DNA of 63,702 nucleotides, counting the filler, from Parasitella parasitica NRRL 2501 (taxonomy: Eukaryota > Fungi > Mucoromycota): assembly GCA_025201805.1 (NCBI GenBank). It is 8 parts of 8 records of this genome, joined end to end, with 100 filler letters (N's around TTAATTAATTAA, not from the genome) between each part and the next. Parts side by side here need not be neighbours in the genome. Positions count along the whole stretch, not along the records: positions 42,982 to 47,237 come from MU619364.1; positions 47,338 to 57,307 come from MU619404.1; 6 more parts are not named here. The stretch is one strand, 5' to 3'. The stretch's first letter is position 1. The number at the start of each line of letters is the position of its first letter. The translations under genes were made by a program, and so were the position numbers. The notes under the pieces were generated by a model. That model was not told where the DNA came from. It worked only from the letters and a program-made list of their open reading frames with translations, and ran no database searches. Of this stretch, positions 1 through 63,702 are shown in pieces.

Positions 1-749
1 AAGTCATATAAATCAAATCGAATTACAAATACAATTTAAGACCTTATCAATGAATGTCGTGTGAAGGAAAACACTCCTGATCAAAGTGCTTTCCCTTACA
101 CAATAGACATTCAGAATAAGAATAATAATGACAAAATATCAATTATGGCCGCTCGTCATTCAACGAGTTTTTCCCATCACTCTAGATAAGGATATCTTTA
201 ACAGAATAACTAAAGTGTGACGATAGCATAGCCATCCGAACACGGCCAGCCAATGTTACGCAAATCTCCATCAATGGTGAAGCATTCAGCATAATCTGCT
301 TCTCCTTAAAACCTAAAATTAAACAACGCATTGACTCCAGGATCAATGCTTCATTCATGAGAAGAACTGATATACAACAATTCAAATCCTATAAATACTA
401 AGATGTTTTTCTCTAGATAAAACCTCAGTATACTTTTACAATAAAGAACCCCAAACTTGATTATAATTGTTATGTCAAAAGTCTGATAAAATAAATCTGC
501 CAAGAATTACACTTTTATTCATAATACATCTCTCAATGTATTAAATACACATTCATTACACTAGGGTTCTACTGTTTAGCCGCATAATGTAAATCATGAC
601 TACCCATGATTTACTGTAAGACCATGCTGGGACTGATCTGAGATCCTGATGTGAGACCTTGCCATGTTATTGATATAACAATAATTGTAATTTCATATCG
701 CTTTTATTTTTACTTTTTTTTATTTCGTAAATCTTTCAAAGTTACTGCA
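1..749. mobile_element. LTR-type repeat (family C), cut by window start
   Basis: 1-327 is the reverse complement of 44024-44327. The end at 710-749 (...tttcgtaaatctttcaaagttactgca) is the reverse complement of 43777-43813, where the same element is TG..CA bounded with a 5-bp TSD. Confidence 0.8.
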
Positions 750-2029
750 ATATCATGAAAGGTTATGTAGGTAGTAGATAAAATCCGATTCTTTATTGAC
801 TAGATATATATGAATAAGTTCTTTTATTATCCCAAATCGTTATAATATTTCAAAAGGATTGATGTGAACTACTGGCAGTCTTTCACACATCTTATTTGAA
901 TTAGTAAGACATTTCTTTATTAAGAACCGTGTCCTTGAGAACAACATTGAACATGACAAATATCATCATTAACATTCCACATATAAAGACAATTGTACAC
1001 CTTTGTACTCCTTATAAACCACGATCGTTACTGCTTTCCCATGAAGCCTAAATTAGAGACAATCCAGTTACTGCATTAGTAACATGAAATATACAGATTA
1101 TATTTTATATAAATACACATCCAAGATCTTTCAACTTGATGGATCTTGGCTTACATTTTTTAACTTTGAATAAATATCGAAGAGTTGTAATTCTATATCC
1201 TTTCCACTTTTTTATTACATTTTTTTTATCGCAAGGATAACTGGTATTATATGAGCTTGATTCAGGAAGGTTAAGAATCTTTTGATACGAGTATTGGGCC
1301 TTATATCTCATTAACAGTCTGATTGTTTCATATTTGATAATACGAGGTAAAAGGAAATTCGTGGCGTAACATTGGAATATTAACCTTTCAACAACGAAAA
1401 GACGAGAAACTTTTTTTTTTACATCGAAGAAGTAAATGCAGATCTACAAACGTTTATTAATGCTGACGGGCATTGTCAACTTGATGGAGTACATTGACAG
1501 CATTTAACGTCGGCTAGATGGAAGGTACAGATAACTCGAACCAAATTTTCAAACGTAGTTGATTAAAGAACTGTAGATCATCTCCTAATGCTGCTTTGAT
1601 GAATCACGAAGGACGGTACCAAAAGATCCCAGGCCTTCTATATCCCCGATATTTCAGAAAAGATGTGGAATTACTGATTACAACTGATACACGTTTTGCG
1701 AGATACATAAAAAAGAACAAGACGCAGTAATTTCATAATTGATAAGATTGTTATCAATCATAAAACCGCTTATGCGATTTATGAGATAAAACGTTTTTAT
1801 TATTTCATGATGATCACCTTAATGGTGCAGGGTAATAGTCGTCCTAAAAACAAAGAAGGAAACGTTGAGAACTATAACGTTAATTATTCGGTTTTATAAA
1901 AAACATGCTTCATAGTTGCAGCAAAAGGTACTTTCCCTCCCGCCCTCCCGATCTACTTTTTCAATTATCTCTTTCTACACCGCCGTCTTCCTCTTCCTCC
2001 TCCTTTTCTTCCTTCTCTTCCTCTCCCTC

Positions 2030-2710
2030 TTAATTGTCATCTTCGCTGTTGTCTTCAACTTTGTCTTTCTCAGCACAACTTTCGACATCTTCATCTTCGT
2101 CATCCTTGTCACTATCATCTTCTACATTGCTCCAAACTACTTCTGAAATCCAGCTGGACGAGTTGAACTTCTTTATCTTCCTTGTTTCGTTTACAATTCT
2201 TTCCATTGTATCTTCATCCGCTAGTTGAGAAGTTTCATAGATTCGTTTTAGATTATCAATGAGGGTCTCCGTATTCGCAGGAGTGTTAGTATGTCAATAA
2301 ACCGCCATCTCATTTTTTTTTCTTTTTTACCTCTATCAATGCCAATCCGTCAATCATTTCTTTAAGATTATCTTTTATTTTTACAGTGGTGGTGGGGAAA
2401 CGAAAGGTTGCTATTTCTTGGAGAACGTAAATACTCTTATTACCTAAACGCAAGATAAGTACATGAACATTCAAGCCCATGATTTGGATAACTGGAAAGA
2501 GAATTTTCTTGACACTTGCAACATCCAGATAGGGAATTGTGGCGAGGAAGTTGTTGATATGACATTTGGTGGCGAGAACTGATTTGAGGCGATCGCCGTA
2601 TAATTTTGCTTTTGTAGCCTGCTTTGCTACCTCTCCGTTCATGCCGTCGACTATCACTTCTTCATGACTAAATAATACTAATCGAAGATCCAATTTGAAT
2701 TTGAGACTTT
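2030..2710 (-). pseudogene. 5'-truncated Mucorales repeat-family protein with a probable PD-(D/E)xK (CR-REase-like) nuclease fold and acidic tail
   Basis: Motif pattern KLDLR...GEVAK...KLYGDRLKSVLATK. A probable second exon (TLIDNLKRIY...WISEVVW then D/E-rich) ends at about 2030. No credible N-terminus. Confidence 0.45.
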
Positions 2711-3132
2711 TTTTGGGACAAGGATCAGAAATAGAGTCTCTCCTATTGATTGAAGCCATTTTAATGATCATAAAAAAAAGGAATACACTTATTAAGTTCT
2801 TTTGAATAAATACCAATGGAGGACGACAGAGGGGGAGCTAAAAAAAAGTCTCTAACACAGGACCCCAAAATTTTATTTGGAGGTCCATTTCCGTATAATT
2901 TGCTCTTGCTTCTTTACTAAGCATCCAAGTTTTTTCTGCGTGTATTCTCAAACTGCATACACAATGATAATTAGTAAAGTTCTATTTAATGAAATGTAGA
3001 CATAACTTACACGTGCTCGTATATTTTCTTGATATTTTTACTTTTGAGTTCTATAGTTGTGTGTCGTTCCTAACACAATTGTGGTTGCCTCCACTCCGAC
3101 ATCGGGTGTGGTTATAGGCTCTCAAGCCACGC

Positions 3133-3544
3133 TGATCTGCCATAATTATAGACAGGAGATCATGGCAATGTACTTCAATTGAAGATTGAAGATTGTCCAA
3201 TGATGTGATGTGATACGCTTGTGTAAATTGGAGAATAAAGTCTCTGTTTCAAATCAAGAAGGTTATTCCTGTAAGTAACACAGATCTGAGCACCAGGATA
3301 AAGGTTAAGGCTCTGTCAGATCAAAGACATGTAGCCCTTGTTGTATAACCTCATATCGTACCCTGTCAAGTAGATTGTCACTGTGAATTAGTCTTGTCAA
3401 TTAGTAATCTAAATAAGTCACCATAAATTTATGTAGTTGTAAAAAGTATAAATGGCAGATGCAATTTCGATCTTAAATAAAGAAGTATCTTTAAGTTTTC
3501 GTATCTCGTTAACATTTGGTTTTTATTATCTTTTTAATCCAACA
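3133..3544 (+). mobile_element. LTR-like repeat family A, copy 1
   Basis: TGATCTGCC...AACA. Inverted homolog at 4187-4620 and a partial homolog at 57742-57835. Confidence 0.75.
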
Positions 3545-4186
3545 ACGCCAACTGATAGAACAAGACGACTTTGCAGTCAAAATCGACTTATAAAAGGATG
3601 CCTACGTAGTGGTACCTATCCACACGGAATCGAGGAAGTACTTGTCATTCGAACACAGAGGTATTGTATACCGTTATTCATCACTAGTGTTTGGGATGAG
3701 TTCCTCCCCTCTTGTCTTCGCCAAATTGACTCGGTTTGCCTTAGAATCGCTTCGCCAGAAGGGTATCCGAATGGCAAACTACTTGGATGACACGTGCATT
3801 CTGGGCAAGACGAAGGCCGCATGTCAATCCTATGCGGAACAAGTAGTGAAACATTTACAAATTTTAGGATTCATCATCAACTTCGAGAAGAGCAATCTGA
3901 CCGCTGCTCACATCCAAGACTTCTTGGGTTTCAGTTCAACACCAAGAAGATGAAGATCAGTGTGCCGCAGAAGAAGATGAACAACCTGTTCTCGCGTATC
4001 AAACAGGTCCGGAACTCGACGAAGAGGCGATCATGTCGCTGGATTGCAGGCCTACTTGGCAAGTTGACGGCGATGCTTCCCGCCATAGGAGAAGCTTTAC
4101 TCCATTTGCGCTTCTTACAAAGGCATTTGGCCAGAAGCCTTCGTTATCTACATTTCGATTCGGAAGGAGAGTGCGTTCTTTCTCAA
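3545..4186 (+). pseudogene. DIRS reverse transcriptase fragment
   Basis: KIDL*KDAYVVVPIH, LVFGMSSSPLVFAK, NYLDD and GFIINFEKS motifs. In-frame stop and a frameshift near 3930. Confidence 0.9.
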
Positions 4187-4620
4187 TGTTGAGGTCTGCA
4201 AGATCGAAATAAGAAAAGTATAATATAAAACATTGAATTAACGAGATACGAAAACTTGAGATTACTTTATTAAAGATTAAACTTGCATCTGCTATTTATA
4301 CTTTTTACAACAACATAAATTTTTGGTGACTTATTTAAAATACTAGTCGATACTAATCGATAAGAATAATTTGCAAGCAACATCATATCCTTAACAGGGT
4401 ACGACGTATTATTATACTACAAGGTTATTGATCTTTGATCTGACAGTATCTTATTGTTTGTCAATAATACAGATCTGTGTTACAGAAGATAACCTTCCTG
4501 ATTTGAAACAAATACTTTATTCTCCTGTTTCGACAAGTATAACAACACATCATTGGACAATCTCCAATCTTTAATTGAAGTACACTATCATGATCTCCTA
4601 ACCTACATTATGGCAGATCA
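4187..4620 (-). mobile_element. LTR-like repeat family A, copy 2 (inverted)
   Basis: 4546-4620 matches the reverse complement of 3133-3207, and the similarity continues to the TGTT end at 4187. Confidence 0.75.
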
Positions 4621-6228
4621 ATATTTGTTGTCAAAAAAGTCAGATTCCTACTCGCACCTGAACTCCAGCCGATCGGCAATCGCATCAGTGTTCAAGATCA
4701 TTTACCCACAACGGCCGCCTTTAGCATCGAATCAGCTTATCATCGATTTCTTCAGCGCTAAGAAGAGAAGTGCGCCTTCTTTGCCAAACGTGCGTCAAGA
4801 GACGTTTGATATAGCTATTATCAATGCTCATGTCCGTTCTTTGGGAAAGACTGAAGATCTTTCTTTTGCCTGTTTACAGCAAAAGGCCCTGTATCTTCTA
4901 ACCATCGCAACTATGTGGCAGCCTCGATCGGATATAGGAACACTGCAATTTCGCGATATCACATTCAACAAGAAAGGCGAATCACTCTTGGGGCTCACCA
5001 TTATCAGTCGAACTCCCAAAGAAATCATTCCCAAGAGCTCGAAACTAGGGACTATTGAAGACGTCGAATGCTGCCCGATACACACATTGTTTGCCTTTCT
5101 CGCCAAGTCTAGGGCCTGGCGCTCTGACCTCCCAGACGACTACACCTTGTTCTTGGCCAATCTTGGAACCTCAGGGAGCGTCCGCTCCATTCGTCCATCT
5201 ACTGCAGCTTCTTGGTTGACAACCATAATGCAGGACGCGGGAGTGGATACCACAGTATTCAAGGCGCACTCGCTAAGGTCGGCGTCCAGCATGTAATGAA
5301 ATGACACCTTTTATATGGCACCACAATTACATTAAAATAAAATCCAGATGGATCATGGCTGATCCATCCAAGAAAGAAATACATGAAAAGCACAAGTAAA
5401 CATTAACAAGTGTTGGTAGAGGCTTGCACTCCTGATCAAAGTACAATCTCCTACAACCCTGGCACATGCTAATGTTGAACAACGCTACTCATAATCACAA
5501 ATAAACAAATTCTAAATATGTATAAACAATGCAATTGTTAAAACAATTGCAATAATTCTAGATGCCAGAAATGGCTTGTTTATTACACAATAAGGAAAGC
5601 TCAGTCGCATTAGAAATAATCAGGATCCTCAAATATTACAATCCTGCCCAAAACCATAGTATCAATTTCAATACTAACATATTGAAATCTCAACTACAAT
5701 ACAAGTGAGAGAATGTCAACAAAAGTCATTCTTCAAATAAGCTGTAAAATAAGCATTCTCACTGTAGTGAGGCAATTTTACAAGTAGTATAAATACAAGC
5801 TCTCTTAAAGAGCATGTATCTTTTCTTCAGTTTTCTTTTAATCGAAAATAAAGGTGGAAAGACTATAATTGTATTTCTCTGGCTTTATTTTTTTATTTTT
5901 TTTATTTTCACATAAAATTGATCCCAATTTTATTGCACAGCACAAAGGCCGTCGAAAAGGGCATCTCGATCAAAAGGTCAAGGAACACGCCAACTGGTCG
6001 TTGTCAGCGAATACATTTGAGAAGTACTATTGCAAACCTACTAACCAGCATGCGCGTGAGTCTGATATTTCAAGGCAACTCTTTGATGAGGCTATCGAGA
6101 AGGGAACCACATCCGATGTCGGAGTGGAGGCAACCACAATTGTGTTAGGAACGACGCACAATGATGGTTCTGTTGCCGGAACGTCGAAGACTGAGGATGT
6201 GGTGGGGTGCCGCCGCAGAAAATTTTAG
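4621..6228 (+). pseudogene. DIRS tyrosine recombinase, interrupted by a solo LTR
   Basis: WQPRSDIG, TPKE, CPIHTL and HSLRSASS, resuming after the insertion as TKAVEKG..(frameshift)KEHANWS..TFEKYY. Confidence 0.88.
5292..5937. mobile_element. Solo LTR (family D) with CAGCA TSD
   Basis: TGTAAT...ATTGCA termini flanked by cagca at 5287-5291 and 5938-5942. Removing it restores the YR frame. Its end also appears inverted at 58832-58885. Confidence 0.9.
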
Positions 6229-6461
6229 AATGCCTTCACATTTTTTAATAGATAGATATGATATTTTCCCTCCCTTCGCCACCACTCTCATCAAAAGAGT
6301 TGGTGCTAGCTTCAAGGTATAAAGGGAACAGGATAAACTTTAAATTTTATTATATATTGAAAATAAAGCGTGGCTTGAGAGCCTATAACCACATCCTCAG
6401 TCTTCGTTTCGGCAACAGAACCATTTATTTTTGCTTTACATTCAAATAAAACTATATTCAA

Positions 6462-7824
6462 ATGTCTAATCTCCGCTATTACAACGGTGATGAGATGTAT
6501 ACGGACGAAAACGGAATGGAGGTTGTAGAGTACCACATGGAAGTTGACGATGAGCAATACCCTCTTACAACCTTGACCACTTTCACCTCCTATATGGACC
6601 TCAAACCTCCAGAGAAATCAAAAAAGCCCCTACCAACTCCAGCTAAAAAGGATAACTCCAGCAGCAAGTGTGAAACCAACCCTGAAAAAGAACAGAGCTT
6701 AACCTACCGGAAATACAAGAAAGGGGACATGGAGAAGTTTTATTTTTTGGTGCTAGAGAAAGGTATTATGTTTATTCGTGCTGCTGCCAAGGAGTTGAAT
6801 CTACCCGCCACTACTGCCCAGAGCTGGTACAAAAGAGGGATGGAAAGCTTGGAAAATGGCGAGGATTTATGTCTAAGAAAGTCTGAAAGTGGCAAGCCTG
6901 TTGGAAGACCTCCAAAACTGAGCACTGAACATAAAGACTACCTTGTTCAAATCATTGACGAGAAACCTAGTATTGTATTGGATGAAATGATGGAGAAACT
7001 TACTAGTGAGTTCGAGAGTCTCGATATTTCAAGATCTAACCTACACAAATTCATTACCACCAAGTGCAGCATATCGCTGAAAAGAGCTCACTTTCAACCA
7101 GAGGAACGTAATTGTGAAGATAAGATCGAAGAAAGATTTCGATGGGTTACTGAGCTTTTGAAAACTGATGTAGACTATCTGTCCAATTGTGTTTTTATTG
7201 ATGAGTCTGGTTTTAATATCAATTTAAAGCGTAATATGGCGTCGGCACCTGTAGGGGAAACACCAATAGTGAAGACTCCCAAGACAAAGGCAAAATCACA
7301 TACCATAATTGGTGCCATATCAGCTTTTGGTGTAGTAAATAAACAGTTGAAAGTTCCCAAGATCATCCCTCCAGTACCTTCAAAAAAAAAAAAGAAAAGG
7401 ACCTGGTGGAACTCCTAAAAAGCTTGAGAAAGAGAAGGGAAGAGGAGGAACTGTTACAGGCCACTATTTCAATTTTGTTGCTGAAACAGTTAGGATCATC
7501 ATGAACCAGTACGAAGAGTTTAAAGGCTTTTATTTAATAATGGATAACTGCCCATTCCACAATCATGGCGACATTAGAAAATATATAGAAGCTCATGGCT
7601 ACGGTTGCATTTATCTGCCACACTATTCACCTGAACTCGATCTAATTGAGCAGTTTTGGTCAGTATGTAAAAGCAAAGTAAAGAGAGAAGCACTGTTGAA
7701 AGAAGGAACATTGTCTTCTAGAATCAGAGACGCTTGCAACCATGTGCTTCAAAATGATCTACAAGGCTTTTGTAGATACTCTGTAGCTAGATTTGATGAT
7801 TGTTTAAACAGAAAATCATTATAA
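6462..7824 (+). mobile_element. Tc1/mariner-IS630 (DDE_3) transposase, split by a frameshift in an A-run
   Basis: HTH region with GRPPKL, then FIDESGF, IMDNCPFH and YLPHYSPELDLIEQFWS. The frame switches at poly-A 7382-7393 into GTVTGHYFNF. Confidence 0.9.
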
Positions 7825-8179
7825 TAAATGCACGAATATTTATTTTGGTTAGTGCACGATTTTTTATTTTTCAGGTGCACGAAGCCATTTCGCCCGACTT
7901 TTAACATTTTTTTTTTTTCTATTTTTTTAGATGAAATATCAAATAAAATGCATGACAATGCAACTTCTGTCTTTGCTAGTTTTCTTTTGTGTATCTTAAA
8001 CTTATTAGTTTTAATTTGATTCATGAAACGGTGTACCATGATAGTATAATGCTGACTTGGAGCCATCAATTGATGAAAATTGAATATTAAACAAGATAAC
8101 AATACGCTTTATTATTCATTTTTTTGAGCATACTCTGTTATATTTTGTGTGCATTGTTATAATTTATTTCATTGAAGAT

Positions 8180-9390
8180 TCAGGGAAGTGAAGGCAGCCA
8201 GAAGTCCAATCCTCGAGCGCCAGTAACAGCCATTGCATTGGAAGGATTATAGCCTACAATTTTTATCGCAGTTTTATGTGGAGTTGGCAAGGTGGCCAAT
8301 GGTTGATTGTCCATAACAGCATCTTGTTGATTTAGGTCCCATATGCGCAAATGTGAATCTCGACCACCTGCCATGACAAATTGTGCGTCAGGCGTAATAC
8401 ACACTTCTTCGCCGCAAGAAGAAGTATCATCTGTTCCTGAATGACCGACTAAGCGTTGGAGTAATTTCCCATCAAAAGCATCTAAGATATATATAATGTC
8501 TGCGGTGGTTGTTACAACTAATTGTTTGCCGTCAGGGGTGAACTTTAGGCTGGTCCATTCCGGTAAACGTCCAGGTGTATATTGAGCATCTTCGACAGCC
8601 CAAGTTGCAAAAGGACCCTTTGTATAGTCTCTCAAATCATAAACTCGAATTTTATCGCAATTGTTACCTACTGCAAACACTAGACCCTGCGGATCAAATG
8701 CGGCTAATGTTTTGCCTTCTCCATGTAATACACCCTACTGGCAAGTTAGATTTTTTAGAATTTTGTACAAATAATCAGCATTACCTGACATGTTGATGAC
8801 CTTAAATCCCATAATCGTACAGTTTGATCTAGTGAAGAGGTCATGACAGTATCGTCAATTGGAGACATTTCGACTGCAATTACTCTACGTAACTACTGCT
8901 TAGATTACGTGGGGTTTTCTACGCCAAATCCAAGTATACCTTTTCTTGTGTCCTTCAAAGTAGCGTATATATTTATTGTCGTGAACAGATAGGTATCTCA
9001 ATGTATCTACACTTCACGTCAGCATGAGTGCAAATTGATTTCGTGTATGTAATTTGCTACCGTTTTCTTTTGTCGATGCATAAATAAGATTATTTTTATG
9101 ATGAGTAAAGCGAGCAAGAGTGACACCGTACTTTTTCGAATAAAGAGTAGAACTTACACTATAGAATCATCAATATTTAGATCAAAACACTATGACAAGC
9201 TTTTGACTTACGTTCCCTCTTTACAGTTGTAAAGATTTAGGCTATCGTCTTCACCTGCGGTAACACAGTAGTCTCCTGTATCATTGAATGAGATAGAACT
9301 TATGGGCCGATCACTTTCTGGGAATACTTTTGCCACCTTGCTACATCTGAGTAAATCCCTTGATAACTCTACCTTTCTGCCAGCTGCCAT
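8180..9390 (-). CDS. SWD2: WD40 protein Swd2/WDR82 (COMPASS subunit), multi-exon
   Basis: Exons encode [51 protein letters not shown] and [11 protein letters not shown]. Confidence 0.88.
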
Positions 9391-9564
9391 AGTGTAATGT
9401 AAAGAAACAGCGTAAAATTTTGATTGAATCATGTTAGTTTGTCCGTGACCGTAAGATGCCTATTGGATAGCATTGGCTGTCGCGTATTAACCATAAAATA
9501 TTTTAAAGCATTTATTCTCTTTCTTTGCTTTTTTCAATTATCATTTTTTTCTTACATATATATC

Positions 9565-10324
<760 letters not shown>

Positions 10325-10494
10325 TGATTCATGTCGACAGTTCAATGTGTATACTTGCGTGAGTTTCTAGTATGTAATTTTTTTTTATACAAGTTATATT
10401 GATAAAAATTATCGATTTTATTGTTACTGTAAAATTGGAGTGATTTTAGAATAGTTGGATTCATTGTGTTTTGTAATTAATAGTAATTTTGTGG

Positions 10495-11616
10495 TTAGAC
10501 TCTTGGCTTGAAACTATTAGCGTTCTCTTTAAAGAATTTTTGAATAGATTCACAATGCGAGTGGATGAGCATAGATGTGTGAGGGACAGAGATACTGCCG
10601 GATGTTTGCTGCACCCAATCAAAATAATCAAGGTAGGTCTGAATTTGTTTGTCTAACCAAAAAAGTCGTCAGTAAATATGCAAAAGTTAAGCTCTTTCTC
10701 TCCTGTACCTGTCGGGTTCGCATATGCTTTATCTCGATAGCTATTGCTTTCATATGTATCATGGTAAATTTGAGACATTTCTTGCTTTAGTCTAGCGTCG
10801 AACCATACGTCTTTACTGAGCCCGCTCATGTAATAACTAAGGTCCATAAGGCGGCCATGACAAAATTTGAAGTCCTTGAATCCTGTTGACCAAGATAATA
10901 ATTCGATTATACGTTGAGCATTCATCATTTCGGGACCTGTTAGCGTGTAGACTTGTCCATCATGTTTATCATCCAATTGCTTGTATGTATGACTAGCTGG
11001 ATCTATTAATAATTCTTGGATTACTTTGCACACATCTGTAATATCAATTGGACAGATTTCTGTATCTTGAGTCAATGGTAATATGATTTGGCGGTGTTTC
11101 TCCACATAATTTGACCACAAATGGAAGTATTGTTGTACAAAATCAAGCCTAAGTTAATCAGTTGTCATTACAATCTTCTTCTTTTTTTTAGCATGGCATT
11201 AAAACGTACCTGAGAATTGTATATTGACATGTAGTTTGTATGACTTGCTGTTCGATCTGATGAAAATCTTGTAAGGATGAATGAATTTGGGAAACGGCAC
11301 CAACATGAGAGATACAAATGATGCTAGAAACACCCGATTGAGCAGCTACTGTGCAAATATGTTTAGCATGCTCTACACGCTTGTTTTCATTCCCAATAGC
11401 AAGCACAATGTGATCTACTCCTCGCAATGCAAGCGAAAGCTGATTTGGATGACCATAATCTACTTCTCTTACATCAATCCCAGCATTGGCGAAACCATGG
11501 CAACGAGATTTGTTTTGGCAGAGAGCCCGTAGTTGAGGTCTTAGTTCTTTGAACTGTGCAAGATGAGAAGTTACGGCATAACCCATATACTGATCTGCGC
11601 TTGTGATTAATAGCAT
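10495..11616 (-). CDS. NmrA-like NAD(P)-binding Rossmann-fold protein, multi-exon
   Basis: MLLITSADQYMG, ALRGVDHIVL, HQIEQQV..YTILR and HDGQVYTLTGPE. Confidence 0.75.
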
Positions 11617-12778
11617 AATGTTTTTTTCTTGATATCGTTTGTTTGTTTGTTTATCCGACTTGTGATATGTATCTATCAGAAGAAAGCTTCTTTTTTTGTT
11701 TTGTTGAGTGTCCCAAAAGATTTGATTCTAAAATAAATATCTATAGCAGTTTTTGAAACTCGAAAGAAAAAGAACCTTTTGATTAAGACAATTTAACGTT
11801 GCTATTTATCTATGTTTTAGCATTTGCCTGTTTTACATGCAATTCTTATTTGTTTGCTCGGAGAAAATTTGAATATGACGATGCTGCCTACATGAGTAGA
11901 ACTTGATCTCAATCAATTGGATAGTTCGATCCAGTGTGGAAAATGCAAGAGTCGTTTAATAATAAGAGTGTCCTTTTGAAGCAAGAAAAACAAGTATTGA
12001 TCCTAAAGCATTTATTAGCCAACTTCAATCATTTATCGTGTATCTAAGAGTCTTTAGCCATCAAAACTGAAAGCTGTACATTGACATCAACAATTGAATC
12101 AGTCTCAATACGGGAATAAAAAAAAAGGTGTAGTTCCTCGGTTCATACATCGACACTCACATTAATATAAAATTACTTGTATGAGTGTATTTATTATGTA
12201 AAATATGGTTAAAATATAAACATTAGACATCATCTGCTCAATGTACTGTAAATCGATTGGCCTTTTTGTTAGCATCAAGTTTACAAATCAATTTTTTCTT
12301 TTAAAAAACATTGCGGCTAGATCAGCGAAATGTTCCTTGAAATTTAATATTTGCCAATGACGGCCAAGGATCGACCACACATGATATGATATAGTTAAAA
12401 CCAAGCAAACTCACCGAGTTTGTTTGTTTCGTTCACCCTAAACGAAAGTGAGACAGTGAATACATACCAATCAAAGCTCTTTGCGAGCCACGGTAATCAC
12501 TGATCCGATCTTGGTTTTTTTATTTGAAAGGGGGAAGAGAGCCATCCATGAGTTTTTTTTTTATTGTTGTTATTTTACCTGGAAAATGCAGAGAGGCTGA
12601 AGCTAAAGTTGACATTGCTGCTACTATTGTTTTCTGTTAATTTTTATTGCTTGCTCTGGGTAGATAGTTGCCTGAGCAGTTAGCTACAGTTGCATCGCAA
12701 GAATAAATTACTTTGAATCCTGCATTTAGTGTTTCAAGTTTAGTCATCCAAAAACCAGAAAGAAACTGAAGTTGTTAC

Positions 12779-12804
12779 AAAAAAAAAAAAAAAAAAAGCT
12801 GATG

Positions 12805-12838
<34 letters not shown>
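12779..12838. repeat. Double poly(A) tract
   Basis: Two long A-runs separated by gctgatg. Confidence 0.8.
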
Positions 12839-12840
<2 letters not shown>

Positions 12841-13444
12841 AAAGTAAGGGTATTAAATATCGCGCAGAAATGGATTCAAATTTCATGACAGAAAGTATCT
12901 CATTTTGGGCTCGAAATCACCAACATGATCAAGAGTATAAATCAAATATAAAACAGGATTCCAATGTGTCACTTTGTCGGTATAACCACGCAATCTGGAT
13001 AATGTTTATTGGGTTAATGCGAATAGTGATAGCGCATTAAAAGTCTGGCTGGCTGACGCTGATGGTCTCCATAGAGAGATAAATAAAGACACTAAATAAA
13101 GCCATGTGTTGACTGATTGCTATATTTGTCACTCGTAAGAATTTCGAACCAAAACATATCTACCCAATTCATTGTTTTGAATTGGTATATCTCAGGAGCT
13201 ATTTCAACTCGATAGAATACCGTGAAAGAAGCGACCAACTCTCACGATTTAAAAACGATGCTGGAATTAGAAAAGCAGTGCTTTTCAATCTTGCCTGCAC
13301 GAGTATTACATGTTGTGCCGTCGTAATTATTTTTGCTCACACACTGATGACACTTTTAAATCATGCACCAGCTCTATCCAATGTCAATCATCACATATTT
13401 CGCTCAATATTTTTCAGAGAGAAAGAGAATAACTTTGAATTATG

Positions 13445-13885
13445 ATAGTTGGGCTGATGACCTGGAACTGGTAGGTCGAGGGATTTATCCAATGATAATT
13501 TACTTTAATCATTCATGCGACACAGGCGAAAATTTAGGATGTTTATTAATATAAAATAAAGAATTAATAAAGCAAATGCTATATTGCATTCGATCTTTTG
13601 ATCATTATTGCAAGCATTGGGAAACAAAAAAGCTGGGATCAGGATTCATGCGACACAAATACTGCTAAATTCAGGAAAGGAAGACGCATGAAATTTGTTA
13701 CAAGACGGGTAAAGTAATCTCCAACGGAGATGCTAATTTTACAAAATTTCCAAAAGAAAATTGGTGAGAGGGTGATACTTTCTTTTATTTTTTGGACAAT
13801 TTTACTCACCTGTAATGATGTATGGGATAAACCGAATACCCATGGCGTATCAAAGAGTAATATCAATGACACACAATGCTTGCAA
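13445..13885 (-). ncRNA. Candidate Fanzor omegaRNA / structured right end
   Basis: A perfect 12-bp stem (13874-13885 with 13608-13619) starts at the base after the stop codon. Several internal hairpins. Boundaries uncertain. Confidence 0.55.
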
Positions 13886-14418
13886 TTATTCTTTCGATTC
13901 AGAACGCTGGAATGGTGGAAGACGAGCGTCATTGTTTCTTGCTGCATGTAAAAATATGTTGAGGATGTTTTTTGCAGCCATTATATCGCGATTCCAAATA
14001 ATATTATAAGCGGTTTCGTGACACTGTAATACAGAATGTACTCTTCGCTTTGCTGATCGTTGCACAACGTTTTCAACATTTCTTTTTTTGCAGTTGTTGC
14101 AGACTTGACTGGTGAGGTATTTGTCTACCATTTGGACTGTAACACCACGATTTTCTTTACATTTTTGAAGAGCTTTTATGATAGTCTTTGTAGGTCCAGA
14201 TCTTTTGTCTCTCATGGTAGGTGAAAATCTTCCATCTCCATAGGCAATGATGGTTCTATTTGCCTTAACTGATCCATCAAGTGGTGGAGGGCGGGAGTAA
14301 GAATTGTTGTTTCTCGCTGTTGTCTTCACATTGGTGGACGCACCCGTACGATATTTATTGCTATCATGAGTAAACATCTTGACTATTTCGCTGAAGGCTT
14401 TTTGCTTCTTTCTATAAC
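13886..14418 (-). mobile_element. Fanzor (eukaryotic TnpB-like RuvC nuclease), C-terminal part, truncated by contig end
   Basis: IIAYGDGRF, VDKYLTSQVCNNC (RuvC-II plus Zn ribbon), VHSVLQC and IWNRDIMAAKNI (RuvC-III). The frame is open to the linker. Confidence 0.88.
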
Positions 14419-14518
14419 NNNNNNNNNNNNNNNNNNNNNNNNNNNNNNNNNNNNNNNNNNNNTTAATTAATTAANNNNNNNNNNNNNNNNNNNNNNNNNN
14501 NNNNNNNNNNNNNNNNNN
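14419..14518. other. Artificial contig linker (N44-TTAATTAATTAA-N44). Also at 34463-34562, 42882-42981, 47238-47337, 57308-57407, 59067-59166 and 62349-62448
   Basis: Identical 100-bp structure seven times, with stop codons in all six frames. Confidence 0.97.
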
Positions 14519-14849
14519 ATCATGCTTTTTTTTTCTTTTTTGGTAAGAGCACCCATTTTGGCATTGGGTATAACAATAATAGAAAAACAAGATAACATAT
14601 TCAATTCATTTTTAGACCTGAGCAGAATTATCTCAGCTATTACTTAAAGGCCTTGTTAGCCAAGTAAAAATTGTACACAAGTAAATTTTGGCTTTGGCAC
14701 TTAGATCATAAAGTACCAGAATATGATACAAGTTCTATAAAGGGTTGCTGTTTTCAGGGCTGCGCCCTTAAATTGAACCAAGAAAAAAAACCCTTTGAAT
14801 CTGTTCGGTATAGTTCCACAGTTCTGTTCGTGTCTCGTATTCTCTTATG

Positions 14850-14960
14850 TGTCCCATTTTCCACTTTCATATTAACGTCCCATTTTCGTATTCGTGGCCC
14901 ACTTTCCTATTAGTAGCCCATTTTTGTATTCGTGACCCATTTTTGTAATCGTGTCCCAAA
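14850..14960. repeat. Short tandem repeats of about 20 bp (cccatttt(c/t)gtattcgtg), probably DNA-transposon subterminal repeats
   Basis: About five degenerate units visible. Confidence 0.55.
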
Positions 14961-15099
14961 TGACCAAAATTTATTTTCATTGGCCCAACCTAGTTTCGTC
15001 AACTGTAATACTTTGTTTATTTGAGTTATTTGGGTCAAACGCCTTGACTGATCCGGATGCGGACATGATCACTCATTACAGCTTGAAGTAATAAATCCC

Positions 15100-15600
15100 T
15101 TGCTTCCGAAAGAACAGCTTCTGGTTTCTTTTCGTAAAGGTCACAGGGAAAATCGGTACCGTATGTGGCAGTTCAAGTTTTGTGTACCACTTAATTCAAA
15201 GTTTTCTTGAACCAGGCAAACGCTTCTCTTCATCGTTTCTATAGAGCTTCAAAAATACGTGTAATTAATCCTGTCTTCTGGCAGAAATCCCTGTTTCAAT
15301 AACATGTCCAAGAAGCTTGTATTTGCTTAGGAGTATATGATCGATAAAACCCTCGAGTCTTTATAGCAGACACTTTAACAGATGATATTTTTGATCTGGT
15401 GTCTTCGTTTTCTTTAGTACATATATTTAATGTTTCACTTCTTATAAAAATATTTTGGCGGAAGCCTTCATAGCTACTTAAATCCATAAATTTTTTAATG
15501 TCGAGTTCCGTTTACCTTCTTACTTACAGTATCTCTGGTGTCGTATAAATCATGCTGAACGGTTTCAATTTCCATAGGTTCAGACTCAGGAATCTCGTCT
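15100..15600 (-). pseudogene. Decayed Tc1/IS630-type transposase N-terminus
   Basis: EPMEIE and GFYRSYTPKQIQ resemble the N-terminal region of the 6462 transposase. Many disablements. Confidence 0.45.
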
Positions 15601-15777
15601 ATTACGTTGAAACAATGCATGTACTACTCATTTAAGGATGACTACGGGTCGTTATTCCTTTTTCATTTTTTTTACCTTTTTTATTAAAAAATGGGAGATA
15701 TTACAGATGGCTTTGCTGTTAGTATTATCATTTTGTAGCAAATTCAAGAATTACAAATTAATAGGAGGTTCATGTAG

Positions 15778-18489
15778 ATGATAAACGATCCCCGTGTTTC
15801 AACAAACTCTCCAACCTGTACAGATAAGAATGGAAAAGAGCAGACACCAGTAAAGCTCTTATATTCAAAATCAAAGGTCTACGTTCACCCTTCGAGCAAT
15901 GCGAATGACTTTATCCCAGGCTTCATGTCAATTGTTGAAAAGGTACTTGCTTGAGTTTGTTATGTTTATAGGCCATAACATTAATTCTAGTCCCAACAGA
16001 CGCAAAACGAATTTCTAGTCGCATGGACTCCGGAAGCATTGATTCCATCCAAGGATATCGATGCTTTTGTTAGAGTAGATGTGAATCCTAACGATACAAA
16101 TCAAGTTGAATGTAAGTATATGAATATGTTAAAGGAAAAAGGTATACTCAAGAGCACAGTAGCTTCGATAATGGTTCCTTCCGAAGCCCAAGAATACACA
16201 CTCTACGCAATTTCTGCACCAATCGATACAATTCATTCGCTTCTAATAAGAGCCCCCTCTTTTTCAAAATGGTACGGTAGCATAGTCATCAATTTCAATA
16301 ATGGTCATTCCTCAGGGCCTTTCTGGTTCCATGATGATGAGAGTAAAAGTACAATGCTTCAAAAGAACACTCAAGGTGGAAAGTTCACATCCAAAGATGA
16401 CGCTCAAGTTAGATGGGGTGGCGATGAGTTTGTTGAACGATTAGGACAGCTCATCACTGTGATCAGGTTAGCTGCAACGAATAAGCGTACACTCACATAC
16501 GTATTAACTTGCATTTTCTGCCAAAGGTCAAATGATACGGATAACCTGTACTTGGTTGGTAAGGTCGCAGTCAACAAACGATTATTGTTAAGACCAGGTG
16601 ATTCTTCATCAACATCACCAAAAAGTAACGTCTTTGAGTCAACACAAATGGATCCTTTTGTTGCTGTAAGTTTTTCAAAAAAAAAAAAATCTGTGGCTCT
16701 CTATCATAACGCTTGTGTTGTCTAGTCATTGAAAGAAGCTCGGTGGAGCATCCTGGAAAAATTATCTCGAGTAACCAAGTTTTCGAGAGATGCTGCTGTC
16801 GGTTTTCTCAGTAATCCAGCGTCTAAACCATTAATGCCATTATTTCCGCCTAGTGTACAAGAAATGTGCAATAACGAAACAATCAAGCAGACGATTGATG
16901 ATTATGATTCAGCTCGAATATTCTTAGCAAAGTGGGCTGCTGGACTAGCTGCTCAATCAGAGAACTCTACTCCTCGGGAGAGAAAATATCGAAATGTTGG
17001 TGTTTGGGGCCATGATGGCTGGGAAGAAGATACTGCGTTGGGAGTATTTGAGATTTTGAATGTAAATGTTGCTTTTTTTATATGTAAACATTTGGTTTCT
17101 AACGATAGCTTTGATGTATTTATACAGTCTGAAAGCGATTTTTCGATCCCTACGCATACAAGGACAGGGCCTGTTACTGAAACAGAATGGGCCTCTTATT
17201 TTGATAGTGATGGTAAATTGAGTGTAGGTGAATCAGCTATCAGAAAGAGTATATTTTGTGGAGGACTTGAACATAATGTGCGCAAAGAAGCTTGGTTATT
17301 CTTGAATGGCGTTTATCCTTGGAGCTCTACAACTATTGAACGTGAGCAAATTAATAAGAAGAAAAGGTATGCAAACCGAATACTTGTATATGCATAAATC
17401 AATGCTAATGTGCGACATTAACATTATTCAGAAAAGAGTATGAGCAATTGAGAAATAAATGGTTTCAAGATCAGGTATACAAGGAGACGGATAGATTCAA
17501 AGATCAGAAGCACAGAATAGGTATGGTTATCGATGCATTCTGTCATTAGCAAAAACTTACCTTTATCATTCAAAACAGATAAAGATGTTCATCGCACTGA
17601 TCGTACTGTAGATATTTATGCAGCTGAAAATATGCCGAATCCAGATCCATTCATGCATGTTGGCACGAACGAACATTTGGAGATTCTAAAGAGTATTCTT
17701 TGCACATACAATGTATATAATACAGAATTAGGCTATGTGCAAGGCATGTCTGACCTGTTATCTCCCCTTTACGCCGTCATTGGTGAGGAACCTCTGTCAT
17801 TCTGGGCATTTGCTGGTTTTATGGAACGCATGGTAAGACGAATAAATCAAAATAGGTGGACCTTAATATCTCTGATCAGTTTCGTCTTTACTTAAAAGAA
17901 GTCCAATTTCTACACTGATCAGTCTGGCATGCATAAGCAATTACTAACCATGGATCTACTGCTCCAATTTATGGATCCATCTTTGTACAAACACTTACAG
18001 AAGACAGACAGCACCAATTTCTTTTTCTGCTTTAGATGGCTGTTGGTTTGGTACAAGCGAGAATTTCCTTGGACGGACATGCTTTCCTTGTGGGAAGTAT
18101 TCTGGACAGATTATTTGTCTGACAAATTTCACTTATTCATTGCGCTGTCCATCTTGGATCAACATCGTGATGTAATCATCGAGTATTTAAAGAATTTTGA
18201 TGAAATACTAAAGTATACCAACGATTTATCCATGACAATCAATCTTGAGGAAACTCTGCAGAGAGCCGAGATACTTTATTATCAGTTCAAACAACGTGTA
18301 GAAGCTGTTGATAACAAAAAGGAGCAGTTGCAAGCCTCTCTCTCCGCTAAATCTGGCCTGACTGAAATGCAGAAATCTGACGCCAAAGGAGATCTGGACC
18401 GATTACCTTTAATCAATGAGTTGCTGCGAGAAATTCTTTATTCTTCTTATGCCGAAAACGCTGCAAACAACGAAAAGCATATCGAATAA
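15778..18489 (+). CDS. GYP7: Rab GTPase-activating protein Gyp7 (TBC1D15/17-like), multi-exon
   Basis: VKLLYSKSKVYVHPS, WGGDEF, KDVHRTDR, LGYVQGMSDLLSP and FCFRWLLVWYKREF. Confidence 0.92.
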
Positions 18490-18522
18490 TCAGACGTTAA
18501 TACCTCTATGTAATAAATATTC

Positions 18523-18780
18523 TTAATCTTTTGTCAATTTGTTTTTATTAAATATTCCCATTGTGGCTAAAAACTGTGTAGTTGCGATAATTTCCACTCC
18601 CAACGCATCTGCTGCTAATTTAATCACCTTGGGAAGTACCTCCAGTGCTGCTTCAGCATTCAAAAATGTAAGGTAAGTGCGGCGGGCTATCAAATCCACT
18701 GCTTTGCAAGCGTATTCCTCATATGCTGCAAAGCGGACTTCGGCTTGAATAATGGATAGTTTGGCGAAATACGGTTACAA
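18523..18780 (-). pseudogene. Fragment of the mitochondrial FAD glycerol-3-phosphate dehydrogenase (Gut2) C-terminus
   Basis: Manual translation: RISPNYP(frameshift)IIQAEVRFAAYEEYACKAVDLIARRTYLTFLNAEAALEVLPKVI...FLATMG. No start codon. Confidence 0.7.
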
Positions 18781-19021
18781 CATTTACATAACCAGTAAAT
18801 TATACATAGATATACAAATTCGGGTGCTCTTGATTATGCGTGAGATATATGAATTTAGTGAGAATTAAGCTCAGGGCTTCATTGACCATTGTAACTCGTC
18901 ATGAAATGAAGCATGAATCCTTAGTGTAAGCTGTCAAAACGCACGACTTTAAAAAACGTCACTAGAACCAAATTTTTTTTGAAAGCTTACGATCCTTTTC
19001 AGATTTTACACCAAGAAAACC

Positions 19022-20264
19022 ATGGAAAACGCCCAAGAGCAAGATTCGAAGAAACAAAAGATCGAGCAAGAGCCCAAGGAAGCTCACGAAGCTGATTTTG
19101 TCCAAAATCAAGAGCAAGAAGAGGAGTCTAGCAATGTTGTATACGATGAAGATGACATGAAATTAGGATATGAACTCATTGCTGCTGTCATCGCTAATAA
19201 TCTTGTAAGTAATCTTTTTGCCATTATAGGACAATCAGTGATAAACTCAAGCTATAGGAAGAATGCAAAGCACTCTTAGAGAAAGATGTCGATCTCTGCT
19301 TCAGTGGTGATGATCTTGGACGTACCCCACTTCACCATGCCGCCGAGCATGGGCACATGGATATCGTCGAATGGCTACTTTCACAAAAGCATCCTTACAA
19401 TTTGACGGACAAGAATGATGTTACTGCCGGCGAACTTGCTCTAAACAACAAGCACACTAAAGTATATGAGCGTCTTGTGGAGGAAGGTGTTAGAACTGAG
19501 CTCTTGATTCGTGCCTTAAAAAAGGCATTTGGAGAGGATGACCAAGATGAAGCTAGGAAGATTGCCAACGAAGCATATCTCAATCAAAAATTACATTACG
19601 ATGATAACAAATTGCTAGATGAAAACAACGACGGGGTCATGATGGGATGGGAGCTGTAAGTTTTTTTAATCATTGTCAATCATATGCATACTTATCTCGC
19701 TGTTGAAACTGTAGACCGCTTATGGTCGAGCATGCCAAGATGATGTGTCCTAAAGAAGGATTGAATGTGATCAATGTTGGCTTTGGTTTAGGCTTAATTG
19801 ATACCGAACTTCAGAAATACAAGCCCAAAAACCATTACATTATCGAGGCACATCCTGATGTCTATGCTCATATGTTGGAATTGGGCTGGGATAAGAAGCC
19901 TGGTGTCAAGATTTTGTTTGGTCGCTGGCAGGATATGGTAGCTCAGCTAGATATCTTGTTTGATGGTATATTCTTCGATACATACGGCGAATTTTACGAT
20001 GATTTGCGTTGTTTCCATGACTGTGTACCAAACATGTTGAATGAAAATGGCATTTATACCTGGTTTAATGGCCTCGGTGCAACCAACCAATTTTTCCAAG
20101 ATATCTACTGCACAGTTTCAGAGATTGATTTGCGTGAATTTGGCCTTAGCACTGAATATGTGGAAATGCCCATCTCGACTTGGGCAGAGCAAGGTGTCTG
20201 GGATGGTGTACGCCAAAAATATTGGGTTTTAGATACATACAAGCTTCCTATTTGTAAATTTTAG
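19022..20264 (+). CDS. RMT2: Protein arginine N-methyltransferase 2 (ankyrin plus SAM-MTase)
   Basis: GRTPLHHAAEHGH ankyrin, GVMMGWE, INVGFGLGLID, IIEAHPDV and FDGIFFDTYGE. Confidence 0.9.
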
Positions 20265-20390
20265 AGCAATAAATTATTACTACAAACATTAAAGCGTATA
20301 AAACGTGAATAGTTGGCCTTTTCTTTTTTTTCTTTTTTAATATATTTCAGAATGATTTCTCGAAAAAACAAATAAAAAATAGAAAACTAA

Positions 20391-21217
20391 TTAAGCAATG
20401 AGTTCGACAACACCACCAGCTTCCTTGATCTTCTTCTCAGCGAGGCGAGAGACAAAGCGAGTACGGACAATGACAGGTTGAGAGATGGTACCCTTGGCCA
20501 AAACCTTACCATAACCCTATACATGACACAAAATTGCATTTGAATATCGACATATTTTTTTTTCAATCTTCAACCCAAACTTTACCTTTTGGAGAGCATC
20601 AATAACAGGAACCTTCTCAGTATTCTTGTATTGCTCACGAACACCTTCACTAGCAAGAGTCCAGATCTTGTCAAGATTGACAATGGGGCGCCAGTTGACG
20701 TTGTTCTTCAAGTGGAAGTGGCGCATACCAACCTTACCAAAGTAACCGGGATGGTACTTATCCATATTGATACGATGATGATGTTGACCACCAGCAAGAC
20801 CACGACCACCAGGATGCTTTCTGTGCTTACCGACACGACCGTGACCGGCTGAGACGTGTCCACGCTTCTTTCTGTTGTGGTGAAGTCTGGTAGGCTGTAA
20901 TGATATAGAAAAATTTGATTAACACATGAATTTCCAACTATAAACCGAGAAAATGATGACGGCGGCAAAGGAGGGATATTACTTGCAAAAAATTTTGATG
21001 AAAAGAGTTGTGCCAACTCCTAGGAAAGTGTATCTCATCACAAAACTCTTTGCAATGCAGATGCTCATCCAAATTAGATGATCAGCTTCTTCCAACCGAG
21101 AAAGAATCAATCCATCCATCCATATAAATATTCATCGATCCATCGAATTTTTTTTGGTCAATATCCTCTTTCTCGCATTCACAATCATCATTTACACAGT
21201 GTATGGTCACTCACCAT
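20391..21217 (-). CDS. RPL28: 60S ribosomal protein uL15 (L27a / yeast L28)
   Basis: ATG|intron|[50 protein letters not shown] and [13 protein letters not shown]. Confidence 0.95.
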
Positions 21218-21806
21218 TTCAGATAAAAAGAGAAAGATTGGCTATAGTGATGTTTCTATCGACCTGATCAGTTTGAGCTATGAAAACTCCGCGATGTTCT
21301 TCTAGTGGTAACTATAGAAACAGGCCCCGTTTGACAGGCAAGATGATTGTCACAGACCTTCCCGGACAAATCAACCGGATAAATGGTATAGCTTGATACA
21401 AAACACCTAAAGTTATCTAAACAAGCATAGATACATGAGCCATAGTTGCATTAAAAACAAATTACTCATACGCATACTGTATGTTATCATAGCTTTTCGC
21501 GTCGTATATGATAGTTTTACATTCAAAGCGATGAAGATCGGGTAAGACCCCAACTACGATGTTAAAAGACGTTATAAAGTACATTGATAGTTATATCGAT
21601 TAAAATATAATGGATACTGGTACGATTCACTGATATTTAATTCACAAATCTAAGTTTCAGTGTTGAACCATTACTCAATTGCTTTTCTCATTCATGTCAA
21701 ATCTTTGGAGCTCAAACCAACACTGTTAATATTGCACGTCACCCGCAACATTTTGCTTACTTACCCAAACGACTATACACAAGTCTTTTTTATCAACAAA
21801 TCCATC

Positions 21807-24434
21807 ATGTCAAATACACCACCACCATCAAATAGTACGCAGGCATCGAATGGCGATTCGCATTTGCAGACTCAACAACAGCAACAGGCCGCCGCTGTTG
21901 CTGCTGCTGCCGCTGCCGCCGCTACAACAGGTTCAGCTACTCATTCACCGGCAGACATTGACAAGATGGTCGCGTCATATCTTCAAAAGAAGGGATATAA
22001 AGCAACAGAAGCTATATTTTTGCGTGAGGCTAATGGCGAAACAATATCCCCTGACGATATCCAAGCAAAATCAAATGAATCAGCCGAAAATTCCACTACT
22101 AACAACAATGCTGACAGAAATACTACCTCAGCACCCACAACAAGCGAAGATCAAGATATGGAAGATACAAATGCATCATCAAATCAAGCATCTGGAGGAG
22201 ACCCCGATATATACGACGTCAGCTACAAAAAACTACGAGAATGGATTGAAAATTCATTAGATTGGTACAAGGTATGATGAACAAGGGAAAGGTTTCTGCT
22301 TGCTATGTTTAATGATGGTGTCTATATATTAGCCTGAATTGCGGTCTGTATTGTTTCCCATTTTTGTTCATTCATATTTGGATCTTGTCAGTAAAAGCTT
22401 GCCTGAAAAAGCTAAAGAATTCATGGACACTTGCAAAAGCGATCATGTTGAATTGCACACACCAGATTTGAACACCTTGGAAACTGTAACTGAAATCCAA
22501 CATATTCGCGAAAATGAACTGGCTCAGATGTATAGAAGCAACAAGTACAATTTGCGAATGTCTGGTGTACCCTTTGAATTATTTTTGAATTATTTGCAAG
22601 ATAATAAATTCATGTTATTACTAAGAATTGTCAATCAATATCTCAATATTCAAGGTAAGATTTTTATACATCATTTGAGCCAAAATACTAATAACAATTT
22701 TTTCTCCCTGTACAGTGGTGCATGGTAAATTATTGAAATCTGCAGGCGGATTAGAGATGGATGATGTGATTGGGATCACAGGACATCAGACTCAACAAAT
22801 TGAAGAATTTAATAAACAACCCGTACAACTTGGCCCAAGTCAACTGGATCAGTCATTCAGAGATGAAGTAGAGCAAACAATTAAAGAGCAAGAGGGAACC
22901 AGGAACGAAGAAGGCGAAAATACTAGTAACGACTATATTCCTTTGCTCGATACATTTAAAAAGACCATTCAAGAAACCACAACGGATGGGCCCAATTTTG
23001 GCGATATACCACTTCCACCATAGTAAGTCCGTGCTCATTCTATTGACTCGTAGTCGTGCTCACCCCTTTTTGTAGTAGAGGCACAGATATTATTGCTGAA
23101 ATCGATTCTTTAAAGAACTTGAATCATCGTATCCCATTAAATGAGTCATCTTTACCAAGCATTTGCTGTTATACATTTCATAACACTCATGACAGGTAAT
23201 ATTCTCGGAAATATGTCACTCTGTAATCGTTCTTTACATCTACAAATTGAATAGTCTTAATTGCATAACTACAACCCGGGATGCAACGTTGATAGCTGGT
23301 GGTTTCTCGGAATCATTCGTCAAAATCTGGAGTTTGAAAGGCGAAAAGTTGAAATCGCTTCGAAACACGATTAATCCTGCTCATGTCAATGATTGTAAGT
23401 AGGAGATATATATCATTAAAAACTAGCGTTTGACATGTCAATTTTAGATAACGATTTAAATCGGCAAAAGGAAAGACATGGATCAGAGTTTAAAAAACTA
23501 ATTGGACATTCAGGACCTGTATACGGCCTCAGCTTCAGTCGTGATAACAAGTACCTAGTCTCTTGTTCAGGTGATAAAACAGCGAGGTTGTGGAGCACAC
23601 AAACCTTTTCAAACCTAGTTGTATACAAAGGTCATAATAGTCCAGTCTGGGATGTTGATTTTGGGCCCTATGGATTCTATTTTGCAACTGCTTCGCATGA
23701 TCGAACTGCTCGTATTTGGAGCTGCGATCATATAAACCCTTTAAGAATCTTCACAGGCCATTTATCTGATGTGGATGTAAAGTATTATCCGTATAAAGCA
23801 TCTAATCAAAACTAACATTCCTGCAGACTGTCAAATTCCACCCCAATTCCAAATATATTGTTACTGGTTCTAGTGATCGTACTTCGCGTATGTGGGATGT
23901 GCAAACAGGCGCTTGTGTTCGTATGTTTACAGGCCACACTGGCTCCATCAAGACAGTCGCTGTTTCTGCCAATGGTCGGTTAATGGCTTCTGCTGGTGAA
24001 GATAAATCTATCATGCTTTGGGATATTGCATCTGGAAAACGTATCAAGAAATTAACTGGACATACAGGATTTATTTATTCTCTCAATTTTAGTGCGGATA
24101 GTGGAGTATTGGTGTCTGGTGGCGCTGATAGTACTGTTTGTGTATGGGATGTTAACACTGATAATACAACTGCTATGGTATCGTACATGGAGACAGATAC
24201 TAACGACGCAAAACGAGCAAAATTAGATGATGATTGGAAACGAAGGGCTGTTCCTGGAAGGTTAGTAGTATTCAAATTTTCTAACCTAGACTTGCTAACT
24301 TTTTGTTGAATAGCCGTGAACGACTTGCAGTATTTCCTACTAAACAAACTCCAATTTATGATATTCAATTTACAGACCGTAATTTGTGTGTAGTTGCAGG
24401 CGCGTTTTCACCTCAAAAGGCAACAGACCATTAA
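21807..24434 (+). CDS. TAF5: TFIID subunit 5 (LisH, NTD2, WD40), multi-exon
   Basis: VASYLQKKGY, LREWIENSLDWYK, LFPIFVHSYLDLV, LPSICCYTFHN, LIGHSGPVY and FPTKQTPIY. Confidence 0.93.
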
Positions 24435-27111
24435 ACTTTACAGTTTATCAAAAAGTTTTACATGCTGTAGAAATTGTTAATGTAAATACTGTTAATTTAG
24501 CTCACAATAAAAAAATGCTTAATTTCATTCTTGCAATCTACAAAACATAGCAAATGCAATAGCATTTATATTTGTTGTTGAAAAAATAAAAACAATAGTG
24601 CCGCCACCCACATTTTATGTCTTGACATAATATAAATTTTTTAATCATGGCACTATTTTTACAGTACTTGGAATAGACAAGCGATTGTTTCCATAGTCGG
24701 CCCTGAACCTTTCGAATTTATCACTTTCGACTTGTCCACAGAAAGGGTCAATGGGAAGTACCGGAGTTAAATTTAATACGGATGTTGCTGTCGTTGTCAA
24801 TATCTTTGGCTTGAGTCAATGCAATGATTGAACAGTAGGACATCTCTTTTTTTTTGGTTGAAAACAGATATTTATTCAGAGAAATTATGGAGCCTTAAAC
24901 AGCTTAGTATGCCTATCTACAAATATCAAGCTGCCCAGAGTAATCCCAATTAAGAACAAGAACAACATTCAAGTCTACTACATCAAATTCTTCAGAATGA
25001 ATAGGCTTAATTGAAACGTTATTAATATCATAAACATTTCGACGAGTAAACTGTTGCTGAGCTATATAACGACCAGGATGTGATTATTTGAAGTATTATT
25101 ATTGTGGATATAGGGATACATCGTCGCATAGATTATGATAAAAATATACATTTAGGGCTTCATTTGTTATATGGGGGATAATTGGATGTTTATTTGTAAA
25201 GTTAGTACAGGTATCCAACCAATATCATATCACGGTATATACGAAGCCACTGCCATCATGACACTGCTCAATATAGCAAGGTAACGTGGGGCCTATGTGT
25301 CGTAAGTGCACCATGGTATTCAAGTTATGCAAGTTATCTATTTTATTTCCAAGGTTCATGGATGTTTATAAAAAAAAAAATGAACTTATTTATAAACAAG
25401 ATTCTATATAGATATGTACCACTGTCTTGGAGTCATCGAGGAAAGATTAAGCTGCATAAATCATGCTAACTACAAATTCAAATCTATAATTCAAGCTATT
25501 TGTAACCGAAAACTTCTGCTATGTGTAAATATTTTTAGTAAATTCAAGCCATATGTACCAAAAAGCTGCTAGCACATCTTATGTAGTTATATATGCGACA
25601 TCCCTTTTCTTACAAACACAGTTTTACAGTGTGGAATATTTGGTGTTCATTTAACACTTTTTCGTAGTTTATCGCGTTGGTCCTTTAAAAATAGGCTGAA
25701 AACCGTTGTAAACTATTTTTGGTGTTTTTTATCAAATGATACATATTAAATCCAATACACTTGGATGCTTAAACAGCACAGATCATCAACTATTTGGTTT
25801 TAATCGTCAAGATACAAAAAAAAAAGCTTAAGATCTGTTAAGAGGAAAATATTCGGTATTCGTGAACACAAATTGGGAGTCTATTAACAAATGGTTTGAG
25901 ATTTCCCTGCTATCTTTTGATTGTCAAAACTTAAAGTCTTCAAAAGCTTTTTATCTAAGCAGCGAATTAGCAAGATAGAAAAAATGAAATCCTATAGCGT
26001 GAGATGAAGAGCTTCAGAGATATATTCTACACATATCATATTGAATTGAAACATTTGGGCTATCGTTATCACTTTGCTAAACATGGCTACACCACCGGTA
26101 TTTATTACTTTGAATATGAACCGACAATTATATGTGTGCTCATTGCCATTACTGTGTTTCTATATCACAAAAACTTGTTCGCGCTTGCACAGCAACACAA
26201 AACTATTTTGTGCAGTTTTCTTCTATTTTGTATTGAAATGATACAGATTGATTTACAAAAATAAATAAAAAATGTAGCTAGAAATTACAAGTTATTGAAG
26301 GCTACGCATCTTGATTATCTATCAATCAGTTGATAAATAACAGAGATTCATTACACATATCCATTTTGTGATATTTCAGAAACTGCACATTATATAACGT
26401 TAAAGCTCTGGATCGTATTCCAGAATACTTTTTTATTGATCAGTTTTGAAGCATATTATTATCTGAGTGATGTAATGTACTCAAGTTGTAAAATCAAACA
26501 AGTTCATAATATAGCTGAATAAACTCCAGAATCAGGAAATCAATATTACTATGTGGGTTATCCAAACCACCGTAACAGACTCCATTAAGACAAATTGTTG
26601 CTGTATTGACATCTCGGAGCAAAGCTGCTCGAAGGGCAGTTAATTGATTGGCCGTCTAAAGGTTCTTGCATTTGCATCCCTTATTCTAAAAGGTTATTTA
26701 ACCGCAGCATTATTTGTAACAGCAGGACAACATTACAAATGTACTGCAACCAGTCCTCTATCAGGATGTTCTCTTCCAAAGATTATGAGTATGGAACGCG
26801 ACATCTATTTAACATGAATACAAGTTGAGGCAGCCTTTCAAACCTGAAAAAAGTCAACATCTGACTTTATATTCAATCAAGTACTTTAAGCAGATCAAAT
26901 CCTATTCTTTTCGCTTCTCTTTCTTTCTTTCTTATTTCACTTGAAAACAGCTATAAATAGTCGAGAAATAATCACGTTAAATATTTAAGGTTTCTTCTTT
27001 CAACTGATTAAGGTACAGACCCTTCAGTGTCAGAACACATCAACAAATCGAGCAAGAAAAAAGTTGAAGTTTCCAAGACAAACTTAAGAGCCAAAGTCTG
27101 AACACAACAGA

Positions 27112-28963
27112 ATGGGTGTAGTCCTGTCAACCTTATCTTTCAATAAAAAGTAAGTATGGTGTCTATCAATTCGCTTAGCATGATTTTGACAGCATGACAC
27201 ACCATAGGAATAGAAGAGGAGATGTAGAAGACGTCACTGGGCCTCCGCTCATCATCGGCTCGTACAGGAGACTTCCTAATATGAATAGTGAGGATTTCCC
27301 CTCTAAAACTGACCAGCCTTCTATGTCTTCTTCTATTATCGAAACAACTGTGCTAAATCAAGAACACAATATCAACCAACAACGCAATGTTACTGGTAAG
27401 TTTTTCCAATGCTATTGAATCAAATAAATGTTGATGTTTTTTTTTACACTTTCATTCCTCATCTTTGTTCCTAGACATAACAACAAAGTTAAAAATACCT
27501 AAAAGAGCTTGGTCGACGTATCATTTATTCCACTTAACAAATACTTTGAAGAAAGATACTGTTGTAAATTCATCAAAATTGATCAAACCACCGAGAATTC
27601 GACCAAAAACCAAAGAAATCTCAGAGGAAGACGACGACGAAGACGAAGACGAAGACGACGAACCTGTTGAAATGGAGCAACTTATTACAATGATGCAGAA
27701 CCATAAAGTTTCTAATGAGGTGTCCTCATTCAAATTTACCTTTGATACCGGCAATGACAACAATACTAGTAATAACAACAATATATCACCCATGCCACCA
27801 CCACCACCTTCGCCATCTTCGCAATCATCAGGCAGAAGCCAGTGGTCTTCTTCTCCTGAGTTCAAGTTTTCATTTTCAGCCAACATAAATCAAAAAAATC
27901 AAGGTATGATGATTTTAGAAATGTAAGGAAACTTGTACTAAAAAAATGATAAATTTATATAATGAATCGCTATGTAGAAGAAGAGTTAGATTTCTATCAA
28001 GAAAATCAACAGCAACAACAACAAAATCAAACAGCTAACATCAATGATCATTGTTATCCTGTTGTAAATCGGAAGATATTGCCAATGCCAAAGCCTCGTT
28101 GGAAGAAATCTGATGATAACGATGGTGGTTTAATCAAGCCAAGAAGTTTGACCAACAGTACCAATAGCAGCGATAAGATAGCTTGTACATCAGTAATTGA
28201 TGAGACTGTAGAAAGTAAAATGGATCAACGAGATAATTCAAAGAAATTAAAATCATCTCCTACTGGTGATGGCATTCTTCAACATCCAGTTGCAGATAAC
28301 AAAAGAAAGGAAAGGAATTGGAAGGATCACTCTAGTACAAGTGCAGAGGTTACTGAATTTCGTAGCCAAGCATTTTATGCATTCGAGAAGAAAAAGTCTA
28401 CTGTACGCTTTGGCTCCCCTCTAAAAAATGAAGTGCCAGTGAATCAAGTTAAAATCACTGTATCTGAATCTCAGTTGCCACGAACACCATCATTACCACC
28501 ACCATCATCATCACTTACTGCTACTGCATCCAATACCACTACTACTATAAAATCATCGCCAACACTCACAACTGAAACGCCAAATGCAGTAGAATCCACA
28601 ACTGTTGTTAAACCATTGCCTAAATTATCCACCAAGAAGCCTGTACCTATAAGAAAAGAAGGGAAATCATCATCAGCTTCATCTTCTCAATCCACATACT
28701 TCAAAAAAGCTAATAACAATGCTACTGCTATCACCAAAAAGAAGAATGCGCATAGAAAGAAGTTCAACAAAGAAGAAATGGCCCCTGGCGGATTTCTATC
28801 CTCAGATATCACCCTCTTTGAAAATCCCATATCTACTGATGATTGGATTTGCCTTTTCTGCCAATACGATATTTTAATGCATGGCTTTGAAGATGTTAAA
28901 AAGAAGAATAACTTTAGTCAAAAGAAACGTGAAAAGAGTACTTTGGACACGTCCATTTTTTAA
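27112..28963 (+). CDS. Hypothetical low-complexity protein with a C-terminal WICLFC motif, multi-exon
   Basis: Consecutive ORFs linked by GT-AG introns. S/T/P/Q-rich, ends with DDWICLFCQYD. Confidence 0.6.
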
Positions 28964-29079
28964 ATTCCATCTTTTTTTTTTTTTTTTTTTTTTTTNNNNN
29001 NNNNNTAAAAATAATCTTCAATAAAGCGCTCTTTTATCACTAATCTTATAACATTAACAGATACAATAAACAACCATCG

Positions 29080-29400
29080 TTCAGTCAATAAACAACTTGA
29101 AAATTATACCAGTGGGCTTATCATCGGCAGATATCAAGTTAAACAAAAGATTTGTCAAATTCGCATGAAATGTACTTGACAAGTCCACTATAAAACAGGA
29201 AGCGGAGTAATCCAAAAACGGTGCAGCTGAAGTTGTCTGAGAAAACCCTTTTATATTACAGGTAGTTGGAATTGACATATAATCACAGACGCTATAAATC
29301 TATGCTGACAGACACGGCTTTGGATCGTATTTTCCGGCATCTGTACCAATATTAAACCCTAATCGAATCGAAAAAAGACTTGGGCTACAGAAAAAGGGGC
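29080..29400 (+). pseudogene. Tc1-like transposase HTH remnant
   Basis: NKQLENYTSGLIIGRYQ and YADRHGFGSY by manual translation. Heavily disabled. Confidence 0.35.
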
Positions 29401-29857
29401 TGAATTGAGGTGATTTAGATGAAACCTAAGAACATCATACTAACCACATGTATATATAAATTTCTTCTCGTTTTCAGCATTTTGATATTCTGGTGGCCTT
29501 TTAACCCCAAGAAGCCAATACCATTCTTGTTTTGAGAAAGCACAAATATTAATAACTTTCTCGCTCCACAAAATAGATCATAAAATAAATAAAAACCAAA
29601 AAACACCGCCCCATTCTTAGCCATCCTTTTACCTTAGCTTTTATACAAAACCTTACTAACAATTAGAATTGTTGAGCTACTAACTTAATAAACCTGAATT
29701 TCACTCACTCACACTATTACAATAAAATTGGTCATTTTATACAACTGAAAACAACCATTCAAACTCTTTTGTCAAACTTGGTCCTCAAATAATTATCTAT
29801 GATTTACATTAGCAAATATGCAATCACTCGTTTATTTCATCATTTTAAAAGGTTAAA

Positions 29858-32439
29858 CTATTGACGATGGCTACTTCTCCATTGGTGAAGCAAGAAAAGC
29901 GCTTCTTTTTTGGCAATTTCTCTGTCTTTGGGATTATTGATAGTGAGCAATGTTGTCTTATCGCCTGCATTTCCTACACTTTGATCGTGTGTCTCGAACT
30001 TTGAGATACATGTCGCATTTTGCTTTAATATGCTGTATGATACTTTATCTTTCTTGATATCTTCACTTGTAAAATCTAAATTGAACAATTCGACATCTTT
30101 TGAAGGTGACATGTAATAATTTGTGAGGTCAAATTTTGCAATAGCCAGAGATGCCTTATTATCAATAACTCGTCTTTTATATAAAGTAAAATTACCATGA
30201 GAGCCTCGTTATACATATATAATGAATGCTAACCTTGATATACTTCTTTTATGGATACTCTGAGCGAAGATTCTTTCTTCAATGGTTGATGATGTTATCA
30301 GTCTATAAACAAACACCGATTTCTTTTGGCCATATCGAAAAACTCGACCTATACTTTGCTCATCGTATAATGGATTCCAATCTTGATCCACCAGAACAAC
30401 CCGGTTAGCAGCAGTCAAGTTAATGCCGATAGCAGCAGCCTTGGCAGAGAGTAGTATCACACCAAGGTTTTCATCATTTTGGAAATTGTTAACAATAGCC
30501 TGCCGTTCTGATCCTGGAGTCCTGCCATCGATTCTGCAAATTTTGACACCGAAAATAGGCAGTAGGTTTTGGATATAATCTAATTACCAATACACAAAAC
30601 GTTGAGAAAAAAAACACCTGAATAAACATTGATATTTACCCAAGCAAGTGATACTGTGAGAAACAAGCACAACTTTATCCTTGACATTTTGACATTCTTT
30701 CACCAAATCCACAATAAAAGACATTTTTCCTGACGCTTTCCAAGTTTCAATATCAGTGTTTTCGAGATAATCGATTGCAAAATGAAATCCATCTTGAACC
30801 AGCCATTTTTCAAACGCATCCTCTTCGTTATCTTCTACAATATCGTCATCAAAATTTTCTTGAATTTGATAAGCTCCATCCACTGCGTCTGCTGGTATGC
30901 TGCGAATATCCTCCATAATTTCATCATCATCGACTGGAAGAGACACTTCTTCATTTTCAGTATCCTTGTGTAATTCTCTTTTAAGCTTTTGAATCCGGTG
31001 TCGTTCTTGTCTTCTCTTCAACAGCTGAAATAGTAAGCGTAAGCTACATTTCGTGGATAGTAAATATTTTCGATACTCACAGACTGAAAGATCTTTGGAT
31101 GATTACACATTGCTCTCAATACCAGAAGGCCTACAAGTGGCGAATCTACAAAGCTCGCCTTGACCAACTTTTCATAGCCTTCGAATTGAACTGAATTCAT
31201 TTTAAAGCGGACAACGTATTCTGTTTTTGTTGGTAAATCAAGTGACAGAACAGATTGACCTCGTCTATGAGATATATTATCCGTGATGATTTGAAGAACA
31301 TACATTTTCATCGCTGCTTGGTGTTTGATATTTTTGCTGGAATCAGTATAGCATTTCTCGATAATGTTAGCAAAGTAAGATTTAAAAGTATCAGGATCTC
31401 CAAGTAGATTAGGAGCAATAAAGTCAATCATATGGTAATATTCGAACAAGCAGTTTTGCAAAGGATAGCCTGTCAGGCAAATCCTCGTACGAGTCCGCAC
31501 TTGATTGATCAGTGCTGAAATATGACTTGCTGAACTCTTAATGCGATGTCCTTCATCCAGTATAATCACATCTGCGCCCGGATTAACCAGCATTTTGAAG
31601 AATTCTTCTTTCTCATTATCGCCTTTTCTAATAAGCAATGCACGATATTGATCATAATTAATCAGCATTACACCGCCATGAGTATACCAATATCTCAAAT
31701 ATCGCATACGATCAGATACTTTGGCTCCAACCTCTACACATGGCGAATAAACAATCAGTAATAATACCATGCGTCATAAATAAATCAAACAAACCAGCTA
31801 TATTAAACACATCTCCTATAATATTCTGCAAGTCTTTAGTCGCCCATTTTGAGAATTCGTTAACCCAATTAGTCAAGGTGATGAACGGTGCAATAATTAA
31901 TACTCGCTTTCCCTGATTTATGGAGTGAATATTCACATAAACTTTGTCATGTAATATGTAATTACCGTTGGAAATTTTGTCGACGGATATCTTTGTAAAT
32001 GCTGATACATGGAAGTCAAGAGAGCAATTGTTTGTAAAGTTTTACCAAGGCCCATCGAGTGAGCTAATAAACAGCCCTGCCTTTTGTTATACACGCGGTC
32101 CCACATGAATTGAAGGCCTTCAAACTGATGAGCTTTCAGAACCGTTCGATATTTCGCATCGAGAATAAAACCAATACTATTCATAGCTTGCATAGTTGCT
32201 AAATTTTGGTAATGCTCTTCATTGTCATCTAAATTGTCAACATCTACTACTTCTTGATGGTTTATGTTTGTTGATATTTGACCATGAAAATCAACCAAAA
32301 ACTCATCCAATTTCCTTTTATTTGTAGATTCATTCTCTTTGAAGATTGAGATATCCAAAGACTTTACTATCAAAAGTTCTTCAGGAATAAGTTTATTGGA
32401 TTTTTGATGTAGTATTTTATTCAAAATATCCATGGACAT
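29858..32439 (-). CDS. SNF2-family helicase (ATRX/RAD54L2-like), multi-exon
   Basis: GCLLAHSMGLGKTLQ, ILDEGHRIK, LTGYPLQN, CNHP, SGKM, GINLTAANRVVLVDQDWNP and QSIGRVFRYGQ. Confidence 0.88.
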
Positions 32440-32541
32440 TGTGTTAGAAAAAAAAATGAATGGAAGGGGAGCAATAATAAGAAAAAAAAAAAAGAGCTGA
32501 GCGTCGCCTAAAAGTGACATGCTGTAAAAACATGTCAAAAA

Positions 32542-33018
32542 TTAGTATATCTTGTCTTTTTTTGCGGCTCTGATCGCTTGTTGATATTCGAAATGCTCTA
32601 CAAGATCCCAGTCTTTATGATCCTGCAATGCTTTTGATGGCACCACCTGTTTAATTAAAAGTTAAATATTTTAAATTCAATTGCATGTTCTTGTAATTGT
32701 AATTTTTACCTCTTCAATAGGGTTATTCTTCCAGACAACAGCATATTTCACTTGTCCAGTGGCATTTTTCAATCGTCTAGTAACTTTTTCAATTCGCATA
32801 TCTATATACTTGGCTTTCAGTTTTTCTCTTGCTGCTTCACGTAAACTCTCTTCGTCGCTTTCGTAATTTTGTTCTGGTGGTATATACATATGAATAGAAT
32901 CAGGACGAAGGTACTGGTCTCTTACACTTTGAGATATCACTGGTATAAATATGGATCTTAAAACACTATCTGCCACATCCGGATATACTTGTGAGGATTT
33001 TAGTCTTTGTGAGTACAT
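32542..33018 (-). CDS. Small chromo-like domain protein (two exons)
   Basis: IEKVTRR..GQVKYAVVWKN, intron, then VVPSKALQDHKDWDLVEHFEYQQ...KIY*. Confidence 0.6.
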
Positions 33019-33419
33019 GTTTTATAAGTTAATATAAGGAAGTGCACAAAAACAATTTTTTCCCTGACGTGTATTTAGTGCCCAGTAAAATCTGTAAAAA
33101 ATCTTGTGGTGATGAAAAAGCACGACGATTATGTTCGTAAATTTACGGGACCGCTGCTTCTAAAATCTCACAAGTCAAATGATTAATAGTATAAGCACTA
33201 CTATCATTTATGTAGCGGTATGATTTTTTTTGAGAAAACATTAGTGCAAAGCTCAACTTATTTATCAACAAACAAGACAAGATGACACGACAAAAAGAGC
33301 ACATCGAAATCACAGAAAACACGAGCTGCGAACGCGTAAAGTATTAGCCGAATATACGTAAAACTTATCAAGACAATAGTGTTTTATTTATTTATGAATT
33401 ATCTGATAATAGGATTCGT

Positions 33420-33640
33420 GTGTGGTGGAGTATAGTATCATAGTAATAAGAATATAATCGTAATAACAATAGAAGAAGATAATATATGTAGTATCATCAG
33501 TTAGTAGTAGTACCGTATAGTAGTAATGTAGGAGTAGCGGCGGCAAATGTTATACAGAAAAAGAAGTAGTGGACTACTGGCACTATTACAATACTACACA
33601 CGCACGTTCTACAATTACCACCACTAGTAGTAAAGGCGTG
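33420..33640. repeat. Low-complexity AGT/TAG-rich tract
   Basis: Degenerate agtagtag and actact runs. Confidence 0.5.
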
Positions 33641-34171
33641 GAATGTTCAAATAAGTTTGTGATGCAGCAACTAGTAGGTTCCAAAGCAAGCAACGGCAGT
33701 GGTTGTTTGAGATGTGAAGATTAGACAATTTTTGATTAGAGTATTACGCGTGAAAATAATCTCAACCGAAAGAGTTTAAGCACATAATCAATAGCTCGAG
33801 AGAGTGATTACCACAAATTTTAAGCTGTCAATGTAGCAGAGGTGCTGCTGACATATTGCTGTGCCTGAGATCCAACTTCTCCAGTGTTCTCCAAACAGTG
33901 CGAAAATTATAGTCCCACTAACGCCGAAATTACACTGCTATAAGTTATCTAATTATGATGTATTCCACTGCTAAATCTTCTCACTAAATCAATTCCTACA
34001 AGTGCTACACTTCCTGGTTTGCTGCGAAGAATATACTACATAATAACTGTTTCGGGTACGAGTTAGTTTAACATCTCTACTTTTGCTGGATATATCGTGA
34101 TATCTTGGTTGCTATCACGGCAGAAAGATAAGCAGGCTTACTCAAAAATGTCAAGGCTCAGATACACTATT

Positions 34172-34462
34172 TGTTATGTATACGTCAGCTCGTATTCTTG
34201 GACCAATATTCTCAACAATCCAAAATCTCCAACAAGGCAACAGTACTGACACAACATATTTTCTATTCGATCATCAATGATGGGTGAATAGATACTACCA
34301 CAGCAGTGATCTATTGCCTATTCAAGACTACAGATAACTTTGGATAGACACGTCGCCCAGTGGAAAACAAGTTATGCTCAGATAGCGATGATTATGCCTG
34401 TTCTTATGGCGCATATGACAGGCTTTATATTGCTCTTTATCTTAGTCTATCACCGCTTATAT
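34172..34462 (+). mobile_element. LTR fragment related to the gypsy LTR at 59178
   Basis: tgttatgtatacgtcagctcgtattcttgga vs tgatatgttacatcagctcatattcttgga, plus a shared ttttctattcg.tcatcaa. Confidence 0.65.
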
Positions 34463-34881
34463 NNNNNNNNNNNNNNNNNNNNNNNNNNNNNNNNNNNNNN
34501 NNNNNNTTAATTAATTAANNNNNNNNNNNNNNNNNNNNNNNNNNNNNNNNNNNNNNNNNNNNGGTAAGATAATGGTCCAATAATTAACTCTGATTCGTCT
34601 AAAATAGTTTCTTTTTTATCTGAAAATAATTATTTTGTTTTCCAAAATAGGTAAGCTATTTGTCTAATTATTAATTTCAATTCGTCCAGAAAAAAATTAA
34701 CATCGTCTGAATTTAAAGTAGAAAAACTGTATTTTGTGTTTTTTTAACGGCCGATGAACATTCAGCAATTGCAAACAAACATTGTCCACGTAGATCCAGC
34801 TGGCGCAGAAGACTTTATTTTTAAAGAAAACGAGGAATTAACTCTATACGCAAGGCTTTAAAAGCATAAATTTTTATTCTT

Positions 34882-35640
34882 CTAGGCGAAATCTATAGCT
34901 GATATATCAGGAACGGCACCATGATCCACCAAAACTTGGAACATGTCCCATAGATTTTTCTGTACACATGCTTTCAAAGTCTCGCTATCTGGTTTGACAT
35001 GCAATTCGTCTAAAAAGTAATCCACCATTTCTCTGTTATCTCTTGCCGCACAAACTCTAAGTGCCATATTATTACGAATTGTTGCATCTGCACCAAATGC
35101 GATCAATAGCTTCACCTGATCTAATCTTCCAAGTTGGGCTGATTTGATTAGAGGGTACCCTTTTGGCCGATTTGGTGAAGCACCCTTCTGTAATAGGGCT
35201 ACTATAATAGAGTCTCGTTCTTGCAATGTTTCCGCAGGGTCTTGCAGAAATAATCGGGCGGGTATCTTTTTGTTTTTATATTCAAGTGTGGGTTGCACCC
35301 GTTCGAAACGATGTAAAAGCTCCATATTAAAAAAAGGAAATTTAACAGCGTCCTCAAAGGCTTTCTCAATATCGTTTTGTGTACGGCTCAATAAAAAAGA
35401 TATCTTTATTGAATCATGGCAGAGATAGAGCTGCTGATGTAGGTGTTTACAGGTGACAGGTAAAGCTGGATTGCCAGATAATATGAATATATTGGACAGT
35501 ATTTCGAATGGCAGTTTGAATAGGCCACATGGCTTTAGCTCTCCAAACTTTCCATCTTGATCCTTGTCGCTGCTGTCATCAGAGGATGAGGATGAGCTGA
35601 CTTCCCAATCCTGGTATAGTAAGCCCTGCTGCCTCGACAT
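34882..35640 (-). CDS. F-box-like plus ankyrin-repeat protein
   Basis: LFKLPFEILSNIF, LLQKGASPN, PLIKSAQLGRLDQVKLLIAFGAD and NNMALR. Confidence 0.75.
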   Translation of the reverse strand: MSRQQGLLYQDWEVSSSSSSDDSSDKDQDGKFGELKPCGLFKLPFEILSNIFILSGNPALPVTCKHLHQQLYLCHDSIKISFLLSRTQNDIEKAFEDAVKFPFFNMELLHRFERVQPTLEYKNKKIPARLFLQDPAETLQERDSIIVALLQKGASPNRPKGYPLIKSAQLGRLDQVKLLIAFGADATIRNNMALRVCAARDNREMVDYFLDELHVKPDSETLKACVQKNLWDMFQVLVDHGAVPDISAIDFA

Positions 35641-35793
35641 GAATTAATGATAAAACAACCAAAATAAGGCATTTGGTATTCTAGTTCTATAATTTATATT
35701 GACTGTTTAGACGTTTTAGTGGCTTCGAGATAATTCAAGTCAACTTTTTTTTTTTTTCCATGTTCAACTGGATTCCATATTATTTTGTTCATC

Positions 35794-36693
35794 ATGGTAG
35801 CCGAAAAACGCTCTCAAGAGTCTACAGAAAGCGAACCTAAGCGTATTCGTGTCGGTGCTATTCGTACTGATGTCGATATTCATATGGTACCCCATGCACC
35901 AAAAGTGCCAAAGACAGCTATCGAAAAAGAAAATGCCAGACGTCTTATTGTCATTTTGGAACAAGCTACTTTAGAAACACTGAAAATTGGCAAAAACAAG
36001 GAAGGTCATTACCAACTTTTGAATGTGGACGATCATTTGCATATTCTTAAAAAGAACAACCGTGAGACTTATGAAGCTCGCCCTGATATTACACATCAAG
36101 TAAGTGAGAGCTGGAGGAAAGAAATTGGGATTCTGAAATATTTCATCGATTAGTGTCTTTTAACGCTCTTGGATAGCCCTTTAAATAAGGCAGGCCTTTT
36201 GCAAGTTTACATTCATACCCACAAGAATGTTTTGATCGAAGTAAATCCTCACATCAGAATACCTAGAACTTTTAAACGTTTTGCAGGTTTGATGGTCCAG
36301 TTACTCCATAAATTGAGTATCCGTGCTGTCAATGGCAACGAAAAGCTTCTACGTATCATTGAAAACCCTGTCGAGAAATATTTACCAAGTAATAGTCATA
36401 AAATCGGTAAGTTCTATATCTGCAACTGCATAGAAGCAATTATTTGTTCATTAAAATTGCGTTTTACAGCACTCTCCTGGGATGCACCCACAATCAAGCT
36501 ATCAGAGTATATGCCTACTATTCCTGAGGACAAAAATATTGTTGTTGCAGTTGGCTCGATGGCTCATGGTACAGATGATTTTGCCGATGCCTATGTAGAT
36601 GAAAAGATCAGTATATCTGATTACTCGTTATCTGCATCCGTTGCTTGCGGCAAAATCGCATGTGCAGTAGAGGAGCTATGGGGAATATTGTAA
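35794..36693 (+). CDS. EMG1: 18S rRNA pseudouridine methyltransferase Emg1/Nep1
   Basis: [44 protein letters not shown] and YSLSASVAC. Confidence 0.95.
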
Positions 36694-36728
36694 ATAAAGT
36701 AAAAAGAAATTAGACATTAGGTTGAAGT

Positions 36729-39700
36729 TTATTGACTATTCAAGGAAGAAGCCTCTTTTTGTGCAATAGACTTTTCTTGATCAGTTAGACCTTGCCACCA
36801 GTGTTGATTCAACCATTGATTCCATTTGCTATTTGAAGTCAATGTAGCTGCTTCTATCGATGATTTTGGTTTATGACGAACAAATGCATCCTCAGTTCCA
36901 ATAATATAAAACATGTGATAAGTATCACGGCAAATTTTGTATTGCATGCCAGAACGAACAGCAATATCTTTTGCTTGATGCCCTTTATACTTGAGATTTC
37001 TACGCAAAGCAACTTAATTTAAATCATTCAAAAATATTTTATGTGATATATACCTCTTCAAAAATCTTGGTGTCAAAGATCCTTGGCTTATTCCCTTTGT
37101 TTCATTTGCCCAGTCGATATAATTTGCAACATATTCTTCGTATCCACCGCAACCTTCATTATCTTGAGAAGGCTGAGTATCATCTAGCAGTTTAATAGCC
37201 AATGTGCGACTATAAAGTTTCTTAAATACAAAATCAGATCGAGCCACATTGGTTTTTTCAAGTACACTTACAAAAGTGATATGATATGTATTTTCTGTTG
37301 GTTCAATGATACCAGCGATACGGGTCCTATATGTAACAGCATCACCTTGATCTAACTGCTCTGTCTTATTTTCAATTTTGAATAATTCAAATAATTCTTG
37401 TGATTGATTATCTGCAATGATAATGTGAATCTTACATGAAGGTTAGTATTTACTTGATGCCTTTCTTACCCAGTATACTTACGTCGCGCACCAGAGACAA
37501 AACCAATTTATCAATCGTAAACACAGCGTAAGCATCACCACCAAAAATGTAACGAACACACTCTTCGAATGTTTGCTGATCTATCTCCCCTTCAAATAAT
37601 TTGTCAATCAATGATAGTAAGATGTTATAATATCCACGCTTTGTATCCATTTTTAATGCTATGTAGAGTTGATACATTAGTTGAAACGTTGGATTGGATA
37701 ACCAGTAAATACCTTTAAACCTTTTAGGTGTAATCCCTAAGTCACGAGCGTCTTTGTGGGCTTTCTTCGCTTTTTCTGGATTTTCTCGTAATTCTGTATC
37801 TAAGGCTTTCATTTTACAGAGGCGACTGTATAGAGTTTGGTATAGGCGAAAAAAACAATAGAATCCACTATCACCGTAAAAGTTGTATATCTTTTGATTC
37901 TCTGGTTCAGCAGATTTGTCTTTTTCGATCAATGATGACAACGATGCTAGCTTTACAGATGCCGGTGATGATACTTGCGCCTTCTTTTTATTTGTGCGTT
38001 GGGATTTCTTCGACTTGCGTTGGCTACTGCTACTATTCAAACTTCTTGCAGCACGACGGCGTGGGCGACGAGAACGCTCATTTGTTTCCTCTTCATCTTC
38101 ATCATCATCTTCATTTTCTTCTAAATCTTCCAAATCTTCCAGATCTTCATCCTCGGTATTGTTATTGGTTTGCGATGATTCATCATCATCCTCGTCTTCA
38201 TCCTCGTCGTCTTCATCTTCTTCTTCAGATGAACTTGGGGAACGGCCTGAGGGTTTTCTCGTCTTGATATTTCTAGTCAAAACGTCCCTTAATAAGCCGT
38301 CATCATCATTCATCTGACCTCGCGCTCTTCTAGGACGTCTACTAGCTGCTTGAGCTACATTCGTTGACATAACTTTTATATCGTTATCTGATTGCACCGA
38401 TGAAACATCGTCATCTAAAATATCTTCCATAATGATATCACCACTCTCCACTGTAGACGGTTCGACATCCGTAACGTTGAAAAACAGAGGAATTATCGTA
38501 TCCATAAATGCGCGCATGGCGGTACAATCTTCTGGGTTGTATATTGGTTGACGATCCAAATAAAAATATACGAGCCTTGAAACATCTTTGAAAACAGCAG
38601 CATCGGCAAACTCGAACTGAACTTTTGTGTGTAATTCTTTGGCAGCGACTGCTTCAGCTACCAAAGATCGTGTGGTCATTGCCTTTCTGTCGGTAATTTT
38701 GAACGTAATGCCTTGATAATCTAATGATTTCCAATAATTTTTTGCTTCAACTTCTCTCCATATTTTATTCCATTCACGTTGAGCACGTTTCCATTCATCG
38801 TCCTTCTGCTTGAGACGTTTCAAAACGATGGGAACAGTCTGGGCAGGGTTATTGTGTAACAAATCGATTATTTCTAATCCCTTGTTGGCATAGATTTTCT
38901 TCATAATGCGCTGATAAATGGTTCGTGATGGGCTACCCAAGCCAGGTGATAAACGGAAGCTAGTCTTTTCATCTGCTGACATAATACTAATTTTTTTAGC
39001 AATAGGCTCCAAGAGAGCAATTGTATTGAGATTGGCTTCGATATTAAGATCGTAATCATAGCGCTCTTCTTCGACACGATGCAATGCTTCCTCGTATTGA
39101 TTTTTCTTTGAGGCGACATAACCAGTGTCTTCAGAGGCCCAAGTTGGATGAGAAATATAAGTATCATTCAATACATCCCAACACAGAGCATCCCTTCCAG
39201 AACAAGTGCGGTTTTGCCAAGCTTTAGAGACATGGCGGTAACTAGGTCCACAGCCACCAGCGTTTTTTGTTACAGGTTGCATTCGTGGCATGTTCTCAGT
39301 GACTTGGTCAGTACCATCATAACCTACCAGACTCTTGAACCACTCAAATAAGTCTGGGTTTCCACCAATGAAGCTTTCTACACGGCTAACTAGCACGTTC
39401 TGATCGACGATTTGTTGACTGAATAGATTCAGTACCTTGAGAAATGCACTGTATGTAGCTTTATTGCCAATATAGGTTTTGACTTTTTCGAAAAACTCGG
39501 CCTCTTCTGCTGAAAATGTTGGTCGTGAAAGATCGTCGTTCAAAGCCGATAAATTTTCACAGCTGTTCGATGAATCTGCTCTAACATTAGATGTTTGTAA
39601 ATCTGGTTTATGGTGATGTTTAGTTCTCTAACAGAAATACGAACTTGTTAAATCATTTTGTGGCATATTTTTCACAATTGTTTACCTTGGAAATACCAAA

Positions 39701-40720
39701 ATTCGGTATATGGCCAGATCTTTTTTTCCTTTGCTGAGGTTCAGGTAAAAATTGCTTAAATTCTTCTAACAATTCATTTGAACCATCAAAGAGTGCTTGG
39801 ACTTCGATGTATACCTAATATAAAATATCAAGACTGTTGAAGATCAAGTTCACAAGTCTATATGCAGCTTACCTCGCCAATTGGTTTTTGATCTTTTTGA
39901 TATGTTTGCAAAATTTCTAAAAATTTCTTGTACGTATCAGGTTGACCTGAAAATCGATTCTTTATCTTATTGACGTAGGCGATAGCATGATTAAATTCAA
40001 CGGGAGCTTTGCGATCTTCTTGCTGCTGGAGATTATCATCGCTTCTCAAGTTGAGAGATTCACTTTCTGTGATAGAAGTTGTGCCAGTGGGCGTTGTAAC
40101 TTTAATGATGTTTCTTTCCTGTTCATCTATACTACATTCAATACGATAACCGGGAGGTAAAAAGGTATTGAAGCCAGAAATCAATGCAGGATGGCCTCGA
40201 AATAATGTTGAAACACGCTCAATAACACCAGGAGTATCAACCCTAATACGATATTTTAATTTATAAGCTTTCTTGAAATTTGAAAATGAACCTGCTTACA
40301 TTTGACTTTTAAAGTCTTTCATTATATCCAAAAATTGATTGTACACATCATTTTGAAATGAGAATTTGGCTTTCACTGTATCAAGATACGTAAGTGCATC
40401 TTTGACGTTGAGAGAACGATACTCTTTTGCAGCTGCTGGTTGTGTTTGCTTTTCCCCAGCTGCATCAATAGGTGTCGTCGAACAGCTGATTTCTTTATCT
40501 GCTTCTGTGGATGCTTCTGAGAGCAGATTTCCCTGTTTGTCTTTTCCATGGTGATTTTCATCTTGAGGTTCTTGTTTAACAACTGAACTTGTTGTATTGT
40601 TTACTTGAGGGTGACTATATTCATGATAGGTCAGTAAACAGGCTATACACATTTTTTCTTTCAATTGTGAATCTTAACAAAGAGTACTTGCCTCGCTCCG
40701 TCAGACTTTTCTATTGGCAT
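36729..40720 (-). CDS. SIN3: Sin3 corepressor (PAH1-3, HDAC-interaction domain, C-terminal domain), multi-exon
   Basis: LNVKDALTYLDTVK, PVEFNHAIAYVNKIKNRF, CGPSYR, CSGRDALCWDVLND, KNQYEEALHRVEEERY and FTIDKL. Confidence 0.93.
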
Positions 40721-42404
40721 TTTTTTTGCTTTTTTATTTCTAGTACGAAGGCTGATGGTGTTATTTTGTCAATCCAAGCCTATAACATTCAATATACGCG
40801 TTATAAAATGAACAAAACAAAAGAGAAAGCAACAGAATAGAAAGGGGAAATTTCATCAAAGTACTGAGTGACCTGTAGATACTCCGATCAGTGACCAGCA
40901 TGATCTAGTAAACCCCAACAACATGCAAACCCCTTTGTTGATAATCAAGACCAAAAAAGACGCCACAAAGAAGGGGAGGGAATAGATGTGTTGAAGATTT
41001 AATTAAGAAATAATGTCCAGTCAATTATTGATGCCCTCAAGTTGCAAGATCATTTCTCAAACGTTATTTAATGGTATTTTCTGTCAGGGACTAACTTCTA
41101 TACAAATGGACACACCTGAAATGAAGTAGAATAGCTCGGTATAATTCTTGACGATCAAAGACAAGACGCTGCAAAATTCAAAGAAAGGAATGCAAGCTAG
41201 TCTCCCAGGTCTTATGCTGAAAAAAGACATTTGTATTTTGGATTAACTGTAGTATCAAGCTATTTACAAAGCATATAAAAAAAAGGCCCTGTCAGGGTTG
41301 GAATCTTTGTCATAAATGGAGGAGGATGAATTATTAGTATCATTAATTTTGCTTCTGAGCTGTCTCGAAATACTTTTTCAGGCTAAGGCTTTATAATCGA
41401 TTTCATCCTGAGCATAACAGCTATACTCTGTCTTTTCAATTTATATCTGTCTTCTTCGACGCACGTTCAACTGGTACTAAGATTACAATTAAATAAATCA
41501 TATTGATGCAGGCTTTTCTTGCATTTTGGCAACGTTCCTGTCCAAATATAAGGGTGTTAACAAGCCATGCTTTGACATCCAGAGTCTCATCATTCAAGTA
41601 GATTTAAAGCATATAACAACGTTATAATATCTAGATACAACACATTTGATGTACAATGAAGTTTTGATTTCATGAATATAGATAGTATCAACTATTCAAA
41701 AAAAAACTTTCGTTAGTGAATATATAAAAAATCATAAAACAAAGCTCTAAATTTCATCAACTGCGCCACACTTGATCAGAGCGACTTCTTCATTAAGTTT
41801 TATTTTTTGGATGATAATGTGATATTTCTATTACCTTCACTTCGCTATTACGGTATAAAGAAATACTGTAGTACCTTTTGGGCCGTAGATTTTGTTAAAG
41901 ACGCCACATCCAAATTCAGATGTATATATCAACATACCCCGGTGTCATCAATTCATCTAATACAGTCAGGCTGGGAAATATTGGCCGATTTGGAAAACTA
42001 AATGGTGATTATAGACACTAGCCAAAAAATAATTTGGCGAAAAGATAAAAAGTGATTGGCCCAATTCAAATCTTTTGTTCAAGACGCTTCTTCTTCAACA
42101 GAATCAAATTCTTACTGCTCGAAAAGACTCAAAATAGGCACATCATTATACTTATCGAAAAGAAACAGCCAGTACAATATCGCTCAGGCAGGATCAGACA
42201 TATCGACGCTTTATTTCGTTTTAATTGCTATTAAAGAGTATCAATGAGATTCAAGTTCTTCATACAAATATTTTTAATAAATCAGTCATTTTCAATAAAT
42301 CAATTATTGTAGAAGAAACAATTGTTGTCCATAATTCAATTGATCTGCATAAAATATAATTCATCACTTTTCTTTCCCTCTTTTTACATTGATTCTCCCA
42401 ACAC

Positions 42405-42881
42405 ATGTCTGAAGCTACGTTCAAATCAATCATCTTGGAGAAGAAACGCCAAGTGTTTGAAAGTCGTAAAGCAAATGCATTTGAAGGTATGAAATAAGTT
42501 AGTTATCTTTTACATTGGGATTCATATAGTAAACTTTAAAGATGCAATATGTGTTGGTTGTTCAAAAAGTGGTCATTACACAAAAGCTTACTTCAAGTGT
42601 AAGTTGTATGTTGCAGACACAGCAAATGCTGGTAAATAACTACAAAGCAAAATGTTGAGAAGTGTCTTTATAATGTAAACATGTTTTCTTTATGTATCTG
42701 TAGTTGGCTCAAGTAGCGGGAAAAAGCGAAAGCAAACCTATGAAGATAGAGCACAAAAGCGGCAAGCCAAAAGACAAAAAGATCAAGTTGAGGGCGATGT
42801 TGCTATTTGTTCTAAATGCAAGCAAAGAGGACACAGATCTGCACGTTCTCCCTTGTGCCCGCAAGGTATCTTGTCAAAAGC
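42405..42881 (+). CDS. 5' part of a transposon-type protein with two CCHC-like zinc knuckles, truncated by contig end
   Basis: Short exons encode CVGCSKSGHYTKAYFKC and CSKCKQRGHRSARSPLCP. Confidence 0.55.
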
Positions 42882-43573
42882 NNNNNNNNNNNNNNNNNNN
42901 NNNNNNNNNNNNNNNNNNNNNNNNNTTAATTAATTAANNNNNNNNNNNNNNNNNNNNNNNNNNNNNNNNNNNNNNNNNNNNAAAACATTGATGAGGTGAG
43001 CCATCTAGATTTTTTCAATGGTTATGATTTCCTAATGTAGTTTATCATAATAGATTGTCGAAGAAGAGACAATCCAAAATAAAAAATATCAAGTAATTAA
43101 AGATTTCGAAGGCCTCTCTGTTGACACTGAACACAACGTCATTTCCAATAATAGCGAAAATGAGGTACTACACCAACTTATAATATGACTGAGTTAGCAA
43201 CCTGGTACATTGTTAATTTTAGGCTGACAAGGTGTTGTCGACAACCAAGCTGAATTAATAAATGAAGGTGATCGATTAGAGAATAACGAAGAAGCAATAG
43301 TCGATGAGCTTACTGAAGAGCAATTTCACTTAATTGAAAATCAAATCTCGGAGATTCCTGAAAATGGATGGCTTGACAAGTATCTTGGGTCAATTCAAGA
43401 GAGCTCAAAGGTGGTGCCGAACCTGATGAATACAAGAAGGGTACACTATGGATTAATTCTTCTAATGCATCTCTCGTATTAAAGAGAAAATTGGATCCTG
43501 AATTGCTTTACCTGGCTAGAGTATGCATATGACTTCCGCAATTTCCGGCCAAGACGCCCTTAAAATGCCCAAC

Positions 43574-44536
43574 TGATTTATCAGAATGAGAAATTATTCA
43601 AATAAAACGTTTGTGAATTAATCAGGTAAAGATCTCGTTTATTACATGGAAAAAATGATGGTTTATATACTAGTGAATCTAAGTGGACTGATAGAAGGAT
43701 AAGATACAAGTGTGAGACATGGTGTGATTTAGAGAATGGAACGATAGATCGTATCTATTGTCCATGAACATGTCATTGCAGTAAATTTAAAAGATTTACG
43801 AAATAAAAAAAAANNNNNNNNNNNNNNNNNNNNNNNNNNNNNNNNNNNNNNNNNNNNNNNNNNNNNNNNNNNNNNNNNNNNNNNNNNNNNNNNNNNNNNN
43901 NNNNNNNNNNNNNNNNNNNNNNNNNNNNNNNNNNNNNNNNNNNNNNNNNNNNNNNNNNNNNNNNNNNNNNNNNNNNNNNNNNNNNNNNNNNNNNNNNNNN
44001 NNNGTTGTTTAATTTTAGGTTTTAAGGAGAAGCAAATTATGCTGAATGCTTTCACCATTGATGGAGATTTGCGTAACATTGGTTGGCCGTGTTAGGATGG
44101 CTATCGTCATACTTTAGTTATTCTGTTAAAGATATCCTTGTCTAGAATGATGGGAAAAACTCATGGAATGACGAGCTGCCATAATTGATATCTTTGTCAT
44201 TATTATTCTTATTCTGAATGTCTATTGTGTTAAGGAAAGCACTTTGATCAGGAGTGTTTTCCTTCACACGACATTCATTGATAAGGTCTTAAATTGTATT
44301 TGTAATTCGATTTGATTTATATGACTTAATATGTTATGCGAACTCGAATGGCAAAAATTAACTATGCGTGACATTTGAGTCTTATTTTTTTTAGTTACTT
44401 GCTTTTAGTTATACCATTCCATTGCAGTCATGTTGAGTTATAAATAAGAAACATGATCCATTGGGATATGTTCCTGAATTGTGTTCAGGATTGAGTTTAC
44501 TTGAGTTTGACTTCCGGTTGGGAAATTGACACATCA
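43574..44536 (-). mobile_element. Solo LTR (family B) with CCAAC TSD
   Basis: TGAT...ATCA termini with ccaac at 43569-43573 and 44537-44541. Uninterrupted copy at 57432-57741. Confidence 0.9.
43777..44426. mobile_element. Nested solo LTR (family C) with GTCAT TSD
   Basis: TGCA...TGCA termini with gtcat at 43772-43776 and 44427-44431. Homologous to 1-749. Confidence 0.88.
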
Positions 44537-47500
44537 CCAACTTGTCAAAAGTCCTTTCTCGCTAAAGAATGGGTACAAAAGACAAAGGCTAGAAGAATCA
44601 TCGATTTGGAAGAGTAAGTCAAACAAATATATATTTACAATTTTAATTTAAAACTTCTACTACTAGATGCATTGACGAATGTCTTTTTTAGCTGCTTCTA
44701 TCTTTTAAGTGTTAGATTCAAATGTACCAACAAGACAAACGTACATACATACTTTCATGGGATATCGATTTGAAATCATAAAAAAATTGCCTGCGCATGT
44801 TCGAGCTGATTTCCCCGCTGTGTTGACACATCGCTCCGGGTTTTCTACACAGCTCGTGAGATTGTTGCGCCCAGAGTTCCAAAACGCAACTGGCACACAT
44901 AGAATGCACCAAATTTGAAGGATAAACCATACAGAAAGATTTGATACAATTCAGTTCCAGTACTATGATGCTGTAAAAGACAAGCTATTAGAGAACAATT
45001 CAAGGCCAAAGCATTAATCGGCAACTCATCACCCGCAACAGTATATCCGAAATTATCATCATTTGGTGACAAGAATGGGTATTATGGATATGTACCTTCA
45101 GCAAATTATTTAAGTCATGTATACTGCTCTATTATAGCCGAACTAAGATCTTACATGGACCAGCATGCTTCATTTAGACGGTGTCGTCCTAATAAAAGAA
45201 GACCATTCTTTTAAGGTATGCTATATTGTACATCACACATAAAATTGCGGTACTCAATTTTTGAACTATAGATCATTGATCATATGGCCAAAATAAATGG
45301 CGTATCTACGTTTTCCTGTCTCTACACTGTATTGAACGAGCATCAAGAAATTCGTCTTCAAGTGCTCGCGCCCACTAAATCGTTGGATCATCTGGCCTAT
45401 TCTTTTAACAATATGATGGAAAGCTACACCAGATATGGATTTCAGATGCCTGAGGTTTTTTACACAGACAATGTGATTGGAGATAGATTGTTCCTGGAGT
45501 CTGCTATCCCTTCATTAAAAAAGGATGTTGTCCATACCAAGCCCACTCTTGCGGAACAGATCAATACAAATTGCCCATCCCAGAATTTTCCTTTGGCTGA
45601 ATTACCTGGTAATATTGCTGTTTCTGTGTTAGATACGAGTGATGCTATAAACCATGCTTGTCAGAAGCTTCTCGATTTTTGTTTTAGGGCAGTATTGCAA
45701 TTGGATTTGACTGCGAGTGGGCTGTTCGAGGAGGAAGGTCTGCTGTGCCTATAAGTGAACAAGCAAGACTAAGATTTGTGCCTGTTGCTTTAGTTCAAAT
45801 TGCTTACCAAGATTTAATCTATTTAATGAGGATACATACATTTGATCATGACAAGCTACCAAAACAATTAAGTGAACTGATTGTCAACCCGAAGATTCTT
45901 AAAATTGGAAAGAATGTAAACGGCGATCTTTCAAGGTTCAAGTACTTTGGTATTAATTACTTTCCCGGTCAATTGAAGCTCGGTACCTTTTGCAAGGATA
46001 AGAACCTAATTGAAAGAAGAGGCTCTTCACTTGCTGAGATTTGTGGGTTTGTTTTGAAAGTACAATTGCCCAAAACAAATTTGATTCGCTGCGGTAACTG
46101 GGAGGCACAGGCTCTAAATGAGGAACAAATCAATTATGCTGCTCTGGACGCCTGGGTCTCTTTAGAAATCTACAACAGGTTCAAATCAATGCCTACAGTC
46201 CACCAAAAGGTATCGGGAAAAACAAGAGCTGGCTCCTTTGTCGCAGTTCATCTTGAAAATACTGCTAAATCATCAGTTGCTGCCTTGGGATTTCTATGTG
46301 ACAATGATTCATCAATTTCTGATGAACAATACGAAGCAGCTGATACGCACGGCGCTGTAAAGATGAAGGTAGTCAAGACTATGATTCCTGGTTTTCCGTT
46401 GGATTGTTATGATGGTTTGACCTTGAGTGATTTTACTGGTAATCCATGCACCATGTACATCAAATACAAGTATTTATTTACGGCGTCAGAAAGGGTTTAT
46501 TACTCTGCAACCAAACCAGTCGAACCTACCCAACCTGCCATAACTATTCACAATTCAGATGAAGAAACGCCAATTCCTTCCCGTGTTTTGAAAGATGGCT
46601 TCCATTTAATGGACATGATCAAAATCTCCAAGTCCCATGGAATGCATAAAGATTTTATGAGACGCTTCCGTGATGCCTTATATGTTTGCGATCAAGGTGA
46701 CAAAGCTCTCATCGAAACATTTTTATTGAGCACAGGGACCGACTGGAACACACGGATGCTGTCTAACCCTGCTTGGGTTTTTGAACGAGTCAGAAGATTT
46801 ATACCAAAACCAGCCAAGCTCTAACCCACTCTGAAATTCTTATTTGATAGCTACGGCCCATTAAGATGTGAGCATTCTGGCCGCCAGCTTTTTGATGATG
46901 CAGCTAGGGAAATGTCTTTATATATTCTTAAATCTGTAAAAGAAGGGCATGTTTCTGATATCGTTGGTGGTCCTGCTCTCTACACGGAAAAAGGCCTGGA
47001 TAAGGACGGTTTGATGACCTACAAGTGTTCGCGAGTAACTAGTTCTGTTGAGGGAGCCTGTCATATGAACATTGTTTGCAGGTCGCATCATATAATGCAT
47101 CTACGCAATTAACAGATTCTATTTTGGCTGACTATAGACTATATCATAATATAAACGTAAGTGAATTATCTTTTAGTATGTTTTTTAATTTAAAAACTTT
47201 ACTTTTTTTCTTAGGTCGGGTCTGTTAATCGGTATGGNNNNNNNNNNNNNNNNNNNNNNNNNNNNNNNNNNNNNNNNNNNNTTAATTAATTAANNNNNNN
47301 NNNNNNNNNNNNNNNNNNNNNNNNNNNNNNNNNNNNNATATTTGCTCATAACTTGTGCTAAAATCACCCTAGAACCGAGATCTAACTTGGAAAACTTAGC
47401 ATTGACTTGGCCCTATTTGGAAACAACATTGGTATCCTTGATTTTATTGACATCTATAAAGTTATCAGATGATATCACAAATTTACATATCAGAATTGCA

Positions 47501-49017
47501 TATAATCGATGATAGGCTTCAACAAAGAACAGAATAAACAATGTCTTATGCGCCATAAGAACAGGCATGATCATCGCTATTTGAGCATAACTTAATTTTG
47601 CTTGGGCGACCTGTTTATCAAAAGTTATCCGCAAAAAAATACTTTCGCGTTTTTGTTGTCGGAGTTTGAAATATTTTTATATCACGTGATTGTTTTCATG
47701 CCGGGCCGGGTTCAAAGGATGTAATTTTTGGGATGTTTACTGCAAGAATGCTTTTTTCGACAACCAAATACTAACTGGTAAGCTTGAAGATGCAAGGTTT
47801 GGAGGATTATTGTTAATCTTCATCAATCCTAAAAGTATATATCTCAGCTATCATCATCATTATAAACAGATCTAATGAGTAGTAAAATATGAGATCATGT
47901 AATACATATATTTTATTACGGACGATTAATCAAATGTGATGTATCAATTCTAAAACCGGATGTCAATATAATATAAACTCATAATAAAGAGTAAAACATC
48001 AGATCATAAAATGATATTACATGACATTTGGGATAGATACAATCTACCTTATCTCCTGGATCTCATCACTAAAACCTTTATCCTCACATTGCTTCCCTCA
48101 GTTCATAGAAAGTATATAAACCTCTATTTTTGAATGTAATAAACGGATCTTTACCTGATTAAGTTCTATTGAACTTTTCTGATAAATCAATATGATAAAT
48201 AGCATCGTTTCATTGCAATCATGCACAAAACCACTTTTCATTTTCGTAATTTCAAACATTTGCTCATAACTTATGTTAAAGAATCGGAAAGCCGTGATCG
48301 AACCTGATAAACATTGCGAGAACTCAGCGCGGTGGAATAGAAGCATCTCTATCCGTGAAAATAAAGGTTATCAACAGAACTGATAAAGTGATAAAGACCA
48401 CTAGTTTAACACTAGGGACAAACTAATAATGCTTTTAATCGATAGGAAGTTGCCTATTAAGTAGAATAAATTTTGTCAATGAAGATTAAAACACAGTATT
48501 AGTCAGAGCAAGACCTATTTACCGTATATTTGATCAGGTAATAATCATGAATTTAAATCTTTTGTTAATAAGTTCAGTTTCATAATTTGGAATAAATAGA
48601 ATCCAATTAGATGGTTTCTTATTCAAAATAAAATTCTACATATTATAGAATTACGGGCAATACTTATCCTTAGATCTGACCAGGAACAGCCACGACACTG
48701 AGTTAAAATAATGGTAACCATTGTATTCTATGGAAACAACAGCCACCCGATCTTATTAAATTTAAATAACAATGCCTTCCAAGAAAAACAACCTTTTCGA
48801 ATAAAATTTTTGTTTCTTGAGACAGCTCATATTATCAATAATCTCGCAATCCCTAATTCGTCTCAACTTCATTTGCGAAGTATAGTATATACGGGACTTG
48901 GTCCATAACTTGATCGTATTGAGACTGTATTTGGTGATGCTTGTGACCACTACCAAGCGTCAAAAGAAGAAGAAAAAATATTGCATTTCATTTCCTATCA
49001 CTTGACACTACAAAAAC

Positions 49018-51235
49018 ATGAAGAGAGTTGTAGATTTTCAAGAAAGTGACCCTGCAAATGAAGCAGAATGGCAATTTAAAGACACCAAGACTGAAAATAA
49101 AAAACGAAAGCACAACAAAAAGAATGAAAAATTCAATGCAAAAACCGAGCGTCTTAGCCATGCCGATTTCATAAAAAAAAAAGAAGAGATGTTGGCTTTT
49201 AGAAAACAATTGCCAATCTATGCAGGTAAGGAAAAAATTTTCTTTCATGCTAGTGGATCTAATAATTCATATGCTGTGTTAGGTTGTGATGCTATTATCC
49301 AATGTTTAGAAGAGAACGATACTATCATTGTGATGGGAGAGACCGGATCTGGTAAAACCACTCGTAAGTGCATTGAATGTGTGTTTTACTTGCACGGTTC
49401 TCAAAGAGCTAACGCATGTTTCAGAGATCCCACAGTTTTTAGTAGAAGCAGGGTTAGCATCTAAAGACCTGGGTGGTGTCGCAGTAACCCAGCCTCGTCG
49501 AGTGGCCGCTGTCAATTTAGCCAAGCGTGTAGCGGAGGAAACCATGACAAAATTAGGATCCAAGGTTGGATACACAGTGCGTTTTGACGATACTTCGAGC
49601 CCACAAACCATCATCAAATATCTCACCGATGGTATGCTTCTCAGAGAGATTTTATCAGACGAACTATTGTTGCGTTATAAGGTTATCGTTTTGGATGAAG
49701 CGCACGAGCGCACACTACGAACCGACATGTTATTTGGTATGATTAAAAAGATCCAAAAGATTCGATCAGAAAAGCACGTAGAAGACAAATCAATTCAGCT
49801 TTTAAAAATTGTCATTATGAGCGCAACATTGGATGCCGAAAAGTTTAGTGGATTTTTCAACAATGCAAAGATCCTGTATGTGTCGGGTCGTCTATACCCT
49901 GTGGATACCATGTTTACCGTCGAACCACAAGCAGATTACTTGGACGCCTGTCTGGTGAGCATTTTCCAAATACACATCAATAATCCCAAGGGCGATATTT
50001 TAGTGTTTTTGCCTGGCCAAGATGCTATTGAAAGTTTGACGGCTTTAGTCAGTGAGTATTCTGCTCAATTGCGTCCTCAGCAACAACAACTATTGGCATG
50101 TCCATTATTCGCAGCTCTCCCGCCATCACAGCAACAAAAAGTATTTGACCCTGCTCCTGAAAATACTCGCAAAGTCATCCTGTCGACAAATATCGCAGAG
50201 ACCAGTATCACCATTCCAGGTATCAAGTATGTCATTGATTGTGGGCTTGCCAAGCTTCGAGGATTTAATCCGAAAATCGGTGTTGAGTCATTGCTGCTGC
50301 ATCCGATTTCTAAAAGTTCTGCATGGCAGCGCACAGGTCGTGCTGGTAGAGAAGCCGCGGGAGTGTGCTATCGCCTGTATACTGAGGGAGCATTTAGAGA
50401 GCTCGAAGACGACACTGTACCAGAAATTCGTAGATGCAATTTAGCATCCGCAGTTTTATCACTGAAAGCAACCGGCATCGATAACATCTTGGAGTTCGAT
50501 TACATGGATCGCCCTTCAAGAGCATCGCTAGTACGTGCATTAGAAGAGCTGTATGCCCTGGGTGCTATAGACGACAAGGGCGATCTTTCTGAATTGGGCA
50601 AACAGATGGCTGAATTTCCGCTTGATCCTACTTATTCCAAAGTGCTGATTCAGTCCAAAGAATATGGCTGTTCTTTAGAAGTTATTGCCATCATTTCACT
50701 ATTATCTGTAGATTCTATCTTTTTCACACCATCTGATAAGCGTGAACAAGCTTCCGAGGCCAGAAAAAAGTTCCTACATCCAGATGGCGATCACCTAACG
50801 CTTTTAAACGTGCTCAAGTCGTATTGGGAAGTCAAGGGTGATATCGAATGGTGCAAGGAGAATTTCATCAATAATAGAAATATTAGAATTGCTTTGGAAA
50901 TTCGGGATCAACTGGTGCGTTTTTGCGAACGAATTGACATGAATCACAACAGTTCATGTGGGTCGGATACAGACAGGGTCCTCAAGTGCTTTTTGACTGG
51001 ATTCTTTCAGAACACTGCCTTGTTACAGCCAGATGGATCTTACAAAAGTGTTGCAGGCAGCCAATTAGTGAAAATTCATCCAGGGTCTGCGATGTTTGGT
51101 AAACGTGTTGAAGGCATCTTGTATAACGAATTAGTGTTTACCACAAAGCATTATGTAAGAGGTGTTTCTGCTATACAGTCTGCTTGGCTGCCGTTGGCGG
51201 CACCCAAATATTTTAACAATGTAAAATCAAAATAA
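49018..51235 (+). CDS. DHR2: DEAH-box RNA helicase Dhr2/DHX33-like
   Basis: GETGSGKTT, TQPRRVAA, DEAHER, MSAT, STNIAETSITI and QRTGRAGR, plus HA2/OB-type C-terminus. Confidence 0.88.
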
Positions 51236-51510
51236 AGCTTTTATGCATGACATGTATTTCAATTGAACAATGATGGACAATGGCCGTCAGTCAACGCTGA
51301 TATTTACCAATGCTACTGACAGTGTTTACTTGAAGCCTGTTCTGCAACCTTTCGGGATAGCAACATTGACGAAATGCGTATTTATAATAACGCTTACATA
51401 GTTCTAGCAATCAAGTAATATGCACACCATTTTCTCAAGTAAACAGGCAAAAAAAAAGTCCCTTTACTTTTTTTTTCCCTAGCTTTTTTTTCCCTCTACA
51501 TGAATCAAAA

Positions 51511-52840
51511 ATGCAAAATAACCAAATACCACCCCATTTAATGCAACAGTATCAACAGCAACAGCAGACACCGCAACGAGTTTTTCATCCTCAGGTTGCT
51601 TATCCCATCATGTCAAATATTATGCCCTCAGAAAGAACGCAAGGGGTATTTTCTACCTATCCTGCACGGCTCAAGCTTTCAGATGACAATGCACTGTTGC
51701 TGCCAGAATCCTACGTTACTAAAAAGACGCGTTTTAGAGGGAATGAGTCAGAAGATGAATTTGATCAAATGATGGAAGAATCTGATGATGACGATGAAGA
51801 CAAGGATGAAGAGCGCAATGATTCTAAAAAAGGTAGTGGCGATAACAAAAATGTAACGAGCATTGCAACAACTTCAACAGCAGCAGTAGCGGCAATACCG
51901 CCAGTAGCAGCTCCTCCTCCTCCAGCAGAATGGCCCAAAGTAATCCGTCGAAAGGGCGATACCTTCTATTCAAGTTTGGAATTGAGCAAGATATCAGAAA
52001 TCGAAGAGAATCTAGTGCCAATTCGACTAGACATCGACATTGATTCAATCAAGTTGAGAGATCGGTTTTTATGGAATTTAAATGAGCAGTATTTGACGCC
52101 TGACAAATTTGCTGTAATGCTATGCCAAGACCTTGATTTACCACAACTCAAGTTTATCCAGCCTATTGCTGATTCAATTCGTGCTCAAATTATAGATTTT
52201 GAAACGTACAGTCAAGCAAAATTACCACACGAGCATACGCGGGTTACTATCAATGCAAGTATATGGACATTGTCAAGGAAAAATTCTATCTAACATGACA
52301 ACCCCCTCCCCTCCCTACTTTTGTGATATATTTAGCTTGATTTACAAGTTGGTAAAGTGAATTATAGAGACCAATTCGAATGGGAATTGCAGAATGAAAA
52401 GACAAACGGGCCCGAAGTTTTTAGTCGTCAATTGGCATCTGAACTTGGCGTGGGAGGAGAGTATGTTGCTATTATATCGCATGCAATTCGAGAGCAGTTA
52501 TTGCTGCATAAAAAACAATATGTCGATGAGGTTTGTTGGTTGCTTTTTCTGTCACAGTCCAGAATACTCAATGTTTAATGCATTTAGTTTATGATGGACG
52601 CCGAGATCCGAACACGTCTCGATAACGGATTTAGATCTATTCAGGATGCTAAAAAATGGGCTCCTCGTATGGATATGCTGTCAAATGATGAATTAGAGAA
52701 ATTGCTGATAGCTCAGGAAAGAAATATTAGGTTAGTAGAGCATAACTATCGCTGTTTCCTTTGCTGATTTTTTTCTGCTTCTTAGACGTATGCGAAGAGA
52801 AACAAGATTCAAGAGACAAACCAGAGGTCGACAATCATGA
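51511..52840 (+). CDS. SFH1: SNF5-family chromatin remodeller subunit (Sfh1-like)
   Basis: STYPARLK, LVPIRLDID, LRDRFLWNLNE, YRDQFEW and QERNIRRMRR. Probable GC-AG intron at about 52255. Confidence 0.8.
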
Positions 52841-52920
52841 TTTTGAGGAGTACAACAGAGCGAGCCGTTCGTTTATTCATATATATATAAGATAATAAAG
52901 AAAAGATGTTAAATCGGTAT

Positions 52921-53168
52921 TTAATGGTGTTCGTCGTGATGATCATCTCCATGGTGATCCCAAGGATGTCTCCAACCCTATTTGAAACTGTGAGTATGCA
53001 CATGCTGATACCAAATGCTGATTTTACCAAAAGAACAGGGCCGTCTTGTTTAGCACGATACATCATCCAAAACCACATGGTGGCACCTAATGCCTTTCCA
53101 ACGAAACGGTGGGTAAATCCGGCAAAATGTGGGTGGAATCCTAAACCTCCTGCAGCAGAACCAGCCAT
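52921..53168 (-). CDS. Complex I accessory subunit NDUFB2 (AGGG)-like
   Basis: HRFVGKALGATMWFWMMYRAKQDGPVLL/GWRHPWDHH. Confidence 0.85.
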
Positions 53169-53784
53169 GATTGTATAATGTAGTTTTATTCAAGTTAGAG
53201 TGGGGTGATGGAAAGAGAGTAAAAAGAATATGTTGTTTTTCTTCGGAGTTGCAGATATTCTCCAGTTTGAACAATACATGGGGACCATCTTCTTGACTTG
53301 CGCATCATCAAATACCACAGTACATCTTCAACAGGGTTATTCCGGCTCGGCTTATCGGGGATCGCATCTGGAATAGGGGATCAAACAGCTGCCAAAGCTT
53401 TTGTAAAATCTTGAGGGACACAAGCACAAGATCCTCCTCTTCCAGCATCACTAAGAAGGTAATGTAATGTTTTATTTGTAGTGTAGAGAGATGCCCATCA
53501 ATCCATCCATCAAATTATCGATACCCAAGTAGACGATATATGATGCACTGATAGTCATATCGATTCAGTAGCCAAAAGTGTTTTGTTGCAACTTGCAGAG
53601 GTGGATTCTGATTTTGTTGTTAGACATAAACACCCGAAAATTTTAACATTACTGTCGACATGTTTTGCAGCATAAACATCAACAGATAGAAGTTGGATGT
53701 GTACTAGTGGCTATCTCTCTACAATATCAAGTGAGCTTGTTTATATTAAGCCTATTCTGTTTTTGTTCATATATAGCTTTAAAA

Positions 53785-54250
53785 ATGGTTACTCCTGCCG
53801 TAAAGCACACCATCGTGAAGAAGCGTACTGCTACCTTCAAGCGCCACCAATCTAACCGTTTCATGCGTGTCGGTGTAAGTAGTATACAAATTGATTGATT
53901 TGACCCTTAAAAAGCATGGCACTAAGGTTCAATTTGGCATGTAGGAATCTTGGAGAAAGCCCAAGGGTATCGATTGTAACATGCGTCGTCGCTTCAAGGG
54001 TCAAGCCCCTATGCCCAAGATTGGTTATGGTTCTGCCAAAAAGACTCGTGACCTCTTGCCCAACGGATTCCGCAAGTTCACCGTCTCCAACGTTCGTGAA
54101 CTCAACCTCTTGTTGATGCACAATCGCTCTTATGCTGCTGAGATTGCCCACAATGTCTCTTCCAAGAAGCGTGTTGCTCTCCTCGAGCGTGCTGCTCAAC
54201 TCAACGTTAAGGTCATCAACGCTGGTGCTCGTCTTAGATCCCAAGAGTAA
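53785..54250 (+). CDS. RPL32: 60S ribosomal protein eL32
   Basis: [28 protein letters not shown] and [11 protein letters not shown]. Confidence 0.95.
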
Positions 54251-54311
54251 AATATACAGCATCTTTCTTTATTATATAAAAATGACGCACAGTTTTTTTT
54301 TCGGGCTACAT

Positions 54312-55094
54312 CTAAAGTTCTCCACAGTTCGTAATAGTTATTGTTGTTTGGGGTTGTTCTTTAACCTGGGACACTTGATTTATCGCTGTCAAGACATCGA
54401 ATCCCTCAGTAACTTGGCCAAAAATGACGTATTTTCCGTTGATTTTGTCAAATTGAGCATGTTTGTCACTGAGTGTTATAAAAAATTGGGATGTGTTTGA
54501 GTTCTTGCCTGAATTGGCCATGGCGACTAATCCAGTTGCATTGAATTTTTTAGACAGACCTGGTTTTTCGTCGTTAAACTTGCCATTATAGATGCTGTCT
54601 CCGCCAGAGCCATCGCCTTTTGTACATGTTATTTATCTCGCAATGATCTTTATGATGATACTGCATAAATTACCTCGGGTAACATCGCCTCCTTGCACCA
54701 TAAAATCATTCACGAGTCGAAACATGCATGTATCCTGGTAGTGCAAAGGCTTTTTTGAGCTCTTTCCAATCCTACCTCCAGTGCAAAGCTGAACAAAGTT
54801 ATCGCTTGTCTTGGGACATTCTTTGTCGTTGAGCTCAATGACAATCTGACCACCTCTTAATGGTGTAGGCGCATCTACAATCCATCTCTCACTTGCTGCT
54901 GTTGGGTCGTTTGATAAAACATCGCGTAATGTTTCTTTATCCTCTGCTTCAAATTGATCAAGATCATCACTGGCAAACCCATATGTGCTCTGCCAGTGCT
55001 TCACCCACGATTTCGCGCTATTGTATCGCTTTAGAGTGTCTGTGTATGATGCGATATCCCCTATTTTTATCTCGAGAAATACTTTACGTGTCAT
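54312..55094 (-). CDS. Cyclophilin-type peptidyl-prolyl isomerase
   Basis: CPKTSDNFVQLCTG, FRLVNDFMVQGGD, GLVAMANSGKNSNTSQFFITL and YVIFGQV. Confidence 0.88.
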
Positions 55095-55718
55095 TTTCGC
55101 TTGTGAATATTTGAGACGAAGAGCAGTAATGCCAAAGTGCAAACTTTTCAACAGCTGGATCCGGCTGAATGTCAAATTATCATGGGTTAATGTTTAATAT
55201 AGAGTGCTTGCCTAACGTCTGTGTATGCACCAGGTTCTACGTTAACCACTTTTATTCACTCGCAGTTGCTTAAGCTAGTGAAATCTAGAGTTTATTTTAA
55301 CAGATCTGACAGCAGTTCCATATAAGAATGATCCAAAAAAGCTAATTCTACACACTCGTGAGCATCTAGATAGTGACTAACTGGATCTCGATGTTTCCTC
55401 AAATTAACTTGGTGCTATGATCATTCCTATGATAAGTCTCGCTCTCATTTGTTCTTGATCCTCATTCATGTTTTATGATACATGACCTCTAGTTACAGCT
55501 TTTAGTTTTGAAAAGTTTAGTTTACATAATGGCCAATGATGTACGATTCTCCGTACGGGGACAGATGTATATGGATGATGGTGCTCAACCAAAAAGAGGA
55601 ATGGCCATAGTGACGTAGAAATTTCAGTTGTTTTAGCACTCACTGTAGTGCTTGTATATACCCTCAGCTTTTTCTACTTTTTTCCAGAGATTTGAGGGGG
55701 GGCAATATAACAAAAATA

Positions 55719-56945
55719 ATGCACTATACAGTCAAATCACTAGTTGTTTCTTGCCAAGATACATTGACGAAATACTTGGATGGTAAATTTGAGGAAGGCC
55801 TTTAACCATACACATTTTATGCTAATCTCCAGTGAATAGTTGTTTCTGAAGTTGGCTGCGTTCCATATTCACTATTGAAAAGCTCACTTGTTCACGCTAC
55901 ACCACAACAATTGTATAAAATTGAAAAAGCAAACCCAGTGAGTCTATAAGTTTGTAAAGAAAAAGGAAAAACTATACGACATTAACATTTCTTTTTCTAT
56001 TCGTCAAGGACATTGCTGCAGAATCAGATGGTAAAAACAAACCATCAGCCCAAAGTTTAGAAATACTAACATTTTGATTTGAAGAATTATGGCTCAAGCA
56101 CTGCCTAACGTATAAAGACATTCGAGACGATTATTACGAACATGGTTTATACCGTGAACCCAAGAAATGGCGAGAATTATATCTGGTAGGTCTCGAACCA
56201 GCAGAAAAAGCATTGTCTCACACAGAGTTCACACATGTAGAACCGCTTTAAAGAGAACGAGAAAAAACGACAATTAATCAAACAAAAAGTGAAAAGTCAG
56301 TACAACAAGATTCAAAACGAAAAAGAAAAGAGATCCATCAAAGTATTACATAGTGTTGTTCCATCTTCTAGTAAACGTTCGTATGAATCTGCCCGTAAGT
56401 TCATTCTGTATGAATCGCAAATGAAGTCCTTTCGTTCTCACTTATAAACACATAAATTTTCAATGTTAGGACGATCAACAATGAGCAAATTATTCCAGCA
56501 AACAAAAAAAGAGACTGATAAAGTGTAAGTAGTATAGCAATAAATTGATTAACTAATTGACTCGCTAAAGTAATCCCTTTATATGTATAGTGCATCGATT
56601 TATCATCAAAAGCGACCTACTTCAACATTTCGTACACAGTTACCCTCATCATCAACTATTATCAGAGTTCCCAAACGACCATCTCAATTAACTCAGGCTT
56701 ATCAAGCCTATCAATCAAAATACCCAAGGCTCCGCTCACCTCCATCACCTGCTCCATTAATTGCACCTAGACCACGGACATTTGTTTCTGAAGATTGGAA
56801 ATCCAAAAAGCAAAGACAAAACGAAAACAAAAAGAGGCCAGCTGCGTTGGTCAATTTTAACAAATTTAAAGAGGTTTGTACATCTAGAGTATACTCTAAA
56901 TTCAAATACAAAGTTGCTAATACAAACATAATACAGCTATCTTGA
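55719..56945 (+). CDS. Elongin A (Ela1)-like protein, multi-exon
   Basis: Manual splice: MHYTVKSLVVSCQDTL, VGCVPYSLLKSSLVHATPQQLYKIEKANP and ELWLKHC..WRELYL. Confidence 0.75.
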
Positions 56946-57181
56946 AAGGAAAGAAAAAAGGGAGAAGGAGAGACGGATTGAAATCTCCCGAGGGAAAGAC
57001 ACTACCTCTCCTGATCTGTATTATTACAGTACTCGATCAACTCTAATTATGTGCAGGTTTCAATCAAGGAGGATATTTTGTTTTTGATTTGCGAGAGATA
57101 AAGAAGAAGATAATGATACAATGGGTTTGAACTGTATTTCTTGATAACAGGCTCCGTATACAAGGTTGGGGTCTCATCCGA

Positions 57182-57307
57182 CTAGATTTTTTTTTTGGTT
57201 TCGGAGAGCGTAGCTCTCCGAAACCAAAAAAACAACGCATTAATTTGAACTATCGATTATGGTAGGCAAATGCATCATATGTAACCAGCTTTCGAGAGCT
57301 ATTATGA
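57182..57307 (-). mobile_element. Helitron 3' terminus
   Basis: Perfect hairpin ggtttcggagagc-tac-gctctccgaaacc, then 11 nt, then CTAG|T on the minus strand. Confidence 0.7.
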
Positions 57308-57431
57308 NNNNNNNNNNNNNNNNNNNNNNNNNNNNNNNNNNNNNNNNNNNNTTAATTAATTAANNNNNNNNNNNNNNNNNNNNNNNNNNNNNNNNNNNNN
57401 NNNNNNNTATTTGAACATAAACAATGAGCAT

Positions 57432-57741
57432 TGACGTGTCAATTTCCCAACCGGAAGTCAAACTCAAGTAAACTCAATCCTGAACACAATTCAGGAACAT
57501 ATCCCAATGGATCATGTTCCTTATTTATAACTCAACATGACATGTTCATGGATAATAGATACGATCTATATCGTTCCATTCTCTAAATCACACCATGTCT
57601 CACACTTGTATCTTATCCTCCCATCAGTCCACTTAGATTCACTAGTATATAAACCATCATTTTTTCCATCTAATAAACGAGATCTTGACCTGATTAACTC
57701 ACAACCGTTTTATTTGAATAATTTCTCATTCTGATAAATCA
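57432..57741 (+). mobile_element. LTR family B, uninterrupted copy
   Basis: TGACG...AATCA. Reverse complement of 43574-43776 joined to 44432-44536. Confidence 0.85.
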
Positions 57742-57859
57742 ATGTACTTCAATGGAATATTGAAAATGGTCCAATGATGCGATATGATACGCTTGGTAAA
57801 TTGGAGAATAAAGTCTCTGTTTCAAATCAAAAAGGTCACTACTCTAGGATTAGCTAGTA

Positions 57860-58830
57860 GGTATTTACCCAAGACATCATCGCAAAGTTTCTGAAGTGAC
57901 CATTGCTTTAATGAGTCTGTGTGGCCCATTTCCATATATCTACTTCTTCCCAGATCAAGAAAAGCTTTTGGGTGATATCAAGTTTTGTCAACATGGTAAT
58001 CAGCTTCAAGTTTCTGCAAATCTTGTTTGATACAACGTCCCACTTTAATGACATTGGTATCTTCAATCAAGAGCTTCAGCTGACCTGGCATTTGATAGGT
58101 ATTACCAAGATGAAATAGGTATACAGATGTTTTGAATGCAATTTGTATCAATAATGTTTTCTGCCTGAACGAAGCTTTGTTGATATATTTTGTTGTCCAC
58201 TCGCAATCAAAGCCTATGTGTATCGGTATAATGCGACCACTGACATCTGCATTCAAGCAATTAATTAATCTTGAGGCCATCGTATTAATTTGTACAGCAG
58301 ATTGCGGTATATAATGGAACATTATCAGGAAGTGTATAAGCTGGAAGAAGGCCTGAATTGACTCCAAGCTCCTCGTTGGTATGCTGGACGTTTTCTTTCA
58401 ATGATGAAATCCATCGTTCCAGACTTGGCTGATCAGCCACGATATTACCTCAGTGTAGAAAATACGAGGTTTTTCTTCCTCGTTTTTCAAATAAGTCTTC
58501 ATCATCTCTACAGAGCGTTCTTCCAAATGCAGTAGGGACTTTGTTGGGCCAAGAACCATCATAAAAATCTCCTCAAATTCGTTACAAACGGTTCAAAGAG
58601 TTTTGAATATGGAGACACCTTTAAGTTTTGCTATTTTTTTTAATAATTTTGAAGGTGTGATCTCCTTTTGACACAACACCGCCAAGCTTCATCATTTTTG
58701 AATCAATTTTTGCCTTCAGATTTTCCATATATACAAAGTATACACATAACCAATATACACAGCTGAAGGCACACGGCCAGAGTATCCCTTTGAATCTTCA
58801 AATTCTAAAAAATCAGCTGCTGCTTTATAT
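57860..58830 (-). pseudogene. Second, diverged copy of the exonuclease-containing transposase
   Basis: GYSGRVPSA, KGDHTFKIIK, TVCNEFEEI..GPTKSL, IFYT, IHIGFDCEW, LIQIA and KVGRCIKQD. Confidence 0.7.
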
Positions 58831-59177
58831 GTGCAATAAAATTGGGATCAATTTTATGTGAAAATAAAAAAAATAAAAAAAACAAGACATCAGCATTTAA
58901 AATACAAACATTATGATAGCTATATTACTTCACAGACGCTTTGTATGATTTGTTTTATTGAATTCTACCAAAAAGCAAAAGGTCGGGATTATATTATACC
59001 ATGGATATGAGTTTAAGAAGCAATTATTTATAAAGTGTAGTGTGCCCTGGCGGGCGGCCTGGTTTTNNNNNNNNNNNNNNNNNNNNNNNNNNNNNNNNNN
59101 NNNNNNNNNNTTAATTAATTAANNNNNNNNNNNNNNNNNNNNNNNNNNNNNNNNNNNNNNNNNNNNAACAAACTATT

Positions 59178-59477
59178 TGATATGTTACATCAGCTCATAT
59201 TCTTGGATCAATCTCAACAATGAAACATATCAAACCAATTGACAACGATAACACGGTGTATTTTCTATTCGTTCATCAACAGTGACAACATACTATCACA
59301 TTAATCTATTGGTTATTACAGCTACCATCTCAGTTGTAGTAAATAATTGAAGATATAAATACCCTGTATTTATATCATAATAAACGATATACTTCTTTTA
59401 TTGTTCGGATACAGTTGAAAGCTGTGAATTATTACAAGTCTCTTTTTATTGTATTGAAATATCTGAAATATACATCA
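59178..59477 (+). repeat. 5' LTR of Ty3/gypsy element
   Basis: TGAT...ATCA termini, TATAAAT and AATAAA inside, homolog at 34172, directly upstream of gag. Confidence 0.7.
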
Positions 59478-59562
59478 TTTTTTTTTCACAAGTCAAATCT
59501 TCTGGAATCCTTACCTCTATTTACTACCTCTATTGTTCTCTCTTTTTGTGCTATTTTCTAAA

Positions 59563-62348
59563 ATGAATCCTGTTAACCCTTCTGCTACTGCTTCTGGTTC
59601 CAACGCTGCTGCTGGACCTTCTTCTGTTACTTCTGCTGGTTCTTCTAACCATTCTGGTAAACAATCTGTTTCTGCTCTTTCTTCTGGTGCTCCTGTTGAT
59701 ATTGGTGGTGCTGATGTGACTCCCGAGTCGTCTACTGCTATGGATATCGATAGCCATCCATTTTCGTCAATTGGAAGTACTGTTGACCCCGACCGTCAAT
59801 TACTTCAATTGAAAGAAAACCTGAACCAGCTTATGGTTCAAGTGACGCTTGCCTCTGCAAAGGTTTCTGCTACAAATGGTGCTGCCCGGCAGTCTGCTGT
59901 TTGTGAGTTGGAATCCTTGTCCAAGTCTGTGGAGAAACTGGTCGTTGTGAGAGACTGTTTGTTGGCATCTAATGCTACTGAACGTCGTCTTAGACCTTCT
60001 CCTGCTAGCTCTGCTAGTGTAGTCTGCCCCAACAATTTGCCTGTGTTTCAATGGGAAGGTGCTGTCTTTGATGCAAAGAGTACCGTTTTCGTTGATGTTG
60101 ATGCTTGTCTGACCAAGTTCGAGGATGTCATGTTTGCATACAACCTGAATTTTGATGCCGAGTATCGTCGTCTGGTTCCGCCTATGCTGTCACCTACTCA
60201 GCGTACGTGGTATCAGTCATTTTTGGCAAATTGTAAGGAGTCTACGTCTTGGATTGCATTCAAAAGTGCCTTCAAGGCTCGTTACGGGTTGAGTGTTCTC
60301 GATGACCGCCAACGTTGTGCATCTGACTTGATGGCAATGGTCTTGGTGCCTGGTGAGTCGATTGAATCGTTCGTTGATCGATTCAATGATTTGCGTCGTC
60401 GATCGCACGATCAAGTCCCGCAGTCTTTCTTGTTGGTAACTCGTTTTATGAATGCTTTGCCGCCCAGTCTTAAAGAAAAGGTGAACCTTACCCGCCATAG
60501 TCGTGGGATTAATGAGGACATTTCAGTAGATAAGATCATTCAGATCACCCGTGATCTTGTTGGATCTATGTCGCCTGCTGAAGTGGCTGACATGATGGTC
60601 AGTAAGTTGTCGCCTCCTGCTGTTGTTTCTGGTTCTTCTGCCTCGAAATGGGCGTCTAAGCCTTTGTCAGAGAAGGCTATCCCGGTTCAAGGTGCTTCTT
60701 TGTCGCGAGTTTCTAAGGCTGTTTCAAAGAAGAAAACCTGCAAGTATCATGAGGGCCGCCCACACAATCATGACACATCTGAATGCAAGAGTTTTCAAGG
60801 CAATGCTCGTGTTGCTGCTGGTAATGCTGCTCCCAAGGGTGATAAGGCGCAATACATTATGTCGCTAAAGGAAGCCCGTGAAACCGATCGTTGCCGCACC
60901 TGTGGGTGGAATAACTTCTCACGTGGCCCCCATGATTGTCCTGGCGCTAGTACGACTGCTGTGCGTACTGGTCCTCCTCCATCTAGCTCTTTGCATCGTT
61001 TTGGTATGATGGATTTGGTTCCTGGTTCTTCTGCTGCTGGTAGTGATGCTACATCGTCTACCCCCGAAACAGGTCGCTACTGTGATTTCCATGGTCGCAA
61101 TACGCATGGCAATCAAGATTGCAAGGTTCTGCAAAAAGTCTCTGCTATGGGCTTCACGCGTGCTGCTTCTTCTTCTTCTTCTTCTGCTTCTTCTTCTGCT
61201 GCTCCATCAGCAACATCTGGTCTTCCCTTGGAAGCTTCTCAGGCTGACTCTGCTGCTGCTACGTTGAATGACAATATCGACAAGTTGAGTGTGCATGATG
61301 ACGCCATGGATATTGACCAGATGGTTGCTATAGAAGCACAAAAATGTAAGATTAATGAATATTCGAATTTGCCTGTTAACAAATCAAACTCACTTCTGAT
61401 ACCCTTAATTGTAGAACAAGTCAAGGTGTATGGTGTTCTTGATACTGGGTGTACTTTTTCCATTTGTGCGCCGCAGTTTGCTGAATCTTTAGGTGTAGCA
61501 ATCAACTATGCTGTGGATGGTAATGTTCAATTGGGACATACGTCTACTTTGCAACCTAGAATTGGCACTTGTTATTTAAAAGTTTTTTACAATAAAAGAT
61601 CTTTTACTCACAAATTCGAGATATTTGATTTCTTTACTGAATCCAATGATTGTCCAATTTTGCTTGGTCTTGACATTATGTCTGATTTGAAAATTGGAAT
61701 CACTGGCTTGACATCATCATGGTTTGAGTACACGGGACCTGAACTGCCGTCTCCTATTGACCCTGATTGTGAGCCTAACAATGATCCCTATGGCACTCCA
61801 TTTGAGCGTGAACAAGCTTTTAAGCCTATTGAAGCGTTGTTAAAAGAAAATGCTGCCATTGATCTTGCGTCGACTTACTGCAATCTTCCAGGCGCGATTG
61901 TTAAGCTGGAAACGATCCCTGGTAAGATTGCTTATCGAGCTCCATATCCAGTTCCTGTTGTCTATAAGGATGCTGTCTTGGCTCAACTTGCTCAATGGGA
62001 AAAAGAGGGTGTTATTGAGCCTAGTCCTAGTCACAATGGTTGGAATCATCCTCTGCTTGTGGTTGCCAAGAAGAATAGTGCAGGTGAATACTCGTTTGAC
62101 AAACCTCGTATTGTTGCCGATGTACGTCTTCTCAACCAGATTTTAGTGAGTACTGATCGCTATCAAATGCCGCGCATTGATGAGATTCACCAAAAGTTCA
62201 GTGCTGCTACTATCACAAGTTGCATTGATGTAAAGAGTTTTTTTACATCGTTTTTAGTCGATTTTAAACACCGCTACAAGTTATCAGTAACTTGTCCGTT
62301 TACTGGCAAGCAATGGTGTTTCCGGAAAATATGTTTTGGTGTTTTTTT
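59563..62348 (+). mobile_element. Ty3/gypsy Gag-protease-RT single ORF, truncated by contig end
   Basis: Gag (WIAFKSAFKARY, ESIESFVDRF), zinc knuckles, protease VLDTGCTFS, RT start (GVIEPS..WNHP, PRIVADVRLLN, IDVKSFF). Confidence 0.92.
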
Positions 62349-62448
62349 NNNNNNNNNNNNNNNNNNNNNNNNNNNNNNNNNNNNNNNNNNNNTTAATTAA
62401 TTAANNNNNNNNNNNNNNNNNNNNNNNNNNNNNNNNNNNNNNNNNNNN

Positions 62449-63702
62449 TCCATGCCCAGTTCCAAAACCAAGACATCATAAGTTTGAATACCATCATTTG
62501 CTGGGATTTATCAAACTTGGAGAAGTCATTCTCGAGGAAAACTCGGCGGGACGTAGCTTTGTCGTATACATTTAAGTGATCCTGTATATCGGACATAGAT
62601 TTGGATGTGTTGAACATAACATTCGGTCAAACAAGGCGCAATAAACAGGTGAGAAAACCATATTGTTCTCTTTGCTATGGTAAACAACCGTTTAAGAAGC
62701 GGTGTACTGCTTGGCAGCAGCGAGTTCCATCTTGGGTTTAGCTTCGGCCTTCACGAATGCATCATACACATCGAGGACAGTTTCTGCATCGGTAAACTTC
62801 GAATTTTCGATGCGACGGATCTGTGCTTCAGAGAGTCGGTTTATACGTTCAACTATGTCTTCTTCGTTAATGGTGACGGGATGTTTGCGGAACTCGGCAG
62901 TCATCTCTTGAGCCTCCGGTATACAGAAGTTCTTGTAAGCACGACCTAGGGTTTGACGCCACACAACGGCGAAATCTTGTGCCGTCTCTAGAGGGGGAAC
63001 GTTGCACTGTCTTTTCTGAAACGCGATAAGGATCTCCCGGGTTGTCTGTTGACGTTTAAGTCCACATGCGGTGACTGTAGGCGCAGCAGTCGGGGTGTGA
63101 GGTAAACCAAGGAATCGCGGTTTCAAGGTCGAACGTGCAGTACTGGCATATGGTTCGACTACCGGGGGATGAAATGCGCGGGTAGTGTTGCACTGGACGG
63201 GCATATAAGACACTGGGTCGTCAATAGCGTCTTTTAGAAGATGCTCGGTAGAGATCGCGTCGCAACCCTCATTGTGTAGTGTATGATCGATAGAGGAACC
63301 TGCACTTTTAGGTGAGTCTCGAATAATACACCCATCACAACGCGTAGTTTCGTAGCAAATGTAACCGTAACGTCTCTCGAGGACCACCGGGGGTGAGGCG
63401 TTCGTAGGTTTCACGTCAACAGGTCGGACGGTCTGCGGCTGCTTGGAATCTCTTCTGGGCGGTTTGAAGACGATTCCTTTGGGTCGATTCACTACCGTAG
63501 TGTCAGAAACAGGTGTTACATCTGCAACAGCGGTGGGACCGACAGTTGGGGGTGTGACACCGTGGGTTATTTCGACGTCAACGTTTTCGGGCGAGACTCT
63601 CATCGGTTCAGCAGATTCAGGTTGGGCAGGAGTCGTCGGTAGCGACTGGGAAGAATCTTGAGAGGAGACGGAACCTTCGCGAGAATGGTAAGAGGGGGGG
63701 GG
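62449..63702 (-). pseudogene. Endogenous viral element: RdRp of a virga/tobamo-like (Martellivirales) (+)RNA virus
   Basis: RQQTTREILIAFQKRQCNVPPL, VKAEAKPKM...YTAS*TVVYHSKENNMVFSP and motif A FLENDFSKFDKSQ. One premature stop and frameshifts. Confidence 0.9.

What the first reader, a model, noticed from the sequence alone, without database searches (positions are those of the whole stretch)
42982..47237. DDE-like transposase with a 3'-5' exonuclease embedded in its catalytic core
Seen, after repairing disablements: N-terminal CxxC, candidate catalytic D (KEDHSFK) and D (FYTDN), then a complete DEDDy exonuclease (GFDCEW at 45703-45720, KIGKNVNGD, YAALDAW). Transposase-like sequence then resumes with DxxH (KDGFH) and a candidate E (SRVTSSVEG). 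Known: (C/D)xxH between the second D and the E is a signature of MULE/hAT/P-type transposases, and the exonuclease motifs are WRN/EXD-like. Inference: an unclassified mobile family whose insertion domain carries an exonuclease, possibly for end or flap processing or for RNA turnover. I cannot assign it to a named superfamily.
Basis: partly seen in the sequence, partly recalled or inferred. Interest (0 to 1): 0.75.

Follow-up and report, generated by a model that had tools for sequence, protein, structure and literature searches.

The report
Dead Dada transposon with built-in exonuclease
This is a broken copy of a known kind of fungal jumping gene (Dada) whose cutting enzyme carries a predicted DNA-trimming module, a design in print since 2013; its relatives have end repeats and insertion scars that I did not find described for Dada and that hint at a bacterial-style way of jumping.

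Summary
In detail: D, D, a complete WRN-type DEDDy exonuclease, DxxH and E lie in that order. The copy is dead (six frameshifts, three stops, two nested insertions) and its ends fall in assembly gaps. It is not unclassified. Kojima and Jurka (2013) described this architecture for Dada transposons of Laccaria and Ectocarpus, and a protein about 75% identical to the printed Dada-1_LB exonuclease aligns colinearly with the window. Relatives are widespread in Mucorales and Agaricomycetes. The predicted core of a homolog is an RNase H fold closest to ISCth4 (IS256 family). Other runs carry the element without the nested insertions, at about six times single-copy depth. Not found in the papers searched: related elements have GGC-starting terminal inverted repeats; 6 of 9 two-ended copies have exact 8-bp target duplications at unrelated sites, not small-RNA genes; and 3 of 23 testable right ends abut a left end across exactly 6 bp. 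That geometry matches IS256-type copy-out/paste-in transposition (probability about 0.3). This scan filed the same architecture as Dada four times before, in other genomes.

The parts
43270..43568 (+). 5' coding part of the transposase: acidic region and start of the DUF6729 region, up to the first Cys of the CxxC; frameshift near 43401, stop at 43530
   Evidence: tblastn with P0007 and P0009; stop position
43574..44536 (.). Nested insertion, outer element: TG...CA ends, 5-bp duplication CCAAC (43569-43573 and 44537-44541), about 310 bp without the inner element; solo-LTR-like (label inferred)
   Evidence: 95-98% copy at 57432-57741 (-); contigs of runs X1, X2, X6, X7 join 43568 to 44537
43777..44426 (.). 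Nested insertion, inner element: TG...CA ends, 5-bp duplication GTCAT (43772-43776 and 44427-44431); holds a 190-N gap
   Evidence: related copy at 1-757 (-); joint 43771 to 44427 in other runs
44537..45215 (+). Rest of the zinc-finger/DUF6729 region and first catalytic D (KEDHSFK 45195-45215); inferred intron 44614-44691; frameshifts near 44745, 44990 and 45173; stop at 44916
45216..45271 (+). Inferred GT-AG intron directly after D-x-x-x-K; the fish family Dada-5S-A_CaAu has a GT donor at the same place after its D-G-T-K-K
   Evidence: fish DNA read by eye
45272..45687 (+). RNase H core continued, second catalytic D (FYTDN 45458-45472); frameshift near 45685
45700..46188 (+). WRN-type DEDDy 3'-5' exonuclease, all catalytic motifs present
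   Evidence: Pfam PF01612 E 3.1e-14; homolog model matches WRN exonuclease 2e6l, Z 26.2, rmsd 1.7, 184 aligned
46189..46570 (+). Predicted beta-rich domain and linker after the exonuclease; no family assigned
   Evidence: secondary structure of the homolog model; atlas best score 0.76, a lead only
46571..47156 (+). DxxH (KDGFH 46591-46605), helical insertion domain, catalytic E (SRVTSSVEG 47029-47055, the conserved G of R-G-T is V here); stop at 46822, frameshift near 47080
47157..47237 (+). Inferred intron 47157-47214 and start of the next exon; the C-terminal region and the 3' end are lost in the gap
   Evidence: gap list
57840..58826 (-). Second, more decayed fragment of a different family of the same kind (D1 region through the exonuclease), about 30% protein identity to P0007, 41% to P0030

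Best explanation
This is a dead copy of an exonuclease-bearing Dada-type DNA transposon, likely in a Mucorales fungus, whose intact relatives are predicted to bind their terminal inverted repeats, nick the element's 3' ends with a DDE/DxxH RNase H core and paste it into unrelated target sites with an 8-bp stagger, while the inserted WRN-type exonuclease likely trims free 3' ends on the host-DNA side of the reaction. Shown: motif order and conservation, the breaks in this copy, inverted repeats and 8-bp duplications in relatives. Predicted: the fold. Inferred: that this family has the same ends (by its place in the tree), that the exonuclease acts on host-side ends and not on the transferred ends (those ends are exact in the six copies with duplications), and the excision step, for which I give ordinary cut-out 0.5, IS256-like copy-out 0.3, other 0.2. 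The exonuclease is an accessory module: three Apophysomyces gene models lack it.
For: Published architecture (PMC3706591). Bridge to a named family: P0168 matches the printed Dada-1_LB exonuclease at 120 of 161 positions by my hand count, and P0168/P0057 align colinearly with the window from the zinc finger to the E at 26-36% identity, E 2e-50 and 3e-22. Spacing: P0057 Cys at -176, -171, -139, -136 from D1 against -178, -173, -138, -135 in Dada-U6_DR; D1-D2 70 residues in 110 homologs against 68. Fold of homologs: ISCth4 Z 16.2 and Z 13.7, rmsd 3.5, 237 aligned. Termini: 6 of 9 two-ended loci have exact 8-bp duplications, in three families; shuffled flanks gave 8 bp in 1 of 185 trials. Tree of the core without exonuclease: window inside a Mucorales clade (96), sister to a repeat-bearing clade (95); the Dada-1_LB-like rows group with repeat-bearing L002, L003, L005 (97). 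Runs X1, X2, X6 carry the element without the insertion at 5.6-6.4 times the depth of the flanking single-copy gene.
Against: No direct alignment to a named Dada protein was possible (Dataset S1 of the 2013 paper is unreadable here); the link is one bridge and a hand count. The window's own ends are missing and no Mucorales copy with ends was held, so its termini are inferred. 3 of 9 two-ended loci have no duplication (L020, L021, L023). L053, the closest relative of Dada-1_LB, and the GC-rich loci L057, L058, L077 showed no end motif pair. The tree is the quick search only; the careful search did not finish. Contig depth is not a copy number by the tool's own warning. Nothing here tests exonuclease activity or substrate.
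Confidence: 0.85

Rival explanations
1. Same element, but it moves by IS256-type copy-out/paste-in: one end is nicked and attacks the flank 6 bp beyond the other end, giving an end-to-end junction (circle or tandem dimer) that is then opened and integrated with an 8-bp stagger; the exonuclease would help resolve the junction intermediate or the gaps.
For: 3 of 23 testable right ends abut a left end, each across exactly 6 bp (L005, L014, L017, three different families); L017 closes on itself (115-bp overlap) and L005 loops back. ISCth4 has 8-bp duplications, junction spacers of 6-8 bp and integrates best with 6 bp (PMC7780238), and is the nearest solved fold. Published Dada oddities fit: tandem copies separated by 6 bp, apparent 8-bp duplications, one-ended insertions, and a 6-bp flank carried along with the element.
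Against: Only three junctions, all from metagenome assemblies, with no donor site to trace the spacer. Muta1, the eukaryotic kin of IS256, excises by double-strand breaks with flank hairpins (PMC5499845 abstract). No eukaryotic MULE structure appeared in the fold lists, so the ISCth4 rank does not separate the two routes. Insertion 6 bp from an existing end, or repair-made circles after staggered cuts, would give the same junction.
Confidence: 0.3
2. The exonuclease acts on RNA or on host defence (for example degrading small RNAs or DNA intermediates) and has no part in the chemistry of transposition.
For: The fold family includes RNases (EXD2, Mut-7/Nibbler, RNase D, Rrp6). The domain is absent from animal Dada and from three Apophysomyces gene models, so it is dispensable.
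Against: WRN is the best match by sequence (E 2.9e-45 against 6.4e-32 for EXD2) and fold (Z 26.2 against 19.6 for the next). Its place inside the catalytic core, at the start of the insertion domain, would put it next to flanking or target DNA (inference from the ISCth4 description).
Confidence: 0.15
3. A separate superfamily that only shares the exonuclease with Dada, or a domesticated host gene.
For: Relatives differ from the published Dada description in having terminal inverted repeats, 8-bp duplications and no small-RNA targets.
Against: Colinear similarity with Dada-1_LB-like proteins extends over the whole core; motifs and an intron position match a fish Dada; DUF6729 clusters rich in chordates are the nearest atlas hits (0.98, 0.96). 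Multi-copy families with sharp ends and this copy's decay argue against a host gene.
Confidence: 0.05

Closest known systems
Dada-1_LB and Dada-2_LB (Laccaria bicolor) and Dada-1_ES (Ectocarpus), Kojima and Jurka 2013, PMC3706591
   Same: DEDDy exonuclease between the second D and DxxH, all four acidic residues kept; same motif order; introns; close protein bridge through P0168/P0057.
   Different: Mucorales host (inferred); this copy is dead. The paper gives no ends or targets for these families; relatives here have inverted repeats and 8-bp duplications.
Target-specific animal and Perkinsus Dada (Dada-U6, -U1, -tRNA, -5S), PMC3706591 and PMC8869645
   Same: DDE with DxxH, N-terminal Cys cluster at similar spacing, D1-D2 spacing 68 against 70, similar motifs and a shared intron position after D1+4; tandem copies 6 bp apart are reported there too.
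   Different: They have no exonuclease, no terminal inverted repeats, 6-7-bp duplications and small-RNA gene targets; relatives here show 24-32-bp imperfect repeats, 8-bp duplications and six unrelated targets.
ISCth4 / IS256 family, PMC7780238
   Same: Nearest solved fold; C/DxxH at the start of a helical insertion domain; imperfect repeats of about 30 bp; 8-bp duplications; 6-bp end-to-end spacer.
   Different: Bacterial, about 400 residues, no exonuclease, 10-13% identity in the structural alignments; no related locus confirmed in prokaryote or viral collections; copy-out is shown for ISCth4 and untested here.
Eukaryotic MULE (Muta1), hAT (Hermes), P element
   Same: C/DxxH signature, helical insertion domain, long duplications.
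   Different: No Pfam hit to their families at E up to 1; Hermes and P score Z 9.3 and 9.2 with rmsd 5.8; none named here carries this exonuclease.
KolobokD, PMC9587614
   Same: A C/DxxH transposon with a 3'-5' exonuclease, proposed to degrade DNA intermediates.
   Different: DEDDh (TREX/ERI1-like) rather than DEDDy; Kolobok makes TTAA duplications.

Membership tests
Dada, exonuclease-bearing lineage (Dada-1_LB type) | DDE triad in an RNase H fold | tested here: met
   Residues present in the window, conserved; fold predicted for homologs P0002 and P0025, not for the broken copy itself
Dada, exonuclease-bearing lineage (Dada-1_LB type) | DxxH after the second D | tested here: met
   KDGFH 46591-46605; D in 137 of 142, H in 139 of 142 rows
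Dada, exonuclease-bearing lineage (Dada-1_LB type) | DEDDy exonuclease between second D and DxxH, catalytic residues intact | tested here: met
   127 of 131 homologs that span D2 to DxxH carry it
Dada, exonuclease-bearing lineage (Dada-1_LB type) | Sequence similarity of the transposase core to named Dada proteins | tested here: met
   Indirect: P0168 about 75% identical by hand count to the printed Dada-1_LB exonuclease, and colinear with the window beyond it; fish Dada motifs read by eye. A direct alignment was not possible
Dada superfamily | N-terminal CCCC zinc finger | tested here: inconclusive
   Window has CxxC and a third Cys; the fourth is absent in it and in close Mucor homologs; all four at Dada spacing in P0057
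Dada superfamily | C-terminal CCHC zinc finger | tested here: inconclusive
   Lost in the gap in the window; many full-length homologs end in a Cys-rich CxxC cluster that is not exactly CCHC
Target-specific Dada lineages (not filed here) | Insertion inside tRNA, snRNA or 5S genes | tested here: not met
   Relatives only: no tRNA in 6 of 6 rejoined empty sites, one of them with no right flank; no Rfam match in 13 loci. Window: no RNA gene, but its ends are missing
Target-specific Dada lineages (not filed here) | 6-7-bp target duplication | tested here: not met
   Relatives only: 8 bp in 6 of 9, none in 3 of 9. The 2013 paper could not rule out 8 bp
Target-specific Dada lineages (not filed here) | No terminal inverted repeats | tested here: not met
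   Relatives only: repeats of 24-32 bp in 9 two-ended loci; none found in L053, L057, L058, L077
IS256 / MULE | Sequence match to the family's transposase profile | tested here: not met
   No such Pfam family for 3 window segments and 7 homologs at E up to 1; no transposase among 38 PDB sequence hits
IS256 / MULE | RNase H core with C/DxxH helical insertion domain; 8-bp duplication | tested here: met
   works like it, not a member
IS256 family | Copy-out through a figure-eight and circle | not testable with these tools
   Three 6-bp end-to-end junctions are compatible; no biochemical test
KDZ / Zisupton | CxC domains and KDZ transposase profile | tested here: not met
   No Pfam hit; atlas CxC4/5/6 clusters score only 0.80-0.82, below the 0.9 level
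KolobokD | DEDDh exonuclease and TTAA duplication | tested here: not met
   DEDDy here; six different 8-bp duplications in relatives

The most novel reading that the evidence does not exclude
Dada is a eukaryotic copy-out/paste-in transposon superfamily, the functional heir of IS256: fungal members keep IS256-like inverted repeats, 8-bp duplications and 6-bp end-to-end junctions; the small-RNA targeting, one-ended insertions and carried 6-bp flanks of animal Dada derive from the step in which one end attacks at a fixed distance from an end-like sequence; and the inserted exonuclease resolves the intermediate.
Probability: 0.3. Interest if true: 0.75.

Novelty: new member of a known kind. Interest (0 to 1): 0.38.

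Why it matters
The architecture itself is known, so the finding is an annotation: DUF6729 plus DNA_pol_A_exo1 proteins, named '3'-5' exonuclease' or 'hypothetical' in fungal genomes, are Dada transposases. What would matter is the side result. The papers read describe Dada as lacking inverted repeats and bound to small-RNA genes; the fungal relatives here look like ordinary untargeted elements, which offers a starting state for the evolution of targeting. If the 6-bp junctions are true intermediates, a eukaryotic superfamily uses a route so far shown in bacteria, and the unexplained flank replacement in fish Dada gets a mechanism. Natural exonuclease-less variants and near-identical multi-copy families make both questions testable.

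Tried and rejected
No whole genome is held for the window, so copies could not be gathered genome-wide. No terminal repeat pair around the locus in 39500-50000 (25 longest of 190 pairs shown) and no end-profile match above 11 bits in the window. The gene piece at 42301-42881 has no similarity to the held proteins and is not counted as part of the element. The contig after the gap starts in a high-copy repeat, and none of the listed pieces linked it to the element (most records not shown). A relaxed tRNA scan of the 80 loci gave only noise. No RNA holder was listed; X7 is only a guess at RNA, so nothing is said on expression. No related locus was confirmed in viral contigs (0 of 63 candidates) or prokaryote genomes (0 of 56). 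Foldseek on the 811-residue model listed only exonucleases in the rows shown; the core had to be folded alone. The beta-rich domain after the exonuclease found no named family. 'DUF6729' occurs in no paper of the library. KDZ/Zisupton, MULE, hAT, P and Kolobok membership were considered and rejected (see Membership tests). The careful tree did not finish in two runs.
Full report
Observation. The stretch 42982-47237 is one contig between two gap linkers. Alignment to intact homologs shows six frameshifts (near 43401, 44745, 44990, 45173, 45685, 47080), three stops (43530, 44916, 46822), three inferred GT-AG introns, and a 963-bp insertion that splits the CxxC. The insertion is two nested TG...CA elements with 5-bp duplications, each with another copy in the window. 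A second decayed fragment of a different family lies at 57840-58826 on the minus strand.

Relatives. The exonuclease-to-DxxH segment finds 20 longer proteins, all with PF01612 and 11 of 20 also with DUF6729; those with names are from Mucor, Phascolomyces and Fennellomyces, so the host is likely Mucorales (inference). A profile search found 1636 representatives at E up to 1e-30 (that count may include exonuclease-only matches); of 20 looked up, named ones are Agaricomycetes, Mucorales and one chytrid. Among 153 of the 173 proteins then held (600-2100 residues), the DDE, DxxH and DEDDy residues are each kept in 88-98% of rows with a residue. 127 of 131 proteins spanning D2 to DxxH carry the exonuclease; three Apophysomyces gene models lack it cleanly.

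It is Dada. Kojima and Jurka 2013 (PMC3706591; parts 1-3 of 4 of the text and four supplementary figures read) state that Dada from Laccaria and Ectocarpus encode a DEDDy exonuclease between the second D and DxxH and suggest that it processes cleaved 3' ends. I recalled this paper and then read it. Their protein file could not be read, so I used a bridge: P0168 agrees with the printed Dada-1_LB exonuclease at 120 of 161 positions (hand count), and P0168 and P0057 align colinearly with the window outside the exonuclease. Cys spacing in P0057 and D1-D2 spacing match Dada-U6_DR. In the first part of the 2022 dataset (PMC8869645) the fish family Dada-5S-A reads, by eye, I-D-G-T-K-K followed by a GT donor, then V-L-N-E and Y-A-D-N, the same order and intron position as here. 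Muszewska et al. 2017 (PMC5751038, passages) already report Dada in four fungal phyla. Four earlier notes of this scan reach the same label in other genomes; I saw them after forming this reading and they are not evidence.

Fold. A model of homolog P0002 (pLDDT 88) gives WRN exonuclease Z 26.2 and, as best non-exonuclease match, ISCth4 transposase Z 16.2, rmsd 3.5, 266 aligned. The core of the exonuclease-less homolog P0025 (pLDDT 92) ranks ISCth4 first (Z 13.7, rmsd 3.5, 237 aligned), then foamy virus integrase 10.3, Hermes 9.3, P element 9.2; Foldseek agrees (E 1.5e-4). These are models of homologs, not of the broken copy.

Mobility and ends. Contigs of runs X1, X2, X6 match the flanking helicase gene with no differences over 4.2 kb, at depth 148.6, 34.6 and 31.3, and carry the element at 876-957, 201.5 and 174.1, without the nested insertion and with indels at the places of the window's frameshifts (11 further indels and 195 substitutions not shown). 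The ratio of about six suggests several near-identical copies, though the tool warns that depth is not copy number. In metagenome contigs, 80 of 273 related loci were kept; 37 of 80 cover all six catalytic sites. One 5.2-kb family has sharp BLASTN boundaries, found before any end motif was chosen. With a profile trained on those and similar ends, 9 loci have both ends, with imperfect repeats of 24-32 bp starting GGC; 6 of 9 have an exact 8-bp duplication (three families), 3 of 9 have none. Shuffled flanks gave an 8-bp match in 1 of 185 trials. The six duplications are all different, with no tRNA or Rfam match. L053, L057, L058 and L077 showed no end pair. In a quick tree of 65 core sequences (a chosen subset of 42 proteins and 25 loci, less those lacking a segment; exonuclease left out) the window sits in a Mucorales clade (96), sister to a repeat-bearing clade (95), and the Dada-1_LB-like rows group with other repeat-bearing loci (97). 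The window's family therefore likely has such ends; this is inferred.

Junctions. Of 27 right ends, 4 are too near a contig end; 3 of the other 23 abut a left end, each across exactly 6 bp, and two of these contigs loop back on themselves. ISCth4 makes 8-bp duplications and 6-8-bp junction spacers, best at 6 (PMC7780238, passages). The 2013 Dada paper argued for 6-bp duplications from tandem copies 6 bp apart while seeing apparent 8-bp ones, and both Dada papers report a 6-bp flank carried with the element. Against: Muta1 excises by breaks with flank hairpins (PMC5499845, abstract), three junctions are few, and other routes give the same product. A similar likeness to copy-out was noted for KolobokP (PMC9587614, passages).

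Mechanism. Shown: anatomy, decay, ends of relatives. Predicted: fold. Inferred: end binding, 3' nicking and 8-bp staggered integration as in other DDE enzymes; exonuclease acting on host-side 3' ends, because the transferred ends are exact; excision by cut-out 0.5, copy-out 0.3.

Novelty. The architecture is published, so this is a new member of a known kind. Inverted repeats, 8-bp duplications, untargeted insertion and 6-bp junctions for fungal Dada were not found in the searches, nor in the 2022 paper (term search and section 4.2), a 2026 review (passage), the Ectocarpus survey (one table row), the Repbase paper (passages) or the Arkhipova review (no mention). Repbase entries and subscription journals could not be seen and may already record them. 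Names of neighbouring genes (Sin3-like, DEAH helicase, SNF5-like, Ty3/gypsy) are read from the translations by recall and come from no family scan.

Noticed in passing
window 43574-44536, 57432-57741, 1-757: Two high-copy TG...CA repeats with 5-bp duplications, one inside the other; very high depth in other runs. The copy at 57432-57741 lacks a matching duplication.
   Followed up: partly
window 42390-42882 (+): Intron-split gene piece with two zinc-knuckle-like Cys/His motifs, cut by the gap; unrelated to the Dada-type proteins.
   Followed up: partly
window about 59570-62348 (+): Long GC-richer open frame that looks like a Ty3/gypsy gag-protease-RT (read by eye, not scanned).
   Followed up: no
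window 47338-47640: Very high-copy tandem-like repeat of about 290 bp just after the gap.
   Followed up: no
window gaps such as 42882-42981: Gaps are 44 N, a 12-base TTAA linker, 44 N: artificial joins, so contig order across them is not evidence of adjacency.
   Followed up: yes
P0025, P0033, P0035: Apophysomyces proteins in which the second D is only about 12-53 residues from DxxH: exonuclease-less variants, or gene-model artefacts.
   Followed up: partly
L020:173-6003: One copy appears inserted inside another copy of the same group; two right ends in one contig.
   Followed up: partly
L057, L058, L077: GC-rich loci with the full architecture that form a separate long branch and show no end motif of the fungal type.
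   Followed up: partly
P0002 residues about 480-580; window 46189-46570: Conserved predicted beta-rich domain that follows the exonuclease and is lost with it in the Apophysomyces proteins; no family found.
   Followed up: partly

What the first reader, a model, noticed from the sequence alone, without database searches (positions are those of the whole stretch)
62449..63702. Fossil RNA-virus polymerase (virga/tobamo-like RdRp) in fungal DNA
Seen: the minus strand encodes, in order, TACGLKRQQTTREILIAFQKRQCNVP, KAEAKPKM..YTAS*TVVYHSKENNMVFSPVY and FLENDFSKFDKSQ. The segment has no introns and is visibly more GC-rich than the host genes. An in-frame TAA at 62692-62694 sits where CAA (Gln) is expected, and frameshifts occur at about 62620 and 62480. 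Known: these motifs are collinear with the RdRP_2 domain of Martellivirales (e.g. tobamovirus QTIVYHSK and DISKYDKSQ), and such viruses have no DNA stage. Inference: a non-retroviral endogenous viral element decaying in the genome. It records a probably undescribed Mucorales virus lineage and could be a small-RNA antiviral template.
Basis: partly seen in the sequence, partly recalled or inferred. Interest (0 to 1): 0.85.

Follow-up and report, generated by a model that had tools for sequence, protein, structure and literature searches.

The report
Broken RNA-virus polymerase in fungal DNA
A broken piece of an RNA-virus polymerase gene is present in this fungus's DNA at two to three times the depth of ordinary genes, and is likely a recent, duplicated chromosomal fossil of an undescribed segmented fungal virus, a kind of element already reported in related fungi.

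Summary
The RdRp is real: Pfam RdRP_2 at E 8e-22 and 8e-7 in two frames. The stop and frame breaks are in DNA: 4 of 4 DNA runs laid carry the stretch in one 3-kb contig with no differences. In 2 of them its depth is about 3x and 2x that of host genes from this window, so it is probably multi-copy. Its nearest relative is an unnamed virus at 37% identity. It groups with helicase-free polymerase segments of segmented virga-like (vivivirus-like) viruses, not with single-polyprotein tobamo-like ones. A conserved block in front of the RdRp core is missing. The main gap: the piece lies between an artificial 100-base spacer and the window end, so no host junction was seen, and the neighbouring Ty3/gypsy element is not shown to be adjacent. 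Virga-like RdRp sequences in a Mucorales genome were already proposed as endogenised (PMC11351042). No small-RNA evidence. Verdict: a new member of a known kind.

The parts
63073..63702 (-). 210 stop-free codons in frame with the RdRp; P/S/T/V-rich, probably the variable spacer of the viral polymerase segment. The conserved block that precedes the RdRp core in relatives is absent.
   Evidence: Open frame; GC 0.535, CpG o/e 1.20, GC3 0.47, like the RdRp part and unlike 6 host ORFs with GC3 0.29-0.41; block profile scores 0.4 bits here against 26-87 bits in 17 of 17 relatives; no significant match to any relative. Viral origin is inferred.
62623..63072 (-). N-terminal part of the RdRP_2 core (model positions 35 to about 185), interrupted by one stop
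   Evidence: Pfam E 8.1e-22; 37% identity over 160 aa to P0003
62692..62694 (-). In-frame stop codon inside a conserved stretch of the RdRp
   Evidence: no other letter in 4 of 4 DNA runs laid
62620..62626 (-). Frame break with about six codons missing relative to relatives
   Evidence: no gap against 4 of 4 DNA runs
62465..62626 (-). RdRp continuation in a second frame, including motif A (model positions 189-230)
   Evidence: Pfam E 7.7e-7; 50% identity over 60 aa to P0003
62449..62464 (-). Probable second frame break, then three residues that fit the family profile in a third frame; the piece ends here
   Evidence: Column scores; weak, three residues only
62349..62448 (.). Artificial 100-base spacer (44 N, a 12-base six-frame stop, 44 N): the boundary of the piece, not biology
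   Evidence: Seven identical spacers in the window

Best explanation
This is a disabled DNA copy of part of an RNA-virus polymerase gene, likely reverse-transcribed from the polymerase segment of a segmented virga-like (vivivirus-like) fungal virus, likely integrated in a chromosome fairly recently and likely duplicated to two or three copies. Shown: RdRp homology; stop and frame breaks in DNA; presence in the same DNA runs as this window's host genes; depth 2-3x. Inferred: copying by a host retroelement reverse transcriptase (such viruses have no DNA stage, established knowledge), chromosomal integration, young age, and duplication. It cannot make a working polymerase from this frame; at most a truncated product of about 303 aa (63603-62695) that lacks motifs A-C. 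Most likely it is a neutral, decaying passenger.
For: RdRP_2 in two collinear frames. 20 of the top 20 search hits carry RdRP_2. 6 of 16 listed runs, all marked DNA, from 5 studies, hold all sampled words. 4 of 4 laid runs carry the stretch in one contig of 2972-3004 bases with 0 other letters and 0 gaps. X3 and X5 also carry host contigs of 5839 and about 3220 bases identical to window 48133-57178, at depth 37-38.5 and 28.5-31.3, against 115.7 and 62.4 for the viral contig: about 3.0-3.1x and 2.0-2.2x. Quick tree of 102 rows: it falls in a 37-row clade (SH-aLRT 97) in which none of the other 36 rows has a helicase hit, 23 of them 1000 aa or longer. Careful tree of 33 rows: sister to P0003 at 96/93, helicase-free clade at 94/90. 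P0003, P0007 and P0008 are weak methyltransferase plus RdRp without helicase, the Mtr1-RdRP layout described in PMC12282112 (passages read). One stop in about 390 codons and no CpG loss (o/e 1.15 against 0.60-0.82 in the other seven pieces) point to a young insertion. A host Ty3/gypsy gag-protease-RT frame exists in the same assembly.
Against: No host-virus junction was seen: the piece is bounded by a spacer and the window end, and the 685 and about 1034 further bases of the run contigs could not be read. All 6 holder runs are flagged as possible sources of this DNA, and X3 and X5 are identical to the window in the host contigs, so they may be one strain or clone, not independent genomes. The tool warns that contig depth is no copy number; GC bias could add to the ratio, and host depth was measured in only 2 of 6 holders. 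Contigs drop minor variants, so copies are not shown to be identical. The tree rests on 196 residues, and no named vivivirus or RmVV1 sequence was in it. One host coding region (Sin3) also has CpG o/e 1.09, so CpG is a weak clock.
Confidence: 0.8

Rival explanations
1. A single-copy integrated fossil; the 2-3x depth comes from GC bias, an amplified chromosome segment or collapsed neighbours.
For: The piece is 12 GC points above the host mean; the tool cautions against reading depth as copy number; only one contig was laid per run.
Against: Ratios sit near whole numbers (about 3 and 2) and differ between two runs with identical host contigs; a short contig with the same ends in several runs is what a collapsed repeat gives.
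Confidence: 0.1
2. Extrachromosomal viral DNA (linear or circular, perhaps fused to a retrotransposon) that is carried along in the culture and not integrated.
For: No junction seen; depth ratio varies between runs; circular viral DNA made from defective genomes is described in insects (PMC5857290, abstract and section titles seen).
Against: The same disablements and near-integer depth in runs from 2019 to 2023 need stable inheritance; no replication origin or mechanism is known for such DNA in fungi (my knowledge).
Confidence: 0.05
3. A co-opted locus: the copies are transcribed and feed small RNAs against related viruses, or the 303-aa truncated frame is kept as a host gene.
For: Long open frame upstream of the stop; more than one copy; Mucor has canonical RNAi that silences retroelements (PMC7763443, passages read); transcribed, selected totivirus-derived genes exist in yeasts (PMC2805616, abstract read).
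Against: Three to four lesions within 625 bases; no protein from this frame was returned by two protein searches covering 206-2000 aa or by exact look-up; no orthologue to test selection.
Confidence: 0.1
4. Artefact: cDNA of a live virus, or a contaminant, assembled with errors.
For: Isolated short piece at the end of a spacer-joined scaffold; holders may share one source.
Against: Identical stop and frame breaks at depth 58-116 in 4 of 4 DNA runs from 4 studies; a replicating virus could not carry them as its only polymerase sequence.
Confidence: 0.03

Closest known systems
[quoted passage not shown]
   Same: Virga-like RdRp of a segmented virus found in a Mucorales-type DNA assembly; the authors propose endogenisation.
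   Different: Those were predicted proteins at 30-64% identity to RmVV1, with no analysis of lesions or copy number in the parts I read. I had neither sequence, so whether this piece is one of them, or of the same clade, is untested.
Proposed family Viviviridae and related segmented Martellivirales (viviviruses, vipoviruses, jiviviruses; PMC12282112 and PMC12169780, passages read)
   Same: Closest relatives have a degenerate methyltransferase, a long spacer and the RdRp on one segment of about 4 kb, without helicase.
   Different: Only 37% identical to its nearest relative, an unnamed sequence; a disabled DNA copy; conserved pre-RdRp block missing.
Non-retroviral integrated RNA virus sequences in fungi (totivirus-like, PMC2805616, abstract read; curvulavirus-like RdRp in Mucoromycota, PMC7482067 and PMC12548735, passages read)
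   Same: RNA-virus gene in fungal DNA, needing a host reverse transcriptase.
   Different: Those are other virus orders, often intact, expressed or conserved across species; this one is broken, looks young and appears multi-copy.
Virgaviridae and tobamo-like mycoviruses
   Same: RdRP_2 domain and motif order.
   Different: No helicase in front of the RdRp here; grouping with the helicase-bearing sister clade is rejected at p-AU 0.018 (group chosen after seeing the tree; no named tobamovirus included).

Membership tests
Non-retroviral endogenous viral element | Homology to a gene of an RNA virus with no DNA stage | tested here: met
   RdRP_2 E 8e-22 and 8e-7; 105 relatives at E<=0.001
Non-retroviral endogenous viral element | Present in the host's DNA at genome-like depth | tested here: met
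   4 of 4 DNA runs laid, one contig each, 0 differences; 2-3x host depth in the 2 runs compared. Runs may share one strain.
Non-retroviral endogenous viral element | Physical junction between viral and host chromosomal sequence | tested here: inconclusive
   Piece bounded by spacer and window end; run contigs extend 685 and about 1034 bases but could not be read; the 30 visible flank bases match nothing in the window or metagenome contigs
Non-retroviral endogenous viral element | Decay (stops, frame breaks) incompatible with a replicating virus | tested here: met
   One stop, one firm and one probable frame break, a missing conserved block
Non-retroviral endogenous viral element | Orthologous filled or empty site in related strains | not testable with these tools
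   No genome held.
Segmented virga-like viruses (proposed Viviviridae and allies), as donor | RdRp groups with helicase-free polymerase segments | tested here: met
   37-row clade SH-aLRT 97; 94/90 in the careful tree. Named members: Erysiphe necator associated virga-like virus 6, Hangzhou virga-like virus.
Segmented virga-like viruses (proposed Viviviridae and allies), as donor | RdRp falls inside the clade of named viviviruses or vipoviruses | tested here: inconclusive
   No sequence named vivivirus, vipovirus or RmVV1 was among the 20 hits looked up by name or the 8 rows
Segmented virga-like viruses (proposed Viviviridae and allies), as donor | Degenerate methyltransferase (Mtr1) at the start of the RdRp protein; further segments with Mtr2-helicase and capsid | not testable with these tools
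   Would lie outside the piece; 0 of 147 tblastn hits of the relatives fall elsewhere in the window
Virgaviridae / tobamo-like viruses, as donor | Methyltransferase-helicase-RdRp module with the helicase directly before the RdRp | tested here: not met
   630 bases upstream have no match to any relative, helicase-bearing ones included; p-AU 0.018 against the helicase-bearing clade

The most novel reading that the evidence does not exclude
A defective, internally deleted polymerase RNA of an unknown segmented mycovirus was reverse-transcribed, integrated and amplified into a small array whose copy number (2 or 3) still changes between near-identical isolates, and the array feeds the fungus's RNAi system as heritable antiviral memory: a fungal counterpart of defective-genome-derived viral DNA in insects.
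Probability: 0.08. Interest if true: 0.8.

Novelty: new member of a known kind. Interest (0 to 1): 0.38.

Why it matters
It records that a virus lineage known otherwise only from unnamed transcriptome contigs (nearest 37% identical) probably infected this fungal lineage, which gives a host to an orphan clade. The apparent 2-versus-3 copy difference between near-identical isolates makes it a handy locus for asking whether fungi, like insects, keep RNA-virus fragments as small-RNA templates. As a bare fossil it is ordinary: such elements are known in fungi, and virga-like ones have been flagged in Rhizopus.

Tried and rejected
Strain polymorphism: 10 of 16 listed runs with the same species or sample labels hold next to none of the words, but the 2 laid (X7, X10) also lack this window's host genes, so their blank says nothing. 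Capture by the neighbouring Ty3/gypsy element: not supported, the two pieces are separated by an artificial spacer, and the junction could not be examined. No RNA holder listed: no evidence on expression. Close relatives: none in viral contigs with the single protein or in metagenome contigs; the alignment found 24 distant viral loci, 23-40% identical in the best segment. Word-indexed protein searches gave 0 hits among longer proteins and 1 distant hit among similar-sized ones. PDB sequence search: 2 chance-level hits. A weak match of 63695-63606 to the pre-RdRp block (E 0.028) scored -1.1 bits with the profile: treated as chance. Rfam: 0 matches in 57408-63702. Repeats: no LTR or target-site duplication recognisable around the piece. 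Earlier findings of this scan: none in 3 look-ups. Atlas for host identity: uninformative or a lead only. No structure was predicted, since the sequence match already settles the fold. Supplements of PMC12548735 (2 files) had no Mucor or Rhizopus rows; the tree figure of PMC11351042 could not be seen and may bear on placement.

Full report
Observation. The minus strand of 63702-62449 holds the three motifs quoted, in order. One frame is open for 336 codons from the window end to a stop at 62694-62692; 0 of 1000 base shuffles reach 336 stop-free codons and 6 reach 210. Read through with X, it matches Pfam RdRP_2 positions 35-189 at E 8.1e-22, and a second frame from 62620 matches positions 189-230 at E 7.7e-7, including motif A. 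The first frame break lies at about 62626-62620, where the sequence is about six codons shorter than the 11 of 18 relatives my pattern matched. A second break is probable at about 62464-62459, not 62480, on the strength of three residues. GC is 0.495; 192 N-free host windows of the same size average 0.373 and reach at most 0.435.

The window is not one molecule. It is eight pieces joined by seven identical 100-base spacers of N with a six-frame stop. The finding is the whole last piece. So the window shows no host-virus junction, and the Ty3/gypsy gag-protease-RT frame at 59563-62346 (Retrotrans_gag E 4.6e-8; RVT_1 and protease below cut-off) is not shown to be its neighbour. No whole genome is held.

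Is it in DNA? 6 of 16 listed runs, all marked DNA (by guess) and from 5 studies, hold all sampled words; all 6 are flagged as possible sources. I laid 4 of the 6. Each has the whole stretch in one contig of 2972-3004 bases at depth 58-116, with 0 other letters and 0 gaps, running on 685 bases (717 in X6) past 62449 and about 1034 past the other end. The lesions are therefore not errors of this assembly. I then laid the host piece 47338-57307 on 2 holders and 2 non-holders. X3 and X5 carry it in contigs of 5839 and about 3220 bases with 0 differences, at depth 37-38.5 and 28.5-31.3. The viral contig is thus about 3.0-3.1x and 2.0-2.2x host depth. The tool warns that depth is no copy number, contigs drop minor variants, and these runs may be one clone, so this is an estimate. 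X7 and X10 lack the host genes too, so their lack of the viral piece shows no polymorphism.

Which virus? A full HMMER search gave 105 relatives at E<=0.001, the best (P0003, 1391 aa, on a 4336-base contig from a sequencing-run assembly) at 37%. 20 of the top 20 carry RdRP_2. The four near-complete best hits of 1230-1391 aa have no helicase, and three of them have a weak methyltransferase. This is the Mtr1-RdRP segment of segmented Martellivirales described in PMC12282112 (passages read). A quick tree of 101 of 112 fetched proteins (11 dropped for short coverage) plus the window's 196 residues puts it in a 37-row clade at SH-aLRT 97 whose other 36 rows have no helicase hit; 23 of them are 1000 aa or longer. 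A careful tree of 32 rows that I chose plus the window gives sisterhood with P0003 at 96/93 and the helicase-free clade at 94/90. Forcing it into the helicase-bearing sister clade is rejected at p-AU 0.018, with the caveat that I named that group after seeing the tree. Named members of its clade are Erysiphe necator associated virga-like virus 6 and Hangzhou virga-like virus. No named vivivirus, RmVV1 or tobamovirus was among the rows I could name, so family membership stays open.

Anatomy. Homology starts abruptly at 63072. All of the top 20 relatives match RdRP_2 from position 28 or earlier, and 17 of 17 tested have a conserved block of about 80 residues just before this point (26-87 bits, leave-one-out), which scores 0.4 bits at best in the six frames upstream. 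The 630 upstream bases are in frame, P/S/T/V-rich (0.45; P0003's spacer 0.40, five others 0.21-0.35) and virus-like in composition, but match no relative. I infer an internal deletion that joined spacer to core, either in a defective viral RNA or later in DNA. The run contigs hold 737 bases after motif A, and relatives need 678-684 to reach their stop, so the unseen part probably holds the rest of the RdRp; I could not read it.

Mechanism. Shown: a disabled RdRp in the same DNA as the host genes, at raised depth. Inferred: a host retroelement reverse transcriptase copied the polymerase segment, the copy integrated, decayed and was duplicated. One stop in about 390 codons and no CpG loss (o/e 1.15 against 0.60-0.82 in the other pieces) suggest a young insertion, though one host gene also reaches 1.09. 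I rate this 0.8; single copy with biased depth 0.1; co-option for small RNAs or a truncated protein 0.1 (not exclusive of integration); episomal DNA 0.05; artefact 0.03.

Host. Neighbouring pieces encode eukaryotic genes (Sin3, SNF5, SNF2, DEAH helicase, cyclophilin, TBC). The only taxonomic signal is an Atlas hit of 0.89 to a cluster that is mostly Mucoromycota, a lead only.

What is known. PMC11351042 (section 11 read, passages of the discussion and supplement) describes the seven-segment RmVV1, lists eleven R. arrhizus genomic proteins at 30-64% identity to its RdRp and proposes endogenisation. PMC7482067 and PMC12548735 (passages) report endogenous RdRps of another order in Mucoromycota. 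PMC2805616 (abstract) shows integrated totivirus genes in fungi. PMC5857290 (abstract, section titles) shows viral DNA made from defective genomes in insects. PMC7763443 (passages) covers RNAi against retroelements in Mucor. PMC12169780, PMC11625762 and PMC9603141 (passages) were read for vivivirus and jivivirus background. Nine paper searches listed no paper that I could tie to this locus or to a copy-number analysis of such an element in Mucorales; most listed papers were seen only as listings, and the library lacks most subscription journals.

Verdict. A real, disabled viral RdRp in fungal DNA, very probably an endogenous viral element from an undescribed segmented virga-like virus: a new member of a known kind. 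Interest 0.38. The raised, unequal depth and the missing block are the parts worth a follow-up.

Noticed in passing
window 14419-14518, 34463-34562, 42882-42981, 47238-47337, 57308-57407, 59067-59166, 62349-62448: Seven identical artificial 100-base spacers: gene neighbourhoods across them should not be trusted in any finding from this window.
   Followed up: yes
window 59563-62346 (+): Uninterrupted Ty3/gypsy-type gag-protease-RT frame of over 920 codons, cut off by the spacer at the start of the RT; looks young or intact.
   Followed up: partly
window 63694-63702: The terminal G run is one base shorter in 3 of 4 runs than in the window and X5; it may be a difference between copies or another frame break.
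   Followed up: no
window 47338-48660: Very high-copy short repeat family (hundreds of contigs laid, summed depth up to about 300,000 in X3 and X5), possibly a non-autonomous transposon.
   Followed up: no
window 45826-46824 (+) and 57978-58397 (-): A 3'-5' exonuclease frame (Pfam E 2.5e-13) and a second fragment that by eye resembles it; possibly parts of one transposon family.
   Followed up: no
runs X7, X10 against window 47338-57307: Runs with the same species label, and in one case the same sample code, as the holders lack this window's host genes, so those labels cover more than one species.
   Followed up: partly
window 63400-63310 (-): A small cysteine cluster in the upstream frame; P0003 has a cysteine-rich patch in its spacer too, but no significant alignment.
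   Followed up: no
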